Assembly: GCA_031414955.1 (NCBI GenBank)
Contig: JANOQV010000230.1
Span: 1-64,000 of the forward strand
Origin: Pedosphaera sp.
GTDB taxonomy: Bacteria; Verrucomicrobiota; Verrucomicrobiia; Limisphaerales; SIBH01
DNA: 64,000 nt
Direction of reading: 5' to 3'
Each line of letters opens with the position of its first letter. Position 1 is the first letter of the stretch. Of this stretch, positions 1-64,000 are shown piece by piece. Below the pieces are notes generated by a model. That model was not told where the DNA came from. It saw only the letters and a list, made by a program, of their open reading frames with translations, and made no database searches. Both the position numbers and the translations under genes were made by a program.

Positions 1-165
1 GCGCTCGAAGAGAAGAAGATCAACACCAGCGTGCCGGTTGACACCGACCTGTATGGCAGCACGCTCTACATCCGCTCCAAGCCCGTCTGCCCGGCCGCCG
101 GCACCTACTCGGAGCTCTCGGTGATCACCAAGCCGACCTGCACCGTCCTCGGCCACACGCTCTAA
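1..165 (+). CDS. C-terminal part (5' truncated) of a probable type IV pilin-like / prepilin-cleavage-domain protein
   Basis: Frame 1 is open from base 1 to TAA at 163-165: ALEEKK...SKPVCPAAGTYS...KPTCTVLGHTL*. The P.CP..GTY...PTC...GHTL ending resembles verrucomicrobial pilin-like proteins. The N-terminus lies outside the window. Confidence 0.6.
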   Translation, partial: ALEEKKINTSVPVDTDLYGSTLYIRSKPVCPAAGTYSELSVITKPTCTVLGHTL

Positions 166-184
166 TTCAGTCAGCCGTGCTCAA

Positions 185-220
185 AACCCCGTTCCGCAAG
201 GAACGGGGTTCTTTGTTTTT
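185..220 (+). terminator. Rho-independent terminator
   Basis: Perfect 11-bp stem AACCCCGTTCC-GCAA-GGAACGGGGTT followed by CTTTGTTTTT, 20 nt after the pilin-like stop. Confidence 0.85.
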
Positions 221-268
221 CGGACGGGGCGGAGGAGTGGGGGCAAACCGGAGCGGACCAACCCACCG

Positions 269-1270
269 TCAGGGACGCGCGGAAATCTCCAGCATCCGCT
301 CAATGGGCAGGCGGGCGCGTTCGATGATCTCCGGCTTGAGTTCCACCCGTGGGTTCAGGTTCGCCATGCAGTCGTGCAACTTCTCCAGCGTGTTCATCTT
401 CATGAACCGGCAATCGTTGCAAGCACAGTTGTCGGTGGGCGCGGGGATGAAAATCTTGTCCGGGCATTCGCGCTCCAGGCGGTGCAGCATCCCCGCCTCG
501 GTGGCGATGATGATGGCCTTGGACGCCACGCCCTTGCAGTAGCTCACCATCTTCTCCGTCGAGCACACCTCGTCGGCCAGCATGCGCACGGCCTTGGTGC
601 ATTCGGGGTGCGCGACCAGGGGCGCGTCAGGATGTTCGCGGCGGATGCGCGTGATGCTCGCGTGGGTGAACTCGACGTGGACGTAACAGTTCCCCTTCCA
701 CAGGGTCATCGGGCGTTTCGTTTGCTCCATGACCCACGAGCCGAGGTTCTCGTCGGGCACAAAGAGGAGGTCTTTATCCTTGGGGGCGGCGTTGACGATT
801 TTCACCGCGTTGCCGCTGGTGCAAATCACATCACACAACGCCTTCACCTCCGCGCTGCAATTGATGTAGGCGATGGTCCAGAAATTCGGATTCGTGTCCT
901 GCAACGCCTTCAACTTGGGCCCCGGACAACTCTCCTCGAGCGAACAGCCGGCATCGGCATCCGGCAGCACCACGATCTTGTTCGGGTTCAGAATCTTGGC
1001 CGTCTCGGCCATGAAGTGAACACCGCAGAACACAATCACGTCCGCCGGCGTCTTGGCCGCCTGCTGGGCAAGTCCGAGTGAATCGCCCACGTAGTCCGCG
1101 ATGTCCTGGATTTCCGCCACCTGGTAATTATGGGCCAGGATGACGGCGTTGAGCTTCTTCTTCAGCGCGAGGATGTCGCGGGAGAGCGCGTCGAGATTCG
1201 CCGGCGGCGAGCGCCGCTTGGTTTCGAATCGATCCACTCCACCAGGCTGAAGTTCCGTGACGTTAATCAT
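269..1270 (-). CDS. nadA: Quinolinate synthase A
   Basis: Motifs ILAHNYQ, GDSLGL, FCGVHFMAETAK, AGCSL, YINCSAEVKA, CTSGNA, AHPEC and C.FMKMNTL. Start placed at ATG 1270 (ORF extends to 1294). Confidence 0.95.
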   Translation of the reverse strand: MINVTELQPGGVDRFETKRRSPPANLDALSRDILALKKKLNAVILAHNYQVAEIQDIADYVGDSLGLAQQAAKTPADVIVFCGVHFMAETAKILNPNKIVVLPDADAGCSLEESCPGPKLKALQDTNPNFWTIAYINCSAEVKALCDVICTSGNAVKIVNAAPKDKDLLFVPDENLGSWVMEQTKRPMTLWKGNCYVHVEFTHASITRIRREHPDAPLVAHPECTKAVRMLADEVCSTEKMVSYCKGVASKAIIIATEAGMLHRLERECPDKIFIPAPTDNCACNDCRFMKMNTLEKLHDCMANLNPRVELKPEIIERARLPIERMLEISARP

Positions 1271-1506
1271 GCCGCAGAAAACTACCGGCCGCATGATCGA
1301 GCGTCAACGCGCGGAATTTGCCCCGCTCGCAGCACTTTCCAGCAGGATGACCGGTTATAACGCAGGGCTAGCGCCCCTGCCGATCGCAGAACGGTGCCCC
1401 ATCCCTGGCGAAGATTCGCCGTGCAAATTTCCTTTTCCTTCTTCGGCACGATTGGCTGACACTGCCGGGTAGTCGCCCAAGCAAAATGTTCCGCCACGAA
1501 ACAACC

Positions 1507-3207
1507 ATGAAAGCCATGCCATCGTTTAACTCCAGGCCTCGGCCCCATTATTGTCTGCTGCTGCTCTCCCTATTGCTGCCTTGGTCTGCCCCGGCCTTCG
1601 AGGGGTGGGAACACGAAACCACCAGCGTTCTAAGCCTGCTGGTGGCGAACCACCATGTGGCCCGAGTCCACGGGAACGACGCCGCGCTGGCTGGTCGGCT
1701 GCGGCACGCGCGCGACATCACGGACGAATTCATCCACGGGCTCCAGCGCGATGGGAAAGCGACTCCGGTCACGTTCGGCCGCATCGTGATGCTGGTGGAT
1801 TTTTTCCGCGACCCCTACCGCATGACGCATCCGGCGCGGACGGGGAGCTTCTGGCCGAGCAACGCCGCGACGTGCAATCTGGCGTATCTCGAAACTCTCT
1901 CGCGCGATTCGTTCGCCATGTATGGCGCGAGCCACGCAAACTTCGATCACTTTCAAGGCCGGGCGTTGTTCGCGTTCTGGTTCTGGCACAAGCAGGCGGT
2001 GCAACTGGCCCGGGAGGACAACCTCTTCGCCGGCCTCATGCTTGAGGCCTATGCCAACCATTTTCTGGAAGACGCCTTCGCTCCCGGCCATCTCCTCGCG
2101 CCGCGCGACGACACGGACCACGACATGTTCACCCTCACCCTGCATGATTTCTACAACGAGCGCGGGCTGACCTATCTGGTGGGCGAACCTTCGCAACTGG
2201 CCGATGTGGCCCGCAGCTTGCAAGCGGCCCTGGCCAACGGCCCGCTGACCGCCGCCACGAAGAAGGGTGTGACGCCCAAGCAACTCACGCTGACCCTCAG
2301 CTCGGCGAACGCATTCGTGGAGGCGCTTACGAGCAAACCGGCGCGCATCAAGTGCCACGGCGACGCCAACATCGCCAGGAACCCGGCTCAACTTCCGCTC
2401 GTCGTGACTTATTGCGCGCGGGCCATCTCGGACGTCGTCGAATCCTACCTCAGCCAGAAGATGGTGAACTCCTTCGAGACCTACCGGTGGGAAGTGAAGT
2501 TTTTCCCGCTCCAATTCCAGCCGAGGGTCGAGGCTCTCGATTTCCACCTGAGCTATGGCGGTCTGACCGCGGAGGACAATCCCCGCACCATGAACACGAA
2601 TGACTTTCTCTACCAACCCACCAGCGTCGATCCGCTGGCCGGGATGCGTCTGTCGTATCCCATCACCGAGACCATCGGCCCCGATGCTTTACGCAACCGT
2701 GCCAGCGGATTCTCGGTCGGACTGCAAACCGTCGTGGTGAACGACCGTTCGGACTTAGACACCCATGTGCGCGGATTCTGGGAGGCGGGCGCGGTCCTGT
2801 GGGGACGGCGCTACGATCAGGCCCGACCAGACTGGGACGTGCCGCGCTGGTATCCGGACCAGATCGCGCTGGCCGCCGGCTATAGCGGCGTGGCGGACAC
2901 ACAGGAGCAAGGGCACGGTTTCTTCGGGCGCGTGCTGGTGCCCTGGCCGCAGATCAACGCGGAAATCAGTCTCATCGCCGGGATGCGTTACCACTCGGGT
3001 TATTCCGGCAGCGGACTGGAGGGCGGCTGGGGGGATTTTGAGACCGTGCGCGTGGAATGGGGCATGCACCTGGCCAGCCTCTTTCTCGGCATCGGCCACG
3101 ACCATTACCCCACCCGAGACTCCCTGGCCGATGGCTTCGTCATTGAGACGGGATTCACCATCACCTTTCCGTCCTCCCGGTGGAAACGCATGGTGCTACC
3201 AAAATAA
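1507..3207 (+). CDS. Secreted hypothetical protein; N-terminal region has Zn-dependent phospholipase C / P1-nuclease-like motifs, C-terminal region is beta-strand-rich
   Basis: Signal peptide (LLLLSLLLPWSAPA-F), then FEGWEH, DHFQG, HFLEDAFAPGH and LHDFYN. C-terminal third has alternating aromatic beta-strands. Start uncertain (1486, 1507 or slightly later). Confidence 0.55.
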   Translation: MKAMPSFNSRPRPHYCLLLLSLLLPWSAPAFEGWEHETTSVLSLLVANHHVARVHGNDAALAGRLRHARDITDEFIHGLQRDGKATPVTFGRIVMLVDFFRDPYRMTHPARTGSFWPSNAATCNLAYLETLSRDSFAMYGASHANFDHFQGRALFAFWFWHKQAVQLAREDNLFAGLMLEAYANHFLEDAFAPGHLLAPRDDTDHDMFTLTLHDFYNERGLTYLVGEPSQLADVARSLQAALANGPLTAATKKGVTPKQLTLTLSSANAFVEALTSKPARIKCHGDANIARNPAQLPLVVTYCARAISDVVESYLSQKMVNSFETYRWEVKFFPLQFQPRVEALDFHLSYGGLTAEDNPRTMNTNDFLYQPTSVDPLAGMRLSYPITETIGPDALRNRASGFSVGLQTVVVNDRSDLDTHVRGFWEAGAVLWGRRYDQARPDWDVPRWYPDQIALAAGYSGVADTQEQGHGFFGRVLVPWPQINAEISLIAGMRYHSGYSGSGLEGGWGDFETVRVEWGMHLASLFLGIGHDHYPTRDSLADGFVIETGFTITFPSSRWKRMVLPK

Positions 3208-3250
3208 CCAGTGGGAATGAGTGACTGGTTCGCCTGCGCCTGCGCCCATT

Positions 3251-4984
3251 TCATAGCCCCGGCACCCTCGGCTTGATGGGCGGTTGGAATGAATTCACGC
3301 CCACCGCCCGGACCTTGCGCTTGTAAACCTTGTCCGAACTGCATGCGTAAAGCTCATCAAAGTTCGCCCCGCCCAACACCACGTTGGCCAGCCACTTGTC
3401 CTGCGGTTTGGAAATGATGCCGTTCACCCGCCCCGGCTGGTCGCAGAACTGCACGCCCAACGCAGTGGCCACGTAGAGCATTCCGTTCGTATCCACGCAC
3501 ATGCCATCAGCCAGGCTGAAGTCGGTGTCCGGCTCGTGCAGATGAAAATACCGCTGTTTGTGGGCCAGACCTCCATCGGGCTGCACCTGATACGACCAAA
3601 CGAAACGGCCCCTCATGTCCGCGACGTAGAGCAGGCTCTGGTCGGGCGTGAGGCGGACGCCGTTCGGGAACTGCAATCCGCCGCGCTCATTGGAATCCAC
3701 CACGCGCTTCTCGCCGTTGGGCTTCACGAGCCAGACCTGTTTGTGCCCAGGGTCAGTGACGTAAATGTTGCCGTTGTTCCCGATACAAAGATCGTTCGAT
3801 TCGATGCCCTCCGCCACCACGCTGGCCTTGCCATTCTCATCGTAGGCCACGATTTGTTTCTTGCCGTTCGCCGCCGCGTAGAGCTTGCCATTGGGACCGA
3901 ACATCAAACCATTGGCATTGCCGGTGTCTTCGGCGAATACGGAGACTTTTCCATTCAGCGCCACCTTGTGAATGCGCCCTTTCGGAATGTCGGTGAAGAA
4001 CACTTCGCCTTTGGTGTTCACCGCCGGACCTTCAGTGAAACCGTGGCCTTCGCTGACCAGTTGCCAGTCGCCGACGAGCAGCTTGGCGACGGGTTGCTTT
4101 GATTTGCCTTCGGCGTTGGCCCTGAGCTCCGCCGGGTAATCGCGCCACAGCCAGCGCAGCGCATCCGGAAAAACCTGGGTGGACTGATTTCCGTCATGCG
4201 CGCCCTTGCCCCAGGCGTGATTCACATCGTAGCCGGCAAATTGAAACGCCCGCTCCATCTCCTGATTCACCATCCACCAGTCACCGCCATAGATGTTCAA
4301 ATCATTCTCGCCGTCCTGGAGGAAGACACGGATGGGCTTCGGCTCGGTCTTGCGGATCAACGTCGGATAATCGTTCCCGCCACGCAGTCCCACGTAGGTG
4401 CCGATGCTGCTGAAGACGCGCCGAAAACGATCCGGCCGCTCCCAGGCCGCCGTAAACGCGGCAATCGCTCCACTGCTCGCGCCTCCGATCGATCCATCGT
4501 TCGGATTCGCGGAGAGCTTCACCCCGTGCTTCTGCTCGATGAAGGGAAAGAGTTCCTCGATCAAAAAACGCGCGTACGCATCGCCCAGCCCGTCGTATTC
4601 GTAGCTGCGATTGAACCGGTCGAGCGCGTTCGTGGTCAGTGCCTTCACGCGGCCGTGCATGACGAAGACGCCGATCAGCGCGGGGATTTCCTTCCGGGCG
4701 ATCAGGTTGTCGAACACGACATCCGCGCGATAACCGCCACCATCTTGCAGCACCATGAACGGTGCGGGCTTGGAGCGGTCGAGCTGCGTCGGAATGTAAA
4801 CCGTGTAGCTGCGCGTGGTGCCGGGAAAGATCTTGCTCTGATCAAACTCGCCCTTGATGCGTTCGCCCTTCGGCACGCCTTCCTGCGCCTTCGAGTCAGG
4901 CCCGGGCGGGTATGGATTCTCGGCGGCCAAGGCCGGAAGCAAGCAGAGCAATGCGGCGGAGAACAGGAGCGCGAGTGATTTCAT
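3251..4984 (-). CDS. Secreted fusion: putative esterase (alpha/beta hydrolase) plus SMP-30/gluconolactonase beta-propeller
   Basis: Signal peptide; GASSG nucleophile elbow and LQDG.ND; C-terminal FTEGP, PNGV.LTPD and ADGMCVD motifs of the SGL family. Confidence 0.85.
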   Translation of the reverse strand: MKSLALLFSAALLCLLPALAAENPYPPGPDSKAQEGVPKGERIKGEFDQSKIFPGTTRSYTVYIPTQLDRSKPAPFMVLQDGGGYRADVVFDNLIARKEIPALIGVFVMHGRVKALTTNALDRFNRSYEYDGLGDAYARFLIEELFPFIEQKHGVKLSANPNDGSIGGASSGAIAAFTAAWERPDRFRRVFSSIGTYVGLRGGNDYPTLIRKTEPKPIRVFLQDGENDLNIYGGDWWMVNQEMERAFQFAGYDVNHAWGKGAHDGNQSTQVFPDALRWLWRDYPAELRANAEGKSKQPVAKLLVGDWQLVSEGHGFTEGPAVNTKGEVFFTDIPKGRIHKVALNGKVSVFAEDTGNANGLMFGPNGKLYAAANGKKQIVAYDENGKASVVAEGIESNDLCIGNNGNIYVTDPGHKQVWLVKPNGEKRVVDSNERGGLQFPNGVRLTPDQSLLYVADMRGRFVWSYQVQPDGGLAHKQRYFHLHEPDTDFSLADGMCVDTNGMLYVATALGVQFCDQPGRVNGIISKPQDKWLANVVLGGANFDELYACSSDKVYKRKVRAVGVNSFQPPIKPRVPGL

Positions 4985-5080
4985 GGCCCAGGATTCTTGG
5001 CGAAAGCGATGGGTTGTCAAAGGGTCTTTCAGCCGCGCTCTCGAAGAGGGCGCGCCCCGCCGGCCTGCTCCCGACCAAAT

Positions 5081-6328
5081 TCACCGCCGATACTTCGCAT
5101 CCGTCAGGATGCGCTGCATCACCTGCTGGTGCTCTACCACGATGGCGTCGAGCGCGTGCTTTTTATCCTCGGCACTGAGTTGAGTGTTTCGGGAGACCTC
5201 GTTGCGCCGCGCCTCCAGGCTCCGTTGCATCTCCCGCAAGGGCGGAATGGCGAGCGCATTCAAGCCCGCTTGCGACGCCATGATTTGGGCCTGCTTGTAG
5301 ATCGGATCCTTGGTCGTCAGGTAAACGGCGTAACGCTCGGAGGTCAGCGTCTCTTTCATGGCTCGGTCGCGCAGAGCCTCGAGCTGTTCACGCTGCCGGG
5401 CCGAGAGCGCCTCCAACCCGCCGTAATCCACCTGCATCCGGTGCTGCATCGGATCGAGGGCGCGAAAAATGCGGCGGAACTCCTCGGGCGTGACCTCAGT
5501 GCCCGCCAGGTCGGTGCGCAGTTGGCTGGAGTTCTGGGAATAGCGGAGCAGAAATTCCTCCAACTGCTCGGGCGTAAGCACCTTGGACAGATCCGCACGC
5601 GTCAGTTCGCGCAACCGGGCCAGTTCCGCATTGTCCGGCACCGCCGCCTGATCCACCCGCGAATTCAGATAGGCTTGATGCCGCTCCACCGAGCGCGCGC
5701 AAATCTCCTGCACCTCGCTCCATGTGGCCGCCGGCAATCCGCCCAGGACCGCGCCATTCAGGTTCACGGCCGTGGCGTTCAACGAGACCAACTTCAGCCC
5801 CTCGCTCCAGTTCTCCCCCAGCAACTTCGACAACAACTCGCGACGAGCTTCGTCCAGATCCGGCCCGCCCACGCCCTGCATCGGGAGCACGCCGAGAAAC
5901 GTCTCCGACTTCCACCACTGCGCATCCGACTTCACCGCGTGCTCGAGCCGGCGTTGGTCGAGCAATGCTCCGACGTCCGTCGCGGCGATCTGACGCACCT
6001 GTTTCTCCGGACAACCGGCCGCGCGCAAGTCCGCGAGGTAACGCGCATACACGTCATTCGTCACGTCCTGCCAGCCGTACGGGCGCGGACCGGGCCGCGC
6101 CACCACCAACCCGTTCGATGGCCCGGGTGCATTTGTGGGCGCGATGGTTGAAACAACCGCCGCCGTCACCTGGGTCAACTCGACCGTCCGGGGCACGACC
6201 GGTGGCAGGCTGTGGCCCGGCGGAGGAGAGGAAAGAGTGGAACGCTCGCGCCGAACATAGCCGACGAAGGCTGCCGCCCAGAGGACGTTCACAGCCAGGA
6301 GGAACCAAAGCACCGTTCGTGCGCGCAT
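5081..6328 (-). CDS. Membrane-anchored helical hypothetical protein
   Basis: Long ORF with N-terminal TM (VLWFLLAVNVLWAAAFVGY), a Pro/Thr linker, and a helical domain containing YLADLRAAGCPE. Confidence 0.75.
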   Translation of the reverse strand: MRARTVLWFLLAVNVLWAAAFVGYVRRERSTLSSPPPGHSLPPVVPRTVELTQVTAAVVSTIAPTNAPGPSNGLVVARPGPRPYGWQDVTNDVYARYLADLRAAGCPEKQVRQIAATDVGALLDQRRLEHAVKSDAQWWKSETFLGVLPMQGVGGPDLDEARRELLSKLLGENWSEGLKLVSLNATAVNLNGAVLGGLPAATWSEVQEICARSVERHQAYLNSRVDQAAVPDNAELARLRELTRADLSKVLTPEQLEEFLLRYSQNSSQLRTDLAGTEVTPEEFRRIFRALDPMQHRMQVDYGGLEALSARQREQLEALRDRAMKETLTSERYAVYLTTKDPIYKQAQIMASQAGLNALAIPPLREMQRSLEARRNEVSRNTQLSAEDKKHALDAIVVEHQQVMQRILTDAKYRR

Positions 6329-6474
6329 TGGGGCGGATGTTTCCGCAGCGGCCGGGCGCGCGCAAATCATTATTCAGACCCGGCCCCCGATAAGGCGGGG
6401 CGGACGATTGGCGCGATACAAGATGGCACCGGCAAGCTGAACCCATTCTCTCCCGGCACAAACGCCGGAGTGTT

Positions 6475-7200
6475 TCAGAGGAACGACCGCAGCCAGTCCT
6501 CGGAACCCGTCCCGGCCAGGACAAAGGTTTTTCCGCCACTGCTCCAACTGACCGTCATCAGGCTTTTGATCGCGGCGAACTCAGGGCGAACCGGGGCGCC
6601 CCGCACCGAAGCGCCCTCGACGATAAAGAGAAAGAGCGTGCCCTGGGTTTGGGAATCGAGGCAGACCATCGAGGCGCGCCGCTCCTGCCAGCCCAGCGCG
6701 CCACCGCCCAACGCCGGCAATCTCTCCAGGCCCGGCGGCAGGAGGTAATCCGCCGGAGCTTGCTGCGCTTCGAGATACGAGCGGATTTGCTCCCGGTCGT
6801 TGGTTACGATGCCCATCGAGTACTGACGGAGAACATTGCGGACCATGCGCGAGCGGAAGGTCTGGAAGGTGGCTTCATCGCGAGAAGGCCAGAGCAAAAC
6901 CGCCAGCGCCGCGAGCAACACGAGCACCGCCGCCGCCGGCCAAACCACTCGTTGCCGCCACCAGGGCACCTCGATGATTTTCGCGCGCGCCAGAATGCGA
7001 TCGTGCAGCCCGGAGGGCACGGGGATGCCGGCGAAGCTTTCCCTCACGCGGTCGTGCCAGGCCCGTTGCTGTTCCCACCAACGCAACAATTCCGCGTCGC
7101 GCCGCATCCATTCCAAGGCTTCCACGGCCTCGGACGTGCGCAGATCGTCGGTGCCCGGACGGCAGGCGATCAGAATCTTTTTTGCTTCGGCGCTATTCAC
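6475..7200 (-). CDS. Probable membrane-bound anti-sigma factor
   Basis: GTG start overlaps the ECF sigma stop. Cytoplasmic N-domain, a single TM (VVWPAAAVLVLLAALAVLLW), then an extracytoplasmic domain. Confidence 0.75.
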   Translation of the reverse strand: MNSAEAKKILIACRPGTDDLRTSEAVEALEWMRRDAELLRWWEQQRAWHDRVRESFAGIPVPSGLHDRILARAKIIEVPWWRQRVVWPAAAVLVLLAALAVLLWPSRDEATFQTFRSRMVRNVLRQYSMGIVTNDREQIRSYLEAQQAPADYLLPPGLERLPALGGGALGWQERRASMVCLDSQTQGTLFLFIVEGASVRGAPVRPEFAAIKSLMTVSWSSGGKTFVLAGTGSEDWLRSFL

Positions 7201-7711
7201 GATTTGTTTTTGGCCCGGCGCGATCCGGCTCGACCAATAATTTTTGCAGCGCAGCGATGCCCCGGGCAATACGTGACTTCACGGTGCCCAAGGGCACGTC
7301 CAGGATGCCGGCGATTTCCAGGTACGAATAATCCTCGAGATAAAACAACGCGACCGGTGCGCGGAAAACCTCATCCACCCGGGCCAGACTGCGGGACACT
7401 GTCTCCCAATCCGCCCGATCCGGCGGGACGGGGGCCGGAGGAATTTCATCCTCGACCTCGCTCAGTTCCTGGTGTGGGAAGCGCGCGAACCGCCGCCTGG
7501 ATCCGACGAACTGCCGGTAGAGCGTGGTGAAGAGCCAGCTCTTCGCCTTCGAGGTGTCCTCCAACTGATGACCCTTGGTCGCGAGCAAATAAAAAGTTTC
7601 CTGCACCAGATCACAGGCCTCGCTTTCGCGTCCGCACAGGCTCACGGCGAACCGGTAGAGCGCGGCGTAATGCCGGGCCACCAGCCCATCGAAATCCATG
7701 TCGCCGCGCAT
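7193..7711 (-). CDS. ECF-family RNA polymerase sigma factor
   Basis: Region 2 (ACDLVQETF...KSWLFT) and region 4 (SYLEIAGILDVPLGTVKSRIARG). Confidence 0.92.
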   Translation of the reverse strand: MRGDMDFDGLVARHYAALYRFAVSLCGRESEACDLVQETFYLLATKGHQLEDTSKAKSWLFTTLYRQFVGSRRRFARFPHQELSEVEDEIPPAPVPPDRADWETVSRSLARVDEVFRAPVALFYLEDYSYLEIAGILDVPLGTVKSRIARGIAALQKLLVEPDRAGPKTNRE

Positions 7712-7726
7712 GTGACCTGCCGTTTG

Positions 7727-7754
7727 TTAGAGGTTTGGAACGCCGTCCGGTTCC
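7727..7754 (-). promoter_or_regulatory. Putative ECF-type autoregulatory promoter GGAACC-N17-TCTAA
   Basis: Minus strand reads GGAACC ggacggcgttccaaacc TCTAA just upstream of the sigma start, resembling the RpoE-like GAAC/TCTAA consensus. Confidence 0.55.
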
Positions 7755-7943
7755 CGCACTTTTGGGAAGCGCCGCGATTATTTGGGCCACCGGCTCCGAG
7801 GCGAGGTCAAAGTTTCATTCGGACCCACGGCCCGGTGGCACCCCCCGCTCCTTCCGGTAAATCTACGGATCATCGTCCCGTAGGATTCCGAGTAGCATCG
7901 ATATTTACTGGTCACTGTCCTGCGATAAGCTGGCCCTCGCAAA

Positions 7944-10900
7944 ATGAGGAATTTGACAACTTCTGTAGGAGCCTGGGTGAACACTCGCAGGGCGGTTCGT
8001 GCGGCGATGAAATGGCTGGCTGTTTTTGCGAGTGGTGGGCTGCTGGCCGGGGCGGCCCGGGCGGCCAACACGGCGCCGGTCTTTGATTCCGTTGTGGCCG
8101 TGACCGGTCCGGCGGTGTTGGTGGACCATCCGGCGCTGTACAAATTCTACCTGCACGATCTGGAAACGGCCTCGAACAACCTGCAACTGAGCTTTTCCTC
8201 CTCGAATCCCACGTTGTTCCCCACGGCGAATGTTGTCTTTCAGTACTTTCCTTTCGATCCGGATGGCCAGCATTGGTACATGACCCTGGCCCCGGGGTTT
8301 GGCCAGACGGGAACCGCGACCTTCACGGTGCATGTCAGCGATGGGATCAACGTCGCGACGACGAACATCGTGCTGACGGTCAATCCACCTCCGTCTGGTG
8401 GGGCCAGGTTCGCGAATGCCAGTGCAATTGGGATTCCGTCCACCGCTGGGCCGGCGACGCTCTACCCGTCCACGGTCAACGTCTCGGGAATGAGTGGCAC
8501 GGTCACCAACGTGACGCTCTCGGTGAGACGGTTCAGTCACACCCATCCCGGCGACATCCACATGATGCTGGTTTCGCCGACGGGCCAGAAGTGTGTCTTC
8601 TGGTCCAAGTGCGGCCGGGGAACTCCAGCGACCGATGTCAATGCGACGATCACGGATCGGGCGTTTGACTTTGCGCCCCTCCCGGATGAATTCGAGATCT
8701 GGTCGGAACAATTTCGTCCCACCGATCGGGCTGGAACCTTTAATGCAGTAACCAATAATTTTCCCGCGCCGGCACCAGCGCCGCCGTATGGATCGGTGCC
8801 GCTGTCGGAAGCCTTCCACAATGCCTTTGGCGGTCACTCGCCCAATGGCACCTGGTCCTTGTATGTGTATGACGATGCCAACGGGGCCACGGGGAGCATC
8901 GCGGGCGGCTGGAGTCTGATGGTCCTGACCACCGGGTCGGCCAACCAGTCCCCGACCATCAGCGACATTGGGAATCAAGCCACGACGGTCAACCTTCCGA
9001 CGGCGGCGATTCCGTTCACCATCGGCGACGCGGAGACGCCCGCCGCCAGCCTCACGCTGGGCCGCGCTTCCTCGAACCCGACGCTCGTGCCGACAAACAA
9101 CATCGTCTTCGGGGGCAGCGGCGCCAATCGCACCGTGACCATCACTCCCGCCACCGGCCTGACTGGCACGGCGACCATCACGGTCAGCGTGCGCGACGGC
9201 ACGAACACCACGAGCGATGATTTTCTCCTGACCGTAAATTTGGTGAACACGCCGCCGACCATCACTGGAATTGCGGATCAAATTTTCAACGAGGACACGG
9301 CGACCGGGCCGTTGAACTTCACCATCGACGATGGCCAGACGGCGGCGGCGAGCCTGACCCTGGGCAAAGCTTCCTCGAACAGCGTGCTCGTGCCGACGAA
9401 CAGCATTGTCTTCGGCGGCTCCGGCAGCAATCGCACCGTGACCATCACACCTGCGCTCAATCAACACGGCAGCGCCACCATCACACTCACGGTGGGCGAC
9501 GGTCAGGCGACGACAAGCACCAACTTTCTCCTCACGGTCAATCCCGCGAACGACGCGCCCTCCATCACCAGCATTGGGAATCAAAGCACCACGCTCGGTG
9601 GGACGGTCGGCCCGTTGAGTTTCACCATCGGCGACCCGGAGAGCGCTGCGGCCAGTCTGGAACTGGGCGTTGCCTCCTCGAATCCGACCCTGATCCCGAC
9701 GAACAACATTGTGTTAGGCGGCAGCGGCAGCAATCGCACCGTGTCCGCCACGGCCGTGGCTGGACTGAGCGGCTCGGCGACGATCACGTTAAGCGTGAAC
9801 GACGGCACCAACACCACGAGCACGAATTTCATCATCACCGTCTCCACGCTGGTCAGTGGCACGTTCTCCTTCACCAATGCCGCCACGATTTACATGACCA
9901 ACCCCCTTCCGTCGGCGGCCAATCCGTATCCCTCCACCATCGAGGTCAGTGGCCTGGCCGGCGTGGTCAGCAACGTCACGGTGACTTTGCGCGGCTTGAC
10001 TCACACCTGGACGCGAGACCTTGACGTGCTGCTCGTCGGGCCGACCGGGCAAGCCGTGATGATTTGTGCCGATGCTGGAAACGGCGGCGCGAACAACGTG
10101 ACGTTCACTCTCTCGGACGCGGCGGCGGCAGCTCTGCCGTTGTCGCAGCTCGTCTCGGGCACCTACCGGCCGGATGATTATGACCCAGCCGAGATCATGC
10201 CCGCTCCAGCTCCAGCCGGGCCTTATGCATCGGTGCTTTCCACTCTGAACGGGCAGACACCGAACGGCACCTGGTCGCTGTTCGTATCTGACGATGGGAA
10301 CAATGATGTGGGCACCTTCGCCGGTGGCTGGAGCATCAGCATCACGGCGGTCTCGGATGGCACGCAACCTCCGACGATTACCAGTCCGGGCAGCCAGAGC
10401 ATCAATGAAGACACCATCGCCGGCCCGCTGAACTTCACGCTCAGCGATCCCGACACGGCCGCCGGCAGCCTCCTGGTTACGTCCGGTTCTTCCAATCCGG
10501 CCCTGGTGCCGACGAATGCCATCGTGCTCGGTGGCAGCGGGAGCAATCGCACCGTGACTGTGACGCCGTTGGCCAACGCCAGCGGTTCAGCCACCATCAG
10601 TCTCACGGTGAGCGACGGCACCAACAACGTGAGCACCAATTTTGTTCTCACCGTTCTGCCAGTGAACGACGTACCGGTCATCACCGGGGTCGCGAACCAG
10701 TTGGTCAGCGAGGACACTGCGACTGGCCCGCTGGGGTTCATCATCAATGATGTGGAGACGCCTTCCGGTAGCCTGGCCCTGACCACCGACTCGTCGAATC
10801 CCGCTTTGGTGCCGACGAACGGCATCATCTTCGGCGGCTCCGGTTCCAACCGAACCGTGACCATCACACCTGCCCCGGATGCGAACGGCACGACGGTCAT

Positions 10901-12530
10901 CACGCTCACGGTCAACGACGGCACCAACAGCGCGAGCACGAACTTCCTCCTGACGGTGAATGCGATCAACGATGCGCCGACCATCACCGGGCTGGCCGAT
11001 CAGATCATCGCCGAGGACGGACAGACGTCCGCGCTCGGACTGGTCGTCAGTGATGTCGAGACTCCCGCGGATGGCTTGCTGTTGAGCAAGGGTTCGTCGA
11101 ACCCATCGCTGGTTCCGACGAACAACATTGTCCTCGGTGGTTCCGGCAGCAATCGCACCGTCACTATCACTCCCGCGCCGGATGCAAATGGCTCGACGGT
11201 CATAACGCTCACGGTCAGCGACGGCTCAAACAGCGTGAGCACCAATTTCCTGTTGACGGTAAATGGCGTCAACGACGCGCCGACGATCACGGACCATTCC
11301 AATCAGACCATCACCGTGGGTGGAACGGCCGGACCGTTGAACTTCACCGTTGGCGACGTGGAAACCCCGGCGGCGGGCCTGACGATGAGCGGGGATTCCT
11401 CCAATCTCGCGCTGGTCCCGACGGACAACATTGTCTTGGGCGGCTCGGGTTCGAACCGCACGGTGACCATCATCCCGGCGTCCAACCAAGTGGGTTTCGC
11501 CACCATCACTTTGAGCGTGAGCGACGGCACAAGCAGCACGAACACCAGCTTTGTCTTCACGGTCAACCGTGCCGCCTTGACCGTGACGGTCAATAGCACC
11601 AACCGGGTGTATGGCGCGACCAACCCCATTTTCACTGGCACGCTGGCGGGCCTTCTGCCTGGTGACGACATCACCGCCCTCCATTCCACGGAGGCCAACA
11701 CCAACAGTCCGATCGGCGACTACGTGATCACCTTCACGCTCGACGATCCGGCCAACAAGCTCACCAAATACGTCGTCACCACCAACTACGGCACTCTGAC
11801 CGTGAGCAACGCGGCCCTGACCGTGACGGCGGCGAGCACGAACAAGATTTACGGAACGGGCCTGAGCCTGACGGGGTTCACGGCGAACGGGCTGTTGAAC
11901 AACGACAGCGTGAGCAGCGTGATCTTGGAGAGCGCGGGAACCAACGCGACGGCGACGGTGGGAAGTTACGCGATCACGGTGACCAACGCGGTGGGCGTGG
12001 GCTTGAGCAACTACACGATCAGCTACGTGGGCGGCAGTTTGGAGGTTCTCAAGAAAGAGTTGCTGGTTCGCGCTGATGACCAGAGCCGAATCTTCGGCCA
12101 GACCAACCCAGTGTTCACCATCGCTTACGCCGGATTTGTGAACGGCGAAGGAACGAACGTGCTGGACAACTTGCCGACGGTCGGGACCACGGCCACAACG
12201 GCCAGCGCGCCGGGAGGATATGCCATCACGCTGACGGGCGGTGCCGACAACAACTATGAATTCAACCTGTCTCCCGGCACGCTGACTATCACTCCGCTGA
12301 CCAGCGTGCGCATTACCTCCATCATCCGACTGGCCGATAACAGCATTCGGATCGGTGGCACCGGCGATACCAACTTCACCTACACGATGCGGGCCTCGAC
12401 CAACTTGAGTGACCTGAATGGCTGGCCGTCGATTGGAACCAGCGCCACGGATGGCTCGGGAATCTTTCAGCATATCGACGTGGGCGCGACCAATGCGGCG
12501 TTGCGCTTCTATCGGGTGGAGTTTCCTTGA
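7944..12530 (+). CDS. Large secreted/surface protein: about 8 Ig/cadherin-like repeats of ~101 aa, two proprotein-convertase P-domain-like modules, three MBG-like domains and a C-terminal RFYRV module
   Basis: Signal peptide. Repeats PTI...FTI.D.ET.A.SL...SSNP.LVPTN.IV.GGSGSNRTVTITPA. Two YPST..VSG...TNVT...HT...D...LV.PTGQ...NGTWSL.V.DD modules. ALTVT....R.YG..NP MBG-type repeats. Start could be ATG 8008. Confidence 0.85.
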   Translation: MRNLTTSVGAWVNTRRAVRAAMKWLAVFASGGLLAGAARAANTAPVFDSVVAVTGPAVLVDHPALYKFYLHDLETASNNLQLSFSSSNPTLFPTANVVFQYFPFDPDGQHWYMTLAPGFGQTGTATFTVHVSDGINVATTNIVLTVNPPPSGGARFANASAIGIPSTAGPATLYPSTVNVSGMSGTVTNVTLSVRRFSHTHPGDIHMMLVSPTGQKCVFWSKCGRGTPATDVNATITDRAFDFAPLPDEFEIWSEQFRPTDRAGTFNAVTNNFPAPAPAPPYGSVPLSEAFHNAFGGHSPNGTWSLYVYDDANGATGSIAGGWSLMVLTTGSANQSPTISDIGNQATTVNLPTAAIPFTIGDAETPAASLTLGRASSNPTLVPTNNIVFGGSGANRTVTITPATGLTGTATITVSVRDGTNTTSDDFLLTVNLVNTPPTITGIADQIFNEDTATGPLNFTIDDGQTAAASLTLGKASSNSVLVPTNSIVFGGSGSNRTVTITPALNQHGSATITLTVGDGQATTSTNFLLTVNPANDAPSITSIGNQSTTLGGTVGPLSFTIGDPESAAASLELGVASSNPTLIPTNNIVLGGSGSNRTVSATAVAGLSGSATITLSVNDGTNTTSTNFIITVSTLVSGTFSFTNAATIYMTNPLPSAANPYPSTIEVSGLAGVVSNVTVTLRGLTHTWTRDLDVLLVGPTGQAVMICADAGNGGANNVTFTLSDAAAAALPLSQLVSGTYRPDDYDPAEIMPAPAPAGPYASVLSTLNGQTPNGTWSLFVSDDGNNDVGTFAGGWSISITAVSDGTQPPTITSPGSQSINEDTIAGPLNFTLSDPDTAAGSLLVTSGSSNPALVPTNAIVLGGSGSNRTVTVTPLANASGSATISLTVSDGTNNVSTNFVLTVLPVNDVPVITGVANQLVSEDTATGPLGFIINDVETPSGSLALTTDSSNPALVPTNGIIFGGSGSNRTVTITPAPDANGTTVITLTVNDGTNSASTNFLLTVNAINDAPTITGLADQIIAEDGQTSALGLVVSDVETPADGLLLSKGSSNPSLVPTNNIVLGGSGSNRTVTITPAPDANGSTVITLTVSDGSNSVSTNFLLTVNGVNDAPTITDHSNQTITVGGTAGPLNFTVGDVETPAAGLTMSGDSSNLALVPTDNIVLGGSGSNRTVTIIPASNQVGFATITLSVSDGTSSTNTSFVFTVNRAALTVTVNSTNRVYGATNPIFTGTLAGLLPGDDITALHSTEANTNSPIGDYVITFTLDDPANKLTKYVVTTNYGTLTVSNAALTVTAASTNKIYGTGLSLTGFTANGLLNNDSVSSVILESAGTNATATVGSYAITVTNAVGVGLSNYTISYVGGSLEVLKKELLVRADDQSRIFGQTNPVFTIAYAGFVNGEGTNVLDNLPTVGTTATTASAPGGYAITLTGGADNNYEFNLSPGTLTITPLTSVRITSIIRLADNSIRIGGTGDTNFTYTMRASTNLSDLNGWPSIGTSATDGSGIFQHIDVGATNAALRFYRVEFP

Positions 12531-12654
12531 AGAGGTGAGGTGATTGTCTCGCGGCGTCGGCGCAAGGACGCGGCCAGTTGCCTTCAACGCCACGTTGGAC
12601 CGAGGCGTTAAGATTTTCGGGAACCAACCTCCCAGTTCGTGCCTCCCACCCTTG

Positions 12655-13491
12655 ATGTTGAATTGCGAACCCAAGCAACAAATCGAACCGGCGGACGGCG
12701 CGAAGCTGCTGGAATTGGCAGGCGTGCTCTATTCCCCGGGCCAGAGCGAAATTCTCCGACGTCAACTCCTTCAAAGCTTGCAATCGCTCATCCCCCACGA
12801 CTTGGGCGCGTGCCACTGGATGCAGCCTTCACGGCACGAAATCGCCGCGTGGTACGAGCCGCAGCGCCGTCCCTTACCGGCTGCGCACGAGAACTTTTGG
12901 GCCTTCTTTCAGCAGCACCCGTTGAACCGTCTGCTCTTCCAGCAGCCGGCCCAAGCCTGGATGCTCTCCGACGTGGTGTCGCGAAAGGAATTCCGGAGGA
13001 CCGAACTGTATGCCGAGCTTTACCGTCCGCTCCGGCTGGATTGCGAAATCACGGCTGTGCTCCCGAACAGGAAAATGCCGGGAACATTTTTCCTGCTCAG
13101 CCTGCAACGGCGCGGCGAAGATTTCACGGAGCGAGATCGACTGCTGCTGAACTTGCTGCTGCCCCACATTGCCAACGCCCAACACCGTTTGGTGGCGCGT
13201 TCGTCTCCCCCAACGGCCCAGGTGGCGGCGCAACCTGATGAACTGCAATTTCAAGACTGGTTGCGCGAGCAGACGCCCTGGCCATTGTCGCGCCGCGAAA
13301 TCGAGGTTCTTTACTGGCTGTGCCAGGGCAAGACGAACAACGAGATTGGAACCATCCTCGGCATCGCCGGACGGACGGCGGAAACCCACGCCCTGCGCAT
13401 CTACCCAAAGATCGGCGTGGAGAACCGCTACGGGGCCATCTCGACCGTGAGCCGATTGCAAAACGCCAATGGGCCTCGGGTCGGGAGGTAA
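12655..13491 (+). CDS. LuxR-family (C-terminal HTH) transcriptional regulator with GAF-like sensor domain
   Basis: LSRREIEVLYWLCQGKTNNEIGTILGIAGRTAETH...IYPKIGVENR. ATG at 12655 chosen (ORF extends to 12544). Confidence 0.88.
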   Translation: MLNCEPKQQIEPADGAKLLELAGVLYSPGQSEILRRQLLQSLQSLIPHDLGACHWMQPSRHEIAAWYEPQRRPLPAAHENFWAFFQQHPLNRLLFQQPAQAWMLSDVVSRKEFRRTELYAELYRPLRLDCEITAVLPNRKMPGTFFLLSLQRRGEDFTERDRLLLNLLLPHIANAQHRLVARSSPPTAQVAAQPDELQFQDWLREQTPWPLSRREIEVLYWLCQGKTNNEIGTILGIAGRTAETHALRIYPKIGVENRYGAISTVSRLQNANGPRVGR

Positions 13492-13591
13492 CGACATCGG
13501 GCCAGCGCAACCACTGCTCAAGCGCCCAGCACCCGACGCCCCGCGCCGATCCGAGGCGGTGATTTCCAAATCGTCAGGCGCGATTAAAATG

Positions 13592-13627
13592 GAACAGCCC
13601 GCCGATGAGAAGATCGGCGGGCTGTTC
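13592..13627 (-). terminator. Probable terminator hairpin between convergent genes
   Basis: Perfect 15-bp inverted repeat GAACAGCCCGCCGAT-gagaag-ATCGGCGGGCTGTTC, followed by CATTTT on the minus strand. Confidence 0.7.
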
Positions 13628-13729
13628 TGCGAGCACTTAGCGGGACCCTGGTGGAGTCATGGAATCTTTCCTCAAGGGAGGGCCGACCCTGGCGTCCTCC
13701 AGCGGAGCCAATTCTGGATCAGGTTGCAG

Positions 13730-14284
13730 TTAAGGATCGAAAGGCAGCCGGGCCGGGCGCACGGTGGTTCCCAGCAATCGGAAACCGCCAAAGTACCGTT
13801 TGCCATTGATGTTGCCGCCGGTGATCTCGCCGCGACCGGAATAGGTCGCGCTGCGCAACCTCCCGGCGGAGTTCGTCTTGGTGTTGATAAAGGCGGTGTG
13901 AAAGCTGGTGAATGAGTTGCTGTTGGCTCCTCTGAAGGTGAGGAACCAGTCCGAGATAAAATTCTCCTTCAATCCGATGACGGACTTGGTGGAAGTGGCG
14001 GAATTCGACCAACCAGTGTCGCCTTTGGTCCAGAACTTGACCTGATAGGTCTGGGACCCGGAAGGCGTGGCTTCAGCGGGGAACTGTGCGTAGACGGTGC
14101 GGGTCAACTGGAGCGGCCGCACGGTGATATCATTGGTCCCGAGCGTATGCCCGTGGGCGGTGAGGATGAGTTTGAACCAAGTGTTGGTCAACAGGTCGGC
14201 GGAAGCCGAAAGAGTGCAGAACGCGGCGGTGGACACCAAAACGGCCAGCAGGCCAAGACGACGGAGAGGTTTCATAATTTTCAT
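13730..14284 (-). CDS. Secreted hypothetical protein (beta-rich)
   Basis: 184-aa ORF with Sec signal peptide (MKIMKPLRRLGLLAVLVSTAAFCTLSASA). Confidence 0.75.
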   Translation of the reverse strand: MKIMKPLRRLGLLAVLVSTAAFCTLSASADLLTNTWFKLILTAHGHTLGTNDITVRPLQLTRTVYAQFPAEATPSGSQTYQVKFWTKGDTGWSNSATSTKSVIGLKENFISDWFLTFRGANSNSFTSFHTAFINTKTNSAGRLRSATYSGRGEITGGNINGKRYFGGFRLLGTTVRPARLPFDP

Positions 14285-14434
14285 GAGTTGATTCTAGTTT
14301 AGTTTGCGGCGACCCCATAAGTCCGGCTGTGCTCAGCCGGACGTTCACTCCGTTTCCATCGAGTGCGGAATCAGCACGCGTTTAGTCGTACCCGGCAAAC
14401 CCGGAGCTTGGCAATGGATTAAACAAATGCTCGG

Positions 14435-14631
14435 AGGGCAGACGCATCTAATTTCGCGGTGTCTCGCACGAAAACCCAAAACCCAAATCCCAAATAAATT
14501 CCAACGACTCAAATTCCAAAACCAGGCGTTCGCACGCCCATGGGAGTTTGGAATTGAGAGCTTATTTGGGATTGGGGATTTGGATTTTGGGTTTTAGCCC
14601 GTGGAACCAAACATTTTGATGCGTCGGCCCT
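14435..14631. mobile_element. MITE-like non-autonomous element (~197 bp) with terminal inverted repeats and a flanking direct repeat
   Basis: TIRs AGGGCAGACGCATC / GATGCGTCGGCCCT (1 mismatch). Direct repeat CAAATGCTCGGAGG at 14424-14437 and 14633-14646. Internal imperfect palindrome of AAAACCC/AAATCCC units (14471-14521 versus 14547-14595). Confidence 0.7.
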
Positions 14632-15033
14632 GCAAATGCTCGGAGGTTGACGCGTTGGCGTATCCACTCAGTGGTGCCAAATCTCCGCCGCTGACTCCCT
14701 GAGCGCGGAGACAATCAGTCCGCCCCCCTCACGGCTGGCCATGCATGGATCGAGGATCAAATAGGTTCGACCAACAGAGTGGCCGAACATCTGAATGGTC
14801 CCTGACAATTGAAACTACGGCGGACACCGAGGATACGAAATATTAGTCGAGTGACGTTTTGCCCGACCCCAATCCGGTCCAATGCAAGCGCAGCCGAACT
14901 CCACTCCCTTCCGTGCGTTCAGCGTCTGCCGTGATTCTCTCTTGCAGTGTTCGGGTTCAGGACGGGCCGCGTGGGAGTCCGGGCTTTGCGGTTTGGTGTT
15001 TGGTCTGGGGCGATTTTCCGGCACCCTTTCCTC

Positions 15034-16578
15034 ATGTCCGAAAAGTTTGATGATTTCCTCATCCGCCTGCACCCCGAGGACGAGGTGGCGGTGGCCAAGC
15101 GCACGGTGAAGGCGGGCACGGAGTTGCTTGATGGCCTGAGGTGCCTCGTGGCGGGCAAGACCATTCCTGCCGGACACAAGATGGCCCTTGTGCCCATCAC
15201 GAACGGCACGGTGGTACGGCGCTACGGACAAATCATCGGTTTCGCAAAGGGCGACATCGCGGCGGGCGAGCATGTCCATACGCATAACCTGGTTTGCCAG
15301 GCCTACACGCGCGATTACACGGCGGGGACGAATGTGCGGCCTGTTGCTCCAGCCGTTGATTCGCGGACATTCCAAGGTTTCCTGCGCCCCGGGGGCAAGG
15401 TCGGCACGCGCAATTACCTCGCCATTATTTCCACGGTGAACTGCTCGGCCTCCGTGTCGCGTTACATCAAGGAACGCTTTCGCGAAGAAGGTTTGCGCCG
15501 CGATTTCCCGAACGTCGATGGCGTCATCGCGCTCACGCACAAGGTCGGCTGCGGCATCCCGGCGGCGGAGAGTTTGAAACTGCTGGAGCGCGTCACCGTC
15601 GGCATGGCGCGGCATCCGAACATTTCCGGCTACGTCATGATTGGTCTCGGCTGCGAGATGAACCAGGTCGGCGGGCTGCGCGAGAATTACGATCTGGCGA
15701 AACTGAAACCCGGCGAAAACGCGCCGACCTTCATGACCATTCAAGGCACGGGCGGCGTGCGCAAATCCGTCGAGGCCGGCGTGGCCGCGATGGCGAAACT
15801 TCTCCCGATCGCGAACGCCGCGCGCCGCACTGCCCAGCCGATCAGCAAACTGATTCTCGCCGAAAACTGCGGCGGCTCCGACGGCAACAGCGGCATCACC
15901 GCCAATCCCGCGCTCGGCGTCGCCAGCGACATGCTCGTAAGTCACGGCGGCATTTCCGTGCTCGCCGAAACGCCGGAGATTTACGGCGCGGAGCATCTGC
16001 TCATTCAGCGCGCAGTGAGTCAGGCCGTGGCCGACAAACTCATCCGGCAGATTCACTGGTGGGAAAATTACGCGAAGATGTTCAACGCCAGCATCGACAA
16101 CAACCCGAGCTACGGAAACAAGGAGGGCGGGCTGACGACCATTTACGAGAAGAGTCTCGGCGCGATTGCCAAGGGCGGGCAGGCTCCGCTCGCCGCCGTT
16201 TATGATTACGCCGAGGACATCATCACGCCCGGCTTCGGCTTCATGGATACGCCCGGCTACGATCCCGTGAGCATGACCGGCCTCGTCGCGGGCGGCTGCA
16301 ACATCGGCGTGTTCACCACGGGCCGCGGCAGTGTCTATGGCTGCAAGCCCGCGCCCTGCATCAAAGTGGCGACGAATACGACGCTCTACAATTGGATGCA
16401 GGAAGACATGGACCTGAACGCCGGCACCATTCTCGACGGCACGGAAACGGTGGAACAAGTCGGCCAGCGCATCTTCGAGAAAATCATTTCCGTGGCGAGC
16501 GGCGAGAAGACCAAAAGCGAACTCAGCGGCATCGGCGACGAGGAATTTGCGCCGTGGTTTATTGGGCCGCAATTCTAG
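15034..16578 (+). CDS. uxaA: Altronate dehydratase family protein (SAF domain + GD_AH domain)
   Basis: LHPEDEVAVA, IPAGHKMAL, GEHVHTHNL, GTRNY..STVNCS, CGGSDG.SGITANPALG, NNPS.GNKEGGLTTI.EKSLG and FTTGRGS. Confidence 0.9.
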   Translation: MSEKFDDFLIRLHPEDEVAVAKRTVKAGTELLDGLRCLVAGKTIPAGHKMALVPITNGTVVRRYGQIIGFAKGDIAAGEHVHTHNLVCQAYTRDYTAGTNVRPVAPAVDSRTFQGFLRPGGKVGTRNYLAIISTVNCSASVSRYIKERFREEGLRRDFPNVDGVIALTHKVGCGIPAAESLKLLERVTVGMARHPNISGYVMIGLGCEMNQVGGLRENYDLAKLKPGENAPTFMTIQGTGGVRKSVEAGVAAMAKLLPIANAARRTAQPISKLILAENCGGSDGNSGITANPALGVASDMLVSHGGISVLAETPEIYGAEHLLIQRAVSQAVADKLIRQIHWWENYAKMFNASIDNNPSYGNKEGGLTTIYEKSLGAIAKGGQAPLAAVYDYAEDIITPGFGFMDTPGYDPVSMTGLVAGGCNIGVFTTGRGSVYGCKPAPCIKVATNTTLYNWMQEDMDLNAGTILDGTETVEQVGQRIFEKIISVASGEKTKSELSGIGDEEFAPWFIGPQF

Positions 16579-16815
16579 CGTCGCCTCCCGACGAACGAGC
16601 CAGGAAGAAGTGGGCGGATGGCTCTCGCAGGCCGCGAGACGGGCGGAGGCGTGGAGACTTCACCGGCCCCGTCACTCGAATGTCAGTTTTCCTGCCGCCC
16701 GCAGATCCTCTGCACTTCACTGAAGGAACAGGACTCTCCACACCACGGAAATAAACATTTTTCCGACGGCCTTGGCGCAAGCAAAGGCAACCATCTCACT
16801 CGGACCAGGTGCCAT

Positions 16816-17577
16816 TCACAAACCCGTCGGATGATCGATGAAGGCCCAGGGGACGCGGAATTTCTTGGCCAGGTGTTCGGCCAGCGCCTTCACCCCAAAG
16901 GTCTCCGTGGCGTAGTGACCGCCGTAGAGGACGTTGACGCCCAACTCCTCGGCCAACGCGTACGTCCAGTGCGGACCTTCGCCGGTGATGAATGTGTCCA
17001 CACCTTCGCTCGCGGCCAGTTTCACTTCCGCACCCGCGCCGCCTGTGACCACGCCGATGCGGCGGCAGACTTTCGGCCCGCCAGGAAGGAGCTTCGCTTC
17101 CGTTTTCGTGACATTGGCCAGACGACGGGCGAGTTCATCGCGGGGAATGGAGGTGACGCTTTGAAGGCCGAGGAATTGTTCCTTCATGCGGAAGAACGGT
17201 TTGAAGTTTCGCAGGCCCAGCGAGGCGCAGAGTTGCGCGTTGTTGCCGAAGCGCGGATGCATGTCGAGCGGCAGGTGCGAACTGTACACGGCGAGGTCGT
17301 GATCCAGCAGCAGGCGCATCAGCTCAAAGTTCTTCCCCGTCCACGGTTGACGCTTGCTCCAGAACAGTCCGTGGTGGACGAGGAGCAAGCTGGCTCCGTC
17401 GGCGATGGCCTTCTGCGCGGTGGCGAGGCTGGCGTCCACTGCGGCGGCGATGTGCGCAACGCCGCCACGATTCTCGACCTGCAATCCATTCATCGCGCCG
17501 TCGTAGTCATGGATGTCGCCCACGCGCAAAAGCGTGTCGCAATACGCGGCCAGTTGTCGGAGAGATGACTTCGCCAT
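16816..17577 (-). CDS. Nif3-like dinuclear metal-centre protein (YbgI/DUF34 family)
   Basis: NGLQVE, LLVHHGLFW, SHLPLDMHP..GNN, FITGE and GGHYATETFGV. Confidence 0.93.
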   Translation of the reverse strand: MAKSSLRQLAAYCDTLLRVGDIHDYDGAMNGLQVENRGGVAHIAAAVDASLATAQKAIADGASLLLVHHGLFWSKRQPWTGKNFELMRLLLDHDLAVYSSHLPLDMHPRFGNNAQLCASLGLRNFKPFFRMKEQFLGLQSVTSIPRDELARRLANVTKTEAKLLPGGPKVCRRIGVVTGGAGAEVKLAASEGVDTFITGEGPHWTYALAEELGVNVLYGGHYATETFGVKALAEHLAKKFRVPWAFIDHPTGL

Positions 17578-17799
17578 GACCAAAGTTGTCGGCGGTTGTC
17601 GGCTCGTTGTCAGTTGAAAACATTGGTGACGGTACAGTTTACCCTCCGCTGGTACGGATGAAGCGCCGAGCATGGCTCGAATTGAGGGAAGTTACCCTGC
17701 CGCTCGAAGCCAAATGTACGGCGACATTGCGGTATTCGCTCCTCGACGTGAGGAGCGTTCGAGCGAACGGAGAGACTAAGGGACTTGCTGAGGGAAAAG

Positions 17800-17875
<76 letters not shown>

Positions 17876-17890
17876 GACCAAGAGCGGTCG

Positions 17891-17918
17891 AGATTACGGG
17901 CCGAAGACACTTTGTCAA
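17891..17918 (-). promoter_or_regulatory. Sigma70-like promoter of tRNA-Lys(CTT)
   Basis: TTGACA-N16-TAATCT on the minus strand, 15 nt upstream of the tRNA. Confidence 0.65.
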
Positions 17919-18181
17919 CGGGCGCTTCGAGCTTTTTGCCGGGCCTGCGGACTGGGTTCGCCGGAGTGGTTCTATGGGCCGCCCACGGCCGCTTTTCCGC
18001 CCAGGAAAGCCGGGCACGTCCACAGTCACCACCGTCTGGCAGGAGAGGCCGATCGCGGCGCGGCGGCTGGGCGGCCATCCGTCCACGCCTGCGCCACGGT
18101 GGAATCCCCCAGGCGCAGTCGTGCTTGGAGTCCGGTGAATTTCCGATGGCTTCAGCGCGCTCTCACTGTCAAAACTTCGCC

Positions 18182-21019
18182 GTGATATTTTCCCTGGGCC
18201 GGAGACTTTGCTGGGGCGGCGTTTTGGCCGCCGGCGCCTTGGCTGCGGAGGCGCGCGAGCCGTGGACTTCCAACCGGGTGATCGGATCACCGAATCCGCC
18301 CGCGCCTTTCACGGTCGAACGGGTGCATACAACGCAGAATTTTCAGAACCCGGTAGACCTCACGTTTATGCCCGGCTCGACCCGGCTGTTCGTGGCGGAA
18401 CAGGGTGGGATAATTTGGTCCTTCGACACGAGATCGAACAGCGCGGCGCGGGAACTGGCCATCGATCTGCGCAGACATCATCAGCCGTTCGACAACATTC
18501 TCGGGTTTACGTTTCACCCCGGCTTCGCGACCAACCGCTTCATCTACATCAACTACAACGAGCCGGGCGGGCGCCCCAACGGCGCGCATGTTTCGCGCTT
18601 CACGTTGTCGTCGTTGAACCCGCCAATCATTGATCCGTCGAGCGAGCGGGTCATCATTCGTTGGGTCAGTGGCGGGCATAACGGTTGCACCCTGGCCTTC
18701 GGCAACGACGGGCTGCTCTATGTTTCCACCGGAGACAACGACGACCCTGATCCGCCGGACGGCAAGAGGAAGACAGGGCAGGACATCAGCGACTTGCTGG
18801 GGTGCATCTTCCGCATCAACGTAGATCAGGACGACGGCACGAACAATTATTCCATCCCACGCGACAATCCTTTCGTGAGCACGCCGGGGGCCCGGCCCGA
18901 GGTGTATGCGTTCGGACTGCGCAATCCATTCCGTATGAGCTTCGACCGCGTGTCTGGCGACTTGCTGGTCGGGGACGTGGGCTTCGAGCAGTGGGAGATG
19001 ATTTATCGGGTGAAGCCGGGCGGGAATTACGGCTGGAGCATTACGGAGGGGCCGAACACGCACGTCCGCACTGACGTGCAGCAAGGGCCGGGGCCAATCC
19101 TGCCTCCGCTGGTCGCGCTGCCCCACAGCGACGCGGCGAGCATCACGGGCGGGCAGTTTTATCGCGGGCACAAGTTGCCCAAGCTGAAAGGCGCGTATCT
19201 CTACGGCGACTGGGAGACGGGCAAGTTCTGGGCGCTGCGTCATGACGGCGACAAGCTGATCGGCAACGAGGAACTGTGCGACACCACGCTGCAGCCCGTT
19301 TCGTTCACCAGCGCACCGGACGGCGAAGTGCTGGTTCTCGATTACCTCGGCGGATTGTATTCGTTTGTTCCCAACAACGCGCCGGCGGCCAATCTCGCCT
19401 TCCCGCACCGACTGAGTAAGACCGGTATCTTTGCCGACACACCGAAGCTCATGCCGGATCCAGGCGTCGTCACGTATCAACCCGCCGCAACCATGTGGAG
19501 CGACCAGGCGGGCGTCAGCCATCACTTGGGCGTGCCGGGCACCGCGCGCATTACAACTCTGCCGACGCGCCAGACCATCGCGGGCAAAATGTGGGACTAT
19601 CCGGCAAACACGGTTTTGGCGCGGACCGCGACGATGAACGACAGCGGCGCGGCGCGGCGCATCGAGACACAGTTGATGCACTTCGATGGTCAGGCGTGGA
19701 ACGGCTACACGTACCGATGGAACGATGCGCAGACGGATGCGGACCTCGTTCCCGCCGGCGGCACAAACGTGATGTTCAACTTTCGCGATCCGAGCGCGCC
19801 CGGTGGCGTGCGGGCCACAGCGTGGCGTTTCCACGGCCGCGCCGAGTGCTTCCGCTGCCACAACAGTTGGGCGAGCGAGCTGTTGTCTTTCAACTGGCTG
19901 CAACTGCCGAACGAGGAACTGGAACGGCTGGCGAAACTGGATGTGTTGAGCGTGAAAAATCGCCCGCGTGACCTGCGCCTGTTGACCAATCCACACGACA
20001 CCACCGCGCCCCTCGAAAGCCGCGCGCGTTCGTGGCTGCATGTGAATTGCGCGGGCTGCCATCGCAACGGCGCGGGCGGTGCGGTGGCGGTGCATCTGAA
20101 CTACGACAAGCCGACGCGCGACTGGCGGGCGCTGGACGAGAAACCCACGCGCGGCGATTTCGGACTGACGGGCGCGCGTGTCATCGCGCCGGGCGATCCA
20201 TTCCGCTCCGCCCTGCTCTACCGCATCAGCACCGAAGGCTCCGGCCACATGCCGCACATCGGTTCGCGGCTGGCGGATGAACAAGGCCTGGGCCTGGTGC
20301 GCGACTGGATTCGCACTTTGCCGGCCAAGGCCACGGGCACCAGCAAACTGGCCAAGGACATAGACACCGCCCTCCAAACCAAGGACCACGCCATTCTCCT
20401 CTCCTCCATGAACGGTGCGCTGGCCCTGGCCAGTTCGATTTCGAGTCCCGGGTTTCGAGTTCCGCCCGCCGCGCTCGCCCACACCAATGCCCTGGTGCGC
20501 GATCTGTTCCAGCGTTTCCTTCCGCTCGAACAACGGCGTCAGACCCTGGGCTACGAATTCGAGCCGGGCATCATTCTCGCGCTTCGCGGCGACCTGGCCC
20601 GCGGCCGGGAACTTTTCGGGGGCGCGGCCCAGTGCGCAAGCTGCCACGTCGCCGCCGGAGCGGGGCGCGACTTCGGGCCAGAGTTGAACGGGTTGCAGGC
20701 CAAGTATGACCGGGCGCAACTGCTTGATCAGATTCTGAATCCATCCAAGTCGGTGGCCCCCGAATTCAAGCTGTTCTCGCTCACCCTGCGCGATGACGCG
20801 GAACTGAACGGCTTCGTCCGCCGCCGCACCGCCACGGAACTGGTGCTGCGCGACGCGTCGCTGACGGACCACGTTATTCCGCTCGCCAGCATCAAGGAGT
20901 CACGCGCGTCCGCGATTTCGCCCATGCCGGAGGGAATGCTCGCGCCCCTCACGGCCCAGGAGGCGGCGGACCTGTTGGAATTTCTTTTCACCACGACCAA
21001 ACCCCTGGCCCAACCATGA
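18182..21019 (+). CDS. PQQ-dependent sugar (glucose/sorbosone) dehydrogenase-like propeller fused to cytochrome c domains (PVC type)
   Basis: [29 protein letters not shown]...WE and GGNYGW; three CxxCH motifs (CFRCH, CAGCH, CASCH) and S.MPEG. Start estimated at GTG 18182; the ORF-track start lies inside the tRNA. Confidence 0.85.
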
Positions 21020-21930
21020 AACTTGGATTCGTCACCGCCATCGTCCCGGAACTTTCGCTCCAGCAAGTGCTCACCCTCGCGCGTGACGAAGGCTTCGGTT
21101 GCGTCGAAGTGATGTGCTGGCCGGTGGGCAAGGCCGAGCGTAAATATGCAGGCATCACGCACATTGACGTGGCTCGTTTCTCGCGGACGCAGGCGGAGGA
21201 AGTGAACGGACTCTGCGCTCATTACGGCGTGAGCATCTCCGCGCTCGGCTATTATCCGAATGCGCTCGACCCGAATCCCGACGTGGCGCGAGCGGCGGTG
21301 AATCACATCAAGCGCGTCATCGTGGCGGCGGAAAAGCTCGGCCTGAAGAACGTGAACACCTTCGTCGGCCGCGACTGGACAAAGAGCGTGGACGACAACT
21401 GGCCACGCTTCCTCAAAACGTGGAAGCCGCTCATCGCCTTCGCCGAGGACCACGGCATCAAGGTGGGCATCGAGAACTGCCCGATGCTGTTCTCCAATGA
21501 TGAGTGGCCGGGCGGAAAGAATCTCGCCATGTGCCCGGCCATCTGGCGGCGCATGTTTAATGACATTCCTTCGAAGAACTTTGGCTTGAACTACGATCCG
21601 TCGCATCCGGTGCTGCTGCGCTTCGACGCCTTCAAACCGCTCCGTGAGTTTCGCGACAAGCTCTTCCACCTCCACGCCAAGGACGTCCTCTTCGACCAAA
21701 CCGCGTGCGATGACTGGGGCGTGCTCGGCCTGCCCAAACACTATCATCAACCGCGCATTCCCGGCTTCGGCGAACTGGATTGGGGCAAATTCATGGGCGC
21801 GCTCCGGGCCAGCGGCTATGACGGTCCCGTGTGCATCGAGGTGGAGGATGAGACGTTCGGCCAGAGCCTCACCGGCCGGAAACGCGCCATCCGGGTTGCG
21901 CGCCAGACGCTCGCCCCGTTTTTCGGCTAA
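21016..21930 (+). CDS. Sugar phosphate isomerase/epimerase (xylose-isomerase-like TIM barrel)
   Basis: [27 protein letters not shown] and CIEVED; ATGA overlap with the upstream gene. Confidence 0.9.
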
Positions 21931-21933
21931 AGG

Positions 21934-24900
21934 TCAGGGCACTGCGGGGCCATTCGATCGACGATTCGCCACCATGAAATAGAGCACCGGCACGGCCATC
22001 CGGCTGATGAGCAGCGAGGCAATTTCTCCCGCCATGAGGGAGATGGCGAGCCCTTGGAAGATTGGATCGAACAGGATGACGCCCGCACCGGCGACAACGG
22101 CCAGCGCGGTCAACAGCATCGGGCGGAAACGAACCGCACCGGCATCAACCACGGCCTCGGCGAGCGGCATTCCCTCTGCCAGGCGTTGCTCAATAAAGTC
22201 GACCAGGATGATCGAGTTGCGCACCACGATGCCGGCTCCGGCCATGAAGCCGATCATCGAAGTGGCGGTGAAGAACGCGCCCAGCGCACCATGCGCGGGC
22301 AAAATGCCGACGAGCGAGAACGGGATGGCCATCATCACCACCAGTGGAATGAGAAAAGAGCGGAACCAGCCGACCATCAGCACGTAGATCAGCACCAGCA
22401 CCGCGGCGAAGGCGAGACCGAGGTCACGGAACACCTCAATGGTAATGTGCCATTCGCCGTCCCACTTGATCGCCGGCTGGTCATCGGTGAAAGGCTGAGT
22501 GGCGTTGAAAATCTTCAGTTGCGTGCCGTCACCGGCAAATTGCCGGGTATCGATCTGCTCCAGCGCCTTGTTCATCTTCTGAATCGCATAGACCGGGCTT
22601 TCAATCACACCGGCCACATCGCCAATCACGTACGTCACCGGCATCAGGTTCTTGTGGTAGATGCTCTTGTCGGCAATCGTCGACTGAATGCTCACCAATT
22701 CGCGCAGCGGAACGAGCGGTGCGGAGCCACCCAGGCCAGGCTCGGGCCAGGCATTCGCGTCTCCGGAGCGCACGCGCAGGGCCAGCAAATCCCCGGGCGA
22801 AGAACGACTGGCCAGCGGCAGACGCAAGACAATGTTCACGTCCTCCTTCTCGCGCTGATCGTGCAACAGGGCCACGTTCTCTCCGCCGACTGCGAGGCGC
22901 AGTGTCTGGGAAATGGTCTCGGCGCTGATGCCATGCAGCGCGGCTTTTTCTTTGTCGATGACGAACTTGGTCTTGGGCTGGTCAGCTTCAAGATACCAAT
23001 CCACATCCACTACGCCGGGCGTCTGCTGAAAGATCTCGCGCACCTTCCCGGCCAGGGCGTGCCGTGCCTCCTCAGTCGGCCCGTAAATCTCCGCCACCAG
23101 CGTCTGCAACACGGGCGGGCCGGGCGGCACTTCGGCCACGGCCACACGGGCGTTGAACCTCGCGGCAATCGCTGCGACGCGCGGACGGATGCGCTTGGCG
23201 ATGTCGTGGCTCTGGGCCTTGCGCTCGTGTTTCCCCACAAGGTTGATCTGCACGTCGGCCACGTTCGCACCACGCCGCATAAAGTAATGGCGGACGAGAC
23301 CGTTGAAGTTGAACGGCGCCGCCGCACCGACATAAACCTGATAGTCCGTCACCTCTGGTTCGACCCGAACAGCCGCAGCCATTTCGCGCGCGGCCTGTGC
23401 GGTGCGCTCAAGCGAACTGCCCTCGGGCATGTTCAGGATGATCTGGAACTCCGACTTGTTGTCGAAGGGCAGCATCTTGACCTTCACCCATTTGATTCCG
23501 ACCAAGGACATGGCCACTAGCAGCAGCGCCGTAATGCCGCCGAGGAACGCCCAGCGCCAGGGCGCGCGCGCGAGGAGCGGACTCATGATGCGGCGATACA
23601 AGCGAGTGAACGCGTCTTCGGCGTGCTCTGAATGTGGACGGGGGTTGTTGTCTTCTCCTGCGGCACCCGGACCTGCCGTGAGCGAGGTGTATTTCTTGCC
23701 CAAGCGCAGAATCCGAATCGCCGCCCAGGGCGTGACGATGAAAGCGATGGCCAGCGAGAAGAACATGGCCGCGCTGGCGCCGAGGGGAATCGGCCGCATG
23801 TACGGGCCCATCAGCCCGCCGACAAACGCCATCGGCAGCACGGCGGCGATGACCGCGAAGGTGGCGAGGATGGTGGGGTTGCCGACTTCACCAACCGCTT
23901 CCACGGCCATGCTCGACCAGTTCCGCCCCTTGTTTTGCGGCAGATGAAAATGGCGAACGATGTTCTCCACCACCACGATGGCGTCATCGACGAGGATGCC
24001 GATGCTGAAGATGAGCGCGAAGAGCGTGATGCGGTTGAGGGTGAAGCCGTAGAGGTAGAACACGACCAGGGTAAGGGCGAGCGTGGAAGGAATCGCGATG
24101 GCCACAATGCCCGATTCGCGCCAGCCGAGCGTGAGCAGGATGAGAATCGAGACGCTGACCACGGCGAGGCCCATGTGGAAGAGCAGCTCGTTGGATTTTT
24201 CGGCCGCAGTTTTGCCGTAATGGCGCGTGACGGTCATCTGCACGGCGGCGGGAATGAGCGAACCGCGCAAGGTCTCGACTTTACGCAGCACTTCCCGGGC
24301 GATGGAGACCGCGTTGGCACCGGGACGCTTGGCGATGCTGAGGGTGGCGGCGGGTTGTTCATCTCCTGCCCCGGATCTGGCCGCCCCATTCCCAAAGAAC
24401 ACATACTGGCTCGGTTCCTCGGCCCCATCCACGATGGCGGCGACATCGCGCAGATAAACTGGACGCCCGCCGAAGACGCCCACGACCACGTTGCCGACCT
24501 CGCCGGCGCGCTCCAGAAAGGCGCCGGTTTCCACGACAATTTCCTGGTTGTGGCTGGTCAACCCACCGGCGGCGAACTGCCGGTTGGCTTGTTGCAGCAT
24601 CGGGACGAGGCCGGCCGCGCTGAGGTTGCGCGAGGCGAGTTTCACGGGATCGAGCAGCACGCGCACCTGCCGCCGCGCACCGCCGATGAGCGTGGTTTCC
24701 GCCACGAGCGGAACTTGCTTCACCGAGTCATCTACCTGGGCCACGAGTCGGCGGAGCGTGAGATGGTCGTAGCGCGGGCTGTGAAATGTGAGCGCGAGAA
24801 TCGGCACGTCATCGATGGACTTGGGCTTGATCAGGGGGAAGGCAATACCGTGGGGGATGCGGTCAAAATTGGCGCGAAGCTTCTCCGTGAGTTTGACCAG

Positions 24901-25248
24901 GCTGCGCTCGACGTCCTCGCCGACCTTGAAGCGCACGATGACCAGGCTCTCGCCGGGGCGCGAGGTGGAGTAGATGTATTCCACGCCGGCAATTTCCCAG
25001 AGCAGCTTCTCCATGGGGCGCGTGGCTCGCTCTTCCACTTCGCGCGCGCTGAAGCCTGGCATCGAGACCATCACATCCACGATCGGCACCTTGATCTGCG
25101 GTTCCTCTTCGCGTGGGAGGAGAAAGATCGCCGCCACCCCAAGCAACACCGAGGTGATGATGACCAACGGTGTGAGCCTGGAATTGATGAAGGTGCGCGC
25201 GATGCGCCCGGCCAACCCGGGCGTGGAGTGCGATGAGGCAGGATTCAC
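21934..25248 (-). CDS. RND efflux transporter permease subunit (AcrB/CusA family)
   Basis: 1104 aa; [36 protein letters not shown] and RFRPMLLTA. Confidence 0.95.
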
Positions 25249-26273
25249 TTCACCTCCAGCGGTTGACCTTCGCGCAACTGGGCCGCGCCCTCGACCACGA
25301 CCTGCTCGCCCGCACTGATCCCGGACACCAATTCCACTTCCCCGCCGAGGCGCCGACCAGTTTTCACGAGCCGCAACTGTGCCTGCTGGTTCACGACCAC
25401 GAAGATCAGTTCCATCTGGCCGCGCTGAATCACGGCTTCGAATGGGACCAACAAGGCCTTGCTTTCACCAAGCGGGATGGCTACGCGCGCGAGCTGTCCG
25501 GCGCGCAAACCCGCGTTCGCCGGCAGGTCGAGTTTCACGCTGAAGGTGCGGCTACCCGCATCGGCACTGGGCGCGATCTCGCTCAGGACCGCAGTGACCG
25601 GGGCATCCTCGGCCGCAGCACGCACCTGGAAACGCGCGCCGAGTTGGACGCGGTTAATGAGCGCTTCGGGAACGCCCGCTTCCAAGCGCAGCGTGTTCGG
25701 GTCATCCATCTCCAGCAGGGCGCGACCGGGGGAAGCCAGGTCGCCGACATCAACATGCTTGCGGGTGACGACACCGAGGAAGGGCGCAGTCAGCTTGGTA
25801 TAGCCGAGCATCGTCTCGGCCTCCGCCACGGCGGCGACGGCGACGCGGTGGCGCGAGTCGGCGGTTTCAAATTCCTGAATGGAAATGGCCTTCTGCCCGA
25901 GCAAACTGCGCAGGCGTTCGGCATCACGGGCTGATTGTTCGCGCGTGGCCAGCGCCTGATCGAGGCGGGCTTGAATCTCCTTGGCCTCGATCTGCACGAG
26001 CAGTTCACCGGCTTTGACCGACTGGCCCGGCGTGACCAGCATCTGGTCGATGCGCCCGCTCACCTTTGATTCGATGGTGGCGCGCAGCTTGGGTTGGACG
26101 GTTCCGACCACATCTTCGGTGGCGAGGAGTGATTTGGTTTCCAACCTCAGCACGCGCACGGAAGCGGCGGGAATTTTCTGCGCGGTTCCGGGGCCAGGCT
26201 GACTCTCGCGGCAGCCGGTTAGGGCCAGCAACACCGGGACGGCCAGAGCGCCGAAAAATTTCAAACCTTGCAT
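25245..26273 (-). CDS. RND efflux periplasmic adaptor (membrane fusion) lipoprotein
   Basis: Lipobox LALTGC; SKVSGRI...V..GQ.VKAGELL; LTAPF.GVV; overlaps the permease start. Confidence 0.93.
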
Positions 26274-26298
26274 ACGAGAAGAGACGGCCGTGAATGAC

Positions 26299-26508
26299 TC
26301 ACGAGCAACAGCCGCCGTTTGCTTTTCCCACACCCAGCTTGCGGAGGAAAATCTCCATCGGACAGAACCGGGTTAAGGACGACTGAAGCAGGTTGAAGCC
26401 GACGAAGGCGGTAAACCAGAGCCAGTGCGGGCTGTGCAGACGAGCGAGCGCCAGGCTCAAGAGGATAAACAAGCCGGCGAACATTCGGATGTAGCGTTCC
26501 ATAGTCAT
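26299..26508 (-). CDS. DUF2892 / YgaP-like small membrane protein
   Basis: MERYIRMFAG...WLWFTAFVGFNLLQS..T.FCP, with a C-terminal GGCCS tail. Confidence 0.85.
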   Translation of the reverse strand: MTMERYIRMFAGLFILLSLALARLHSPHWLWFTAFVGFNLLQSSLTRFCPMEIFLRKLGVGKANGGCCS

Positions 26509-26529
26509 ATCATTTCGTTCCTGCCCGGT

Positions 26530-26556
26530 TTGAGCCGCGAGCCGGGGAAAGGTTAC
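26530..26556 (-). promoter_or_regulatory. Putative ECF promoter GTAAC-N16-GCTCAA upstream of the DUF2892-RND operon
   Basis: GTAACCTTTCCCCGGCTCGCGGCTCAA; near-identical copy at 27257-27283. Confidence 0.65.
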
Positions 26557-26606
26557 AAACGTGGTGGCTTGTCTGGAAATCGGGCCAACGGCATGTTGGG
26601 CGCGCA

Positions 26607-27245
26607 ATGCTGGAACAGTTGACGGACACCGAACTCGTTCGCCGGGCCAAGGCGGGCGAGTTGGAGGCGTTTGCAGCGATGGTCGCCCGGCATGAGCGCG
26701 TCGTCTATTCGCTGGCCCGACGCATCGTACAGCAGGATCAGGATGCCGAGGACGTGACCCAACAGGCGTTCCTTAGCGCGCTGGAAGGGTTGGGGAGCTT
26801 CCGCGAGGCGGCTAGTTTCGCAACCTGGCTGCAGCGCATCGCGACCTACGCCGCGCTCAAGGTGTTGCGCAAGCGCAAGGGGCTTCCCACCGTTTCCCTC
26901 GAGGCCGCCACGGAACCGCAGGAAGGTTACGACACGGTGCCGCATCCGGAGTTCATCGCCGACTGGAAGCAATCGCCCTCGGAGTTGGTCGAGCGTGAAG
27001 AAACGCGCCGGCTGCTGGATGAAGCGCTGGCCAAACTCGACGAAAAGCATCGTGTTATCTTCCTGCTCCGCGACGTGGAAGGATTGTCGGTGAAGGAGAC
27101 CGCCGAGGCGCTTGGCCTGAGCGAGGCGAATGTGAAAGTGCGCCTGCTGCGGGCGCGGCTCCAGTTGCGCGAACTATTGACGCGCAAATTCGGCGACCCG
27201 GCCCGGCGCCAGGAACCGCACCGCCACGAGGAGGCGCAACCATGA
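26607..27245 (+). CDS. ECF-family RNA polymerase sigma factor
   Basis: DAEDVTQQAFL...F...ASFATWL.RIA; RDVEGLSVKETAEALGLSEANVKVRLLRAR. Confidence 0.95.
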   Translation: MLEQLTDTELVRRAKAGELEAFAAMVARHERVVYSLARRIVQQDQDAEDVTQQAFLSALEGLGSFREAASFATWLQRIATYAALKVLRKRKGLPTVSLEAATEPQEGYDTVPHPEFIADWKQSPSELVEREETRRLLDEALAKLDEKHRVIFLLRDVEGLSVKETAEALGLSEANVKVRLLRARLQLRELLTRKFGDPARRQEPHRHEEAQP

Positions 27246-27256
27246 GCGCATCGGGC

Positions 27257-27283
27257 GTAACTTTTTCCGGCCCCGCGGCTCAA
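27257..27283 (+). promoter_or_regulatory. Putative ECF promoter GTAAC-N16-GCTCAA upstream of the anti-sigma gene
   Basis: GTAACTTTTTCCGGCCCCGCGGCTCAA followed by a GAGGA RBS; twin of 26530-26556. Confidence 0.65.
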
Positions 27284-27297
27284 TCGAGGAAGCAGCC

Positions 27298-27543
27298 ATG
27301 AAGTGCGAAGAATTACTGGCGATGTTGAATGACTACGTGGACGGCGGGGTCGATCCCGGCGTGTGCGATCAATTCGCGCAACATCTTGCGGGCTGCAATC
27401 CCTGCCAGGTCGTCGTGGACAACATTCGGCAGACCATCACGCTCTACAAAGAGGGCCAGGCCTGCACCCTGCCCGTGGCCTTCCGCGCGAAGCTGCACTC
27501 CACCTTGCGCGCAAAGTGGCAGGAAAAACACCGGCCAGCGTAA
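27298..27543 (+). CDS. Soluble zinc-binding anti-sigma factor (zf-HC2 / ZAS)
   Basis: MKCEELL...YVDG...HLAGCNPC (HxxxCxxC), no TM, directly after the sigma gene. Confidence 0.9.
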   Translation: MKCEELLAMLNDYVDGGVDPGVCDQFAQHLAGCNPCQVVVDNIRQTITLYKEGQACTLPVAFRAKLHSTLRAKWQEKHRPA

Positions 27544-27568
27544 ACGCTCCGCGCCGTGCTCGTGCTGT

Positions 27569-28030
27569 TCAGTAGATTCCTGGAATCAATCGCCGGACCC
27601 GGGCGGCGTAGCCCACGTACTCGGGATACCGGTCGCGCAGCCAGCGCTCTTCCAAGCGGGACTTCGCATCCAGAATGACCGCGAGGAGGAGGGAAATCCC
27701 GACCGCCGCCGCGCTTGACCACAGCATCGACCAGCCGAGCGTTCCGAAAATCAGACAACTGTAAAGCGGGTGCCGCACGACCCGATAGGCGCCAGACTGA
27801 ACCAGTTGTGAGTCCGCGCGCGGTTTCGGAAACGGTGTCAGGTTGCGCCCCAAAGCGTGCGCGCCGCCGATCCCGAAGGCGGCCCCGATGGCCACGAACA
27901 CCCCCGCGCCCAGCCGCCAACCCCAGGGCCAGGACACACCGTGGTGGAAAGGCGCGACCGCCAGGGCGCAAAACATCGCCAGATTCTGCGCCACCACCCA
28001 CCGCCCGCCCTTGGCCATAAATTCGCTCAT
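27569..28030 (-). CDS. Isoprenylcysteine carboxylmethyltransferase / PEMT-family membrane protein
   Basis: LVQSGAYRVVRHPLYS and EERWL...YPEY..Y...V.RLIP. Confidence 0.88.
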   Translation of the reverse strand: MSEFMAKGGRWVVAQNLAMFCALAVAPFHHGVSWPWGWRLGAGVFVAIGAAFGIGGAHALGRNLTPFPKPRADSQLVQSGAYRVVRHPLYSCLIFGTLGWSMLWSSAAAVGISLLLAVILDAKSRLEERWLRDRYPEYVGYAARVRRLIPGIY

Positions 28031-28138
28031 CGCGTCCCCATCATGAACGTCGCCCAGGGCAACACCAGAGTTGCGTGAATCGCCCCCGGCCCTAGACTGC
28101 CGGCAATTCCAAGATGTGAACTCGTGCCCAGCAAATGT

Positions 28139-29239
28139 ATGAAGCATTTATCGAATGTCTCCCGCCGTCGTTTTATTGCCACCGCCGCCACCGCCACGGC
28201 CGCCTTGGCCATGCCGCGTATCATCACGGCGCAAAAGTCCGACCCGCAGCTCGTGATCGGCACCGGCGCGCATCGCTATGAGGTGCAGCACCACTGGCCC
28301 CAGTTGCCGGACAAATACTCGTGGCAGACAACCCACAACGTCGCGGTGGATCGCGAAGGATTGCTCTACGTCATTCATGAGGGGCGCGAGAACTTGAAGG
28401 ATCATCCGTCCATCTTCGTATTCGATGGCCAGGGCAAGTTCGTCCGCGCCTTCGGAAATCAGTTTCAAGGCGGCGGCCACGGGCTGGAAGTGCGCACTGA
28501 AGGCAAGGAGCAGTTCCTCTATGTGACCGCCTACCAGCAGGTGAAGAGTTTCGCCAAGCTCACCCTCAAGGGGGAACGCATTTGGGAAAAGCACGCGCCC
28601 ATGGACTCGGGTATTTATCTGAAGGACGAAGACACCGCGCCGAAGAAGCGCTGGGGCCGCGACGCCTTCATGCCCACCAACTATGCCTTCCTGCCCGACG
28701 GCGGGTTCTTCCTCGCCGATGGCTACGGCTCGTTTCGCATCCATCGCTACGACCAGAACGGCAAGTGGCTCTCCATGTTCGGCAAGCCGGGCAAGGGCGA
28801 CGGCGAGTTCAACACGCCGCACGGCCTCTGGATCGATAACCGACCGGGACGCAAAGCCTCAGTGGTCGTGGCGGATCGCGCGAACGCGCGGCTGCAATGG
28901 TTCACCTTCGAGGGCCAGCACCTCAAGACGCTGGGCGGCTTCATTCTGCCGGCCAACCTCGACACGCTCGGCGACGTGCTGCTCGTGCCCGACCTGAGCG
29001 CGCGCGTCACCCTGCTCGACAAGGATGACAAGGTCATCACCCACCTCGGCGAAGACCCGGAATGGCGTGCGGCGGTGACGAAGGACGGCAACAAACTTCG
29101 CCGCAACCCGAAAGGCGAAGGCTGGGTCTCGGGAAAATTTCTGCACCCGCACGACGCCTGCTTCGATGGGGCGGGGAACATCTTTGTCGCGGAGTGGGTG
29201 GACACAGGCCGCATCACCCGGCTGCGGAAGCTGAGTTGA
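28139..29239 (+). CDS. Tat-exported NHL-repeat beta-propeller protein (peptidylglycine lyase-like)
   Basis: Tat signal SRRRFI; ADGYGS, G.G.GEFNTPHG, VADRANARLQ, F.HPHD and FVAEW. Confidence 0.85.
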   Translation: MKHLSNVSRRRFIATAATATAALAMPRIITAQKSDPQLVIGTGAHRYEVQHHWPQLPDKYSWQTTHNVAVDREGLLYVIHEGRENLKDHPSIFVFDGQGKFVRAFGNQFQGGGHGLEVRTEGKEQFLYVTAYQQVKSFAKLTLKGERIWEKHAPMDSGIYLKDEDTAPKKRWGRDAFMPTNYAFLPDGGFFLADGYGSFRIHRYDQNGKWLSMFGKPGKGDGEFNTPHGLWIDNRPGRKASVVVADRANARLQWFTFEGQHLKTLGGFILPANLDTLGDVLLVPDLSARVTLLDKDDKVITHLGEDPEWRAAVTKDGNKLRRNPKGEGWVSGKFLHPHDACFDGAGNIFVAEWVDTGRITRLRKLS

Positions 29240-29397
29240 CGAAGCGCGAGCTTGCGGCCTGCCGCAACGTGCTACCGAAGGCCGGATCAATTCATGGCCG
29301 GAATCCGTGTTGGCGCATGTGTTTGCGAACTGCCAAGCCCGCGCACCGGCTGAAGAAATCTCGTGCATCGGCCCAGCGCGGGGAACATCCTCGCGCC

Positions 29398-29946
29398 ATG
29401 AACGCGCCGCGAAACATTCGGAACATCGCGCTGTGCGGGTTCATGGGTACCGGCAAATCCTCCGTGGGCCGGCTCGTGGCCGAACAGTTGCACTTCGCCT
29501 TCCTCGACACCGACACCGTCATCGAGGCCCGCGCGGGCCGGAGCATCGCCGAGATTTTTGCCGCAGAGGGTGAGGCGACCTTCCGCGAACTGGAGGCGAA
29601 GATCGTCCGGGAGTTGACCGAGCGCGCCCATACCGTCATCTCGACCGGCGGCGGGCTGGTGGTGAATCCCGCCAGCATGGCGAGCTTGAAGCAACATGCG
29701 CTGGTGATCTGCCTGTGGGCCTCGCCGGAAGGAATTTACGCGCGCGTGAAAAACCAGAATCAACGGCCCCTGCTCCAGGATGCGCAGCCGCTGGAAACAA
29801 TCCGCCGACTGCTCGCCGAACGCACCCCGGCCTACAAGCAGGCGGACGTGTTGCTCAACACAGAAATCCGTTCGCCGCACGAAGTCGCGCACCAGGTAAT
29901 CCACCAGTTCCGCATGGCGCGCACCGCGCCGCCTGTTCAGCCTTGA
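29398..29946 (+). CDS. aroK: Shikimate kinase
   Basis: GFMGTGKS P-loop, DTD, GEATFRELE, STGGG and RPLL. Confidence 0.95.
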   Translation: MNAPRNIRNIALCGFMGTGKSSVGRLVAEQLHFAFLDTDTVIEARAGRSIAEIFAAEGEATFRELEAKIVRELTERAHTVISTGGGLVVNPASMASLKQHALVICLWASPEGIYARVKNQNQRPLLQDAQPLETIRRLLAERTPAYKQADVLLNTEIRSPHEVAHQVIHQFRMARTAPPVQP

Positions 29947-31001
29947 AGGAACAAATCCGCCAACGCGCCCGCACACTCGGGTTCGACGATTGCCGCATCA
30001 CCACGGCCAACCCTCCGGCGCACGCCGCAGGATTTCAGCGGTGGCTTGCAGATCAGCATCACGGCGAGATGGCGTGGCTGGAACGCAACGCGGCCAAACG
30101 AGTGGACCCGGAGCGTGTCCTGGCCGGGGCCAGGTCGGTGGTCACGCTGGCGGTTTCTTATGTCCAAGGTCCAACTCCGATAAATCGCGAGCGGGTGTCC
30201 AAGGTCCAAGGCCACGAGGCAGCCGGCGTCATCGCGCGCTACGCTCAGTTCTCTGATTATCACGACGTCCTCGATGAACGGCTCAAGGAACTCACCCAAT
30301 TCATCAACACACTGGGCGGCGTGGACGTTCGTTCTCTTTGGTACGTGGACACGGGGCCATTGTTGGAGCGTGATCTCGCCCAACGGGCCGGTCTTGGCTT
30401 CGTGGGCAAGCACACCAACCTCATCAGCCGCACGCTGGGCAACTGGATTTTCCTCGCCGAGATCATCACCACCCTGGAACTGGAGCCGGATGGGCCGGAG
30501 AAAAATCATTGCGGCAAGTGCGTGCGCTGTTTGGACGCCTGCCCCACGCAGGCCATCACCAGGCCGTTCCACCTCGATGCGCGGCGGTGCATCTCGTATC
30601 TCACGATCGAACTGAAGGGCGCGATCCCTGTCGAATTGCGTCCCCTCATCGGGGACCGGATTTACGGCTGCGATGACTGCCTGGCGGCGTGCCCCTGGAA
30701 CAGATTCGCGCGCGCGGGGGCGATGATGAGGCCACACACACGTGAAGATTTTTCCAAGCCGGATTTGGTCGAGTTGCTCGCGCTCAATGCGGCCGGCTTC
30801 AAGGCGAAGTTTGCCGGCACTCCGATGTTGCGGACCAAACGGCGCGGTCTTCTACGCAACGTGTGCGTGGCGCTGGGCAACGTCGGCCAGGAAAGCGCCT
30901 TGCCGGCCCTGGCCAAAGCAGCGCAAGACACGGAACCGTTGGTTCAGGAACACGCCACCTGGGCCATGGCACAGATCCGGGAACGCGCGCACCTCAAGTG
31001 A
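29943..31001 (+). CDS. queG: Epoxyqueuosine reductase
   Basis: HGEMAWL, ARYA...DYH, VDTGPLLER, CGKCVRCLDACPT, RCISYLTIE and YGCDDC..ACPWN. TTG start overlapping the aroK stop assumed. Confidence 0.93.
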   Translation: MKEQIRQRARTLGFDDCRITTANPPAHAAGFQRWLADQHHGEMAWLERNAAKRVDPERVLAGARSVVTLAVSYVQGPTPINRERVSKVQGHEAAGVIARYAQFSDYHDVLDERLKELTQFINTLGGVDVRSLWYVDTGPLLERDLAQRAGLGFVGKHTNLISRTLGNWIFLAEIITTLELEPDGPEKNHCGKCVRCLDACPTQAITRPFHLDARRCISYLTIELKGAIPVELRPLIGDRIYGCDDCLAACPWNRFARAGAMMRPHTREDFSKPDLVELLALNAAGFKAKFAGTPMLRTKRRGLLRNVCVALGNVGQESALPALAKAAQDTEPLVQEHATWAMAQIRERAHLK

Positions 31002-31019
31002 CGAAGCGGAACACGCCGT

Positions 31020-31367
<348 letters not shown>

Positions 31368-32774
31368 TTAGTCGTTATAGGCTTTCTCATCGTGCTCGGA
31401 AAGATCCAGGCCCAAGTCCTCCTGATCCGGATCTACGCGCAAGCCTATGGTCGCCTGGATGAGCTTGAGGATGAGAAAGGTCGCGAGGCCCGAGAGCGCG
31501 GCGGTGAAGAGAATGGCCTTGAGCTGGTTGAGCAGTTGCGCGGTGCCGCCCGCGAGCGAGACGACCTGGCCGTTCAACTGGAAGGTGGTGGCGATGGCCG
31601 GATTCACCGCCGCCGTGGCCAGCAGGCCGCACATCAGCATGCCCACCGTGCTGCCCACACCATGCACTCCGAAGACGTCGAGCGAATCGTCGTAACGGAG
31701 TTTGGATTTTAGTTTTGCCACCGCGAGATAGCACACGATGCCACCGAGAAGCCCAATGCACAGCGCGCCTGGAATGGAGACAAAACCCGAGGCGGGCGTA
31801 ATAGTGGCCAACCCCGCGACCATGCCTGAGGCCACCCCGAGCACGCTCGGCTTGCCGCGCAGCATCCACTCCGTGACACCCCAGCTCAACGCGCCACCCA
31901 CGGCGGAGAAGTGCGTGGCCGCAAACGCACTCGTGGCCAGCGTGCCCGCCGCCACCGCGCTCCCGGCATTAAAGCCAAACCAACCGACCCACAGGAGGCC
32001 CGTGCCAATGAGGGTGTAAACGACGTTGTGCGGGAAGACCGGCTCGCGCGGAAAGCCCATCCGCTTGCCCACCACCACGGCGCAGACCACGGCCGCCACG
32101 CCGGAGCTGATGTGTACGACCACGCCACCGGCAAAATCCAGCACGGGGATTTTGCCGCCGAGCGCCCAGTTGAAGTAGCCACCCTTGCCCCAAACCATGT
32201 GGGCGAGCGGGAAGTAAACGATCGTCACCCATAGGAACGTGAAGAGCACGAAGGCGCTGAACTTCATGCGCTCAGCGAACGCGCCGGTGATCAGGGCGGG
32301 CGTGATGATGGCAAACATCATCTGGAAAAGCATGAACGTCTGATGGGGAATGGTCGCAGCATAGTCGGGATTCGGAGCCAGCCCGACACCCTTGAGCAGG
32401 AAGTATTGCATCGGGTTGCCGAAGAAGGCGTTCCCCTCGCCGAAGGCCATGCTGTAGCCATAGACCATCCAGAGCAGGGAGATGAACGCCATGAGGAATA
32501 GGGTCTGCATCATCGTGGCCAGCACGTTCTTCTTCCGCACCAGGCCCCCGTAAAAGAGGATCAGACCCGGCGCGCTCATCATCAGCACCAGCGCGGCGCT
32601 GACCAGCATCCAGGCATTGTCGCCGGTATTCACACCGCTGGCGGCGGATTCGAGACGGGCCACGCGCTCCTCGACCGAGACGGGTTTAATTTCCGCCGCG
32701 GAACCAGGGAATACGGACAGCAACGGGATGAGCCAAACTACGGCCAACAAAACCAAGCGATGAAAGGAAGTCAT
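31368..32774 (-). CDS. amt: Ammonium transporter
   Basis: GDNAWML, FQMMFAIITPAL, DFAGGVVVH, WFGFNAGS, DDSLDVFGVHG and GLD.SEH.E.AY. Confidence 0.96.
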   Translation of the reverse strand: MTSFHRLVLLAVVWLIPLLSVFPGSAAEIKPVSVEERVARLESAASGVNTGDNAWMLVSAALVLMMSAPGLILFYGGLVRKKNVLATMMQTLFLMAFISLLWMVYGYSMAFGEGNAFFGNPMQYFLLKGVGLAPNPDYAATIPHQTFMLFQMMFAIITPALITGAFAERMKFSAFVLFTFLWVTIVYFPLAHMVWGKGGYFNWALGGKIPVLDFAGGVVVHISSGVAAVVCAVVVGKRMGFPREPVFPHNVVYTLIGTGLLWVGWFGFNAGSAVAAGTLATSAFAATHFSAVGGALSWGVTEWMLRGKPSVLGVASGMVAGLATITPASGFVSIPGALCIGLLGGIVCYLAVAKLKSKLRYDDSLDVFGVHGVGSTVGMLMCGLLATAAVNPAIATTFQLNGQVVSLAGGTAQLLNQLKAILFTAALSGLATFLILKLIQATIGLRVDPDQEDLGLDLSEHDEKAYND

Positions 32775-32855
32775 GCGTGCGGCTTTTAGACCAGAGGGCG
32801 GCCGCGGTGTCAATCGCGCGGCTGCCCCGGCCCGCGGGTCGAATGGGCGTCCTGG

Positions 32856-33881
32856 TCAGACCGAGACCACCGCTTTGATCACGCCTGTCTCGGGCCAGGT
32901 CCAGCTTGGGAAAACATCGATCATCTCGTCGAAGACTGCGTGATGCGTGATCCATGGTTTGGTGTCGATCTGCCCGTCCTCGATGAGCTTGATGATGCGG
33001 GTGAAGTCGGCGGGCAGCGCGTTACGACTGGCGCGGATGTCCAACTCGCGACGGTGCAACGCGGGCGCTTGCAGAAAACTGATCTCGCCCTGGGTGATTC
33101 CAACATAGACGAGCCGGCCTCGGAAGGCGCAATAGTTCAGCGCTTGAGCCATCGACTTGTTGTGGCCTGTGGCGTCCACGACCACATCGACGAGCTGGCC
33201 GTTGGTCAGTTCCGCCAGCCTCTTCAGCTCCTCGCCGTCGCCCTTGGTGAGAATCGTGTCCGGCACACCCAGCTTCTCGCGCACGAAGGCGAGACGCTGT
33301 TCGTTCATGTCCATGACAATGGTCTTCGCGCCGGAGAGACGCGCGAACTCGATGACCGACAAACCAATCGGCCCGGCACCGATGACCAGCACATGCTCGC
33401 TGGCCTTGGGCTCGCCGCGATTCACCGCGTGGCAGCCAATGGCGAGAGTCTCCACCAGGGCCAACTGCTCATACGACAGTTTGCCGGACACATGGAGTTT
33501 GCGCGCCGGGAGCACGATGCGTTCACACATCCCGCCGTCGCACATCACCCCGAGTGTCTGGTTCGTCTCGCAGCAATTGGTGTGGCCACGCCGGCACGAA
33601 TAGCAGTGGCCGCAGTTGAGGTACGGCTCGACGGAGCAGCGATCACCCGGCTTCACATTCGTGACCCCCGCGCCGACGGCGATCACTTCCACGCCAAGTT
33701 CATGGCCGGGAATGCGCGGATAGCTGAAGAACGGCATCTTGCCCAGGTAGCCGGAGATGTCCGTGCCGCAGATGCCGATGCGATGCACCCGCAACAGCGC
33801 TTCGCCCGCAGCGGGTGGCGCAGCCTCGGTGATTTCAAGGCGACGGAACTGTTTGGGTTGCTCAAGTCGGATGGCTTTCAT
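32856..33881 (-). CDS. Zinc-binding alcohol dehydrogenase (L-galactonate dehydrogenase YjjN/LgoD-like)
   Basis: GICGTD...PFFSYPRIPGHE, structural Zn C..C..C.......C, GAGPIG, DATG and SRNA. Confidence 0.9.
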   Translation of the reverse strand: MKAIRLEQPKQFRRLEITEAAPPAAGEALLRVHRIGICGTDISGYLGKMPFFSYPRIPGHELGVEVIAVGAGVTNVKPGDRCSVEPYLNCGHCYSCRRGHTNCCETNQTLGVMCDGGMCERIVLPARKLHVSGKLSYEQLALVETLAIGCHAVNRGEPKASEHVLVIGAGPIGLSVIEFARLSGAKTIVMDMNEQRLAFVREKLGVPDTILTKGDGEELKRLAELTNGQLVDVVVDATGHNKSMAQALNYCAFRGRLVYVGITQGEISFLQAPALHRRELDIRASRNALPADFTRIIKLIEDGQIDTKPWITHHAVFDEMIDVFPSWTWPETGVIKAVVSV

Positions 33882-33902
33882 GAATTAGACTCGTTTCACC
33901 GA

Positions 33903-35462
33903 TTACAGTTCAGGCTGGAGTTCCAGGCTCCATAGTTTTTCGCCATCACGATTCAGGTGTGTAACGGTGGCCACCTTGCTCTTCCCATCGATGCGCACGG
34001 TACTGAAATATTGCTCTTTGGAGTAGGGACCACTGGACCTGCTGCCTTTCGCGCGTGAAGCCCAACGAAGTTCCGGCCCGAAGGTGTTGTCCAGTCCGCC
34101 GGGCGCAAGGCTGATGGCGTGCAACGGGCCGCTGACAAACTCCCAGAAGCCGCGGAAGTCTTGGAACTGGGCCTGCGCCGGATCGTAGAAGAGCGACGCC
34201 GCGTAATGCACGTCTGCGGTCAGCCAAAATATGTTGCGAATCCCCTGCTCCTTGACGAAGCGAAGCAGACTGGCGATTTCCAATTCGCGCCCGAGCGCCG
34301 GGCCATTGCCATTCGCGCAGTTCTCGTAGGTGCTGGCACCCTCGGCATCCTTCCCGTCACCGACGATGATGCCGATGGGCATGTCGCTGCAAATGACCTT
34401 CCACACGGCCTGGCTGCGCTTCAGCGCGCCCTGGAGCCAGTCCATCTGCGCGCGGCCCATGTAATCCGTGTCGCGGCCCGCCGTCGCCTGGCGGTTGGCC
34501 GTGTTCGGTCCGCGATAGGTGCGTTGGTCGAGAAAGAACAATTCGCAGAGCGGCCCACGCGGAATGTTCCGGAAAATCTTCGCCTCGGAACCACCCCGGA
34601 CCGGCAAATAATCGAGGAACGCCTGCCGCGCCCGCGCCGCCAGCACGTTCACGTTTTTCTCCGTGTATCTCGAGTCGGCCAGAATCTTGCCGGGATACCA
34701 GTTGTTCAGCACTTCGTGATCGTCCCACTGCGAAAAGATGGGCACCTCGCCATTACAGCGACGGACATTGGCATCGAGCAGGTTGTAGCGGTAGTTGCCG
34801 CGGAATTCAGCGAGCGTCTCGGCGACTTTCGATTTCTCGGGCGTGGTGAGGTTCCTCCAAATGTTCCCGTCCGGCAGCTTCATCTCCGGCTCGATGGGAC
34901 CATCCGCGTAGATGTTGTCGCCGCTGTGGATGAAAAAATCGGGCCGGGCCAGGCGCATCGACTCGTAGGTCTTCAGTCCGCCAAACTCCTCGTTGATGCC
35001 GTAGCCCTGCCCGCAGGTGTCGCCCGAGAAGGCAAAGAACACATCGCGCTCGTCTCGCGACGCCGTGAGAAACTGACCCGGCACCGGCTCGCTCGCGCCC
35101 TGCTCATCCTCGAACCGAACGCGATAAAAGATTCTCTGCCCCGGCGGCAGTCCGGAGAGATCAAGCTTGGACGTGAAATCCCGCTCCGCTCCGGTCCAGG
35201 GAGCACGGACCAGCCGTGCGTTCCGCATCGACTCGGTCGTGGCCCACTCGACCAGCATCCTCGAGCGGCGATTGGACCGGCTCCAGATGACGGCGGAATC
35301 AAAACTGACGTCGCCGCTCTGCACGCCGTGAGTAACGATGGGGCGGTTCTCGATGATGGCGGGCGCGGAGAACGCACTCTGAATCCAAGGCGCGGAACAT
35401 GCGACCACAGCGCCCGTCTTGACGATTCCAGTGGTAAACTGGCGGCGATTGATCGGAGGCAT
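33903..35462 (-). CDS. phoD: Alkaline phosphatase D family protein (Tat signal)
   Basis: NRRQF signal; HGVQSGD, HSGDNIYAD, QWDDHEV.NNW and TADVHY. Confidence 0.92.
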   Translation of the reverse strand: MPPINRRQFTTGIVKTGAVVACSAPWIQSAFSAPAIIENRPIVTHGVQSGDVSFDSAVIWSRSNRRSRMLVEWATTESMRNARLVRAPWTGAERDFTSKLDLSGLPPGQRIFYRVRFEDEQGASEPVPGQFLTASRDERDVFFAFSGDTCGQGYGINEEFGGLKTYESMRLARPDFFIHSGDNIYADGPIEPEMKLPDGNIWRNLTTPEKSKVAETLAEFRGNYRYNLLDANVRRCNGEVPIFSQWDDHEVLNNWYPGKILADSRYTEKNVNVLAARARQAFLDYLPVRGGSEAKIFRNIPRGPLCELFFLDQRTYRGPNTANRQATAGRDTDYMGRAQMDWLQGALKRSQAVWKVICSDMPIGIIVGDGKDAEGASTYENCANGNGPALGRELEIASLLRFVKEQGIRNIFWLTADVHYAASLFYDPAQAQFQDFRGFWEFVSGPLHAISLAPGGLDNTFGPELRWASRAKGSRSSGPYSKEQYFSTVRIDGKSKVATVTHLNRDGEKLWSLELQPEL

Positions 35463-35463
35463 A

Positions 35464-36396
35464 TCAGTTGTTCTTCGCCAATCCCTCGGTGTGCCCGAGG
35501 TTCTTCACGGGACGAAAAATCTCCCGCACCTCGTCCAAGAGCTGCTCATCCATTGGCTCGGCCATCCACTTCGCCCACTTGCGGATGTTCTCGGGGTTGG
35601 CGCTGCCGGCGACGGTCGTGGCGATGTCCGGATTCGCGCAGGAAAACTGGAGGGCCAGCTTGGCGATGTCGTTGCCACGCTGGGCGCACAACTCAGCGGC
35701 GCGGCGCGCGGCCGCTTTTACTTCCGCCGGTTCCTTGAGCCACGCGGGCAGCGGCGCATTGGTGAGCAGGCGCGCGCTGAAGGGACCGGCGTTCATCGCG
35801 CCCACCCCGCGTTCCTTGAGCAGCGGCACCATCTCGTCGGCAAAGCGCGTGTTCTGGAGCGTGTTCTGATTGTAGCTCAAGGCCACGTCCACGTCGGTCT
35901 GGTCGAGAATGAACCGGAAAATTTTCATCGGATAGCCGCTGACGCCGACGAAACGGACCTTGCCCTGTTGCTGAATCTTCCGCAGCGCGGGAATGGTTTC
36001 ATCGACGATCTGCTGCATCTCCACGAACTCGATGTCGTGGCAGAGCACGATGTCGAGATGGTCGGTGCCGAGGCGATGCAGGCTCACGTCCACGCTCTCG
36101 GCCACCCGCTTGGCGGAGAAGTCGAAGTGCTGCAAATCGTAGCGGCCCAGTTTGGTGCAGAGCGTGTAGCTCGCGCGCGGCACCCCCTTAAGCGCCACGC
36201 CGAGCAGCACCTCGCTCATGCCCCGACCATAGAACGGCGAGGTGTCGATGAAGTTCAAACCGCTGTCGAGCGCCACGCGCACGGACTTGAGCACCTCCTC
36301 GAGCGTCACCTGGCGGAACTCCGCGCCCAGCGAGGACGCGCCAAAGCTGAGAATGGGGACTTGGAGGCCAGTTTTACCAAGAGAGCGGGTTTGCAT
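35464..36396 (-). CDS. Aldo/keto reductase (L-galactose/L-fucose dehydrogenase-like)
   Basis: LSFGASSLG, DTSPFYGRGMSE, TKLGRY, CHDIEF and VGVSGYP. Confidence 0.9.
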   Translation of the reverse strand: MQTRSLGKTGLQVPILSFGASSLGAEFRQVTLEEVLKSVRVALDSGLNFIDTSPFYGRGMSEVLLGVALKGVPRASYTLCTKLGRYDLQHFDFSAKRVAESVDVSLHRLGTDHLDIVLCHDIEFVEMQQIVDETIPALRKIQQQGKVRFVGVSGYPMKIFRFILDQTDVDVALSYNQNTLQNTRFADEMVPLLKERGVGAMNAGPFSARLLTNAPLPAWLKEPAEVKAAARRAAELCAQRGNDIAKLALQFSCANPDIATTVAGSANPENIRKWAKWMAEPMDEQLLDEVREIFRPVKNLGHTEGLAKNN

Positions 36397-36427
36397 TTCG
36401 AGTAATCAGTACGCAGTGGGTCAGTAA

Positions 36428-36829
36428 TCAAAGGGCCGATTTCTTGGCCACCCGCCGGGCGAAGTTTTCCACGCTGATGATGGCTCGCTTATGCAGGCCG
36501 CGGGCGATGACTTCGTGTTCATCACGCACTTCGAATTGAAAGTCCCACAGCTTTCCGTCGCCACCAATGACGCGGGTGATGATGATGACGTTCTTGCCCA
36601 ACGGCGTCGGGGCCAGGTGTTTGATCTCGATCTCGGCCCCGACCGTGCGCTCGTGGTCGTCGAGGAATGGGCCGAGGGATTCGCGTGCGGTTCGCTCGAT
36701 GAGCGCGACGAGGCGCGGCGTGCTCAACACCGCCGGCATCCCGCCGGTGGCAAAGTCGATGACGTGTTCCTGGGCGACGGCAAACTTCAGTTCGCCGGTG
36801 GTGCCGATTTTAGGGCGCGATTTCATCAA
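36428..36829 (-). CDS. Hot-dog thioesterase (fluoroacetyl-CoA thioesterase FlK-like)
   Basis: VLSTP.L...IE, TVG...I.HLAPTPLG and G.HKRAII. Confidence 0.85.
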   Translation of the reverse strand: MMKSRPKIGTTGELKFAVAQEHVIDFATGGMPAVLSTPRLVALIERTARESLGPFLDDHERTVGAEIEIKHLAPTPLGKNVIIITRVIGGDGKLWDFQFEVRDEHEVIARGLHKRAIISVENFARRVAKKSAL

Positions 36830-36832
36830 CGG

Positions 36833-37279
36833 CTAAGATGTTCTGCAACCGACCGAGAGCAGCACATTCGCCCACAACGCCTGATCCGCGGTCTGGATGG
36901 TCAGCACATGGTCAGAGGACTCGACGGCCTTGTAGAAGTCCCACTTCAGGATCGGTTCCAGCGCGACGCTCAGGCCACACTCCTGGAGGATTTGACGGTA
37001 ATCATTCCAGACCGGCGGCTCACCCAGCTTGGCATACGGATCATCCGCGGGAATGCCCATCGTGGACACCAGGTCGATGGGGATGGCCGAGAGGACCGCG
37101 CGCAGCGCCTGGGCACAAGTGATGACCCCCGGCGTCAGGTTCATGCACACGACCTTGGCATGGGGACCTTTCTTGGTCGAAGCCGGGTAGTTGCCATCGG
37201 CGATGAGTATCTTCGCGTGATGACCGGCCCGGCCCAGCACTTCGTTGATGCCAGGATGAATGAGTTGGTGTTTGAGCAC
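36833..37279 (-). CDS. RbsD/FucU family sugar mutarotase/pyranase
   Basis: MLK..LIHP...LGRAGH...ILIADGNYP, FY.A and T.D...WAN.LL..G. Confidence 0.88.
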   Translation of the reverse strand: MLKHQLIHPGINEVLGRAGHHAKILIADGNYPASTKKGPHAKVVCMNLTPGVITCAQALRAVLSAIPIDLVSTMGIPADDPYAKLGEPPVWNDYRQILQECGLSVALEPILKWDFYKAVESSDHVLTIQTADQALWANVLLSVGCRTS

Positions 37280-37306
37280 AGGTGTCAGCAGTTCGAGGTC
37301 GGTGGT

Positions 37307-38125
37307 TCAACGTGGAAAAAATTTACGAAAGCTCTCGATGGTCTGGCGCGCCGCCGACTCCTCGTCGGGGAGCGGCAGGACCTCGGCGGAAATGTAGCCG
37401 TCGTAACCAATGTCGCGCAGCGCCTGCGCCACGGGTTCCATGTCCAGATGCCCCCAGCCGATGGCCCGGCGGTTGGTGTCGGCGAAATGCACATGACCCA
37501 CTTTGTCGCCAACGATGCGCAAGGCCGCCGCCACGTCGCGCTCCTCGATGTTCATGTGGAACAAGTCGCAGAGCAGCTTCACGTTCTGGGTGTGGAACAT
37601 GCGGAGGAACGCCACCGAATCCTCGGCTGTGTTAAAGAGGTTCGTCTCGTAGCGGTTCAGAAATTCGTAGAGCAACGGCACCTTGTGCTTGGCCGCGCCA
37701 TCGCCGAGTTCGTTGAGCGCATCCGCCAGCCAGGACAGCACCTGCTGCCGCGAAACACCGCCCTCCCAGCGTCCCTGCATGGAGCCGACGATGACCGGAG
37801 CCTGGAACTGAGCCGCGAGGTCGATGAACCTTGCGATGTATTCGATGGCGCGACGGCGCACGCGGGCATCCGGATCGGTCAGCCGTAACTTGTGTTTCAC
37901 CCACCCGGCCCCGCTGCCCAAGGCGGACACGGAAAGCTTGTGCGCCGAGAGCACCGCCTGCACTTCCGCCACGTTCACCGTGCGCGCTTCCTGAAAAAAC
38001 AGCTCCACCGCATCGAAGCCATGCGCCGCCGCCCGCGCGCAGCCCGCCCCAAGATCCTCCCAATACACGAACGGCCCCCCGCGCAACTCCGGCACGAGCG
38101 AAATGGTAATGGCGGAACGAATCAT
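37307..38125 (-). CDS. Sugar phosphate isomerase/epimerase (IolO/psicose-epimerase-like TIM barrel)
   Basis: GFDAVE, E.LNRYETN, DLFHMNIEE, HVHFADTNR and GYISAE. Confidence 0.9.
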   Translation of the reverse strand: MIRSAITISLVPELRGGPFVYWEDLGAGCARAAAHGFDAVELFFQEARTVNVAEVQAVLSAHKLSVSALGSGAGWVKHKLRLTDPDARVRRRAIEYIARFIDLAAQFQAPVIVGSMQGRWEGGVSRQQVLSWLADALNELGDGAAKHKVPLLYEFLNRYETNLFNTAEDSVAFLRMFHTQNVKLLCDLFHMNIEERDVAAALRIVGDKVGHVHFADTNRRAIGWGHLDMEPVAQALRDIGYDGYISAEVLPLPDEESAARQTIESFRKFFPR

Positions 38126-38227
38126 CAGTGGCGCGAGGCTAAGACGAAGGGCCGGACAGTTCAAGGAGCGAGGCGGGGCGGGGTTCAACCGGGGTGCATC
38201 ATGAAGTTACCACCAAGATTGCGAGCA

Positions 38228-38334
38228 CGGGTAGGGCGTCGCTGTCCTCAGCGCGCCGTGAGGAGGCGGCCACAAAGTCCGGGCACTTTTTTAAGTCGCG
38301 GCCCGACGCGCTGGGGACAGCGCCGCCCTACCCG
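38228..38334. repeat. GTAG-type REP doublet (inverted pair)
   Basis: CGGGTAGGGCGTCGCTGTCCTCAGCGCG ... CGCGCTGGGGACAGCGCCGCCCTACCCG: imperfect inverted repeat carrying a GTAG tag, intergenic. Confidence 0.75.
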
Positions 38335-38406
38335 CGTCACCGCCCACGGCACGGTCAGGCCAGCTCGATGGCACTGGCCAGATGCGCCGGATGCCGCCGC
38401 ACCTTG

Positions 38407-41400
38407 CTACGGCAATATCACGCGGTAGAAGCGCGTGTTCGCAACGGGCGCGTTTGTGACCACCACGGTGCGGTTGCTCGGCGCGGCGCTGATGCTTTGC
38501 AGGTTCGTCCAGGCGCCGGCATCGGGCGTAGGCTGGTGCTGGAGGGTGTAGCTCTTGTTCGACACGGCATCGAAACGCAGGCGCGCGGCGTTCGCGGGCG
38601 TGAGGGAGACATTTAACCGGAGCACGCTGCCCGCCACCAGTGGGTTGGTGCCGGCGAGGTACTCCTGCAAGTTCGTCATCCCGTCGCCGTCATTGTCCAG
38701 GCCGGCATCGGCAGGGCTGAACTTGTTCAGGCTGTACAAATCCTCCCAAACATCGGGCATCCCGTCGCTGTCGGTATCAACGCTCCCGGCGCTGCCGGGC
38801 TGCGGCGTGGGCGCGGCGGCAACCCAGTTCGTGGGGTCGTTGCCGTAGCCGGTCTGGCTCACGCGTTGGAGCGAGAAGCCGAAGCCATCGGCGTTCGTCG
38901 CCCACGGCGTGGTGTCCGCGTAAATAATCTTCTCCACCAGAATGAACGGCACGAAGCCGGCGTCGTTGGCGGGCGGCAGTTGAGGCGCGTCCGGTCGTTG
39001 CAACTCCACGCCCTCGCTGCTGTTGTCCAGTTTACCGCTCCACGGGCCAAGAATGGTCAGGCTGTTAGTGATGCCGTAAGCCGCCTTGAAGGCTGCCAGT
39101 GAATTCGTATCGGCCACCGGATCAAATCCCACCACCAGCAGTGTCCCGGTGGCGCCGATGCTGGCACCCGCCGGGAAATCAAAATCCACGCCGCCGCGCA
39201 GCCGCCAGCGATTCGTCGGGTACGCCGGATCGAACAGGTTCACCGCGCTGGCCGTGGTGTTCTTCACTTCAACGAATTCATCCCGCGTGTTGTCATTCGT
39301 GCCGAGGTCCGGCGGGTGATACATGATCTCGTTCACCACGACCGGCCCCACTTTGGGATAGGCATTCGCCAGGCCGGTGCCGGTGCGGAACTGCGCCACG
39401 CTCACCGGATTATCCACCCCAAATGTCCGCGCGCTCATCGCCACGAAGTCGTGATCACCCACGCTGCGGCGGTAGCGCCCCATGGACACGCCGTTGGCCG
39501 CCGCGTCGAACTTCACCTGGGCGCGATAGCCAGTCAGCACACCGTTGGTCGCCTGGGACAGATAGACTTCATCGCCATGCGCCGAACTGAGGGAGAAGGC
39601 CGAGCCGGGCACCGAGATGTCGTTGAACTGGGTTTCATAGAACACGCGGAAGCCGCCGGACGGAATGGTGATGGCGTTGGTAATCTGGTAGCGGCGCAGG
39701 TTGTTTTTCGAGTCGCTCAAGAACCAGCCGGCGATGTTTACACTGGCGACATTCGTGTTCTGGATTTCAATCGCGTCCTCCAGCGGCGGGTCGGTATGCG
39801 CCAGCACTTCGCTGATGACGACGTTGTTCAGCGGCAGCCAGTTCAAGTCGCCCTGGCTCACGCTGATCGAAAAGCTAGCGATGTTCGCCGCGCCATCGGG
39901 CAGCCGGCCTTGCGACACACCCACGGTCTGCACGCCGAAGCTCACGGCGTCGAGCAGTGTGCCGCCGGGCTGCGACAGGCCGATGGCTTCGCCGCCGTTT
40001 GAGAGCTTGAAGTTGACGTGGTTTGCGCCGTTCTGCGGCGCGTTGTCCGCGTCGAACGTGCGGTAGGCATACGCGCCGATGCCGATGAAGGAGAGCTTCG
40101 GAATCAGATACAACATGCGCGTGGCCGGCGTGCCGAGCGTGTCCGAGAGCCAGTGATCGGCGAGGGCCACGGGGACGGGATTCCCGTTGAACAGCTCGAA
40201 CCAGTCCTCGCCCGAGGCGGGATTCGCCATCCACTCGTTGATCTTCACGAGCGAAACATCGCCGAGATTTTGCGAGAGATTGGTCGCGCCCGGCGTGGGC
40301 ACGGTCAGCGTCCAGTTCGTGCCGCCGGGCGCGCGGCCGATGGAAAAATCCACGGCCTGCAAACCAAACGTCACCGTGTCAAGCAGTCCGCCGGCGGGAG
40401 CAAACAGGTAGAGCGCGTCGCCCGTGTCCTTGAGTCCGAAGCCGGTGTTAGTCGCGGAGACAGGCGCGCTGGAGGAAAAGAACACGCGATGATAACCGCC
40501 CGCCGGCACCACCGAGCCGGGCGGAAACACCCAGCGACGCGGCAGGGCCACGTCGTCCGAGAGGCTGGAGTCGCCGAGGTCCACCGCGCTCACCGACGGG
40601 TTAAAGAACTCTACCCAGTCCGGCGTGGAACCGTCGGGTTCCTCGACGTTCGAGTTGTTGGCGAGGACTTCGTTGAGGCGGACGCCGGCAGAGGCAGCGC
40701 TGTTGGTCGTGACGTCGAGCCGGATGCCCATGAAAACATCCGCGCTGGTGGACGTGCCCTGATGCACTTCCACGGCAATCCAGTTGGTGCCGGCAAAAAC
40801 ATTCGTGAGGGGCAGCGTGAACGGGCCAAGTTCCAAGGGCGCGCCGGAATAATTTTGCGTGGCCAGTTGAGCATAGGTCACGGCACCGGCGGGCATGAAG
40901 TAGCGATAGGCTTCCTGCCCGTTCACATAGACGATCACTCCGTCGTCAATGTAGTGCGTGAGGAGCAGGCTCGAATAAGCGGACGGAGGCGTGAACCGGG
41001 TGCGAAAGTAAAACGTGTTGCGGTTGACGTTGGTGATGAGCGTCGTGCGAATCGGCTCGGCAATCGAACCGCTGTTCAGCCTGGCCAGCACGCCCTGCCC
41101 TGACTCCCAGGTCGAATCATCGTAGTTCGTCGTGTTCCAAACCACGCCATCCAGGTTGCTCGACTGGTTGAACTGCCAGACCGCGCTGTAAGGAAGCACG
41201 GCCACCGTGCCCGAGCCGCCGCCGCCCGCCGGGCAGAGATTGCCCGCACCCGGACTCGGCGCGGCGAGGAAGACAAAATTGTTCGCGCCATTCGGGCAGC
41301 GGCCCTGCGAGACGTTTGGCGTCTGCGGGCCGTAGCTTACCGAGTCAATGACCGCGAGCGACGGATCGAACAGCGCGATCTCGCCGAGGTCGCTCGACAG

Positions 41401-42819
41401 CGAGAAGTTCAAATGATCCGCGCCCGCGCCGGTGTTCTCATCTGCGATCATGGCCACGAATGAATTCGACTGGATGAAGGTGAGCGGCGGCACGGGATGG
41501 CGCGTGGGCCAGCCGATCAGTTCGTCAGTGAAAAAGCAGCCGCCGAAATCCACGGGCAGCGCGAGCGGGTTGTAGAGTTCCACGAAATCCTCGGCGAAGG
41601 GCGGCGTGCCGGCGGTGAGCCATTCGTTGATGCGCAGCGCGCCGCGGCTGCCGGTGGCGGCGGCGCTGTTCGCGCCAGGGAACGTGGGCGTGCAAAGTTT
41701 CCATTCGCCCGAACTGCCGAAGCGGCCCACGGACAAATCCGCGAGTTGCAAACCAAACACCACTGAGTCGAGCAACGCGCCGTTCGTGGCAAAGAGATAC
41801 ACGCCCTCGCCGCTCGCGCTCAGGCTGAAGCCGGTATGCAGCCCGCCGCTGCCGTCCTCGTTGTTCGCAAAGACGTGCAGGTAGCCGCCCGCTGCGAGCG
41901 TGGTGTTCGTGGGGAACGTGAACTTGTTCGGGATCAACGGGTCGTCCGTGAGCCGCAGTCCGCCGATGTTCACCGGCGAGCCGCCTTCGTTGAACAGTTC
42001 AATCACGTCGGGAAAAGTTCCGGCGTGATTCAGCGCGCTAACGTTCTGCGCCAGGACTTCGTTCAGGCGCACGGCCGGCGTTGCCGTGCTCACGATCCAC
42101 GCGGCGGTAACCGTCGGCGAGTTCGTGCTCTGCCATGCGCCCGCCGCGCTCTTGCCGATCACAGACACCGTGTTCGTACTGTTATTCGCCAGGCTCGCGA
42201 GGGAAATAGCCGTGGCCACGGCGGTCTCCGCGCCATACGCGCCGTTGTTCAGTTTGAAGCGGTAGCTCACCACGTTCGACCCGCCGACGGTGAGCGTCGC
42301 GGTCGTGAACGGCGTGGGCGAGCGCGGCGTGCCGGTGACCGTCGCGGTGGGCGGCGGCGGATTTCCGGCGAAGTAGGTGTTGAGCAGGCCCTGCACGGTG
42401 CTGCGCCGCGTGTCCATCCATGTCCTCATCGTGTTGATGGTGCCGACGGGCATGTAGAAGCCGAGCGTCTGGGTGATGAGCGCGTCGTAGTTTGTCTTGG
42501 CAAACGTGGTGTCCAGCAGGCGCTGCAAAGTTTGGTAATACAACGGCTCAAACTCCGGCCAGTGCATGAAGTTGTTCATGGCCGTGCCCGATCCGGCCCC
42601 CGGCACCAGCGTGGCCGTGAAAAGGTTCGCGGAATTGGCGGCCATCGATCCGCCCTGTGACATCACGGTGTCGAGATCGTGATACACCAGATTGAAGCGC
42701 GGATCGTTGACGCCGCGATACATGAAGTAATCGTCGTTGTAGCCGGAGTTCAAACCCGTCTCGTTGTTGCCCATCAGGTTCATGACCGCGAGGTGCGTGA
42801 GCCACTGCTCGATGTTCAC
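38407..42819 (-). CDS. C-terminal part of a split CotH-kinase / lamin-tail-domain secreted protein: several LTDs, a galactose-binding-like module, DxDxDG Ca-binding repeats and an RFYRV tail
   Basis: Repeated V.lNE....N...D..E.fN LTD motifs; CotH tail LVYHDLD; DTDSDGMPD.WE...TNLQEYLAGTNP. In frame with 42862-44550 across one TAA. Confidence 0.8.
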   Translation of the reverse strand: MNIEQWLTHLAVMNLMGNNETGLNSGYNDDYFMYRGVNDPRFNLVYHDLDTVMSQGGSMAANSANLFTATLVPGAGSGTAMNNFMHWPEFEPLYYQTLQRLLDTTFAKTNYDALITQTLGFYMPVGTINTMRTWMDTRRSTVQGLLNTYFAGNPPPPTATVTGTPRSPTPFTTATLTVGGSNVVSYRFKLNNGAYGAETAVATAISLASLANNSTNTVSVIGKSAAGAWQSTNSPTVTAAWIVSTATPAVRLNEVLAQNVSALNHAGTFPDVIELFNEGGSPVNIGGLRLTDDPLIPNKFTFPTNTTLAAGGYLHVFANNEDGSGGLHTGFSLSASGEGVYLFATNGALLDSVVFGLQLADLSVGRFGSSGEWKLCTPTFPGANSAAATGSRGALRINEWLTAGTPPFAEDFVELYNPLALPVDFGGCFFTDELIGWPTRHPVPPLTFIQSNSFVAMIADENTGAGADHLNFSLSSDLGEIALFDPSLAVIDSVSYGPQTPNVSQGRCPNGANNFVFLAAPSPGAGNLCPAGGGGSGTVAVLPYSAVWQFNQSSNLDGVVWNTTNYDDSTWESGQGVLARLNSGSIAEPIRTTLITNVNRNTFYFRTRFTPPSAYSSLLLTHYIDDGVIVYVNGQEAYRYFMPAGAVTYAQLATQNYSGAPLELGPFTLPLTNVFAGTNWIAVEVHQGTSTSADVFMGIRLDVTTNSAASAGVRLNEVLANNSNVEEPDGSTPDWVEFFNPSVSAVDLGDSSLSDDVALPRRWVFPPGSVVPAGGYHRVFFSSSAPVSATNTGFGLKDTGDALYLFAPAGGLLDTVTFGLQAVDFSIGRAPGGTNWTLTVPTPGATNLSQNLGDVSLVKINEWMANPASGEDWFELFNGNPVPVALADHWLSDTLGTPATRMLYLIPKLSFIGIGAYAYRTFDADNAPQNGANHVNFKLSNGGEAIGLSQPGGTLLDAVSFGVQTVGVSQGRLPDGAANIASFSISVSQGDLNWLPLNNVVISEVLAHTDPPLEDAIEIQNTNVASVNIAGWFLSDSKNNLRRYQITNAITIPSGGFRVFYETQFNDISVPGSAFSLSSAHGDEVYLSQATNGVLTGYRAQVKFDAAANGVSMGRYRRSVGDHDFVAMSARTFGVDNPVSVAQFRTGTGLANAYPKVGPVVVNEIMYHPPDLGTNDNTRDEFVEVKNTTASAVNLFDPAYPTNRWRLRGGVDFDFPAGASIGATGTLLVVGFDPVADTNSLAAFKAAYGITNSLTILGPWSGKLDNSSEGVELQRPDAPQLPPANDAGFVPFILVEKIIYADTTPWATNADGFGFSLQRVSQTGYGNDPTNWVAAAPTPQPGSAGSVDTDSDGMPDVWEDLYSLNKFSPADAGLDNDGDGMTNLQEYLAGTNPLVAGSVLRLNVSLTPANAARLRFDAVSNKSYTLQHQPTPDAGAWTNLQSISAAPSNRTVVVTNAPVANTRFYRVILP

Positions 42820-42861
42820 AGCGGCGCGCGCGCGCGCGCTGGGGAACAGGCCGGGCTGGTT

Positions 42862-44550
42862 TTAGCCCATCACATCGAGCATCGCGATCATGTCAGCCCA
42901 GTCGTTCTCGCTCGCGTTCGATTCCTTGAAGTAGGTGTTCTGATACGAACTCGGCGTGGTGCCGCGATAATCAAAATTCGGAGGCGTGATGTTCCGCTGC
43001 ACCTTGTAAGCGTTGCCGCCGCTGTCGTTCGGGAAATGGTTTTCCGCCCAGTCGCCGCCAATGTCCTCGTTGGCGGCGTAGTGGTTGTTCGCCGGCGTGC
43101 CGCCCGGCCCCGCGCCACCGTTCACACGCAACTGCGCCGCGAACGAATCCGATCCGACCGCGCCGGATTTTAGCGCGAGAATCGAGCCAAAATGCTGCGC
43201 CCACGGGTTGATCGCGTTCATGTTGATGCTGGGCCGGCCCCGCCAGGGCTGGTCGGAAGTAAAACCGATCCGGTAGTTGTGCGTGGACGAACTGCGGCTG
43301 CCGTTGCCGCGGTTCCGCACGGTGCAGAGGTAGCGCACCTCGACGCCCTGCGCCGTCACCCCGATGAAGGTGAGGTTGAACGCCGCATCGCTCTGCGGCG
43401 AACTGCTGAACATGGTGGCGAGTTCTGTGTACTCCGACGGGGTGAGAATAATTTTGTGGAGCGGCGCGACGCCGGTGTAAGCCGTGTTGTCCACCTGGTA
43501 GAGCGCGTTCACGCTGAAACTGTTCCGATCCATCACGGTCACACCGTCGGTGTTCACGGCGGGGCGCGGCCAGGTGTTGGTCTGGTTCGAGTCGTCCACG
43601 GCTTCGACGTAAAATTCCACGATGGCCTGGTTCGCCTGCGGCGGAATGCTCGCGGCCCACAGGCCGTCGCCTGCCGCGCCGTCGCTGTGCCCGCCGTCGT
43701 CAAACATCGTCGCGCTGGTGAAGGCGGGCGGAGCGCCGTTGTTCACGCGCCAGAACAGCCGCACGGCATAGACGGGCGTCTCGTCAATGACGCGCGCGGA
43801 AATCACCACCGTGTTCGTGGACTGCGGAATAAGCGGCGCGTGCCCGACATCCACGACGAGCGCGGGAGCATCGCCCGAGGCCACGGAGTTGCCCACGCCG
43901 GGCGTGCCGTTGACCGTGGTGCTGGCGGCCCAGTTCTGGCCGCGATCATTCGGCAACGCCGCGTTGACCAGTTCGAGCGAGCGACCCAGACCGTCGGCGC
44001 GCGCGAGCCACGTCCAGCCCTGGCAGCAACCATCGACTAAGCCGCGCTGGCGGATGGCCCAGTCGCCTTCGTCGGCGTAGGTGAGATCATCAATGGTGTT
44101 CCCCGCCGCGTCCTCAAGCGTGAGACGGTCACGGCCGTTGCTCAGGGAGTTCTCAAAATTCGTGTAGGTGCCGGAGGCGACGTTGGTGGTGCGGACGGTG
44201 AGGAAGCCAGCGACGAAGTTTGTCACGCCCGGATACTTGGTGGTGAAGCTGTTCGAGTGGGCCGCCACCACAAGATAACCCGCGGTTTTGATGACGGCAT
44301 TGCTCGGAAACGTGAAGGCGATGCCCTTCGTAAAGCGCCAGCCGCCGAGGTTCACGTTCGTCGGCCCGGCGTTGTACATCTCCAGATACTCCTCGCGCGA
44401 ATTCTCGGACGAGGGGTGGAACATGATCTCGTTAATCAGGATGTTCTGAGCGCGCGCGGGCAGCAGCAGTGCCGCCAGCAGCGCGAGCAGCGCCAGGAGC
44501 CAATTCGCCGGCTTAAAGCTGAGATCAGTGCGGAAAGAGTCTGTTGCCAT
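42862..44550 (-). CDS. N-terminal part of the same CotH/lamin-tail protein (signal peptide, LTD, Ig-like domain, first half of CotH kinase), ending at an in-frame TAA
   Basis: Signal peptide; ILINEIMFHP LTD; VRNRGNGSR, Y...EDI and GNAYK CotH-like motifs. Confidence 0.8.
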   Translation of the reverse strand: MATDSFRTDLSFKPANWLLALLALLAALLLPARAQNILINEIMFHPSSENSREEYLEMYNAGPTNVNLGGWRFTKGIAFTFPSNAVIKTAGYLVVAAHSNSFTTKYPGVTNFVAGFLTVRTTNVASGTYTNFENSLSNGRDRLTLEDAAGNTIDDLTYADEGDWAIRQRGLVDGCCQGWTWLARADGLGRSLELVNAALPNDRGQNWAASTTVNGTPGVGNSVASGDAPALVVDVGHAPLIPQSTNTVVISARVIDETPVYAVRLFWRVNNGAPPAFTSATMFDDGGHSDGAAGDGLWAASIPPQANQAIVEFYVEAVDDSNQTNTWPRPAVNTDGVTVMDRNSFSVNALYQVDNTAYTGVAPLHKIILTPSEYTELATMFSSSPQSDAAFNLTFIGVTAQGVEVRYLCTVRNRGNGSRSSSTHNYRIGFTSDQPWRGRPSINMNAINPWAQHFGSILALKSGAVGSDSFAAQLRVNGGAGPGGTPANNHYAANEDIGGDWAENHFPNDSGGNAYKVQRNITPPNFDYRGTTPSSYQNTYFKESNASENDWADMIAMLDVMG

Positions 44551-44646
44551 AGGCTGTCAGGGTTTTGTTTCTGGACTGTCGCTCAACTGTAACCATTTGT
44601 CGAAGCGGCTCCGGGAGCGGGAGCCGCCTCGACGAGGAAACCAAGT

Positions 44647-47600
44647 TCAGGGCGCGATGGGCGTGACGACCTGATAGAACCGGAAGGGAAGTCCCGGGGT
44701 GTTGGTCACGTTGATCACCCGGTTGAAAACCGGTTCCAACGACACATCCTGCAACCGCAGCCACGATCCAGTGCTGAGAGAGTTGCGATACTGCACCGTG
44801 TAGCTCTTGTTCGAGATGGCCTGAAAGCTGAAGGTGTATTCACCGGCCGCCGATCCAAACGAGAAGAGCGCGAGCTTGCTGCCAAAGGATTGAGGGTCAG
44901 TCCCGGCGAGATACTCCTGGAGGTTGGTCAGACCGTCGTTGTCATCATCGTCGCCCGCGTCGTTCACGAGCTTGTCCGTGCCATTCGCATCTTCCCAACT
45001 GTCCGGCATCCCGTCGCCGTCGGTGTCCGTGACCACGGGACTCACCACGGTCCAGGCATCGGAAACGGTGGCGCTGTTGGTGCCCTGCCAGAAGCCGGCG
45101 GAATTCTTGCCGATGACCGACACGGTGTAGGTGCCGTTGGAAAGGCCGGACAGGGAGATGGGCACGGCGTTGGAGAACAAAGTGGCGGTAATGAGGAAGT
45201 CATTCGTCAGCGAAACTTCCCCGCTCCACGGGCCGTTGTTCAACTTCCACTTGTAGGCATACATGCCGGGACCGGCGACCTTGAGCATGGCCGAAGTGCT
45301 GGTCGTGATGGAGGGCGGCTCGCCCGAGATGGAAGCGCCACCGGGCACGAGCGCGCCACGATCCAGTCCGTTGGGGCCGGTGCCGATGGCGGGCGAACCC
45401 GGCAGCAAGGCGAGATTGCTCTTGATGTTCAAGTGCGTAATCCCGGTCTGCCAGTTGACGAACATCGGATTGTTGGTCGAGTTGCCGCCGAAGGTCATGT
45501 TCGTGCCCTGGATGATGTTGTCGTTCGCGGTCATGAACATGGTGCCGTTGGTGAAGACGATGAAGGGCGTGGTGCTGTGCAAGTCCCAGAGAATGTTGCC
45601 GTTCATGACGATGCCGCGCCCGCCGGGCACGCCGCGATGCGGCTCGCCGAACTGCACGTAAGCCGCGCGCGTGGCCGAGAACTGGTTGGTCTCGATGGTC
45701 ACGACCGTGTTGTTCTCAAAGACCGCCGAACCCATGTCCTTCAACAGCATGGCGTGATCGCAGTTGTAGAAAATGTTGCGCACCACCACGAGTTCCGATG
45801 TGCCGCTGCCCTCCCCGGTGGAGACGGCGTTGGCCGTGCTGGAGCGCACCGCGTCCTGATGCACGTTCAGGAAGATGTTGCCCTCGATGTGCGCGTCGGT
45901 GGAATCCAAATCCATGCAGTCGTCCACGGCGGCCAGAAACACATTGTCGATGAACTGCACGATGGCGCCGGGACGGTTGCCACCGGTGAAATCAACACTG
46001 TCGCTATAGCCGGTCGGTGCTCCGAAAATGTTGCCCTTGATCAGAGCGTAACCGTTCGCCGGCATGCTGCTGAAGTGGACCGGTTCGATGGTCTCCCCGC
46101 CAGGCACGTAGGAGTCGAGCAGCGTCAACGAACTGCCCACGCAGTCAACCAACTGATCCACGGTGTTGGTCCACCAGAGGCTCCGCAGGTAAGCCGCCGT
46201 GTTATCGATGTCGATGTTCTTGCCCAAAATGCTGTCGAGGTCCGCGTAAGCAATGCGATGCGTGGAGCCGCCGCCCGTAAGGTTGATGCCGCCCCAACTC
46301 GTGGCACCGGTATTCAGACCGAAAAGCATGCGGCACTCCGGCGTGCCCTCGGCGAGGAGCAGACCATTGACCGTGAGGGAGAAGCCTTGGTTGAACAGCA
46401 CCTGCGCGCACGGCTCGATGGTGAGAGTGGTTCCGACCGTCACGGTGACGGAACTGGTCACAATGATGGTGGTGCCCGCCGCCCAGATCGTGTTCACGGA
46501 AATCTGGCCGCCGACATAGATGACCGGAGCCTGACGCTGGCCGCTGGCCATGTTGGAGACGCGCGACAGCGCCACGTAGTTGGTGTGCTGCACGCGGTAA
46601 TAATACTTCTGCCCAGGGATGGCCGACTCATCGACGTGATTGGTCGCCTCGGCCGGAAGCTGGGCGATGACCGCCCAGTTCACCGCGTCGGTGGAGCGAT
46701 GCACCAGCACACCCTCTTCGTTCTGCGAATCGTCCGTCCACTTCACGACCGGCGCGTTGGTGCCGGAGGAAATCACGGCCACGGCCAAGGGCGGCATCGG
46801 GATGCCGCCGAGCGGATAGGTGATGCCCATCTTCGCGCCGTCGCGTCCGCCGGTCAGCGCGGGCGAACCGGCTTGCAGGCGGTAATCACGCGCCGCCGGA
46901 TTCACGAAGAGCGGATCAACATTGATGTTGCCGTCGCCCGGCCAGTTGGTGTTTCCGAAGATGTTGTAGTCGGCGAACAACTGGCTGCCGTTGGCCAGGC
47001 CGATGGCCGCGATATTGTTCCACACGATGTTGTTGTAGGAATTGGTGGTGATGCCGCCGCCGGTCGGCGAGGCCGGATTGACCTTGTTGTAGTTGGTCAA
47101 GCCGGAGTCGTTCCCGACAATGGTGCAGTTGCGCACGCTCACATCGCAGAGCGACTTGGACATCACTCCGGCGTTGCAGGCGTAGATCAAACAGTTGCTC
47201 ACGATAATGCCGTGGGAAGAGCCGCCGTCGCCCACGGACACACCCTTGTCGAACGGAAAATCCCACATGATGCAGTTCTCGATGCGCGTGTCGGTGGAGC
47301 CGGGAAGGACGCCGGGGCCAATGTCCACGGCGTCAGCATTGCCGCGGTTGCCGTGGCGATAGGTGCAGTTGCGCGTGTATGATCCGGGCTGCGCGGCATC
47401 GAAATCCAGCGCGTCGCCTTCCAGCAGTTCGAACATGGATTGTTCGACCTGGATGACGCCGTCCCGCACCAGACATTCCCAATAGGAATAAATATGGGCG
47501 CGACGCACCTCGAAGAGGCTGGCGAAGCTGGACATCATGATGGGCCGGCCGGTCGTACCCGCGCCCGCGCCGGGATCAAAGTCATGAATCGCGGTGTCCT

Positions 47601-48870
47601 CGATCAACCCATAAGCCCCGGTGGTGGCGTTCACCTGCGTGCGGGCGATGTCGGCGAAATGAAGTTCCAAGGTGGAGTTCGTGCCCGTGGCCGAGAGCGG
47701 CCCCCAGGTGCCGCTCGAAGTCACGTCGATGGTGAAAAAGACATTCTGCTCGAACGTCCCGTGGGCATAAATCCGCCCGCCGCTCTGCGTCACGATCGAC
47801 GCACCCGGATTCACCAACACCACCGCCCCATTGGCCACCTCCAGAGTCACGTTCGTGGGCACGATCACACTGCCGGTCACATGCAGGATGGTACCCGGAT
47901 TCGAGGCCAGCACGCTGGCCCCCAACGTCCCGCTGATGGTGGTCCGTGAGGTCTCGCGAATGATGTTCTGAATACGGTTGGAAAGAAGGTTGCCTGCGGA
48001 ATCCAGGGCCGCGATGAAAAAGCGGCTGTAGCCCGGAGCCAGCGCCACGGTGTTGGTCCAGGTTCCGGTGGCCGGATTGAAACTGGATTCATTCCCATTG
48101 ATCGTCACCCGCGTCGCCCCGGCGATGGTGTTCGAGCCCGAGAGAGTGACCGAGCTGTCCGTGGTGAGCGCATAAATCCCGTTGTTGGGAATGGCCGCTC
48201 CATTCGTCGGCGCGCTCACGGAGAGATCCGGCACCAGGATTAAATCAGAACTATTCAACGTGCCGTTCAATCCCAGGATGGCCAGCGTATGGTCACCAAG
48301 ATCCAGTCGTGAACCGATGGCGCCAAGATCCCACGTCACCGCCGGCAGGCCGCTGGAGCCGAGGGAGGATTCGTGATTGGCGGTCGCCAGCGCCGTGTTG
48401 GTCGGTTCATTGCCCGCCGCGCCGGGCGCATTCGTGCGGCAAAGTTCCACGCCATCGAGATAAGCCACGAAACCGTCGTCCCAATCCATCCGCAGCAACA
48501 AGTGCAGATTCGTATCGAAGCTGCTGTCGACCGTGAACACATGGCGCATATAGAGCGTGCGATACGAGTTCTGCATGTCATTCAGGATCGTCTTGCAGTT
48601 ATTCGTCTCCGCCGCCGTGTCGGCGGAATAACCAATGCCGCCCGGCCCGGTCAGCCATTGCCCGCCCAGCGACGCATCGGAGCTAGTTTGCCAGCCGAGG
48701 ACCGGCGCATTAGTCCCCTTGTGATAACGCCACACATCACCTCGGTTCACCACGGGAGTGGGCGCGGTCGGCGGTGTCCCCACCTGAACGGTGAGATGCT
48801 GGCCGTGGGCCGAGATCAATCCAAGAACGCCGGCCAAAGCCGGCAACGTCAGACGTGCGATTCGAAACAT
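44647..48870 (-). CDS. Large secreted protein with two right-handed parallel beta-helix regions, an Fn3-like domain, a galactose-binding-like module, DxDxDG repeats and an RFYQV tail
   Basis: Signal peptide at MFRIARL; GDALDFD, DAVDIG, DKGVSVGD and DDCMDLD beta-helix motifs; WTDDSQNEEG..V.RS Fn3; DPLFVN...DYRLQAGSPA. The ORF-track start (49008) lies in the tRNA-like repeat. Confidence 0.85.
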   Translation of the reverse strand: MFRIARLTLPALAGVLGLISAHGQHLTVQVGTPPTAPTPVVNRGDVWRYHKGTNAPVLGWQTSSDASLGGQWLTGPGGIGYSADTAAETNNCKTILNDMQNSYRTLYMRHVFTVDSSFDTNLHLLLRMDWDDGFVAYLDGVELCRTNAPGAAGNEPTNTALATANHESSLGSSGLPAVTWDLGAIGSRLDLGDHTLAILGLNGTLNSSDLILVPDLSVSAPTNGAAIPNNGIYALTTDSSVTLSGSNTIAGATRVTINGNESSFNPATGTWTNTVALAPGYSRFFIAALDSAGNLLSNRIQNIIRETSRTTISGTLGASVLASNPGTILHVTGSVIVPTNVTLEVANGAVVLVNPGASIVTQSGGRIYAHGTFEQNVFFTIDVTSSGTWGPLSATGTNSTLELHFADIARTQVNATTGAYGLIEDTAIHDFDPGAGAGTTGRPIMMSSFASLFEVRRAHIYSYWECLVRDGVIQVEQSMFELLEGDALDFDAAQPGSYTRNCTYRHGNRGNADAVDIGPGVLPGSTDTRIENCIMWDFPFDKGVSVGDGGSSHGIIVSNCLIYACNAGVMSKSLCDVSVRNCTIVGNDSGLTNYNKVNPASPTGGGITTNSYNNIVWNNIAAIGLANGSQLFADYNIFGNTNWPGDGNINVDPLFVNPAARDYRLQAGSPALTGGRDGAKMGITYPLGGIPMPPLAVAVISSGTNAPVVKWTDDSQNEEGVLVHRSTDAVNWAVIAQLPAEATNHVDESAIPGQKYYYRVQHTNYVALSRVSNMASGQRQAPVIYVGGQISVNTIWAAGTTIIVTSSVTVTVGTTLTIEPCAQVLFNQGFSLTVNGLLLAEGTPECRMLFGLNTGATSWGGINLTGGGSTHRIAYADLDSILGKNIDIDNTAAYLRSLWWTNTVDQLVDCVGSSLTLLDSYVPGGETIEPVHFSSMPANGYALIKGNIFGAPTGYSDSVDFTGGNRPGAIVQFIDNVFLAAVDDCMDLDSTDAHIEGNIFLNVHQDAVRSSTANAVSTGEGSGTSELVVVRNIFYNCDHAMLLKDMGSAVFENNTVVTIETNQFSATRAAYVQFGEPHRGVPGGRGIVMNGNILWDLHSTTPFIVFTNGTMFMTANDNIIQGTNMTFGGNSTNNPMFVNWQTGITHLNIKSNLALLPGSPAIGTGPNGLDRGALVPGGASISGEPPSITTSTSAMLKVAGPGMYAYKWKLNNGPWSGEVSLTNDFLITATLFSNAVPISLSGLSNGTYTVSVIGKNSAGFWQGTNSATVSDAWTVVSPVVTDTDGDGMPDSWEDANGTDKLVNDAGDDDDNDGLTNLQEYLAGTDPQSFGSKLALFSFGSAAGEYTFSFQAISNKSYTVQYRNSLSTGSWLRLQDVSLEPVFNRVINVTNTPGLPFRFYQVVTPIAP

Positions 48871-48974
48871 AGAATGGCGGATTGTGGCACAACTCACGAG
48901 CACTGACAATCGCGCATCCACGAATGAATGAACTGTCACACGGCGGAAGCTGGCGGAGGTCCGGCGCAAGAAAA

Positions 48975-49034
48975 TGGTGGGTTGGCAGGGACTCGAACCC
49001 TGGACCAACCCCGAAAAGGTTCGGGGCTGCTCTA
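48975..49034 (-). repeat. Partial copy of tRNA-Lys(TTT) (3' two-thirds) with substituted anticodon arm
   Basis: 48975-49008 is identical to tRNA 49309-49342 (34 bp) and 49027-49034 to 49358-49365. The intervening 15 nt are replaced by an 18-nt hairpin CCCCGAA-CCTT-TTCGGGG. The 5' acceptor strand is absent. Confidence 0.9.
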
Positions 49035-49295
49035 ACCATCCACCGCCTCAGCGCGCTGTTGAAGCAGGAAGATGGCGAGTTGTGGGTTTTTCTTGCGCTT
49101 GAGTTCACGCTCCACGGTACGGGCCTCTGACAAACTCGCGGTCTCCCAGGAGACGACCAATTCAAGATTCTGACCCAACCGCGCCGTGGTGTGGGTTTGT
49201 CCGCGGCGATGTTCCTCCAACCGGCGCGCGAGGTCGCTCGTCGAGCCGATGTAGTGCCGGCCGGAATCGCCGCGCAAAATATAGACCCAGGCCAT
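49032..49295 (-). CDS. Stand-alone GIY-YIG nuclease family protein (UPF0213/YhbQ-like)
   Basis: WVYIL......HYIGST.DL.RRL.EH..G...T and A...ERELK: GIY-YIG motifs with Tyr, Arg, His and Glu retained; 87 aa. Confidence 0.9.
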   Translation of the reverse strand: MAWVYILRGDSGRHYIGSTSDLARRLEEHRRGQTHTTARLGQNLELVVSWETASLSEARTVERELKRKKNPQLAIFLLQQRAEAVDG

Positions 49296-49308
49296 TTGCT
49301 GGAAAAAG

Positions 49309-49384
49309 TGGTGGGTTGGCAGGGACTCGAACCCTGGACCAATGCCTTAAAAGGGCACTGCTCTACCAACTGAGCTACCAACCC
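49309..49384 (-). tRNA. tRNA-Lys (anticodon TTT)
   Basis: Reverse complement GGGTTGGTAGCTCAGTTGGTAGAGCAGTGCC-CTTTTAA-GGCATTGGTCCAGGGTTCGAGTCCCTGCCAACCCACCA: 76 nt with CCA. Confidence 0.97.
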
Positions 49385-49399
49385 ATCCGAGGGCCGCGG

Positions 49400-49428
49400 A
49401 AGCTAATCGAGAGGTTTTGGGGTCGCAA
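49400..49428 (-). promoter_or_regulatory. Sigma70-like promoter of tRNA-Lys(TTT)
   Basis: TTGCGA-N17-TAGCTT on the minus strand, 15 nt upstream of the tRNA (same offset as for the other tRNA-Lys). Confidence 0.55.
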
Positions 49429-49457
49429 GAGATATTCCCGGCGCGAATCACGCGCCA

Positions 49458-52400
49458 TCAATCAGCCGCTGCGGTCTCGTCGCTGAAGAGGTAGCGCAGA
49501 TCGTCCAAGGTCAGGCTCTGGGAGAACTTCTCCTCGCCCAACACGTCGTCGGCCAGCGCGGACTTGGTCTTCTGCAAGGCGCGGATTTTTTCCTCGATGC
49601 TGTCCTTAATCAGGAGCCGGTACGCCATCACGTTGCGCGTCTGGCCGATGCGGTGGGTGCGGTCAATGGCCTGGTTCTCGACGGCGGGATTCCACCACGG
49701 ATCAAAAAGCACGACGTAGCTGGCGGCGGTGAGGTTGAGACCGAAGCCGCCGGCCTTGAGGGAAATAAGAAACACCGCCGCACCTTCCGCCGCTTGAAAC
49801 TTCTGCACCAGCTCGCCGCGATTCTCCGTGCCGCCGGCCAGATAAAACATTGGCCACTTCCGCTTCGTGACCTCGGCGCGCAGAATGTCGAGCATCTCCA
49901 CGAACTGGGAGAAGACCAGCACCTTGTGGCCTTCCTCCATGAGCGGCTCGACCTGATCGACCAGCGCCTCCAGCTTGGCGCTGGCCGCCTTCGAGTCGGG
50001 CTTCACCAGCCGGGGATGGCAGCAAATCTGCCGCAGCCGCAGCAACGAAGTGAGGAAGTGGAAGCGTTGCTCGGCCAGTTGCTTCTGGGTCTGCACGCGC
50101 AGCAGCATCTGCTGGGCGCGTTTCAGTTCCGCGCGGTAGAGCGTCTTCTGTTCGCCTTCGATCTCGCAGAACAAATCCTCCTCCACGCGATCGGGCAAAT
50201 CCTTGGCCACCTGCGACTTGGTGCGGCGCAAAAGAAACGGACGCACGCGCGCGGCCAGCCGGCGGCGGGCGAACGGATCATCCTTGGCCTCAAACATCTT
50301 GGAAAACTGCGCGCGACTGCCGACCGAGCCGGGCATGGCGAAGGTCATCAGGCTCCACAAATCGGTCAGCCGGTTTTCAATCGGCGTGCCTGAGAGCACG
50401 AGCCGGTGCGAGGCCCGCAGGCCGCGCGCGATCTGCGCGGTGATGGAACTTGGGTTCTTGATGTACTGGCCCTCATCAAGAATCACCGCCAGCCAGCGTA
50501 CTTGGATGAGGTTTTCCCCGAGCAGGCGGAGCTGGTTGTAGTTGATGACGTGCAGATCGGCGGTGGCGAGGTTCTGGGGAAGGTCTTTCGATTCGTTCGC
50601 ACCCCAGATGCGCACGCGCAGCCCGGTGACGAATCGCTCCGCCTCCGCGCGCCAGTTATCCATCACGCTCTTGGGGCAGACGACGAGGGAAGTTTGGGGA
50701 TGAGGTTTGGCGTCCGGGGTCTGGGCTGATTGCGCGCGCAGATGTTCAAGCCAGGCCAGGGTCTGCAAGGTTTTTCCCAGGCCCATGTCGTCGGCCAGGA
50801 TGCCGCCGAAACTGTTCGCCGCGAGATAGGCGAGAAAGTGATAGCCGTCGCGCTGGTAAGGTCGCAACTCGGCGCTGATGGTGGCCGGCACCTCCGGCGT
50901 GACGCGCGCCTTGATCTCCCCGGCGCGGCGCTCGATCTGTTCATACTGCGGCTCGTCGAGAAACTTCTTCGCCGCCTTGTCCGCCAGTTGCAGCGCGTGC
51001 AGGCGCTGCGGCTCGGCGGTCAGTTCGCGCGGATTGAGGCCCAGTTTAGCCAGTTGCTCGTCGTCATCCTCGGTCAGGTTGAACTGCAAACGCTTCCAAC
51101 CTTTGCCTTCGAGACGGACAAAGGCGCCCCGCGCGTTCAGCAGCAGCTTCAACTCGTCCTGCGTGAGCGTGGTGTCGTCCACGTCGAGGACCACGCGCAA
51201 ATCGAACCAGTCGATCTCAGCCTCGGCCTGGGTCACGTCGAGCCGCACACTGCCGGCCACCGCCTCGGCGGCCAGCGAGGCCAGATCGCCCTTCAACTCC
51301 ACCTTCACCTGGGGTGGCAAGGACTTGATCCAGGCCGCAAAGAGCGCGGGAAACTTTTTCGTGACCCGCAGGGTGAACCCGCCGCGATACTGCTCCCACT
51401 TCGCTTCCAGGCCCGCCAGCAGGTTGAACGGATTGCCCAGCGCGCTGCGGTCGGGGATGACGATGGCCCCGCTCTTCTTTTCTTTCTCGGAAGTCGAGTG
51501 ACCGCGTTCCCAGGAAAAGCCATTCCAGGTGTCCTGCACGCGGCCTTGCTCGTCGAGGGCGCGCGGGAGGATGGCGCAGTACTCCGTTTCGGAGCCGGGA
51601 TAAGTGGGCTTCAAGGCACAAGAAAACTGCAAGACCATCGGCACAATGCGCACACGCGCGCGCAACCGGGTCGGCATCTCCACTCCGAGCGAATGCAGCA
51701 GAGCCACGCCGGCCCGACTTTCAAGCGCCACGGCGGGAATCCTGTTCTCAGCCCGCGGATCAAGCACCCCGGCCTGCACCACCGGGCCGCGCAGCACTTC
51801 CGTCTCGGTCACGTAAATCGCCGGGCGTCCACCCAAAACGCAGAGCATTGGCCCCGCCGGCGTGCCATCCGCCCGGGCCAGACGCATGATGTAATCGCCA
51901 TTCGCATCCGTCGGCTCGGCCAGATGCCAGCGCAACGACTCGGCGGGGAACTGGAACGGTTCGCCGCGCGGGTTGACCAGTCGCGAATGCACCGTCGGCA
52001 GGCGCACGAGGCGCACCAGCGCGCGCTGGGTCGTCTCCTCGTAATACTCCAGCCCAAGTCGCGCCCCGTAGAGCAGGCGCTGTTCAAAAATCGGCCAGAG
52101 CCATTCCGCCTCGGAGACCAGTTCTGACTCGCCGGCCTGCAGGCGCCGTTGCAACTCGCGCATCTGGTTTTGTTTCATGGTGGAAAACTCCGCCTGCCCC
52201 GGCAGCTTCCACTCCAACTCCGCGCCCTTCTCGCGCAAGGCCAGCCGCAGATCAACCGACTCGGCCGCCGCGATCTCCGCCGTGAGCTCGGGCGTGTATT
52301 TCACCGCCTGGCCCAGCGCGGTCTTCCAACGGTTAATCTCCTGGGCGCGCTGCCACTGGCTCAACTCCGCTTCGATCTCCGAGAAGTCGGTGACGGGTTG

Positions 52401-53051
52401 GAGAAACTCGGGGAGGAGCTTGCCGCGACGCTGCAACTCGCGCGCGATGTAGAGCCAGAAGCGGCGTAGCGAGACGGGAAAGGCCGGCCAGATTTTCAGC
52501 GCATCCCAGCCGTAGCCCCCGATGGGCGTGCCCAGTTCCTGAAAATCCCACTGAGTGATCACTCCGCGTTGGCGGCACTGGGCGTGAAGTCGTTCCAGCC
52601 GCTGGAGAAAACTTTTCTCCCCCGCGACCAGCTTGCGCTCCAGCGCCGCCGCAACCTGATCGGGAAAAGGCGTTTGGTCATCGCGGACCGGCTTCAGCCG
52701 GGGCGGCTCGACCGGTCCCGAGGCCGCCCCCTCGGACAACGCGCGCACGCTGCCCTGGGTGTGCTCGACCAGCAGCGCCTTGAGCACGGCATAGACGTGT
52801 TTGCAGTCGCCCTCCATCGGGCACGAGCAGGCTTCGTCGAAGACGCCGTCGGCATCCAGGCCCACCGCGACCGTGTATAGTTCCGTGCCCTGCACCTCGG
52901 CGAGAAACTCTCCCTCCTCCTCACCGCACCGCAAATTCCGCACCCGGCCGCCGAGGAAATACTTTTCCCCGCGCGCCCGGGTCGCGGGCGACATTGCGGC
53001 CATCTCCTGGCGCACGACCTCGGGGTCGGCGAGCACAATCGGCAATTCCAT
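49458..53051 (-). CDS. SNF2-family helicase with N-terminal SWIM zinc finger
   Basis: CSCPMEGDCKHVYA (SWIM); LRPYQ, LADDMGLGKT, ILDEGQ.IKN, SGTPIEN, GLNLTAA, DPWWNPAVENQA.DR.HRIGQ. Confidence 0.95.
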   Translation of the reverse strand: MELPIVLADPEVVRQEMAAMSPATRARGEKYFLGGRVRNLRCGEEEGEFLAEVQGTELYTVAVGLDADGVFDEACSCPMEGDCKHVYAVLKALLVEHTQGSVRALSEGAASGPVEPPRLKPVRDDQTPFPDQVAAALERKLVAGEKSFLQRLERLHAQCRQRGVITQWDFQELGTPIGGYGWDALKIWPAFPVSLRRFWLYIARELQRRGKLLPEFLQPVTDFSEIEAELSQWQRAQEINRWKTALGQAVKYTPELTAEIAAAESVDLRLALREKGAELEWKLPGQAEFSTMKQNQMRELQRRLQAGESELVSEAEWLWPIFEQRLLYGARLGLEYYEETTQRALVRLVRLPTVHSRLVNPRGEPFQFPAESLRWHLAEPTDANGDYIMRLARADGTPAGPMLCVLGGRPAIYVTETEVLRGPVVQAGVLDPRAENRIPAVALESRAGVALLHSLGVEMPTRLRARVRIVPMVLQFSCALKPTYPGSETEYCAILPRALDEQGRVQDTWNGFSWERGHSTSEKEKKSGAIVIPDRSALGNPFNLLAGLEAKWEQYRGGFTLRVTKKFPALFAAWIKSLPPQVKVELKGDLASLAAEAVAGSVRLDVTQAEAEIDWFDLRVVLDVDDTTLTQDELKLLLNARGAFVRLEGKGWKRLQFNLTEDDDEQLAKLGLNPRELTAEPQRLHALQLADKAAKKFLDEPQYEQIERRAGEIKARVTPEVPATISAELRPYQRDGYHFLAYLAANSFGGILADDMGLGKTLQTLAWLEHLRAQSAQTPDAKPHPQTSLVVCPKSVMDNWRAEAERFVTGLRVRIWGANESKDLPQNLATADLHVINYNQLRLLGENLIQVRWLAVILDEGQYIKNPSSITAQIARGLRASHRLVLSGTPIENRLTDLWSLMTFAMPGSVGSRAQFSKMFEAKDDPFARRRLAARVRPFLLRRTKSQVAKDLPDRVEEDLFCEIEGEQKTLYRAELKRAQQMLLRVQTQKQLAEQRFHFLTSLLRLRQICCHPRLVKPDSKAASAKLEALVDQVEPLMEEGHKVLVFSQFVEMLDILRAEVTKRKWPMFYLAGGTENRGELVQKFQAAEGAAVFLISLKAGGFGLNLTAASYVVLFDPWWNPAVENQAIDRTHRIGQTRNVMAYRLLIKDSIEEKIRALQKTKSALADDVLGEEKFSQSLTLDDLRYLFSDETAAAD

Positions 53052-53259
53052 TGGCGCGAGACTCTAGCGGGCGATTGGCGCGCGGCAAGAGGGAGACAAT
53101 TTTTCCGGACGAAAGCCGGGCACTGCTCGTGGATCATCCACCGCCGAGAACGACGAAGTCCCCACCACGGCGAGGCGAAATGGGATCGAACGGCAGCCCG
53201 GCCTGCCCTGAGGGCACGAAGGGCCGGTTCCTCCAGGACCGGCCGGGCGGAAGGCAGAG

Positions 53260-55836
53260 TTACTTCTTGGCCGGTTTCACCGGCTGACCCGCCGCCTCCA
53301 CCTTCTTCCTCAAGCCATCAAGGTCCCGGCGCAGTTCGCGGTTTTGCTTTTGCAGATCAATCACCTCACGGCGCACGTCGCCGGCTTCGAGCGCGGTCTT
53401 GCGCTGGGCGCGGATGGCCTCGAGGGCGCGCTCGGCGGCGGCGCGTTCCGGTGTGCTCTTGGGCAGCGCGGCGAAGCGGTCGAGGATCGGCACGGCCCGT
53501 TCATCGCGCAGAGTGCCGAGCGCGTTGAGCGCGGCCAGCTTCACGTTCTTGCGCACGTCGTTCACGAATCCCGCCAGGAACTCCCGCACCACCGTCTTGT
53601 CCTCCAAGTCTCGTGCGAGGCTGGCCAGCACCTCCAACCCCACGGCCAGCGTCCGGCCCGGCAGTTCGCCCTTGCGGCGCTGAAGCGACTCGCGCACCGG
53701 CTCCACGTAATAGGAATCATTCTGCGCCCGCATGGTGGTCAGGGCCGTCTCGGCCAGGTGCTGCCGCCATGATTCGCCGTTGAGATACTTGAGCAACACG
53801 TTCCGGGCATTCGTGCCCGTCGGGGCCAGCGCGCCCAGCGCCACACCGACGATCTCGGGATTCTTCTCCGTGGCGAGAATGGCCTGCGCCTGGGCAAAGG
53901 CTTCCGGTCGATAAAACGCCGTGACGTCCGCGACCACTTGTTTGCGCACTCGCGCGTCCGGCTGTTTCAACGAAGCCGCCAGCGCCTCGTAGGTCTCGTC
54001 GGTGTACATGGCGCGCAAGGCCCTCGAAGCGGCGGCGCGCACCGCGTAATGCGCATCGCTGTTCAGCGCAGTCTTGAGTTTGGCGATGGCCTCGTGATCG
54101 CGGCGCTCGCCCAGTTGCGCGACGGCGAGCAACCGCCCGGGCATATCTGACTTGTCCGTGAGTTGCGCCTGGAGCATTGAGCCAGGCGGGCGAAAGTTGA
54201 TCACCCCGAGCACGCTGACGTTGGGATCGATTCGCACCAGCTCCGGCTGCGCCTCCAGCGCGACGGTGAAATCCTCATCGCGCTGCTTCACCACCAGAAC
54301 GTGATCGACCGCGCCCGATTTGAGTTTGAAACGCACCGGCAGCGGGAAGTGGAACAGCGGCACCGACTCGGTTACGGCCTGGGACTGGCGCACGGAGATT
54401 TTCGCGGACTTCGTCCGCTCATCCCAACTGTAGCCCACCTCCACCCGCGGAAAGCCGGTGTGATAAACCCACTGGTCGAAGAACTGGTCGAACGACCGGC
54501 CGCTCAACTCCTCCACCACCGCGCGCAAATCATCCGTGACCACGCTGCCGAACTTGTGCCGTTCGACATAGGTCTGCACACAACGTCGGAACATTTCCGG
54601 CCCGAGCTGGTTCCGCAACATGTTCAACACCCAGCTTCCCTTGCCATAGGCAAAGCCGTCGAACTGCTCGTTGGCGTCGCCATACTGGCGCCAGACGATT
54701 GACTTGTGAATGTTGGGCGAGGCCGTGAGCGTCTTGCGCCCCTCGATCATCTCGTAGAGAAACTGATCCCGCCCGTCCTTGTGCTCGGTGTAGAGCGAAT
54801 CGTAGAAGGTCGCGAAGCCCTCGTTCAGCCAGAGGTGGCTCCAATCCTTGCAGGTGAGCAGATCCCCGAACCACTGATGCGCCAGTTCGTGCGCGATCAG
54901 TCCCTGACTGCTGCGCAAGGTCTCGTAGCCCGGCGGGAACATGGTGTTGATGTTCAAAGTGGTCAGCGAAATGTTCTCCATGCCGCCCCAGTGAAAATCC
55001 TGGATGCACACCTGGTCATACTTGTCCCACGGATAAGGCACGCCGATCTCCCGCTCGAGGAACTCCATGATCGGCAGCGTGTTGGTAAAGGAGTTCATGG
55101 CGTGCGTGATCTCCGAGGCTGGCGTCCACCAGCTCATGGGAATGTCGCGATGCTTCGCCTCGACCGACTTGAGCCGCCCCGCCACGAGCGCCACGAGATA
55201 GTTCGCCATCGGCTTGTCCTGGAGCCAGCGCACCGCCATCAAGCCATCCGCGCCCTTGTCCTCCGATAGCTTGCGCCCGTTGGCCAGCGCCACGATGCCC
55301 TCCGCCACATGGCAGATCACTTCCACCGTGAATTTTTCGTTCGGGTAATCATAGGAAGGATACCAGTAGCGCGCCTCGTGCGGCTCGCCCTGCGTCCAGA
55401 GGTGCATGTCCTCCTCCGCAAAGCCCAGCTCCGGCGTGCGGAAGTAAAGCCCCTTCTCCGGCTGCGCGCTGTAACGCACCGTCACGCTCGCCTCTTTGCC
55501 GACGGGAATGGGCTGCTCAAAGGTGATGACCACTTTGTCGTCCGTGACCTGGTAGCCGAGGATTTTTTCCGTCGCCGTCACCGACGCCACCGTGAGCTCA
55601 ATGGCGTCCAGCTTCAGCTCCGCAAAGGGCCGCGCGATGGGCTTGAACCGCCAGGTGGCGCTGCCGGACACGGTGCGCTGTTTGAAATCCGGCGTCACGT
55701 CCAAGATAAGATGCGCGATGTCAATCTCGCGGTCCGGCGCGTACTTGCGGTACCCCGGCGCATCCGGCGCGGCGGCGGGCAGGTCGAAACTCAGAGCGAG
55801 CAGCGCCAGCGATAAAACAATGGAAAACATTTTCAT
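53260..55836 (-). CDS. Secreted M1-family aminopeptidase with C-terminal HEAT repeats and coiled coil
   Basis: GGMEN, HELAHQWFGD...LWLNEGFA and Y.KG; signal peptide; helical repeats. Confidence 0.93.
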   Translation of the reverse strand: MKMFSIVLSLALLALSFDLPAAAPDAPGYRKYAPDREIDIAHLILDVTPDFKQRTVSGSATWRFKPIARPFAELKLDAIELTVASVTATEKILGYQVTDDKVVITFEQPIPVGKEASVTVRYSAQPEKGLYFRTPELGFAEEDMHLWTQGEPHEARYWYPSYDYPNEKFTVEVICHVAEGIVALANGRKLSEDKGADGLMAVRWLQDKPMANYLVALVAGRLKSVEAKHRDIPMSWWTPASEITHAMNSFTNTLPIMEFLEREIGVPYPWDKYDQVCIQDFHWGGMENISLTTLNINTMFPPGYETLRSSQGLIAHELAHQWFGDLLTCKDWSHLWLNEGFATFYDSLYTEHKDGRDQFLYEMIEGRKTLTASPNIHKSIVWRQYGDANEQFDGFAYGKGSWVLNMLRNQLGPEMFRRCVQTYVERHKFGSVVTDDLRAVVEELSGRSFDQFFDQWVYHTGFPRVEVGYSWDERTKSAKISVRQSQAVTESVPLFHFPLPVRFKLKSGAVDHVLVVKQRDEDFTVALEAQPELVRIDPNVSVLGVINFRPPGSMLQAQLTDKSDMPGRLLAVAQLGERRDHEAIAKLKTALNSDAHYAVRAAASRALRAMYTDETYEALAASLKQPDARVRKQVVADVTAFYRPEAFAQAQAILATEKNPEIVGVALGALAPTGTNARNVLLKYLNGESWRQHLAETALTTMRAQNDSYYVEPVRESLQRRKGELPGRTLAVGLEVLASLARDLEDKTVVREFLAGFVNDVRKNVKLAALNALGTLRDERAVPILDRFAALPKSTPERAAAERALEAIRAQRKTALEAGDVRREVIDLQKQNRELRRDLDGLRKKVEAAGQPVKPAKK

Positions 55837-55989
55837 GGTTCGCGACTGAACCACACCGCCCACGCGGGCGGAAGCGCGGACTTTGCTGATCAGGCCATGA
55901 GGTGGAAACAGACGATGCCCCTGCCCTCTGGGCCATGAAGGCTCACGACCGTGACCCGCGCAAGCTGCCGCCACGGCGCAGGCGAACCT

Positions 55990-57297
55990 TCACACCTCTT
56001 CCAACGCCTTGCTCGCATCGCCGAACTTCGGCAGGCGCACGTTCATCTTGTCCATCATCGAGAGATAGAGCCGGCACATCTGGCGCTCGGACTTGCCCTT
56101 GTAATCGATGATGCGCCCGCCTTTGATGCGCCCCCCTGCCCCGCCGAGCAACACGACCGGGAGCTGATCATTGTTGTGATTGCCGGTCATCATGCTGGAG
56201 CAATACATCAGCATCGTATTGTCGAGCAGCGTGCGCGGGCCTTCTTGGATGCCATCAAGCTTGCGCGCGATGTAGGCGACCTGTTCGAGGAAGAACTGGT
56301 TCACCTTCAGCCAGTCGGCCGTGTCGCTGTGCGAGAGCAGATGGTGAATCATGTAGTCCACGCCGAGGTTCGGGAACCGCAGCGAGCTGTGATCGTTGTT
56401 CAGCTTGAGCGTGGTGATGCGCGTCGTATCGGTCTGGAAGCCGAGCACCAGGATGTCGCACATCAACCGCATGTGTTCGGCGATGTCCTGCGGGATGCCG
56501 TCGGCGGGACGCGGGATGTTCGGCGCGCTCAGGGTCGGACGCCAGCCTTGGAGCTCACCCTTCTTGCCGGCGTTCTCGATGCGCTGCTCCACGTCGCGCA
56601 CGGAGTCGAGATATTCGTCGAGCTTGCGCTGATCATTTGCGCTGATGTGCCGGCGCAGATCTTTCGCGTCCGTCATCACCGCGTCCAGCACGCTTTTGTC
56701 GCCCTGGCTCACCTCGTCCTTGAACAGCCGGTCGAACGCCAGCGCGGGATAAACCTCCAGCGGCGTCGGCGTGGTCGGGGAACTCCACGAGATATGCGAG
56801 CTGTAGAGCATCGAGTAGTTCTTGTGGACGGACGGATTCGACTTCTCACAACCCAGCACGAGACTCGGCACCTTGGTCGAGCGTCCGTAAGTTTGCGCCA
56901 TCAACTGGTCGATGCTCGTGCCGGAACGAATCTCGCCACCGGACGCCAGCGGCGCGCCGGAGAGCAGGTTGCCGGTCTGCGAGCTGTGGATGTTCCCCTT
57001 CGTTGACTCATCGTTGTAGAGGCCGCGCACGAAGAGCATCTTCTCGCGGAAATCGTTCAGCGGCGCGAGCACCTTGCCGAGCTCCATCTGCTTGCCTTCG
57101 CCCTTGGCCCACCATTCCTTCGAGTGAAAGCCGTTGCCCGAAAACAGCACGGCCAGCCGCACCGGCGCTTCACTGGCCGGCTTGACCCCGGCGGGCGGCG
57201 TGTCGCCCCAGACGGTGACCGATTCCATCCACGGCAGCGCCATCGTGACGCCGACCCCGCGAAGAAACGTGCGACGAGAGAATTGGTGTGTGGTCAT
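55990..57297 (-). CDS. DUF1552 domain protein (Tat-like signal)
   Basis: SRRTFLRGVGVTMALPWMES, SIDQ.MA, KLDEYLDSVR.VE.RI, FQTDTTR, H.LSH, LLDNT and GNH...LPV.L.G. Confidence 0.9.
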   Translation of the reverse strand: MTTHQFSRRTFLRGVGVTMALPWMESVTVWGDTPPAGVKPASEAPVRLAVLFSGNGFHSKEWWAKGEGKQMELGKVLAPLNDFREKMLFVRGLYNDESTKGNIHSSQTGNLLSGAPLASGGEIRSGTSIDQLMAQTYGRSTKVPSLVLGCEKSNPSVHKNYSMLYSSHISWSSPTTPTPLEVYPALAFDRLFKDEVSQGDKSVLDAVMTDAKDLRRHISANDQRKLDEYLDSVRDVEQRIENAGKKGELQGWRPTLSAPNIPRPADGIPQDIAEHMRLMCDILVLGFQTDTTRITTLKLNNDHSSLRFPNLGVDYMIHHLLSHSDTADWLKVNQFFLEQVAYIARKLDGIQEGPRTLLDNTMLMYCSSMMTGNHNNDQLPVVLLGGAGGRIKGGRIIDYKGKSERQMCRLYLSMMDKMNVRLPKFGDASKALEEV

Positions 57298-57337
57298 AAT
57301 CAGTTGGGGTTTGACGACTGGTCGCTCGAATACTTCA

Positions 57338-58225
57338 TCACACAAATCCTCTGAGAAAAGCGATGGCTTCGGCGCGCTTGGGGAAAGTCGCTTCAATCTT
57401 GGCACCAGTGTTGAACCGAATCTGAACTTCAAACGCTTCCCGCTGCTCGCCGTCTTCGCGCAACCGATACGACTTCTCTTCCTCAATCAAATAGGCAATC
57501 GCGCTCTCAACGTCCGAACACTCGACAGAATGCCCGCGCAACACCGTCAGTCGAATCAAGGACACCTGACGGTTGAGGGCGGCCTCCAGACGCAGCTTGA
57601 AATCTGCAATCTCACGTCCGTGCAGTGCGTGAAGTTTCGCCAGCAGGCGGTCGGACGCTTGCGGTTGCGGCAGAGATTCCCATTTCGCAATCTTCTCGCG
57701 GAACTGCTTCTCGGTGGTGCCGCCCGTGCCGTCTTCTGAAGAGGCGTCGATGCCGAGTTCTTTGAACGCAGTCAAAATTGAGTTGTAAGGAATGTGCAGG
57801 ACACCGAAGCCTTTCGATTCCAACTGCTGCAAGGCGCTCCGCGTGAACTCGCCCGCGAGCACCGCGCCACAGAACGGCTGATGACGCGAGAAGGTCAGGG
57901 CAATCGGCATCACCGCCGCTTCGATTTCTTGCACCTTGTTCTTCGAGTGCTTGGTGTAGCGTCGCCACGCTGACTCAATGAAAGCGATGGGAACACCGAG
58001 CGTGTCCTCTGTTCCACCGCGCTCCAGAACATAGTCAAGGTCATGCTTATTACCGTAGCCATCCTGCCACGTCACTTTGCCCTGGCCGCCTCGCGTGGCG
58101 CGCGGTCGCTTGAAATCAAGGTGGAGTCCATGCCGTTGCGCGACCTCGCCGAGAATGTTGCGAACGAACATCTCGAAACCGTCCCCGATGATCTGTCCCC
58201 AACGATGGGCGAGTGATTGGGCCAT
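57338..58225 (-). CDS. Putative type II restriction endonuclease (PD-(D/E)xK-like)
   Basis: Lies 12 nt downstream of a DNA methyltransferase. KHDLDYVLE...AFIESAWRRYTKHSKNK resembles a PD-(D/E)xK core. Specificity unknown. Confidence 0.6.
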   Translation of the reverse strand: MAQSLAHRWGQIIGDGFEMFVRNILGEVAQRHGLHLDFKRPRATRGGQGKVTWQDGYGNKHDLDYVLERGGTEDTLGVPIAFIESAWRRYTKHSKNKVQEIEAAVMPIALTFSRHQPFCGAVLAGEFTRSALQQLESKGFGVLHIPYNSILTAFKELGIDASSEDGTGGTTEKQFREKIAKWESLPQPQASDRLLAKLHALHGREIADFKLRLEAALNRQVSLIRLTVLRGHSVECSDVESAIAYLIEEEKSYRLREDGEQREAFEVQIRFNTGAKIEATFPKRAEAIAFLRGFV

Positions 58226-58237
58226 AAGATTTCCCTG

Positions 58238-59611
58238 CTACCCGCGAACCCACAGATGCCCCTCGCACAACGGCACGCGATGCTTACGATTCTTCCACTT
58301 GATGTTTCGGTCGCGAAGTTTCTCGAAGGTCCAAGATTCAAACCCGGCCGCCAGCGCCAGCTTGCCGAACCACTCGATGACCGGCACATAAACGCCGTAG
58401 GGCGCGGAATCGCCGATGACGAAGCACACCTCCGATGGCGAGGCACATACACGCCGAAGCGACTTCCACGTCTGCGCCATGTCGAGAAAGTAGCAGGCGA
58501 TCATGTTGTTGTAGGTCTTCTTGCCGCCGCGCCCCAACCGCACTTCCGAAAGTTCGCGGCAGACCGGCACAATCTCATCGCGGATCGGAGCGAGTTCTAG
58601 TGATTCCAGAATCTCATCAAGATTCACCGACTTGGGCGGGACATGCTGGGAGCAGGCGCGCACGAGATGTTTGCGGACCGCTTCCTGGAGGTCGCCCCAA
58701 CCGCGAATTTCGCCCATGAACGCCATCTCCAATCGCGTGGCATCGGCATAGTCGTAATTGTTTGCGTAGGGCGGCGACGTAATGACGAGCGTGGCCCATC
58801 CGTCCGGCACAGTTGCGCACTTGCGCGCATCATCCACCCGCAGCTTCGCCAGTGGTTTGGCCCGCCGCGCCATGAAACGTATGTCGGCGGCGAGCATCTG
58901 CACCGCCTTGTGCAACGTGACTTCGGGCGACGGTGGCACGGACTTGCGCCGACCCGGCAACACATATTGCCACGGTGCCGTGCCCGCTTCGGAAACCACT
59001 CTCAGCGACGACACGAGCGCCATCCAGAGCAGACCAGCTTCAGGCGATCCGTCCTGCTCCGACTCGACGGCCTGACGGAAACGGTCCAGATAATCCAACG
59101 TCTCCAAGCCGTAACACTTCGCGATGATTTCCGGGTAGTGCTTCGTTTCCGCCTTTGCCTTCCGCGCAAACGCGAAGGCGCTTTCTGCTTTGGAAATGAG
59201 CCGTTCCGGGTCGGTGGCGTAACTCAACTTGGCTTGCGCCACCCGATACACAAACGGATGCGCTTCGATGCCGTAGGACGGAACGCTCATCTCATCGCAC
59301 GCCAGGCAGGTCGTTCCCGAGCCAACAAACGGGTCGACCACCCGGAGTTCATGGCCATCGCGTTCGGCCAGCAGCCACTTCACCCACTCTGCCGAAAAGC
59401 CCGCGCTGTAACGAAACCACCGGTGAATCGGCAGCCGCATGTTGTTGAGAAAATTGGACGTGTGGCCGACGGCCTCCAGTGCCGGTCGAACTTCTTTGGC
59501 TTCCTTGTCGGATTCAAACATGTCGAGCACGGCTTGCTCGTAGTCCTCACGCAATCGCAGGAGGACGCCACTGTCCTCCTTTGGTAAGGGGTATTTTGTT
59601 GACGAGGACAT
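58238..59611 (-). CDS. Amino-DNA methyltransferase, probably N4-cytosine, with motif I before motif IV (alpha arrangement)
   Basis: HRWFRYSAGFS (motif X), VDPFVGSGTT (motif I), VITSPPY (motif IV, SPPY) and FVIGDS. Confidence 0.9.
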   Translation of the reverse strand: MSSSTKYPLPKEDSGVLLRLREDYEQAVLDMFESDKEAKEVRPALEAVGHTSNFLNNMRLPIHRWFRYSAGFSAEWVKWLLAERDGHELRVVDPFVGSGTTCLACDEMSVPSYGIEAHPFVYRVAQAKLSYATDPERLISKAESAFAFARKAKAETKHYPEIIAKCYGLETLDYLDRFRQAVESEQDGSPEAGLLWMALVSSLRVVSEAGTAPWQYVLPGRRKSVPPSPEVTLHKAVQMLAADIRFMARRAKPLAKLRVDDARKCATVPDGWATLVITSPPYANNYDYADATRLEMAFMGEIRGWGDLQEAVRKHLVRACSQHVPPKSVNLDEILESLELAPIRDEIVPVCRELSEVRLGRGGKKTYNNMIACYFLDMAQTWKSLRRVCASPSEVCFVIGDSAPYGVYVPVIEWFGKLALAAGFESWTFEKLRDRNIKWKNRKHRVPLCEGHLWVRG

Positions 59612-59922
59612 CAATGTGAACCTTGTGAGAATTGGCGCTCGCCAGCAAAGACCTTGCTGCGGCAATTGGGACAACCGAATTCTGAATCCACGCCTTCCTT
59701 GAAACGCAGGCCGGTATCCTTACCCAGCGAATCCTCGTAACAAGTGAGCAGGAAACCGTGAACATCAACATCTTCTTTCAGCCCGCACTTGGAACACTCA
59801 AGAAGTTCGCGATTGTCTGTGAAAACGCCGAGCCGCTCTGCTTCGGCTTTTATCCGCTGCAAATGACTGGCAAGCTCTGACAAACCCGCTGGAAGTCGGT
59901 TCTGAGTGCGATGCTTTTTCAT
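59611..59922 (-). CDS. Small hypothetical protein with two CxxC pairs (Zn-ribbon-like)
   Basis: ECSKCGL...FGCPNCRS; TGATG stop/start overlap with the MTase gene. Confidence 0.7.
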   Translation of the reverse strand: MKKHRTQNRLPAGLSELASHLQRIKAEAERLGVFTDNRELLECSKCGLKEDVDVHGFLLTCYEDSLGKDTGLRFKEGVDSEFGCPNCRSKVFAGERQFSQGSH

Positions 59923-59943
59923 TATTCTTTAGCAGCCCAGTAT

Positions 59944-62900
59944 TTACTCGTCTGTGGCGGCTTCGCGACCTCTAATTTCGCGCAATTGTTGACTGCGGAC
60001 AATCGTCTCCATCGCGGCGCTGATGTGGAAGTCGTGCTTCTTGAGTTGCTCGCGCATCTCGGTGATCAACGGAGCGTCAGAGAGCAGCACACCGCGGCCG
60101 AGGGAGTAGCCGAGCAGCTTGCGGCAGAATTGTTTCAGGAACGCATCGCGGCGCGTCGTGAGCAGGTAGCGGCGCAAGCCTTCGAGGCCGTCGATCTCCG
60201 AGCCGTCCATCACCTTCGCCTTTACGTCGATGTTGCGCCCGCCGAGGTCGTGTTCGCGGAAGCGGCCGATGGCGTCGTAGGCTTCGAGCGAGTAGCCATA
60301 GGCGTCGATGCGGCGATGGCAGCCGTAGCACTTCGGGTCGCTGCTGTGCTTCTCCGTGAGCTGCCGCATCGTGAGTGTCTCAGTCGCCTCGTCCTCGGGG
60401 AGTTGCGGCACACCTTTCGGCGGACGCGGCAGTTTCTCGCCGAGCAGGACTTCGCAGAGCCAGTTGCCGCGCAGGATGGGGCTGGTGCGCGACGCGCCGG
60501 ATTGCTTCGCCAGCGTCGTGGCCTGGGCGAGAATTCCGCCGCGCGAGAACTTCTTCACGCCTTCCACGCGTTGCCAGTCGTTGGTGCCGCTGAACTTTAC
60601 GTTCGTGATGCCGTAGTGCCTTGCGAGGTCGGCGTTCAGGAACGTGTAGTCGGCATCGAGGATGTTCAGCACCGAGCCGTCGTTCTGAAAGAGGTCGGTG
60701 GAGAAACGAATCGTCTCCTCATACATCGCGCCCCGCAGGCCGGTGAAGGTCGGGAAATGGCGGTCGCTCTTTTCGCCCAGTTCGTCGAAGTCGTAAATGT
60801 GCAGCCAGGCGCAGGCGAACTCGGTGGCGAGACGACGTGTGCGTTCGTCCTTGAGCATCCGGCGCGTCTGCGCGACGAGAACGTCCGGCTTGCGTAGCTT
60901 GCCGCTCGCGGCAACGGCGCGCAGTTCGGCATCGGGCGCGGAGGACCAAAGGAAGTAACTCAAGCGCGTGGCCAGCTCCCAATCGCTCACCGGCCCGGAC
61001 TTGTCGCCCGGCCCCGGCTTCTCTGCGCGATAAAGAAACGCAGGTGCCACAAGTGTGCGCGCGAGCGTGAGGCGGATGGCCTGATCGTGTGGAATCTCCT
61101 CCGCACGCAGCTTGCGATACAAGCCGCGCAGCTCCTCCTTTTCCGCGTCCGTCAGCGGACGGCGATACGCGCCATCGGCGAACTTCAGCATGGCGTCGAG
61201 ATGCTTCGGCTGCGTGTCCACGAGCAGCTTCTTGAATTCCTCCGCGCGCTGCTTGATGGGTTCACGCATCGGCGTGAAGGCGCTCGGGTCGGCGTCCTGC
61301 GTGGCGTATTGCCAGAGCTGCTCGAAGGCATCGACGAGCTTGAGCGCATCGTGACTGGTGTAGTGAAGTTCTGCCCAGAGTCGCTCCAACTGCGCCGTCT
61401 CCTTTTCGTCGAGCAGCAGGCGGCGCAGCGCGTCGTCCTCGCGATAGTAGAGCGTGAGCGTCACGACCTCATCGACCGGCACGATCTTCGTGTAGCAGAG
61501 CGCGGCGGGGAACAACTGGCGAAACGCGTCGAGCGCGCCCTCGATGCGTTTCCGTGTGGCGCTGCCGTCCATCACGATGATGGGTGAGTCGGAAACCACC
61601 GGACGCTCACCGTCAGACCAAGTGCTCTTGCCGCCTTGTTCCGACACCACACCTGCGGCGAGACCGGGACTGCTGGCCGGCTTTGTGGTGAGCACCTGCA
61701 TCTGCACGCTGCCCTCGGCGCCGGTCTCCTTGTGCAACATGCCCGTCGCCACAAACTCGCATCCTTCAACTAAGTCAGCGGGCAACCGCACCTCGATGAC
61801 CGACGGCGCGCGGACGCACAGACTCGAAGCGTTCACCTTCGCGCCATTCGGATGTTTGCCGAAGATCGCGGGGTCGAGGCCGTAGCTCGTGGCGGACGAG
61901 GTCACGAGGCTCTGATCTTTTCGCGTTTCAGTTAGAGCCTCCTCACGTCGGCTGCTACGAAGGATGGAGGACAACAACGGTCCGTTCAGTGACGTGAGCT
62001 GGCGGTAAAGCACGGCATCCGGCACGTCTTTCGCCAGGCCCGCCGCGCCACCAGCCAGCAACTTCTGGAGCTCACCCGCCAGCTTCTGCTTCTCCTCTGC
62101 GCTCGCGCTCGATTGCCATTTCGCCAGCAACGATCCCGCCGGCAACACCGACTCCGCGCCACCGCCCTTGTCTGGTTCGCTGTAAAAGTGCCACACGCCC
62201 GCGTTGCCAAGACTGTCCGCGTGCGGGTTCCCGGCGAGAATGCTCGGCGAAACATCCTTCGCCAGGTTCCATGTTCGCGTGCCGTCGCTGAGGTTGAAAT
62301 CCACCGCCGTCAGATCGCAGGAGTGATTGCCGTCGCGCGGACCGATGACCACGGACATCACGTCGCCGGACTGCACCGCGAGATTCTCGAACGGACCGAA
62401 CTTCACTTCCTTCGAGCCTTGCGACGTGCCGGTGGCGAGCCGCTGGCGCGAGCTGCCGCGCCGCAGTTCGAGCGTCCAGGTCACGCCATTACCACACTCG
62501 GGATGCGCGTGTTGCACCACACCCTCGACGCGTACAGCCGTCGCGACCGGACTGCGCCAGCCGATGATGACGCGCCGCTTTGGCGAGGGATGTACGACGA
62601 CGCTGTGCGGCTTCACGTTACCCGGCACCCGCACATGTTGGTCGGAGGAGTTGGCGGAGACGCTCAACGCATCGGCGCCGGTCCAGCCTTTGACGAAGTC
62701 GAAACTCTCCGCCTTCTCCGACTTCCCCGTCATGTGCGAATCGATGCGCACCTCGCCCGTGCCGATGCCGAGACAATCCAGCCACGCCGTGAGTATCGCC
62801 GGTTCGACGCCGTGCTTTTGCGCCAGTTGCGCCACCGCGTTCTTGTCCGGCGAACCAGTGACCTCCGCTGCCGCTGCGAGACACTTGGCCGCGCTGGAGA

Positions 62901-63999
62901 AAACTTTCTCGCGATGCGTCGTTAGCGACTCAAACGCCGCCCGCACATCGCGCAACGACAGGTCCGGCCGGCCCGGAGCCACGAGCCGGGGATTCTCCCA
63001 CACCGCGAAATCATTCGCATTCCCGTCGCCCGCATCAGACGCAGCCAGATACAAGGTGACTTCGTTCTTACCGGCGGCCGGGGCGGGAATTTTCATCCGC
63101 ACTTCTCGTGCGCTGGCGAGCGGGGTGACCGGCATCTGCCATGCCTTCGGACCATCGCGCTTGCCGATATGCCCGACCTGCGTGAAGCGCCACAAGGTCT
63201 GCTGCCATTGCGCGATGCTGAGCTTGAGCGCGTCAGCATCTCCGGGCTTGGCCAAGCGCCATTGGGCGCGGATTGGGTCGAGAACCAGAGAAGCATTCGT
63301 AGCGCTCAGTGCATTTATGAGTGTCAGGAGATACTTGCCAGAAATGCCATGAGTGGCGGCGTGGTTCGTCACCAAAGACGGATTTGCCCAGCCCCATGAA
63401 TACTTGGCACGCAACTCCAGCGTTGCCTCCAGATACGTCTTGAGCGGCAACACTCCGCCGTCCTTGGTGTCGAACTTGATGCCTTGCAGGTTCACGGCCG
63501 AGCCGCCGCCCGGCACGGAGTAACGCCCGTAGAACTCGCGGATGGCGGCGAGCTTCTCCTCCGCCCAATCCCGCTGCGATGTGCTGGGAGAGAACGCGAT
63601 TCCATCCGGCAGCAACACCGCGTGATCGGCGATGTCCTTCGCCGCATCGAGATACTTCGTCACGAGCGACGGCGACATCACGAGCGAGTTGCCCACATTC
63701 ATGAAGCCTTCGCCGGAAGCGGAATCGACCGGAAACTCCTTCGCTGGATCGAGCGACGGCACGCCCGTGAGGTCGCGAATCGTGTATTTGTATTCCGCGT
63801 TGTTCAGCCGCCGCAGCACGACCGGGCCGGGATCTCCAGCGCGAGCCTGGGCTGCCGCGTCGAGAGCGGCGTTCACCCACTGTTGGAGTCGCTCCTTTTC
63901 GGCGGCACTAGGCTGAGGTTTCTCCTTGGGCGGCATCTCATCGAGCGAGATTTGATCGAGCACGCCCGGCCAGACCTTCGGATGCTTCATCACCTCGTT
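59944..63999 (-). CDS. DUF1592/DUF1588/DUF1587/DUF1595/DUF1585 (PSD/PSCyt) domain protein, 5' truncated by the window edge
   Basis: EMPP (end of cytochrome domain), LRRLNNAEY.YTIRDL, AYRRPL, ELATRLSYFLWSSAPD, RTSPILRG.W, CYGCH, DAIGRFR and KLLGYSLGR. Confidence 0.92.
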   Translation of the reverse strand, partial: NEVMKHPKVWPGVLDQISLDEMPPKEKPQPSAAEKERLQQWVNAALDAAAQARAGDPGPVVLRRLNNAEYKYTIRDLTGVPSLDPAKEFPVDSASGEGFMNVGNSLVMSPSLVTKYLDAAKDIADHAVLLPDGIAFSPSTSQRDWAEEKLAAIREFYGRYSVPGGGSAVNLQGIKFDTKDGGVLPLKTYLEATLELRAKYSWGWANPSLVTNHAATHGISGKYLLTLINALSATNASLVLDPIRAQWRLAKPGDADALKLSIAQWQQTLWRFTQVGHIGKRDGPKAWQMPVTPLASAREVRMKIPAPAAGKNEVTLYLAASDAGDGNANDFAVWENPRLVAPGRPDLSLRDVRAAFESLTTHREKVFSSAAKCLAAAAEVTGSPDKNAVAQLAQKHGVEPAILTAWLDCLGIGTGEVRIDSHMTGKSEKAESFDFVKGWTGADALSVSANSSDQHVRVPGNVKPHSVVVHPSPKRRVIIGWRSPVATAVRVEGVVQHAHPECGNGVTWTLELRRGSSRQRLATGTSQGSKEVKFGPFENLAVQSGDVMSVVIGPRDGNHSCDLTAVDFNLSDGTRTWNLAKDVSPSILAGNPHADSLGNAGVWHFYSEPDKGGGAESVLPAGSLLAKWQSSASAEEKQKLAGELQKLLAGGAAGLAKDVPDAVLYRQLTSLNGPLLSSILRSSRREEALTETRKDQSLVTSSATSYGLDPAIFGKHPNGAKVNASSLCVRAPSVIEVRLPADLVEGCEFVATGMLHKETGAEGSVQMQVLTTKPASSPGLAAGVVSEQGGKSTWSDGERPVVSDSPIIVMDGSATRKRIEGALDAFRQLFPAALCYTKIVPVDEVVTLTLYYREDDALRRLLLDEKETAQLERLWAELHYTSHDALKLVDAFEQLWQYATQDADPSAFTPMREPIKQRAEEFKKLLVDTQPKHLDAMLKFADGAYRRPLTDAEKEELRGLYRKLRAEEIPHDQAIRLTLARTLVAPAFLYRAEKPGPGDKSGPVSDWELATRLSYFLWSSAPDAELRAVAASGKLRKPDVLVAQTRRMLKDERTRRLATEFACAWLHIYDFDELGEKSDRHFPTFTGLRGAMYEETIRFSTDLFQNDGSVLNILDADYTFLNADLARHYGITNVKFSGTNDWQRVEGVKKFSRGGILAQATTLAKQSGASRTSPILRGNWLCEVLLGEKLPRPPKGVPQLPEDEATETLTMRQLTEKHSSDPKCYGCHRRIDAYGYSLEAYDAIGRFREHDLGGRNIDVKAKVMDGSEIDGLEGLRRYLLTTRRDAFLKQFCRKLLGYSLGRGVLLSDAPLITEMREQLKKHDFHISAAMETIVRSQQLREIRGREAATDE
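61888..61959. repeat. REP-like palindrome inserted in frame in the DUF1592 CDS
   Basis: 26-nt arms CGTGGCGGACGAGGTCACGAGGCTCT / AGAGCCTCCTCACGTCGGCTGCTACG (20/26 complementary; one arm has the GTAG tag). 72 bp encode RSSRREEALTETRKDQSLVTSSAT. Confidence 0.75.
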
Positions 64000-64000
64000 C

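Follow-up and report, generated by a model that had tools for sequence, protein, structure and literature searches.

Integrative elements that target tRNA genes carry integrases, and the enzyme of the REP/RAYT and IS200/IS605 systems is an HUH tyrosine transposase. SsnA, a GIY-YIG protein of 94 aa, binds its oriented palindromic repeat in the ssDNA form only, and the cut that it makes lies a few nucleotides upstream of the repeat; in the available text of the report the authors raise an IS-like origin for Ssn, and the accompanying peer-review file describes SLX1-like proteins as a sparsely characterised sister clade of Ssn (PMC11893778). SegB of phages T4/T6 is a free-standing GIY-YIG homing endonuclease which, according to the available text, makes double-strand breaks at a 27-bp site with a T-loop motif (PMC2330249). 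For Slx1-like proteins, the available text of PMC1564403 does not describe the layout reported here.

In the window analysed here, the whole stretch of 64,000 nucleotides from Pedosphaera sp., a tRNA-Lys(UUU) gene is followed on the minus strand by a 13-nt gap, a GIY-YIG ORF, a D-arm match, a palindrome and a partial copy of the tRNA (Table 1). The original prediction, made from the window alone, knew of no characterised system with such a layout, and our literature searches, with most subscription papers beyond their reach, returned no description of a tRNA, a GIY-YIG gene and a palindrome arranged in this way. The layout is real and recurrent and was not found in print, and the kind of system, a nuclease plus its cognate palindrome, is already known from Ssn.

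Ssn (CDD cd10448) is described in the available text as a single-domain GIY-YIG protein of about 90 aa with a cognate oriented palindrome that lies beside the gene and is dispersed in the genome, in clade-specific pairs (PMC11893778), and the cassette is alike in each of these respects. Its protein has 87 aa and one domain, and the geometry of its junctions is compatible with Ssn-type ssDNA nicking 5' of the repeat. However, the published SRM pattern matched 0 of the 166 palindromes found here and none in the window element, and three NTS-flanked proteins from viral contigs, taken as stand-ins for SsnA, were 23%–28% identical and fell on a separate branch (SH-aLRT 99, from a short alignment and a quick tree). 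The main text of the Ssn report, as available, makes no mention of tRNA (PMC11893778), whereas the window gene is bound to tRNA genes, and the cassette has one palindrome inside a partial tRNA copy whereas Ssn has repeats on both sides. Judged by these sequence comparisons the cassette appears to be a relative of Ssn and not a member.

SegB resembles the cassette in that a GIY-YIG gene lies beside tRNA genes and cleavage drives segmental duplication via short homology (PMC2330249, PMC13096335); the available text on SegB does not describe a palindrome-plugged tRNA copy. Whereas SegB is phage-borne, the window family gave no match in 50,697 phage records or in viral contigs, and the window protein, a single domain, showed neither an extra DNA-binding domain nor a homing family match (TIGR01453, 20.7 bits vs a cut-off of 56; PHROG E 0.009). 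Integrative elements in tRNA 3' ends are, like the cassette with its 34-bp direct repeat, flanked by an intact and a partial tRNA, but the available text gives them a size of about 9–23 kb (bioRxiv 10.1101/2022.07.05.498093), whereas the cassette spans 334 bp, encodes no integrase, has a palindrome at its junction and is accompanied by mirror units upstream. REP/RAYT and IS200/IS605, as these are presented in the available text of PMC11893778, likewise combine one small nuclease gene with dispersed repeats marked by hairpins; unlike them, the cassette has a GIY-YIG hydrolase and duplications of tRNA halves. The best solved relatives of the 87-aa protein in sequence and fold searches were UPF0213, UvrC and Slx1. 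UPF0213 and bacterial SLX1-like proteins (PDB 1zg2, 1ywl) gave the best matches of both kinds, but their actinobacterial relatives had no tRNA nearby (4 loci) and fell on another branch, and the PDB entries give no function.

Layout of the locus and its nuclease

Table 1. Positions of the cassette and its host tRNA gene in the window.
Feature	Coordinates	Strand	Basis or remark
Upstream region of host tRNA gene	49385..49442	-	Outside mobile unit; ~90% identity to same-genus cassette-free genomes
Intact host tRNA-Lys(UUU), target	49309..49384	-	ARAGORN; Rfam 75 bits
13-nt leader without Shine-Dalgarno core	49296..49308	-	Sequence
87-aa single-domain GIY-YIG gene, UPF0213/SLX1-like fold	49032..49295	-	Pfam E 3.4e-12; model
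D-arm remnant, short-homology side of junction	49027..49037	-	Overlaps nuclease stop codon
18-nt GC-rich palindrome, 4-nt loop, replaces tRNA positions 28-42	49009..49026	-	Sequence
Exact copy of tRNA positions 43-76 through CCA (long-homology side, target duplication)	48975..49008	-	34/34 identity

The predicted order of tRNA, nuclease and plugged partial copy is real: its coordinates, the 34/34 and 8/8 identities and a repeat period of 334 bp were all re-derived. The 8/8 match to the D-arm of tRNA-Lys lies at 49027–49034, and its first three nucleotides are the stop codon of the nuclease. Replacement of the anticodon arm only, as originally described, is right in that a segment has been swapped for the palindrome but not in its extent, since the pair that closes the anticodon stem (positions 27 and 43) is retained and the replacement is limited to positions 28–42. 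ARAGORN miscalls the partial copy as tRNA-Glu. On the left flank of the palindrome 11 nt match the CAU tRNA of the genome (GCGA arm) vs 8 nt for the cognate tRNA-Lys, which hints at a possible relic of an earlier target. The 76 nt of the intact tRNA-Lys(UUU) are identical in 7 same-genus genomes, and the region upstream of it is likely to be its promoter.

Misassembly, which would have undone the prediction, was ruled out by a 360-nt contig identical to 48979–49338, present in two samples of one study, one of them perhaps the sample from which the window came, at a depth like that of its flanks (12.4 vs 15.4/9.8; 7.3 vs 7.2/9.0), together with the recurrence of the layout. The GIY-YIG ORF is the only ORF of the 334-bp unit; Pfam matches at the element were to GIY-YIG and T5orf172 only, and no HUH tyrosine transposase was found in the unit. 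The neighbouring genes encode an SNF2 helicase and a large TSP3-repeat protein.

Several other features of the window and its genome were recorded. Beyond the cassette, two large secreted-looking proteins are encoded on the minus strand (42862–48870), the first with a TSP3-type repeat and a promoter-like site at 48881–48909. A tRNA-Lys(CUU) at 17800–17875 has the same anticodon-arm flanks as the occupied tRNA; the sole small GIY-YIG gene and the palindrome copies of the genome are not located there. Seven atypical tRNA genes, several with unusual arms, are clustered on one contig of this genome (G000:C221:370-2479) and may form a cryptic tRNA array or belong to a mobile region.

The 87-aa protein matched PF01541 (GIY-YIG) at 46.9 bits vs a cut-off of 22.6, and its predicted structure was one confident domain (pLDDT 89) in which, as in the Pfam search, no DNA-binding domain was seen. 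Residues of catalytic type are intact (Y5, Y15, G17, R25, H29, E62), and the domain score above the curated cut-off, the fold and these residues place the protein in the GIY-YIG superfamily. Among 56 family genes Y5, G17, H29 and E62 were invariant, Y15 and R25 were present in 55/56, and the median dN/dS was 0.22 over 291 unsaturated pairs. The nuclease gene is under purifying selection, yet it is frequently broken: 74 of the 90 gene copies in the fetched loci were intact, 8 were shortened by stops or shifts, 2 lacked a start and 6 ran on without a stop as far as the sequence was read, several of these at contig ends. It is the only small GIY-YIG ORF in the genome of the window, the other three Pfam matches lying in frames of 355–645 aa, and relatives in the ESM Atlas bear automatic GIY-YIG names only. 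The missing Shine-Dalgarno sequence noted in the window proved to be general, as the window leader has no core and an SD-like core at -16 to -4 was present in 0/56 family genes, in keeping with a tRNA transcript that is translated from a short leader. We infer that the gene is transcribed from the tRNA promoter and translated from this very short leader.

Recurrence, target tRNA genes and junctions

The unit recurs across Verrucomicrobiota. For the genome scan the homologue set was the best 80 of 202 confirmed loci, and in 62 of these 80 a tRNA ended within 450 nt upstream of the gene. In the 59 of the 62 which were long enough to evaluate, a copy of the 3' half of the locus's own tRNA was found downstream in 56, directly preceded by a strict palindrome in 51. 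The other 18 of the best 80 loci comprised 9 distant loci with a tRNA downstream, 4 distant loci without a tRNA and 5 without a call. Several of the 9 reversed loci are labelled Saccharibacteria or Levybacteria, and they often have a related palindrome in a 5' partial copy upstream. At L057, L059, L060, L063, L066 and L072 the order was a palindrome in a 5' partial tRNA copy, the gene and the intact tRNA, and at L072 the leader of the element seems to be derived from a tRNA other than the present target.

An even sample of 201 class genomes contained 28 with a homologue at E<=1e-12, and the 29 loci fetched from it (two repeats) included 26 with an upstream tRNA and 19 with a copy. A reverse search of metagenomes with a motif pattern that included the flanks (80 loci examined of 120 returned) gave 96 matches, which were 36 upstream units, 35 units downstream of the gene, 5 downstream units without a gene and 20 matches without a called tRNA, most of the last showing tRNA-half sequence.

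The presence of the cassette is patchy. Neither gene nor palindrome was carried by any of 23 tRNA-Lys loci of close relatives (0/23), 9 of which came from 11 same-genus genomes, and in 7 of these 9 cassette-free loci the tRNA was identical to that of the carrier. As synteny does not extend to the flanking genes, the tRNA and the region upstream of it serve to define the empty site. Seven tandem pairs were found, the members of which differ by 3–37 nt. The original prediction had looked to homologues for a consistent place beside tRNA genes, tandem copies and a substituted hairpin that recurs, and to relatives for the empty site; each of these is observed, and its proposal of a minimal selfish module without an integrase is likewise supported.

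Target labels cluster on the tree with at least three changes between Lys and CAU tRNAs (bootstrap not settled). Further targets of the window clade are Arg(UCU) and Arg(CCU), and all targets seen for the window nuclease clade carry U at position 36. We also tried a strict target motif made up of the D-stem 3' hexamer, 15 nt and a 5-nt start of the variable loop. This fitted the four main targets among the 54 ARAGORN rows of the genome, with Arg(UCU), Arg(CCU) and one CAU target as exceptions, and the motif is therefore a tendency.

The junctions are fixed. In 88 of 94 tRNA copies, a set of which part had been chosen by a pattern containing the flanks, the replaced interval was 28–42; this holds over Lys, CAU and Arg tRNAs, and bases 27 and 43 usually follow the target. 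Identity to the own tRNA over 30 nt was found in 58/88 family copies. Gene-less palindrome units were present upstream in 33/60 loci (from the best 80 of 202) and consist of the tRNA 5' half, the palindrome, a few bases of the 3' half and about 40 nt of upstream-type DNA, with a period of 81–97 nt in 62/66. Short homology in the upstream units was 6–8 nt in 33/44 Lys and 15/22 CAU units, and in the downstream copies, where it lies on the opposite side, it was 6–8 nt in 42/56 Lys copies with a mode of 9 in 32 CAU copies. Strand by strand, both junctions fall about 7 nt 5' of the palindrome, in loci which are related (many are Chthoniobacterales) and not independent events, the metagenome set having been selected by a flank-containing pattern. 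Selection for a binding motif and for the stop codon could account for the persistence of the 7-nt homologies.

The 28–42 interval might also be produced by target-directed homing with rescue, the first option of the original prediction, whereby the nuclease would cut the native anticodon arm at both stem bases, repair would copy the donor palindrome and only duplications that keep a tRNA would survive. The replacement of 28–42 over three kinds of tRNA with usually target-like 27/43, the U at position 36 and a fold nearest to UPF0213 and the structure-specific Slx1 agree with this, as does the precedent of SegB, which in the available texts cuts tRNA genes and drives segmental amplification (PMC2330249, PMC13096335). 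We nevertheless consider this main rival unlikely. In other clades a different interval is replaced and the anticodon loop is kept, dispersed palindrome copies lie in longer stems no more often than in shuffles (12 vs 9.0 of 66, p 0.15), and the protein has no DNA-binding domain. Moreover, the tRNA-Lys of the carrier is the same as in 7 non-carriers, which, assuming that the target lies within the tRNA, leaves it unprotected and makes simple cutting of the native allele hard to hold.

The partial copies were also examined as possible RNAs, since the copy in the window can fold like a tRNA and a minihelix is possible. A host-useful module at the RNA level would be in keeping with purifying selection on the gene and its dependence on the tRNA transcript (no SD in 56/56 genes); in such a module the copy, processed as a tRNA mimic or decoy, would shield the mRNA or draw off an attack that cleaves tRNA, and the nuclease would serve in defence or repair. 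However, CCA was encoded in 25/103 copies, changes in the T-stem were 9 broken pairs and 4 wobbles with 0 two-sided changes, the acceptor strand was paired in 46/103 copies vs 33–53 in shuffled controls, and a hairpin fold outdid the minihelix (-27.3 vs -21.9 kcal/mol). The CCA-ended tRNA mimic which had been offered as one option is contradicted by these values, and a mimic or minihelix was rejected as a family trait. A defence role, also raised at the outset, found no evidence in the defence libraries, where PADLOC and PHROG (E 0.009) matches were marginal, and the patchy presence and broken copies likewise argue against usefulness to the host; we regard this explanation as improbable. A search for a known RNA family returned only sub-threshold mascRNA-like matches to the T-arm and acceptor of the partial copy.

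The palindrome as a dispersed repeat

Three more copies of the palindrome occur elsewhere in the genome of the window. Five carrier genomes contained 42, 42, 11, 4 and 3 copies with 0 for the reversed control, and the palindrome was present in 54/201 class genomes at 0–90 copies per genome, the control being found once each in 2 genomes. A loose pattern applied to 301 phylum genomes returned mostly noise. Copies were located within ORFs, in REP-like hairpins, at sites resembling terminators and immediately 3' of the CCA of other tRNAs. The palindrome has taken the place, in frame, of 12 nt in one gene and of 6 nt in another (vs 15 and 7 relatives), which we take to encode an acetyl-CoA synthetase and a family-B polymerase respectively, and comparison with orthologues at non-tRNA sites gave replacements of 15 nt at two sites and 18–19 nt at one. 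The palindrome arrives by replacement of a segment and not by plain insertion. Three of six empty-site searches found no orthologue, and apart from those in arrays and tRNA units the dispersed copies showed no target-site duplications. The idea that the palindrome enters longer stems already present was rejected on the comparison with shuffles given above, although several copies lie in REP-like hairpins by eye.

Palindromes are clade-specific. Distant nucleases in the same genomes lie at fMet, Asn (twice), Pro and Thr tRNAs, where palindrome and junction differ from one nuclease to the next, and the fMet and Asn types keep the anticodon loop or lose only its 5' side. The palindrome is a genome-wide repeat and not a rebuilt anticodon arm. 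The earlier suggestion that the hairpin re-arms the copy so that it is immune or acts as a decoy has to be abandoned, as the repeat also occurs within genes, in other stem-loop repeats and after further tRNAs, and the tRNA segment that is replaced differs in related clades.

Individual copies were inspected in their surroundings. One (G000:C11:11150; L125:1051) is in frame at the end of a short gene-like stretch that presumably is a fragment of a UbiD-type decarboxylase, and another (G000:C53:5793; L126:994) forms the apex of a REP-like hairpin beside a 185-aa ORF (L126:1070-1627) which we take to be IS200/RAYT-like. At L136:1501, L178:348 and L533:781 the palindrome lies one base past the terminal CCA of other tRNAs or an apparent tmRNA end, and the bases that follow are nearly the same. 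In G333 (L185, L186, L193, L195 and L196) palindromes lie within heptamer-like tandem-repeat arrays and are themselves tandem at a spacing of 40–47 nt. Nested palindromes upstream of the gene at L072 and upstream of the tRNA at L483 suggest that insertion took place more than once at one site. At L099, close to a related tRNA, a loose hairpin was dismissed, as it is inside a long ORF.

The palindrome is present in each of the 7 genomes that have a homologue at E<1e-30. In family f94 the palindrome was present in 7/9 genomes and the gene in 0/9, in family f81 these values were 3/5 and 0/5, and a GIY-YIG match was found in 0/20 loci sampled from palindrome-bearing genomes without a close gene. 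Since most palindrome genomes are without a close gene, the copies there may be relics, the gene may be unassembled, or another enzyme may move the palindrome. In the last case an enzyme such as a transposase of the IS200/RAYT type would spread the palindrome as a REP-like repeat, and the tRNA duplications would carry the nuclease gene along as a passenger; the many genomes without a close gene, the 0/20 sampled loci and the one copy adjoining the presumed IS200/RAYT-like ORF are in line with this. We think it very improbable, however, as the sequence of the palindrome tracks the nuclease clade within the same genomes, the catalytic residues are conserved and the gene nearly always adjoins a palindrome copy.

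Proposed mobility of the cassette and its meaning

On our analysis the locus is probably, though by no means certainly, a selfish cassette of about 300–330 bp residing in tRNA genes, the nuclease of which would nick ssDNA about 7 nt 5' of its own palindrome while host repair uses the tRNA halves as homology. The nuclease gene would be read from the tRNA promoter and translated from the very short leader, and the protein would bind its own palindrome as a hairpin in ssDNA. A nick about 7 nt 5' of the palindrome, on either strand and as made by SsnA at its repeat, would leave an end made up of about 7 nt, the palindrome and the long tRNA half. The long half could then pair with a tRNA gene, with the 5' end joined without homology, or the product might arise by recombination of a small circle. 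One strand would give rise to gene-bearing downstream units and tandem arrays and the other to gene-less upstream units of about 90 bp, and survival would be limited to products that keep one intact tRNA. The palindrome alone would also be copied elsewhere, replacing 6–19 nt. A recombinase would not be needed, as the joining would be carried out by host repair.

Nicking beside the cognate palindrome is suggested by junctions that match Ssn chemistry, and at only 23%–28% identity to Ssn-type proteins that chemistry can be applied to the cassette as an analogy. The exact replacement of 28–42 with target-derived flanks at the Arg loci and the 15-nt replacements at two non-tRNA sites fit a target-directed cut as well or better, and the palindrome genomes without a close gene (f94, f81) weigh against a nuclease that nicks its own palindrome. 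The wider claim, that autonomous mobile elements of about 300 bp are moved by a GIY-YIG nickase alone, while the tRNA halves serve host repair as homology arms and the palindrome is also written into further sites, some of them in frame in housekeeping genes, is put forward tentatively, at somewhat less than even chances.

The proposed selfish cassette provides a testable role for a large set of tiny bacterial GIY-YIG proteins known by domain name only, and both the substrate (the cognate palindrome) and the position of the nick can be predicted from genome junctions alone. The layout explains one source of false tRNA calls, here the tRNA-Glu reported by ARAGORN. It also suggests that an element may move with neither transposase nor integrase and that a repeat can overwrite short segments of host genes. 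Should mobility by the nuclease alone be shown, the cassette would be a new class of minimal mobile element. If the proposed mechanism is true, many unannotated small GIY-YIG genes would gain a role, and the many parallel clades, which differ in palindrome and tRNA junction, would be a natural library of sequence-specific ssDNA nickases.
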